A DNA stretch of 16,081 nt from the UHGV virus genome UHGV-0199333; one strand, 5' to 3'. Both the position numbers and the translations under genes were made by a program. The stretch comes from a virus. Positions 1 to 16,081 of this stretch are shown here, piece after piece (position 1 is the first letter of the stretch; every line of letters starts with the position of its first letter). Below the pieces are notes generated by a model. It was not told the origin of the DNA and ran no database searches. It worked only from the letters and a program-made list of their open reading frames with translations.

Positions 1-41
1 AACCTAGCACCAACGCACTGCAATCTCATAGAAACAAATGA

Positions 42-67
42 AATAGTGCCCTGATAAAATAGGGCGC
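42..67 (-). terminator. Possible hairpin terminator downstream of gene S (imperfect inverted repeat agtgccct / agggcgct)
   Basis: Imperfect inverted repeat with 8-nt loop just after the S stop codon; on the minus strand it is followed by a moderately T-rich stretch. In P2 the O-operon ends after S and a separate V-operon promoter follows. Confidence 0.25.
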
Positions 68-78
68 TATTAAATCAA

Positions 79-531
79 CTAATTATAGCTAAGATAATCA
101 AAGATGAGCTCTTCAATAACCTGCTCGTCCTCCAAGGATAATCCGAGTAACTGGCGTTGCGGATATTGCACATCCTGAGCATGAGGGGTTGGTCGGTCTT
201 TAAGTCCATACTGGTGAATTCGCGCAATGCGCTGCACCTTGCCGGTGAATTCCACCACGGCGGCATCAATACGGCCACTTGCTTTCATGTAGCGACTGGT
301 TCGCAATTTCTGGAACATCGACCTTTTGATTCTCCCCGATTTTGCCCTGAGCGGCTGGCGCTTACGAGCCTGATACGGCGTGCCATCAGGTGCTTTTTGC
401 TGTTTGATGCGTTGCTGTTGCGATCTGCGCAGTTGCTTCGCTATCTCAACAGCGAGCTTACGCCGACCCGCCGGTGATATTGCCGCAATCAACCCCGCAA
501 GTTTGTCATCAAAAGGCTTTAATTCATTCAT
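79..531 (-). CDS. S: Phage tail completion / virion morphogenesis protein (P2 gpS-like)
   Basis: 150-aa ORF, same length as P2 gpS; basic Arg/Lys/Gln-rich centre; sits immediately downstream of the R-like ORF as in P2; start overlaps R stop. Confidence 0.75.
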   Translation of the reverse strand: MNELKPFDDKLAGLIAAISPAGRRKLAVEIAKQLRRSQQQRIKQQKAPDGTPYQARKRQPLRAKSGRIKRSMFQKLRTSRYMKASGRIDAAVVEFTGKVQRIARIHQYGLKDRPTPHAQDVQYPQRQLLGLSLEDEQVIEELIFDYLSYN

Positions 532-991
532 CCCATTTGCTCACCAGTTCGCCATTGATATACAGCTCAGTCGGACGTGTCACCGGTTCTGGCAAAGGTG
601 GCTCAGGCGCATAGCTGACGTGTAGCGCGCCGTTTTCATCCCTGACGAGGGTGCGCTCGGTGAGCTGCAGGCTGATACTGATATCCACATTATCCCTGTC
701 GTTTAAATCCATCTGGAATCGATAGCCCTTTTTACGCCCCTCATCCAGCGTGCAGATATCCGGCTGGTTCTCCCGCAACCACGCCGCCACCGGCACGAAA
801 ATCAGGTCAGGGTCGCCGACAAAATCGCAGACGATCACATTCAGGGTGTAAATCTTTTCGTGCGACAGCGAGGCCGCAAGACGTGCATCGATATTCCCCT
901 CATCGGCAAAGATACGCATCATTTCGGGATTGTTTTTTAACTGCGGTACGGCGTCAGTGAGCGCCTGGCGCAGGCTTTTCATTTTCTGCAT
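524..991 (-). CDS. R: Phage tail completion protein (P2 gpR-like)
   Basis: 155-aa ORF, same length as P2 gpR; follows the lysis cassette in P2 order; overlaps S by 8 nt. Confidence 0.75.
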   Translation of the reverse strand: MQKMKSLRQALTDAVPQLKNNPEMMRIFADEGNIDARLAASLSHEKIYTLNVIVCDFVGDPDLIFVPVAAWLRENQPDICTLDEGRKKGYRFQMDLNDRDNVDISISLQLTERTLVRDENGALHVSYAPEPPLPEPVTRPTELYINGELVSKWDE

Positions 992-1244
992 CGATTTTAT
1001 CCTGACAGTCTTTGATGGTTTCGACCTTTATCGCGCAGGCGGTGAGCGCGTGCTCAAGCCTGCGAATATCGGCACTCAGGTCGCCGTTAGTCGTGGGCTC
1101 GCTTCCCGGCATCGGGCAGAGGCTCACCTTCTGGCAGGCGTTGTAAACAATGACTGGCGGAGGCGCAGCCGGTGCGGATGTGCAACCGGCGCACAGCATC
1201 AGGCAAGTCAGCGCTATACCAGCGGCGCAAATCCTCGTTTTCAT
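954..1244 (-). CDS. lysC: Rz1-like outer-membrane lipoprotein spanin (P2 LysC-like), embedded out of frame in lysB and extending into R
   Basis: 96-aa ORF with N-terminal signal and lipobox-like LCAGC, Pro-rich mature part; starts inside the LysB reading frame and overlaps the R start, as in P2 lysC. Confidence 0.55.
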   Translation of the reverse strand: MKTRICAAGIALTCLMLCAGCTSAPAAPPPVIVYNACQKVSLCPMPGSEPTTNGDLSADIRRLEHALTACAIKVETIKDCQDKIDAENEKPAPGAH

Positions 1245-1512
1245 TCAGCAGCCTCGTTATGGTTTGTTCACGTCTTGCCGCCAGCTCTCCGGCGGCGTTC
1301 AGCTCGTCACTGAGCCTGACCTGCGCGGCTTCATTCGTCCTGGCGATGCGCTGCGATACGGCAAACTGATTTTTCAGCATGCCAATCGTCGTCTTTTGCT
1401 CGCTGGCGACCCGGTTCGCTTTTTCGAATGATCGGGATAAATTTGCATTGTCATGACGCAGCCACAGCACCACGGCGAGCAGCCCGGCCAGCAGAATAAT
1501 CAGCACTTTCAT
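1087..1512 (-). CDS. lysB: Rz-like inner-membrane spanin (P2 LysB-like)
   Basis: Start trimmed to the internal Met (MKVLIILLAGLLAVVLW...) whose ATG at 1510-1512 overlaps the endolysin stop as ATGA; single N-terminal TM helix followed by a charged coiled-coil-like region; 141 aa as in P2 LysB. Confidence 0.7.
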   Translation of the reverse strand: MKVLIILLAGLLAVVLWLRHDNANLSRSFEKANRVASEQKTTIGMLKNQFAVSQRIARTNEAAQVRLSDELNAAGELAARREQTITRLLNENEDLRRWYSADLPDAVRRLHIRTGCASASHCLQRLPEGEPLPDAGKRAHD

Positions 1513-2018
1513 TGCATCCCCTTCACGCAGTAAGCCCACTCCCGATCGCGTCGGTTTTCCAGCCCCCGGTTTCGGACACCCTTCACATACACCCAGCGGG
1601 TGAGCTGGTCGCACGCCTGCCACCATTGCTGACGTTTGATATACGAGACCAGCGTCGAACGGCAGGCCGCGCCGGTTCCCACGTTAAAGGCAAAACTGAC
1701 CAGCGTGTCATAGACGCGCGGTGGCATATCCACCGGCACACAGACCGCGAGCCGTTGCTCAACGTTGAGCACATCCGCAACGAGGTTTTCCGCCGCGCGC
1801 TGTTCGGTAATATCCCCTTTCGGGACGACACCGGCAGTGTGACCAATGCCCGACGTCCACACTCCCGCGCTGCACTGGTAAGGCGTCAGGCGACATCCTT
1901 CGAGATCGGCAATCAGCGCCAGCCCCTCAGGCGAGGTGTTAAGCAGACGAAAGTCAGGCACCAGTGCCGCCAGCGCCAGCACAGCGGCCACACTGCAGCG
2001 TTTAATGATTGAGCTCAC
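1509..2018 (-). CDS. K: Phage endolysin (lysozyme, P2 gpK-like) with N-terminal hydrophobic SAR-like segment
   Basis: 169-aa ORF; N-terminal hydrophobic stretch CSVAAVLALAALVP then a lysozyme-like core; follows the holin as in P2. Confidence 0.75.
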   Translation of the reverse strand: MSSIIKRCSVAAVLALAALVPDFRLLNTSPEGLALIADLEGCRLTPYQCSAGVWTSGIGHTAGVVPKGDITEQRAAENLVADVLNVEQRLAVCVPVDMPPRVYDTLVSFAFNVGTGAACRSTLVSYIKRQQWWQACDQLTRWVYVKGVRNRGLENRRDREWAYCVKGMQ

Positions 2019-2223
2019 GTATCGCCCCCTTATCGAGTCCGAGCGATGTCAGATAGCGAAAGGTTTTGCGCTTAAACCAGTAGTTCGTCAGCGCGGTAAA
2101 AATGGCGCAGGCACTCCCCACATACAGCGCCAGCTTTTCAGGGGACATCGCCCCGAAATACGCCAGCCCCACGGCCAGCCAGTAAGCGATAAAGGTCGTG
2201 ATTTTTTCCACACTCAGTCCCAT
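2002..2223 (-). CDS. Y: Holin (P2 gpY-like)
   Basis: 73-aa ORF with two or three hydrophobic helices (FIAYWLAVGLAYFGA, LYVGSACAIFTAL) and a charged C-terminus; directly upstream of the endolysin. Confidence 0.6.
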   Translation of the reverse strand: MGLSVEKITTFIAYWLAVGLAYFGAMSPEKLALYVGSACAIFTALTNYWFKRKTFRYLTSLGLDKGAIRELNH

Positions 2224-2417
2224 AGATTCACCGTTTCGGTTTTCGGGGCGCTGTCGGTTTCGGGTAGTTCAATGGCCGTGCCGTGCGGCACAATAACGCC
2301 CAGCTCTGCCAGCCCCGGGTTCGCCTGCAGCACCGTTTCAACGACGCCCTCAGTGCGCCCGTAATACCGGGCGCAAATCGCATCAAGGGTGTCACCCTGC
2401 ATCGCATAAACCTTCAT
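2214..2417 (-). CDS. X: Tail protein X (LysM-like, P2 gpX-like)
   Basis: Trimmed to internal Met (MKVYAMQGDTLDAICARYYG...), giving 67 aa as in P2 gpX; its ATG overlaps the L stop codon as ATGA; LysM-like GDTLDAI motif. Confidence 0.6.
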   Translation of the reverse strand: MKVYAMQGDTLDAICARYYGRTEGVVETVLQANPGLAELGVIVPHGTAIELPETDSAPKTETVNLWD

Positions 2418-2923
2418 CAGATTTGGCCGACAATGCAGCGCGGCTTGTCCTGAATACGCGCAACAGACCAGCGCATATCCCGCCACAGTTCATCGATAAC
2501 CGCCTCGGTGCTTTCCGCCTTGCGGTCACCTTTCGCCGTCGCATCGATGCCGCGATAGCGTTCAAACAGGGTGGCACTGGTCATGGCGCAGACGGCGCGG
2601 AAATAGTGGAAACAGCGCACGCTTTCACCGTCGATATCATCGGCAGGCACATCCGCCAGCGTCTGATGACCTGCGGCCATCTGGACAACCCGCCACAGGG
2701 CAAGCTCCGCATTGGTTTCGGCCATACCGGCTTTAATCGCATCATTCAGGCGCAGCGGGGAAACGGTCTGCTCCAGACGCATCAGCTCACGCACGCGCTT
2801 CGGATCAACATCAGGAAAAAAGAAGGTATTTTTTATTACCGGCTCGCTCACGCCCGGTGGCGGTATCACCACGCCCGGCACGTCCTGCGGCTCTTTTTTT
2901 GGCTCAATAATCACTGTCGTCAT
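2417..2923 (-). CDS. L: Head completion / stabilisation protein (P2 gpL-like)
   Basis: 168-aa ORF (P2 gpL is 169 aa) in the conserved position between M and X. Confidence 0.75.
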   Translation of the reverse strand: MTTVIIEPKKEPQDVPGVVIPPPGVSEPVIKNTFFFPDVDPKRVRELMRLEQTVSPLRLNDAIKAGMAETNAELALWRVVQMAAGHQTLADVPADDIDGESVRCFHYFRAVCAMTSATLFERYRGIDATAKGDRKAESTEAVIDELWRDMRWSVARIQDKPRCIVGQI

Positions 2924-3022
2924 GACAACCTCGGGTAATGGGTGGGCGGTGGACGCCGGTCGCCGTCAGGGCAATCAATACCCGCATTGACCGGCGTGCC
3001 GCCCGGCTCGGGGAGCGTTCTG

Positions 3023-3778
3023 TTAACCTGCGGCTTTTGCCGCTTTCGGGGGACGCCCGCGCCGTGCCGCTGGTTTAGCGGCAGGTTTGCGCGTGCGCGG
3101 TTTATTCTGTTTTGGTGCGGGTTCTGGTTTGGGTTTCAGCGCACGTTCAAGCTGCTCAATATCCTTTTTCACACCGATAGCCCGCTCTAACTGGATCGCT
3201 CTCTGCAGGTGCGCCTGCGCGTCAGTCAGGTTGCCAGCATCGCGCAGCACATAACCGGTGATTTTGTGCAGCTTCGCGCGCACGATATCGGGCATGTCTG
3301 CACGTTCGGTCAGGGTGATAGTGTCGAGCAGGAGCGACAGCCCGACAGGCTGTTTTGCATCAAGCAGGCGCTGTGCTGACAGGGCGACCTCTTCGGCCAG
3401 TAAATACGGCGTTGTGCGGCGGTGGCCGCCGGTCGGCATGGTCAGGCCATACGTCATCGCGTAACGGGCGATTTCCAGCGCACCGGCGATGTCATCAGCA
3501 TCAAGACGCCAGAGCATGACGGTCATGACAATGTCATCCTGCGCCCCTTTGCCGGAGCTGAGAACACCACCCACCCACGGTAAATAGAACGGCAGCAGCT
3601 CGCGCTTTTTGTCTGCCTTGCGCTCGTTGGAGCGGATTTGTTTTAACGTGCGACAGTCTGCGGCCAGCTTGACGAGCATCTGCTCATAGGCAGTTGCATT
3701 GCGCAGCGGAGCAGCAGCCCGCCGCGCAGTTTCAGAGGCCGAGACCCGCATCATGTGACGCGCTGCGGGACTCGTCAT
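3023..3778 (-). CDS. M: Terminase endonuclease (small) subunit (P2 gpM-like)
   Basis: 251-aa ORF with a lysine/proline-rich basic C-terminal tail; conserved position after the capsid gene; size matches P2 gpM (~247 aa). Confidence 0.75.
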   Translation of the reverse strand: MTSPAARHMMRVSASETARRAAAPLRNATAYEQMLVKLAADCRTLKQIRSNERKADKKRELLPFYLPWVGGVLSSGKGAQDDIVMTVMLWRLDADDIAGALEIARYAMTYGLTMPTGGHRRTTPYLLAEEVALSAQRLLDAKQPVGLSLLLDTITLTERADMPDIVRAKLHKITGYVLRDAGNLTDAQAHLQRAIQLERAIGVKKDIEQLERALKPKPEPAPKQNKPRTRKPAAKPAARRGRPPKAAKAAG

Positions 3779-3781
3779 GGC

Positions 3782-4849
3782 TTACTCCCCACTTTCCGGT
3801 GCGGCAGGTGCTGTGAAGTCCCCTAAATTGATGTTCTCAATCAGGCAACCGGCCGCGTAAGCCTCGATCACATAGTCAATATTCATTGACTCGTAGTTTT
3901 CGATACGGTCTTTTTTCGGCTCTTCAATGATGGCGCGGCGGTGTGCGTCATCCATAAAGTAAATCGACAGGTTATCGAGGCGTGTCACCATCAGGGCATT
4001 CGCCGGGAAATACGGCACGCGCACGGCGGGCAGGTTGCCGATGCGCTTCTGGCTGATGATGATGTCAGCGGCCAGCGTTTCGCTGTTTTCCTGCGCCTTG
4101 TTGACCAGCGGGAAATATTTATCCGCCATCAGCTTACGGCCAGTGATAACGACGAGCTCCGGGTCATCCTGATAAATCTCATCAATCAGGTTGGTGGTCG
4201 CATCCATGACCAGCGCATCGAGGTTTTCATAGTCACCGTTTTTACCCACGCGGATCACATCGGAAATGACCTTGCCGTCATCATCGGTGACTTTGGACAT
4301 CACGCGCGCTGCGGCTTCATTGCGGTACTTTTGCAGCCAGCCCACCGCGACATCCTGCAGCATCGGATTGTTTTTACGGCTGGAGGTCGCCGCACGGGTA
4401 ATACCGTTGAAACCGGCCATGATGAAATCGAGCGACTGGCGCTTGATAATCGCGTCACGGATACGGGTCTGAAAGTCCTGGAATCGCGCCCACAGGTCGA
4501 GCTGTTTGTAACGGATGTGGAAATCAAAGTTGATTTGCGCGCATTCGTATTTATTGGATTCGAGCGCGGTAAAATCAGCGGTCTTACGCTCATCATCAGC
4601 GGCGGTATCGGTAGTGCTCGCAATCGTACCGTTAACGCCCACCCCGACTTTTTCGCCTTTCAGCTCGTCGACCGGCACGATATTCACTTTGGTCAGAAAC
4701 GCGGATGACGCCTGCAGGGTGGTCATCAGGGTTTGCGTCACGGACGGCTTGACGGTGAATTTCTTTGCCACGTCGTCGGTGTCGACGCCGTTCAGGTCCG
4801 CCACGCGGGACAGGTAAGCATTAAATTTAAAGCGGGTATCTTTACGCAT
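3782..4849 (-). CDS. N: Major capsid protein (P2 gpN-like)
   Basis: Start trimmed to the Met at 4847-4849 (MRKDTRFKFN...), preceded by AGGA-containing RBS (minus-strand caggaataac); about 355 aa vs 357 in P2 gpN. Confidence 0.8.
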   Translation of the reverse strand: MRKDTRFKFNAYLSRVADLNGVDTDDVAKKFTVKPSVTQTLMTTLQASSAFLTKVNIVPVDELKGEKVGVGVNGTIASTTDTAADDERKTADFTALESNKYECAQINFDFHIRYKQLDLWARFQDFQTRIRDAIIKRQSLDFIMAGFNGITRAATSSRKNNPMLQDVAVGWLQKYRNEAAARVMSKVTDDDGKVISDVIRVGKNGDYENLDALVMDATTNLIDEIYQDDPELVVITGRKLMADKYFPLVNKAQENSETLAADIIISQKRIGNLPAVRVPYFPANALMVTRLDNLSIYFMDDAHRRAIIEEPKKDRIENYESMNIDYVIEAYAAGCLIENINLGDFTAPAAPESGE

Positions 4850-4909
4850 TGTTATTCCTGTTTCTCTAAATAGGGGCATCAGGCCGGGTGACGCGCACCC
4901 GGCGGGTTA

Positions 4910-5764
4910 TCAGCAGTTGGTCAGCAGCTCGTCGCCCGTTCCGCCTTTCGACTTCTCACGGCGCGGCTGGCGATGGCTTTCGGTGTTATCGAGGGAGTTT
5001 TTCAGGGCGTTAAACGCCTGCGCGTTTTCTTCGGTCTGGCGGGTCACATCCTGCTTAAACTGCGCAAACGCGGTTTCGAGTTCGGTTACACGTTTTTCGC
5101 TATTGCTCAGGCTGGTCTGCACCTGCTCAGTGACAGTAGTGACCGCCTCATGCACATCGGCAAGGCGCGCGTCATCGCTCGCCTGCTTGCGGCTGAAAAT
5201 GGCTTTGACCTTGTCGGTCAGGCTGTTGAGGACTGTGTCGGGGACGTCCTCGAATTCCAGCTCAGCGAGAGAAGCCACCGAGAAGAGATCGCCCGGCTGG
5301 TCTTTTTTACCAGCGAGCGGGTTCTGGCTGGCGCGGCTGCAGAATTCCAGGTATTCGGTGCCGAGGCTTGCCGGGTCATCCGTGACGGCGAGGCCAATCA
5401 GGTAGCATTTGCCGCTGTTGGAGAAATTCGGGCGAATTTCCATCGAGGTGTAAACCTTCTGACCGGCGCGGACCATGCTGACCAGCTCATCGAGCGGGGC
5501 AATTCTGGCAAACAGCGCCTTTTTACCGTTCAGCGCAGAGTCATCGCTGATGACTTCGGCTTTGACGTCGGTCACGTCGCCATACCGTTTAAACGGACTG
5601 TCAGGCCAGAGGCTTTTGATGTGTTCGAGGTTAATGCGGCAACCGTAGACGCGCGGGTCGAAGGAATCCGCCATTTCCTGAATGTCATCACCACTGATGA
5701 CACGGCCATCGCAGGTGTCACCCTCGACGCCGATGCGAAACCATTTAGAAACTTTCTTTGCCAT
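4910..5764 (-). CDS. O: Capsid scaffolding protein (P2 gpO-like)
   Basis: 284-aa ORF, same length as P2 gpO; first gene of the leftward late operon, facing the P gene across a divergent intergenic region. Confidence 0.8.
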   Translation of the reverse strand: MAKKVSKWFRIGVEGDTCDGRVISGDDIQEMADSFDPRVYGCRINLEHIKSLWPDSPFKRYGDVTDVKAEVISDDSALNGKKALFARIAPLDELVSMVRAGQKVYTSMEIRPNFSNSGKCYLIGLAVTDDPASLGTEYLEFCSRASQNPLAGKKDQPGDLFSVASLAELEFEDVPDTVLNSLTDKVKAIFSRKQASDDARLADVHEAVTTVTEQVQTSLSNSEKRVTELETAFAQFKQDVTRQTEENAQAFNALKNSLDNTESHRQPRREKSKGGTGDELLTNC

Positions 5765-5930
5765 TGTTCAGGTGTCCTGATGTTGGGTTTTCGGTTCGGG
5801 GGTAGTTTCCCGACTCCGCCCCGCATCAGCCACCGCTTGCGGAAGTGCAACCCCTGACACAACAGGGGGTTAGCGATAATGCCCGGCTATTTCCTTAGCC
5901 TTGCCCCGTATTCACCAGTACGAGGCAACC
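5765..5930. promoter_or_regulatory. Divergent late-promoter region between scaffold (O) and large terminase (P) operons
   Basis: 166-bp intergenic spacer between divergently transcribed late operons, equivalent to the P2 P_O/P_P late promoters (Ogr-activated in P2); contains a short palindrome cccctg-acacaa-cagggg at 5851-5868. No exact TGT-N12-ACA activator dyad found by eye. Confidence 0.4.
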
Positions 5931-7700
5931 ATGACCATTTCGACTGACCTCTCCCTTTTGCATGACCCGCGACGACAGGCGCGTCTGTTGTTCTGGCAGG
6001 GATTTTCCGTGCCACAAATCGCCAACACGCTGCAGGTCAAGCGCCCGACCGTGCAGAGCTGGAAACAGCGCGACGGGTGGGAGGAAACCGCGCCGCTTAA
6101 CCGCGTGGAAACGACGCTCGAGGCACGCCTGATCCAGCTTTATGCAAAGCCTGACCTGACGCCGCATGACTTCAAGGTCGCTGATTTCCTGTCACGCCAG
6201 ATGGAGCGATTCGCGCGCATCAACCGCTACGGCCAGACCGGAAACGAGGTGGATTTAAACCCCAACATTGCCAGCCGCAACAAGGGCGATCGCCGTAAGC
6301 CAAAACGTAATTTTTTCAGCGATGAGGCTATCGAAAAGCTGGAAGAGATTTTCTTCGATCAGTCCTTTGAGTATCAGCTCAACTGGCACAAGGCCGGTAT
6401 CGCGCACCGTATTCGCCACATCCTCAAATCACGCCAGATTGGCGCGACGTTCTACTTTGCGCGTGAGTCCCTCCTGCGTGCGCTTAAGACCGGGCAAAAC
6501 CAGATATTTTTATCCGCCAGTAAGACGCAGGCTTACGTGTTCCGAAAGTACATCATCGCCTTTGCGCGCATGGTCGACGTCGACCTGTCAGGCGACCCGA
6601 TTGTTATCGGCAACAACGGTGCAGAGCTGATTTTCCTCGGGACAAACTCCAACACCGCGCAGAGCCATAACGGCGACCTGTATGTCGATGAAATCTTCTG
6701 GATCCCCAACTTTCAGCGGCTGCGTAAAGTGGCCTCGGGGATGGCGTCACAATCCCACCTGCGCACCACCTATTTTTCAACCCCTTCGACGCTGGCGCAC
6801 GGCGCGTATCCGTTCTGGTCAGGTGAGCTGTTCAACAGGGGACGCAGCAGCGCGAGTGAGCGTGTCGACATTGACATCAGTCATAAGGCGCTCGCCGGTG
6901 GCGTGCTGTGCCCGGACGGGCAGTGGCGGCAGATCGTCACCATTGAGGATGCCCTCGCCGGTGGCTGCACCCTGTTTAATCTGGATCAACTGAAACAGGA
7001 AAACAGCGCCGACGATTTCCGCAACCTCTTCATGTGCGAATTCGTCGACGATAAAGCGTCGGTATTCCCGTTCGAGGAGCTGCAGCGCTGCATGGTCGAT
7101 GCGATGGAAGAATGGGAGGACTTTGCGCCGTTCTCTGACCGTCCGTTTAACTGGCGTCCGGTCTGGATTGGCTATGACCCGTCGCACACCGGCGACAGCG
7201 CAGGCTGTGCGGTACTGGCTCCGCCACTGGTTGCCGGTGGCAAGTTCCGCATCCTTGAGCGTCACCAGTGGAAAGGGATGGATTTTGCGACGCAGGCCGA
7301 GGCCATCCGCGAGCTGACAGAGAAATATTGCGTCGAGTATATCGGCATCGATGCGACCGGCATCGGCCAGGGTGTTTACCAGCTCGTGCGCTCCTTCTTC
7401 CCGGCAGCGCGCGCCATTCGCTACACGCCGGAAATGAAAACCGCGATGGTGCTGAAAGCGAAAGACACCATCCGACGCGGGTGTCTGGAATATGACGCCG
7501 GAGCAACCGACATCACGCAGTCATTTATGGCGATCCGTAAAACCATGACCAGCAGCGGGCGCAGTGCCACCTATGAAGCCAGCCGCAGCGAGGAAGCCAG
7601 TCACGCGGATATTGCGTGGGCGACCATGCACGCGCTGTTAAACGAGCCGCTTTCCGCCGGTAGCGGCATGCAATCAACCTCAATTCTGGATATTAACTAA
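5931..7700 (+). CDS. P: Terminase large (ATPase) subunit (P2 gpP-like)
   Basis: The ORF-track start at 5901 is a TTG; the first ATG at 5931 is preceded by GAGG RBS and gives 589 aa (P2 gpP 590 aa); followed directly by the portal gene. Confidence 0.8.
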   Translation: MTISTDLSLLHDPRRQARLLFWQGFSVPQIANTLQVKRPTVQSWKQRDGWEETAPLNRVETTLEARLIQLYAKPDLTPHDFKVADFLSRQMERFARINRYGQTGNEVDLNPNIASRNKGDRRKPKRNFFSDEAIEKLEEIFFDQSFEYQLNWHKAGIAHRIRHILKSRQIGATFYFARESLLRALKTGQNQIFLSASKTQAYVFRKYIIAFARMVDVDLSGDPIVIGNNGAELIFLGTNSNTAQSHNGDLYVDEIFWIPNFQRLRKVASGMASQSHLRTTYFSTPSTLAHGAYPFWSGELFNRGRSSASERVDIDISHKALAGGVLCPDGQWRQIVTIEDALAGGCTLFNLDQLKQENSADDFRNLFMCEFVDDKASVFPFEELQRCMVDAMEEWEDFAPFSDRPFNWRPVWIGYDPSHTGDSAGCAVLAPPLVAGGKFRILERHQWKGMDFATQAEAIRELTEKYCVEYIGIDATGIGQGVYQLVRSFFPAARAIRYTPEMKTAMVLKAKDTIRRGCLEYDAGATDITQSFMAIRKTMTSSGRSATYEASRSEEASHADIAWATMHALLNEPLSAGSGMQSTSILDIN

Positions 7701-7701
7701 G

Positions 7702-8718
7702 ATGAAAAAACGACAGAAGAAACCCGCCACAATGACCGCCAGCGCACCGCAAAAAATGGAGGCGTTCACCTTTGGTGAGCCTTCTCCCGTTCTGGATCGC
7801 CGTGACATCCTCGACTACGTAGAGTGTATCAATAACGGGAAATGGTACGAGCCGCCGGTCAATTTCTCGGGACTGGCAAAAAGCCTGCGCGCCGCCGTCC
7901 ATCACAGCTCGCCGATTTACGTGAAACGTAACATTCTGACGAGCACCTATATCCCGCACCCGTTGCTGTCACGTCAGGATTTCAGTCGCCTTGTGCTTGA
8001 TTATCTGGTTTTTGCCAACGGCTATCTTGAGAAGCGCATGAGCGTCACCGGCCAGCTCTTAAAACTGGAAACCTCACCGGCCAAATACACCCGCCGGGGT
8101 GTCGAAGATGGCGTTTACTGGTACGTGTCGAGCTACACCCAGCCGCACCCGTTCGCCCCCGGTTCTGTGTGTCACCTGCTTGAGCCCGATATCAATCAGG
8201 AGCTGTACGGGATGCCGGAATACCTGAGCGCGCTTAATTCCGCCGGGCTGAATGAATCCGCTACCCTGTTTCGCCGCAAGTATTATCAGAATGGCGCACA
8301 TGCGGGGTACATCATGTATGTCACCGACGCGGCACAGAGCAGCACCGATGTTGAATCTCTCCGTAACGCGATGCGCGACTCAAAAGGACTCGGGAATTTC
8401 AAAAACCTGTTTTTCTACGCGCCCAACGGGAAACCGGATGGCATCAAGATTGTGCCGTTGAGTGAAGTCGCCACGAAGGATGATTTTTTCAATATCAAAA
8501 AGGTGAGCGCCGCCGACCTGCTCGATGCGCACCGCGTGCCGTTTCAGTTGATGGGCGGCAAGCCGGAGAATATTGGTTCAATGGGTGACGTTGAGAAGGT
8601 GGCGCGGGTATTTGTGCGTAACGAACTGACGCCGCTGCAGGAGCGTTTCAAAGAGATTAACGACTGGCTCGGAATAGAGGTGATCCGCTTTAAAGATTAC
8701 AGCCTCGAATCAGAATAA
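7702..8718 (+). CDS. Q: Portal protein (P2 gpQ-like)
   Basis: 338-aa ORF (P2 gpQ 344 aa) starting 1 nt after the P stop; last gene before the cos-like site. Exact start uncertain (in-frame Mets at 7702, 7732, 7756). Confidence 0.8.
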   Translation: MKKRQKKPATMTASAPQKMEAFTFGEPSPVLDRRDILDYVECINNGKWYEPPVNFSGLAKSLRAAVHHSSPIYVKRNILTSTYIPHPLLSRQDFSRLVLDYLVFANGYLEKRMSVTGQLLKLETSPAKYTRRGVEDGVYWYVSSYTQPHPFAPGSVCHLLEPDINQELYGMPEYLSALNSAGLNESATLFRRKYYQNGAHAGYIMYVTDAAQSSTDVESLRNAMRDSKGLGNFKNLFFYAPNGKPDGIKIVPLSEVATKDDFFNIKKVSAADLLDAHRVPFQLMGGKPENIGSMGDVEKVARVFVRNELTPLQERFKEINDWLGIEVIRFKDYSLESE

Positions 8719-8726
8719 CCCCCCTC

Positions 8727-8750
8727 AAAATGCCGCCTCCGGGCGGCATT
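8727..8750. other. GC-rich hairpin just after Q (aatgccgcc-tccg-ggcggcatt)
   Basis: 9-bp perfect inverted repeat with 4-nt loop; T-run follows only on the minus-strand reading, so terminator function and strand are ambiguous. Confidence 0.35.
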
Positions 8751-8884
8751 ACCACTGAGCGCCTCAGACGCACCACACGCCATCTAACCACCCGACAAAC
8801 ATCAGCGCCGACCCGCAAAGCGACAGCGCCACCACGACGCGCTCAGGCGCGTAAAAATAAATGCTGTCACCACGTCTGGCGCGC

Positions 8885-8903
8885 AGTGCTATCCCCGCCT
8901 CGC
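8885..8903 (-). other. cos: cos site (cohesive-end sequence) of the P2 family
   Basis: Minus strand reads GGCGAGGCGGGGATAGCAC, which matches the 19-nt P2 cohesive end as I recall it (GGCGAGGCGGGGAAAGCAC) at 18/19 positions; located right after Q as expected. Confidence 0.55.
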
Positions 8904-8945
8904 CTGCCCGCTTTATGGGGCGGTTTTAATGCAGGTGTACGACAT

Positions 8946-8973
8946 AAGCAAAAGCCCGCCGTTCTTGGCGGGC
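8946..8973 (-). terminator. Rho-independent terminator downstream of the 249-aa cargo gene
   Basis: Minus strand: GCCCGCC-aagaac-GGCGGGC followed by TTTTGCTT, about 95 nt after the stop of the 9067..9816 ORF. Confidence 0.55.
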
Positions 8974-9066
8974 CTTAGTTAAAAAGATCTTAAAACGACC
9001 ATGCAGATTCATGCATCATAGGTGTGCACTACTTGCCATCTGATCTACTGACCAATATTTTTATTT

Positions 9067-9816
9067 TTAGCTAGAAAATCGCTCCCTTATTTTGCTTATA
9101 ATTTGAGCTACAGCACTCGCTTTAGATCCATAAATGTCAGAAAGTAAATATTCAACAACTTCATAAGCTGATCCAATATCATTTGTACTTACAGCATCTG
9201 CATTGTGGCTACCCGCATTGCCAAGCCATCGGATTGCAGTTAATGCTTCTAAATGCTTTTGAAAATCTGAAGGTAGGATCTCCAGACGGGCATTGAGAGT
9301 CAATCGGTAAAGCTCACCCTTTTTATTAGGAAGACGCGCTGGTACACCAAGCTCAGTTAACAAATTTTCGATTGAAGTGCGTAAAGCATTTGCCGCTGCC
9401 GCAGGATTATTAAGATACAGGCTGAATGACTCACACAAGGCCTTCTGAACAGACACGGGACACTCACTCGGAATGTTGAATGGCTTCAAAGCAGGAGCAA
9501 AATATTTAGCTGAAAAAAGGTTGATGTGATCAAGGTCACGTCCATCCCATTCTTGATGAACACCACCAACGCCACTACACGCGACAACCTCCTTACAACG
9601 ACTACTCTCGCAGACTAAGAGACTGGAAAAAACATAAGATATACATTCCGGATCCCAATATTGGTCGTTGCTTGTACGATACTGAACTGACTCTAATGTT
9701 TCGTTATAATGGAAGGTACCGCTCTTGATCTTAAGCGTTGCATTTCCGCATGATGGGCAAGCCCAAGAGGGACATTCATGCTCGGTAAACATTGTGGTTA
9801 GCTTTGCTGCAGGCAT
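9067..9816 (-). CDS. Cargo protein of unknown function: Cys-rich N-terminus (possible zinc ribbon) and DUF4145-like C-terminal region; candidate defence or accessory protein
   Basis: 249-aa ORF with AAGGA RBS 4 nt before the ATG; N-terminal CPSWACPSCG plus further Cys; C-terminal ...ALRTSIENLL...IRWLGNAGSHNADAVS...EVVEYLLSDIY fits my recollection of the DUF4145 pattern (conserved R..GN..H). Markedly AT-rich versus the flanking phage core; at the cos-proximal variable locus. Confidence 0.5.
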   Translation of the reverse strand: MPAAKLTTMFTEHECPSWACPSCGNATLKIKSGTFHYNETLESVQYRTSNDQYWDPECISYVFSSLLVCESSRCKEVVACSGVGGVHQEWDGRDLDHINLFSAKYFAPALKPFNIPSECPVSVQKALCESFSLYLNNPAAAANALRTSIENLLTELGVPARLPNKKGELYRLTLNARLEILPSDFQKHLEALTAIRWLGNAGSHNADAVSTNDIGSAYEVVEYLLSDIYGSKASAVAQIISKIRERFSS

Positions 9817-9976
9817 ATTAATCCTTGGGTGAAATTATTCATAATTCATTAAAAACAATATAAATACACCGGAGAAAGACTAATTAACATCAAAAAATAT
9901 GCGTCAGCATCTAATATCATGTTACCCATAGGATAAAAAACATCTCGCCTATGCAGCTGTAACTACACACCATTAA

Positions 9977-10031
9977 CAACAGATTGGACACTTCGTGTGA
10001 GCTCACACTTAAAAGCATCAACAATCTGTTG
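9977..10031. promoter_or_regulatory. Nested inverted repeats in the intergenic region between the two cargo genes
   Basis: 10-bp arms caacagattg (9977-9986) and caatctgttg (10022-10031) flank a perfect 14-bp palindrome gtgtgagctcacac (9995-10008). Confidence 0.4.
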
Positions 10032-10077
10032 CCCAAACTTTTGCTCTTTATCCAATGTGATATTGATTTTTATAAGG

Positions 10078-10260
10078 CTATTCAGCCTTATAAAAAATAT
10101 CTTCTTCGGCTTCGTTATTTTCACTGTTTGCTAGGTCAGCAATGAGAGTGAGCGCAAGCTTTAAGTCTGCTGGCTTGCAGTTTGCAATCAGAGATATCTC
10201 GGCAATGAATTGCACACAAGCCCATTTTTGCTGCGTTCGGCTGAAATGTTCCCCAACCAT
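10078..10260 (-). CDS. Small acidic protein of unknown function, first gene of the LexA-box-preceded cargo cassette
   Basis: 60-aa ORF with strong RBS (minus-strand GGAGGG 5 nt before the ATG); acidic C-terminus NSENNEAEEDIFYKAE; AT-rich; a LexA box lies about 20-40 nt upstream. Confidence 0.5.
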   Translation of the reverse strand: MVGEHFSRTQQKWACVQFIAEISLIANCKPADLKLALTLIADLANSENNEAEEDIFYKAE

Positions 10261-10280
10261 GAAATCCCTCCCAATATGAT

Positions 10281-10300
10281 AACTGTATATTTATACAGTA
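10281..10300. promoter_or_regulatory. LexA (SOS) box
   Basis: aaCTGTatatttatACAGta: CTGT-N8-ACAG with AT-rich spacer, one spacer mismatch from the E. coli consensus taCTGTatatatatACAGta; minus-strand -35-like TTGCCA lies just upstream, so the box overlaps the likely -10 region. Confidence 0.6.
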
Positions 10301-10374
10301 TCACGTATTGGCAAATGATGGGAAGAGAAAAAATGAATCACACAGGTGTTGTATGTGCATGATATGGATGTGAA

Positions 10375-12597
10375 TTAGCCACTTTTTAGCGTTGATGCTT
10401 CTGCCAACGCTGCAACACGATTGAGGATTTCCCTAGCCTTAGCTTGGTTCGATGGAACAGTGGAAAATATCTCCCCTTTAGATGTTCCCCTAAGCCATTT
10501 TCCGCCAAAACAGCTTTTACCACCGGCCATAAGATGCAGGGCTTCACCCCGGCTGATGTTGATGCCGGTTATCAGATGGATTTCGTCGATAGTCTTCTCT
10601 ATCGCAGCGTTTTGCTCATCCGTGCCGTGGATAAATTTCTCCCTTTTTGGTGGCTTTGGCTTCTTGAGTTGGTTCGTCAGCTCTCGCCTTTCGCGCCGAC
10701 TCAGGGGTTTTGATAAATCGAGTACCGGTGGATCGCTTTCGCTTCCCGTACAGTTATTGACAGAACTCCAAGGGACGGTGAAACCGTCCTTAACGTCAAC
10801 GGCCAAATCAACGGCACGCTTCGGAACAATTTTCCATTGCGTGAGCCGGGTTAAAATCGGAGTGCCAACACCAACGGTGGAGTCGTACACACCACGAATG
10901 CAGACAGTTTCCTCACCATACTGGTTAAACTCGGTGCGTGGTTCATAAAGCGTGCGCACCTGCAAATCATCGCGACGGACAAACGGACCACCCTGCGCAT
11001 TAACATAGCCAGCCCAATCACCGGCGTCGGCGGCATCATGGACAGCGGCAAACTCAACACTCAGACCGTGCGCGGTCTCGGTATCTGCAAGGCGACGCAA
11101 TTCACGATATACAGTCACCGGTGCACCGCCGATAAACTGAAACTGACGAATATGCCAGCGTGCCGCCCATGCTGATACGGCGGGGGCGGTCTCTTTCAAC
11201 AGTTCACCATTTTCGTCATCGGTTTCGTCATCAAGAGCGTAGCCGTCGATATTTTTCGAGATGTATTTCGCGACGTAGCCGGTGGCGCTGCCTTTTTCCG
11301 GGTCAATGGCTTCTGCGTGGAAACGTGCTTTTTTGGCTTTATCGCTTTTGAGTTCGTGAACATCTTCCAGCCATGCGTAGTCCCGAATAATGCCTCGAAC
11401 GGTATCGACATCCTCTGGGAGCATGAACATCAGCATATGCCAGTGAGGGCATCCGTCATGGTGAGGCTCTGCCACGCGGATCCCGAAAATACGAATGTCT
11501 TCACGGTGGAGTTTTGCGCGGATGCGAGCCCACAGGCTTGTAAGGTAGCTTTGCGTGTCTGATGGGTTGGCTCCGTTCCATTTGGTGTTACGGTAGCCTG
11601 CCTTTGTCGTGGCGTGATATTTAGACGGCGCAGTCAGGGTGTAAAACTCACCAACATAACCGAGCTCATTGCAGATATTTTCAAACCCACGAATGCGGGT
11701 CATAAGCTCACAGCGCCGAATCGCAGGGTTAGCGACTGAGCCATCGTATTTTTCAATCAGGCTGATACGGTTGCCGTCTTCGTCTTCGAGCTCCATACCT
11801 TTGAGAAATTCGCGCGTATGGCGCTTTTGTTCGCGCCAGTCTGTCACGCAGTTTTTACTTGCGTAGACATGTTTTTTCTTACTGACATTTCCGATTGTGA
11901 TTTGCAGGTGTTCGCGCCACGCAGCCGCAACGCGACGCAGACGGCCACGCCACCATTTTTCTGAAAACATACGGGCAATTGCTGGAGCGACTTTATCCTG
12001 ATCCCAATATTTATCCCGCGACTTTTCCCACTCTGGTGGCATTATCCTGAATTGCTGAGTGATGAAACCAGCATGCATATACCAGGCATTTAATGTCTCC
12101 AGTTCACACATGTCAGAATCGTCAATGTTGACTAACTCTGCACGGATAAAATCGGCGATATCAGCAGCCAGCAGGTCGATGTCGGCGCGCGTCATATCCG
12201 GGAGTCGGTTATACCTTGCGACCATATTGACTATACGTGACGCCAGATATTGCATAAGCTGGGTATCAAAATGACCACCTAAAACAGCGGCTGATACGTT
12301 GCTCTTAATACCTGTGCACTCGTATTTTTTTGCGACCAGTTCAAGACGCGGCAATGCCTTTTTGCAAAAGCTTATTAAAAAAGCATTGGCTCGTTGACTG
12401 CCCTGATTTTGCTCCAGTACCGCAGCGGTGCGATAAACATCAAAACGCACACATTCGGGCTGGAGTGAAAGCACTTTCCTTGCATGCAGCAAAGCCGCGA
12501 ACATACGGTCGCGGCGGTACTGTTGGTCGTAGGTAAGATATGGACTGGTTATTGCCGACCGTGGAGCATTCCACGGAAACGCGAATTGAACAGCCAA
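10375..12597 (-). CDS. A: Replication initiation protein, rolling-circle endonuclease (P2 gpA-like)
   Basis: 740-aa ORF (P2 gpA 761 aa) at the end of the early operon; large size and position are diagnostic in the P2 layout. Confidence 0.8.
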   Translation of the reverse strand: MAVQFAFPWNAPRSAITSPYLTYDQQYRRDRMFAALLHARKVLSLQPECVRFDVYRTAAVLEQNQGSQRANAFLISFCKKALPRLELVAKKYECTGIKSNVSAAVLGGHFDTQLMQYLASRIVNMVARYNRLPDMTRADIDLLAADIADFIRAELVNIDDSDMCELETLNAWYMHAGFITQQFRIMPPEWEKSRDKYWDQDKVAPAIARMFSEKWWRGRLRRVAAAWREHLQITIGNVSKKKHVYASKNCVTDWREQKRHTREFLKGMELEDEDGNRISLIEKYDGSVANPAIRRCELMTRIRGFENICNELGYVGEFYTLTAPSKYHATTKAGYRNTKWNGANPSDTQSYLTSLWARIRAKLHREDIRIFGIRVAEPHHDGCPHWHMLMFMLPEDVDTVRGIIRDYAWLEDVHELKSDKAKKARFHAEAIDPEKGSATGYVAKYISKNIDGYALDDETDDENGELLKETAPAVSAWAARWHIRQFQFIGGAPVTVYRELRRLADTETAHGLSVEFAAVHDAADAGDWAGYVNAQGGPFVRRDDLQVRTLYEPRTEFNQYGEETVCIRGVYDSTVGVGTPILTRLTQWKIVPKRAVDLAVDVKDGFTVPWSSVNNCTGSESDPPVLDLSKPLSRRERRELTNQLKKPKPPKREKFIHGTDEQNAAIEKTIDEIHLITGINISRGEALHLMAGGKSCFGGKWLRGTSKGEIFSTVPSNQAKAREILNRVAALAEASTLKSG

Positions 12598-12598
12598 T

Positions 12599-12820
12599 TC
12601 ATACCCCCCGATAATGCTTTGATTTTAGCTCGGCGATTTGCTGGCAGGTCACGCACAAGCCCACACCCGGAAGCGCGATACGTCGGGCTTCCTGAATTGG
12701 TGCGTCACATACTTCACAGAGGAAACGAGAAGGCGTAGTGATACGGCTGCGCACGTTGTTGATATGGCGCTCGCGCTCGGCTTGTTCGCGCTCCTGTACT
12801 CCATCCATAACGTCGGCCAT
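12599..12820 (-). CDS. TraR/DksA-family C4 zinc-finger protein (P2 small early ORF)
   Basis: 73 aa with CEVCDAPI...LCVTCQ four-Cys zinc finger typical of phage TraR/DksA-like proteins; immediately upstream of A as in P2. Confidence 0.65.
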   Translation of the reverse strand: MADVMDGVQEREQAERERHINNVRSRITTPSRFLCEVCDAPIQEARRIALPGVGLCVTCQQIAELKSKHYRGV

Positions 12821-13047
12821 TAGTGCAACTCCTGAGATTCGTTTTCAAAACGGGTAGCTTCACGGCGTAGCAGTTCGGCGGCCTCTTTGCCGTTCATGCC
12901 TTCTTTGGTTATATGGATAGCCAGCGCCTCAAGACGGATTGATACGGCGAGTGCGCGGTCTTTGCGTTCTTCTTTTTTGGCATCTGTCAGCAGCACGGCT
13001 AGCGCGTCACTATCAGTGTTAAAACTACGGGGTTCGGTATTGCGCAT
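12820..13047 (-). CDS. Small early-operon protein (P2 orf81/orf82-like)
   Basis: 75-aa ORF tightly packed between the neighbouring small ORFs; charged, helical-looking sequence. Confidence 0.45.
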   Translation of the reverse strand: MRNTEPRSFNTDSDALAVLLTDAKKEERKDRALAVSIRLEALAIHITKEGMNGKEAAELLRREATRFENESQELH

Positions 13048-13116
13048 AACTAACTCTCCTGAATTCGGGCAATAAAATGCCCGGCGGGTTTACGCCAGAT
13101 AATTAATTGTGATTAA

Positions 13117-13317
13117 TTAGCTATAGCCAAATACAACGGCAGGTTTACTTTTTAACTGGCTGATAATTTCGGCTTTCAAGCCATCCTTAAACTCTTTGCA
13201 GCACTCCCACTCAGGGTCAACACGAAGTATTGCACCGTCGCGGGTTTTAATTTCAAAACCGTCTTCCATATTCGGAATCATGGCACCTAAAACAATTCTT
13301 AATTCATCGCGTGACAT
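13117..13317 (-). CDS. Small early-operon hypothetical protein
   Basis: ORF 13117..13356 trimmed to the internal Met (MSRDELRIV...) to limit overlap with the upstream ORF; start uncertain. Confidence 0.4.
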   Translation of the reverse strand: MSRDELRIVLGAMIPNMEDGFEIKTRDGAILRVDPEWECCKEFKDGLKAEIISQLKSKPAVVFGYS

Positions 13318-13564
13318 GTTTAATCCCTTTAATAATAAAGTGGGCAATACGAACAATTAAAAAGCCTGGCAACTTCGGCGGCTTTGTTTCCAGCCCTTTT
13401 AATAATTCGGACTGTGAGCAGCATGGATGCCAGCGCTCACCATCTTTCCCCGCAATCCAGCCGTGACCGTAGTGCATGCCGGGACTTTGTTTAACAAGCA
13501 GCGAGGCGAATGAAGGTTCATTTTTCAGCACAGGCACCTCACACCAAACCGAATGTTGCGCCAA
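13304..13564 (-). CDS. Small early-operon hypothetical protein (start uncertain)
   Basis: 86-aa ORF overlapping the 3' end of B by 26 nt; the true start may be an internal Met. P2 has four small ORFs between B and A, matching the count here. Confidence 0.35.
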   Translation of the reverse strand: MAQHSVWCEVPVLKNEPSFASLLVKQSPGMHYGHGWIAGKDGERWHPCCSQSELLKGLETKPPKLPGFLIVRIAHFIIKGIKHVTR

Positions 13565-14048
13565 TGCCGGTCATGGTGTCGACGACGCTTGAAATTGCCG
13601 GGTTAGCCTGGATGCGAGCCTGTAACGCCAGAGCCGACAATGACAGCATGCGAATACCGGCGTTAACGCTTTCAACCATGTTGTGCTTACGAGCTGATGT
13701 CAGTCGTTCATCAGATGCAGCACCACTCGCCAGTTCGCCAAGTTCGCTCATTGCGCGCATGACATAAGTCTGCAATTTGTCTTTAGCCAGCTCGTTAACC
13801 GGCACGCATGGCAGACAATGTATCTGTGCCAGAAAGCCATCAACGAGGGCGGAGTCTTCGGTCAGGTCAGTCAGTAGCCATAACTCAGGCGGCGTGAACT
13901 GGTGAGGTTGTTCCGGGTTGAGCTTGTTACGTAACGTCTGAACATTCATACCCGCACGCTCGGCCAGCTTCGCCATGTTGTGACGCTGCGCGAAAGCCCG
14001 GCACGCTTCGTCATAGTGGGGATGTTTGGAAATTTGAAAATCAAACAT
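13539..14048 (-). CDS. B: Replication protein B (P2 gpB-like)
   Basis: 169-aa ORF (P2 gpB 166 aa); N-terminus MFDFQISKHPHYDEACRAFAQRHN... closely resembles the P2 B N-terminus as I recall it; second gene of the early operon after cox. Confidence 0.75.
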   Translation of the reverse strand: MFDFQISKHPHYDEACRAFAQRHNMAKLAERAGMNVQTLRNKLNPEQPHQFTPPELWLLTDLTEDSALVDGFLAQIHCLPCVPVNELAKDKLQTYVMRAMSELGELASGAASDERLTSARKHNMVESVNAGIRMLSLSALALQARIQANPAISSVVDTMTGIGATFGLV

Positions 14049-14083
14049 GTATTTTCCCTCGCTATCTTAAATAATCGAGTTTC

Positions 14084-14308
14084 TCAGGCTGCCACGTAAC
14101 GACAATTGAGTCCCTGGGCCAAAAGGCGAGCACGGAAGGCAACCATATTGATACGCGCTGCACCACCGTCTTTCTTGCGAGGCATCAGAAGGAGGTCACC
14201 ATCGGCAACCATCTGTTTTACTGTGCGAATGCTGTAGCCATAGCATTCAGCAAATTCGTCATAAGTCATGAGATCCGCGCCGGACGGGATTGCAATTTGT
14301 GGAGTCAT
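14084..14308 (-). CDS. cox: Cox-family excisionase / lysis-lysogeny switch regulator
   Basis: 74-aa ORF, first gene of the early operon, divergent from the repressor; N-terminus (PQIAIPSGADLMTYDEFAECYG...) resembles P2 Cox; GGAG RBS about 10 nt upstream. Confidence 0.65.
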   Translation of the reverse strand: MTPQIAIPSGADLMTYDEFAECYGYSIRTVKQMVADGDLLLMPRKKDGGAARINMVAFRARLLAQGLNCRYVAA

Positions 14309-14433
14309 AAGTAATCATCTCCGGTTACTAGTTGGTTTGGTGCATTGGCGTGCATTTTTAAATTCAAGTGAGAATCTTATCTCGAAAATGCGAGATGTCA
14401 ATTTGGATTTTCGCAATAACTCGGATTTTTAAG
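14309..14433. promoter_or_regulatory. Immunity switch region between cox and the repressor gene
   Basis: 125-bp spacer between divergent cox and CI-like genes, where P2/186 place convergent early and lysogenic promoters and operators; contains the short direct repeat gtgcatt x2 (tgcattggcgtgcatt). Individual promoters not resolved. Confidence 0.45.
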
Positions 14434-15012
14434 ATGAGATTGGATGAGTTAGAAGGTGGAAAAGCAGTGCTGCAGCGCATCCTTGATGCGTATGGCTTTA
14501 CCATGCAAAAACAACTCGGTGATTTGCATGAGCTGTCATCGGGAACAATCAGCACGTGGGTTAGGCGTAATTTTTTCCCTGGGGATGTTGTTGTTGCATG
14601 CGCTTTGGACACTGGGGTGTCTTTACGTTGGTTGGCAACAGGGAAGGGGAACAAATTTGATGCAGACCATACTAATGGCGAAATGAAAACATTAGACCGA
14701 TTGGATATTGTTGCAGGCAAGCTGCAGGAAAACGGTCATTGGATTGTTGATGCTAACCTCTTTTCTACTGAGGCGACGCACCCTAATTACATAGTAAAAG
14801 GCCAGCAGTCCTGGATAGTTGACTTTGATATGACCGATATAGCAAATGGGCGGTGGATGCTCAGTATCGACGGGGATCATGATGTCTATGACGTCGCAAG
14901 GATCCCGGGGAACAGAATAAAAGTCAGCAACGCTGATGCCGATTTTCAATGCTCAGTTTCTGAGGTTAAGTGTATTGGCATGGTGCTGGTAAGCCTGACG
15001 AAATCTAGCTAA
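14434..15012 (+). CDS. cI: Immunity repressor, phage 186 CI-like (N-terminal HTH, C-terminal oligomerisation domain)
   Basis: Trimmed to the Met at 14434, giving 192 aa, the length of 186 CI; N-terminus MRLDELEGGKAVLQRILDAYGF...CALDTGVSLRWLATGKG resembles 186 CI; no GDSM-type S24 peptidase motif seen. Upstream in-frame ATGs at 14368 and 14395 cannot be excluded. Confidence 0.65.
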   Translation: MRLDELEGGKAVLQRILDAYGFTMQKQLGDLHELSSGTISTWVRRNFFPGDVVVACALDTGVSLRWLATGKGNKFDADHTNGEMKTLDRLDIVAGKLQENGHWIVDANLFSTEATHPNYIVKGQQSWIVDFDMTDIANGRWMLSIDGDHDVYDVARIPGNRIKVSNADADFQCSVSEVKCIGMVLVSLTKSS

Positions 15013-15016
15013 TGAT

Positions 15017-16051
15017 ATGAGTGTTAAAAAACTGATATCGGGTGAATGGCTTTGTGATTTCCGCGTCGACGGGGCTGAAAGTCGCCGCGTGCGTAAGAAG
15101 TTTTCAACCAAAGGTGAAGCCGTTGCCTTCGAGCAGTATTACCGAGAAGAGGCACAAAATAAGCCGTGGATGGGTGAGAAGGAAGACCGTCGACGTTTGA
15201 GTGAACTGATTGAGCTGTGGCATAACCTCCATGGCCAGTCGCTCGCTGCCAGCAAATCACGATTGGCCAAACTGCACATTGTTTGCCGGGGTCTTGGCGA
15301 CCCAATCGCTACCCAGCTTACCGCCAAAGATTTCGGCCATTATCGGGATAAACGCCTCAAGGGTGAAATCGACAATGGCTATCACGCAAATCCCGAAAAG
15401 TGGATTGCGAAACCTGTGACTGTGAACCGGGAACAACAGTACCTCGAAGCTGTTTTCAATGAGCTGAAGCGCTTGGGTGAGTGGAGTCTGCCAAATCCTC
15501 TCGAAGGTGTGCGAGTTTTCAAAGAAGCCGAAAAAGAAATGTCCTGGCTTACCCAGCCTCAAATTCGCGAAGTGCTCAACGCCTGTGAGTCATACGGGAA
15601 AATTTACTTAACCCGTATCGTCAAAGTGTGCTTAGCGACTGGTGCTCGATGGAGCGAGGCCGAGCGTCTTACTCGTTCACAGCTGTCACCCCACAAGTTG
15701 ACTTTCACTAAAACGAAGGGAAAGAAGAATCGTACAGTACCGATCCCTCGGTGGCTATATGACGAGTTGGCTCCTTTGCAGGGAAAAATGTTCCACCCCT
15801 GCTATCAGGAGTTCAAGAAAATGCTGGCTCTGACCGATATACAGTTGGCCGAGGGACAGAAGACGCACGTACTTCGACATACCTTTGCGAGTCATTTTAT
15901 GATGAATGGGGGAAATATTTTGGTGCTTCAACGTATCCTTGGACACTCAAATATCAGGGAAACTATGAGATATGCTCATTTTGCTCCCGACCACCTAGAG
16001 GAAGCAGCGTTATTAAATCCTATCTCAAATTTTTATGAGGCTTCACTATGA
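15017..16051 (+). CDS. int: Tyrosine integrase (P2 Int-like)
   Basis: 344-aa ORF downstream of the repressor; C-terminal HxxR (HVLRHTFASH) and catalytic-Tyr region (LGHSNIRETMRYAHF) typical of tyrosine recombinases. Confidence 0.85.
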   Translation: MSVKKLISGEWLCDFRVDGAESRRVRKKFSTKGEAVAFEQYYREEAQNKPWMGEKEDRRRLSELIELWHNLHGQSLAASKSRLAKLHIVCRGLGDPIATQLTAKDFGHYRDKRLKGEIDNGYHANPEKWIAKPVTVNREQQYLEAVFNELKRLGEWSLPNPLEGVRVFKEAEKEMSWLTQPQIREVLNACESYGKIYLTRIVKVCLATGARWSEAERLTRSQLSPHKLTFTKTKGKKNRTVPIPRWLYDELAPLQGKMFHPCYQEFKKMLALTDIQLAEGQKTHVLRHTFASHFMMNGGNILVLQRILGHSNIRETMRYAHFAPDHLEEAALLNPISNFYEASL

Positions 16052-16081
16052 GTTCTAAAGGACAAGAAGAGTTAACAAAGG

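Follow-up and report, generated by a model that had tools for sequence, protein, structure and literature searches.

Organization of the window and its first 78 bases

The window (the whole stretch of DNA analysed here, 16,081 nucleotides of the virus genome UHGV-0199333) is an E. coli P2-like prophage reversed relative to the P2 map, judging from its ORF layout, the Pfam labels on identical products and comparison with the P2 record; the public names of identical proteins point to Escherichia coli as host. On this layout, the late O operon ends with S. The principal genes are as follows.

79..531, minus strand: S, tail completion and virion morphogenesis (ORF list; PF05069, Phage_tail_S, on an identical product)
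524..991, minus strand: R
beyond R, minus strand: lysis and head genes
5901..7700, plus strand: terminase P
7702..8718, plus strand: portal Q
10375..12597, minus strand: replication gene
15017..16051, plus strand: integrase

The S stop codon occupies 79..81 on the minus strand and, with S placed at 79..531 in a P2-like gene order, positions 1..78 are therefore the first 78 bases downstream of S. Their GC content is 38.5%; the whole window has 52.5% and S has 50.3%. An earlier note had described them as a non-coding, AT-rich spacer with an imperfect hairpin, and this description proved accurate: beside the low GC content, the stretch holds a hairpin with a core at 48..65 within an extended stem at 42..71, and it makes up 78 of the 114 spacer bases between two converging genes. 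The features of the spacer and of the DNA next to it are listed below.

1..78, no strand: non-coding spacer at the S-proximal edge of an island; S (minus strand) and a 543-aa cargo gene (plus strand) converge on 114 bases, of which these are the first 78
42..71, minus strand: hairpin, core 48..52 paired with 61..65, extended stem 42..53 paired with 60..71 (pattern scan and folding)
31..47, minus strand: T-rich tail, ACTATTTCATTTGTTTC in S sense (reading of the sequence; it passes the scan's threshold of 5 or more T in 8 bases)
1..29, minus strand: 12-codon ORF, MRLQCVGARLSS, whose stop codon lies just past the edge in contig L001 and the other extending contigs
beyond position 1: 543-aa cargo gene, 6568..8199 of contigs L001 and L002, plus strand in window orientation, ending 37 bases beyond position 1 (extending contigs)

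The minus-strand ATG at 29..27 does open a frame beginning MRLQCVGAR, as the earlier note reported, and the note was also right that this frame is unlike gpV: it stops after 12 codons, and V lies 2.1 kb further on. The same ATG with an open frame, 16 codons long, is found in L074, a second E. coli P2-like phage, which could be taken as a sign of a genuine small protein. Retention of an open frame is, however, expected anyway from the approximately 76% nucleotide identity of the two spacers in the absence of indels, and the two peptides differ in length and at many positions. Reading the sequence upstream of the ATG revealed no Shine-Dalgarno-like sequence, and the frame sits inside the spacer, just downstream of a terminator-like hairpin. 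We rejected the frame as a gene and regard it as a chance ORF ending just beyond the window edge; that it encodes a protein is extremely improbable.

An AT-rich island lies between S and V

An exact look-up of the gpS protein retrieved 17 public contigs. Over 6,531 bases the window has 0 mismatches to the E. coli contigs L002 and L003 and 6 to L001, and the five contigs reaching beyond position 1 all share the same continuation. Beyond the edge lie 36 further spacer bases (114 in total) and then the end, marked by its stop codon, of a 543-aa ORF on the strand opposite to S. Extending the sequence leftward, the check that had been suggested for the junction, thus gives a reverse-strand 543-aa ORF as the next gene in the public contigs. 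This gene is followed by approximately 430 non-coding bases, composed of about 360 bp of AT-rich DNA and a 68-bp pV spacer, and then by V, which begins at 8628 of L001 with the N-terminus MNNLTSLQEIARAIRNLIRTGIV. No gpV-like gene stands directly past the edge, V starting only 2,174 bases after the S stop. The insertion that the earlier note suspected at the S/V junction is real, and consists of an AT-rich island of about 2.1 kb.

A set of 65 loci encoding gpS relatives was assembled from other Enterobacterales; 60 of them include V as well as S, and in these the S-to-V interval was measured. Eighteen of these junctions are empty, with 53–76 bp of 55–66% GC, and the other 42 (70%) are occupied by 0.8–4.6 kb of cargo at 31–49% GC, whose ORFs may lie on either strand. 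The 71 cargo ORFs make up 50 protein clusters, and the family of P2 orf30 is present in five loci. In the closest empty relatives the pV element (TTGTTGT...CACAAAAC...ATTGCCGC...GGCGGCATCCTTTCCCC, then the V start codon) comes 0–2 bases after the S stop; across the 18 empty junctions it lies at or within a few bases of that stop, and distant relatives carry diverged versions. The same 68 bases stand intact right before V here, and their first part aligns with the annotated pV activator-binding site of P2. Because the empty-junction sequence is intact before V, and the pV element adjoins the S stop in empty relatives, both boundaries of the island are fixed. It measures approximately 2,106 bp from the S stop to the pV element and has a GC content of 31–37%, against 53–61% for the backbone. 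The locus thus shows what characterizes an S/V slot of the orf30 type: an insert between the S stop and the pV site with intact flanks, foreign composition, and presence/absence polymorphism with varied cargo across relatives.

The default expectation behind the earlier note was a different one, namely that the bases after S are the pV late-promoter region, with V just past the edge. The 18 related prophages in which the short interval after S holds the pV element and is followed by V agree with it. The P2 late promoters carry a TGT-N12-ACA dyad, and a near match, TGT-N12-GCA, occurs at 36..19 on the minus strand. This near match is one base off the dyad; it is not conserved in the L074 spacer and so is probably a chance occurrence. 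The exact dyad is absent from 1..78, and such matches show no enrichment in the window. On inspection, 1..78 does not resemble the 68-bp spacer of empty junctions. That spacer, with its activator-aligned element at approximately 8560–8580 of L001, is intact 2.1 kb from the window edge, beside V, and the next gene in all extending contigs is the reverse-strand gene rather than V. We rejected the identification of 1..78 with the pV promoter, the element being intact elsewhere, next to V, and give that reading practically no credence. Taken as a structural statement alone, we are nearly certain that 1..78 is the edge of an island in a convergent spacer and is not the V promoter.

A GC-rich dyad, TTGCCGC...GGCGGCA followed by TCCTTTCCCC, was also observed at 8592..8620 of L001, downstream of the pV activator element and ahead of the V start codon. 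Most of the sampled relatives, including most empty junctions, have it in some variant; P2 lacks it, and in one relative (L025) the pattern scan scored it as terminator-like.

In the P2 record itself (NC_001895, 9367–10308), S is followed by a "putative rho-independent terminator for O operon", then by Orf30, the pV activator site and finally V. Orf30 is a nonessential protein of 261 aa encoded on the opposite strand. The two phages share the S stop, a short spacer with a hairpin, an opposite-strand gene, AT-rich DNA (35% GC in both), the pV site and V; they differ in that the sequences are unrelated and that the island measures 2.1 kb here and 0.9 kb in P2. The closest E. coli relative (91% DNA identity in S) carries another reverse-strand gene here (annotated length 237 aa) and a hairpin of its own after S. 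The earlier note had also suspected a rearranged junction that departs from P2. This did not hold up: since P2 has the reverse-strand orf30 and an annotated terminator between S and pV, the junction is a normal occupied cargo slot. By gene order, the arrangement is ordinary and well precedented by the orf30 locus of P2.

A BLAST search with window 1..600 as query, run against phages and complete E. coli genomes, gave similarity ending at approximately 140 and no match to 1..139, and a sensitive search of 1..160 against phages returned no match. Similarity to the closest E. coli relatives is thus lost within the 3' end of S (about 79..140, the last ~20 codons), before the stop codon, and the C-terminal tails of S vary widely among relatives. 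From this loss of similarity and these variable tails, the recombination joint of the cargo module may lie within S.

The spacer carries a hairpin with a T-rich tail in S sense, its core kept in a second phage

A pattern scan marked 65..48 of the minus strand as terminator-like: the arms GCCCT and AGGGC are separated by 8 nt and followed by ACTATTTCAT. The core stem begins 14 bases past the S stop and has four G-C pairs. On the plus strand, which is the sense of the cargo gene, the extended stem has 12 pairs, two of them G.U; the same two positions are A.C mismatches on the minus strand, the sense of S. The folding energy is correspondingly −12.7 kcal/mol in S sense and −17.3 kcal/mol in cargo sense. 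None of the 319 40-nt windows of the neighbouring cargo gene reached the energy of the hairpin on either strand. The 78 bases fold with a z-score of −2.2 (7 of 200 shuffles were equally good) and the full 114-nt spacer with a z-score of −3.85 (1 of 200). The minimum-energy fold of the 78 nt in S sense is a different, longer pairing than the hairpin. A T tract follows the stem in S sense only, and it is interrupted; in cargo sense, the stem is followed by ATTAAATCAA, which has no comparable T run and fails the scan's threshold for T residues.

The core of the hairpin recurs in L074. In its homologous spacer, the GC core and the T-rich tail in S sense are both kept. The sole change in the stem core is a T-to-C substitution (AGTGCCCT to AGCGCCCT) that turns a wobble or mismatch position into a G-C pair. 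The outer pairs of L074 reverse the strand preference, giving a long G.U-containing stem in S sense. Covariation supports the stem thinly, because the window and L074 provide just two sequence variants of the hairpin.

A hairpin standing about 14 bases from the left boundary of an island could also be a REP-like mobile repeat or an attC-like recombination site through which the island was inserted. It occurs a single time in the window, even when 3 mismatches are tolerated (a repeat search with a 6-base seed skips it, its exact arm being 5 bases long). An Rfam search of the island gave no family match, and a tRNA scan was empty as well. Reading L001 by eye, we noticed no inverted or direct copy at the right boundary, and the sequences after S are unrelated in other islands of the same slot. 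We consider such an origin very improbable.

A candidate terminator between head-on transcription units

The hairpin combines a GC-rich stem-loop, a U-rich tract 3' of the stem in S sense, and a location just after the last gene of the operon, as intrinsic terminators do. Several features argue against a terminator: in S sense the stem is modest, with a 5-bp GC-rich core, an A.C mismatch in the extension and an energy of −12.7 kcal/mol, and the T tract is interrupted. It is also weaker than the hairpin of P2, a near-perfect 18-bp palindrome of −29 kcal/mol.

A strict rule requiring a hairpin plus a T run was passed by only 2 of 41 occupied junctions and failed by the annotated terminator of P2. 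Since this rule is too stringent, junctions were compared by local folding energies, taking for each of the 41 occupied junctions the most stable local hairpin within 150 nt downstream of S. Hairpins were stronger where S and the first cargo gene converge (median −14.2 versus −8.0 kcal/mol; Mann-Whitney p = 0.004). This difference fits a need to separate head-on transcription units.

Alternatively, the hairpin could serve mainly the cargo gene, as a 3' stabilizer or terminator brought in by the module, with termination of the O operon incidental or absent. The greater strength of the stem in cargo sense (12 pairs, −17.3 versus −12.7 kcal/mol) is in its favour, and the spacer and hairpin travel with a 92%-identical cargo gene in the second P2-like phage. 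A Raoultella homologue of the cargo gene lies outside a phage context; its 3' flank is not homologous to the spacer but again includes a GC-rich hairpin, CGCTCC...GGAGCG. Yet no T tract follows in cargo sense, whereas S sense has one in both phages. The asymmetry in stem strength is moreover reversed in L074, so that selection on both strands fits better than selection on the cargo strand alone. On balance we find a function confined mainly to the cargo gene unlikely. Because the stem is stronger in cargo sense but has no T tract there, the hairpin may act mainly in either direction.

From the T-rich run after the stem, the core kept in L074 and the stronger hairpins at convergent junctions, we infer that the hairpin terminates transcription of the O operon and that it also caps the cargo transcript. 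The model that we favour is the following. A horizontally acquired, AT-rich island is inserted between the S stop codon and the pV activator-binding site. In S sense, the hairpin and its T-rich tail would act as the intrinsic terminator of the O operon, and termination there would keep late transcription from entering the cargo gene in antisense. The cargo transcript forms this stem too, at its 3' end, where the stem would stabilize the RNA or end it before antisense entry into S. Beyond the island, V keeps an intact late promoter of its own. We consider this explanation as a whole, island edge and O-operon terminator together, to be probable.

A second terminator-like hairpin, ACCAGACTTTGTCTGGT followed by ATCTATGTTT, was found on the S-sense strand at 8220..8236 of L002, about 20 bases upstream of the cargo start codon; on the other strand, it falls in the 5' leader of the cargo gene.

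The cargo gene belongs to a large unnamed family

The 543-aa protein had no significant match in Pfam, PADLOC, NCBIfam, PHROGs or a profile search of PDB sequences, and 50 of its relatives had no Pfam match either. The family numbers more than 2,000 proteins for which no Pfam domain is recorded, and no functional name appears among the sampled members. Membership of the Orf30 family (phrog_2407) was excluded, the best PHROG E-value being 0.067 for the 543-aa protein and 2.9e-148 for P2 Orf30.

In 50 members (43–76% identical to the first sequence), the best-conserved C-terminal block is an R-x5-H motif, R479-S-T-G-V-A-H485, in which H485 is invariant and R479 at least 90% conserved. The motif has the R-x4-6-H spacing of HEPN domains; curated HEPN sequence models did not match the protein. 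The first 340 residues are rich in beta structure. In a Foldseek search of the PDB, the sole match was a weak one, of the N-terminal region to part of the phage sensor SeAvs3, and no convincing PD-(D/E)xK nuclease signature was seen by eye among the conserved N-terminal residues. DARNA was rejected as a relative, being all-helical with an N-terminal HEPN domain.

ApeA is a predominantly helical single-protein HEPN anti-phage system (bioRxiv 10.64898/2026.01.26.701840). Like it, the cargo product is one protein in the range of ~540–580 aa; its N-terminal region has no homologues by sequence, and a conserved R...H motif lies in a helical domain at the C-terminus. Unlike ApeA, it has no PADLOC or Pfam match, and its N-terminal 340 residues are beta-rich rather than predominantly helical. 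The label "ApeA N-terminal domain-containing" is carried by just one distant member of the family. We rejected membership in ApeA on the lack of a model match and an architecture that is not mostly helical.

The cargo gene may have moved between phages. In L074, a 92%-identical gene occupies the same slot in the same orientation. Between L002 (6568..8199) and L074 (4001..5632) the gene is 91–97% identical over most of its length, against 76–85% for the flanking R and S genes and the spacer, which suggests a recent exchange of cargo between two diverged E. coli P2-like phages. Other family members were found in the following contexts: the S/V slot of a Burkholderia pseudomallei P2-like prophage, in forward orientation (L079, 8001..9614); beside the primase of a Kosakonia cowanii P4-like satellite (L082, 8001..9692) that also has PycTM and AGS_C (Pycsar-type) genes; next to SIR2 and DUF87/HerA genes in Raoultella; next to integrases and a gene with a RelA/SpoT domain in Pseudomonas; and between transposases in Xanthomonas. 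Such contexts point to a role of the family in defence.

We tentatively propose that the cargo is an undescribed single-protein abortive-infection defence, in which a beta-rich, SeAvs3-like N-terminal region would be joined to a C-terminal HEPN-like RNase, with the hairpin at 42..71 acting as an insulator. We rate this proposal as a serious candidate, though slightly more likely to fail than to hold.

The S/V slot and the known hotspots of P2-like phages

The Q-A hotspot is analysed by Rousset et al. 2022 (PMC9122126). The iLund4u preprint (bioRxiv 10.1101/2024.10.15.618418) describes old/tin, Z/fun and a third hotspot near the CI regulator, and a 2026 NAR paper (PMC13586616) adds minor hotspots, one of them "downstream of GpL" within the tail genes. 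The latter also cites Nilsson and Haggard-Ljungquist 2007 for known P2 horizontal-transfer sites, a source that may cover the S/V slot. Like the P2 hotspots Q-A (old/tin) and Z/fun, the S/V slot is a small locus between conserved genes, with high turnover, AT-rich cargo and empty versions in some relatives. Unlike them, it was not found named as a hotspot in text searches of PMC9122126, PMC13586616 and bioRxiv 10.1101/2024.10.15.618418. As a site of nonessential DNA, the slot has long been known, as the orf30 annotation of P2 attests.

The Q-A (old/tin) hotspot is occupied in the window as well, by AT-rich DNA of 38–46% GC at 8719..10374. It encodes a 249-aa DUF4145 protein (9067..9816, minus strand; Pfam E = 1.4e-11) with a weak PADLOC match to PD-T7-4 (E = 0.002), and small ORFs without matches.

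Taken alone, positions 1..78 matter little: they form a normal spacer between convergent genes at a documented P2 slot. They do have a use in the annotation of P2-like prophages, where a short AT-rich stretch right after S marks an occupied slot, and a GC-rich junction of about 68 bp beginning with the pV element an empty one. Should the proposal for the cargo gene be true, the hairpin at 42..71 would let a lysogen-expressed cargo gene sit head-on against the late operon. The unnamed cargo gene, outside the window, is the sole part with discovery potential. With 70% of junctions occupied, 50 protein clusters among the cargo and a cargo family that looks defence-like, the S/V slot of P2-like phages would be a cheap place to seek new anti-phage genes.
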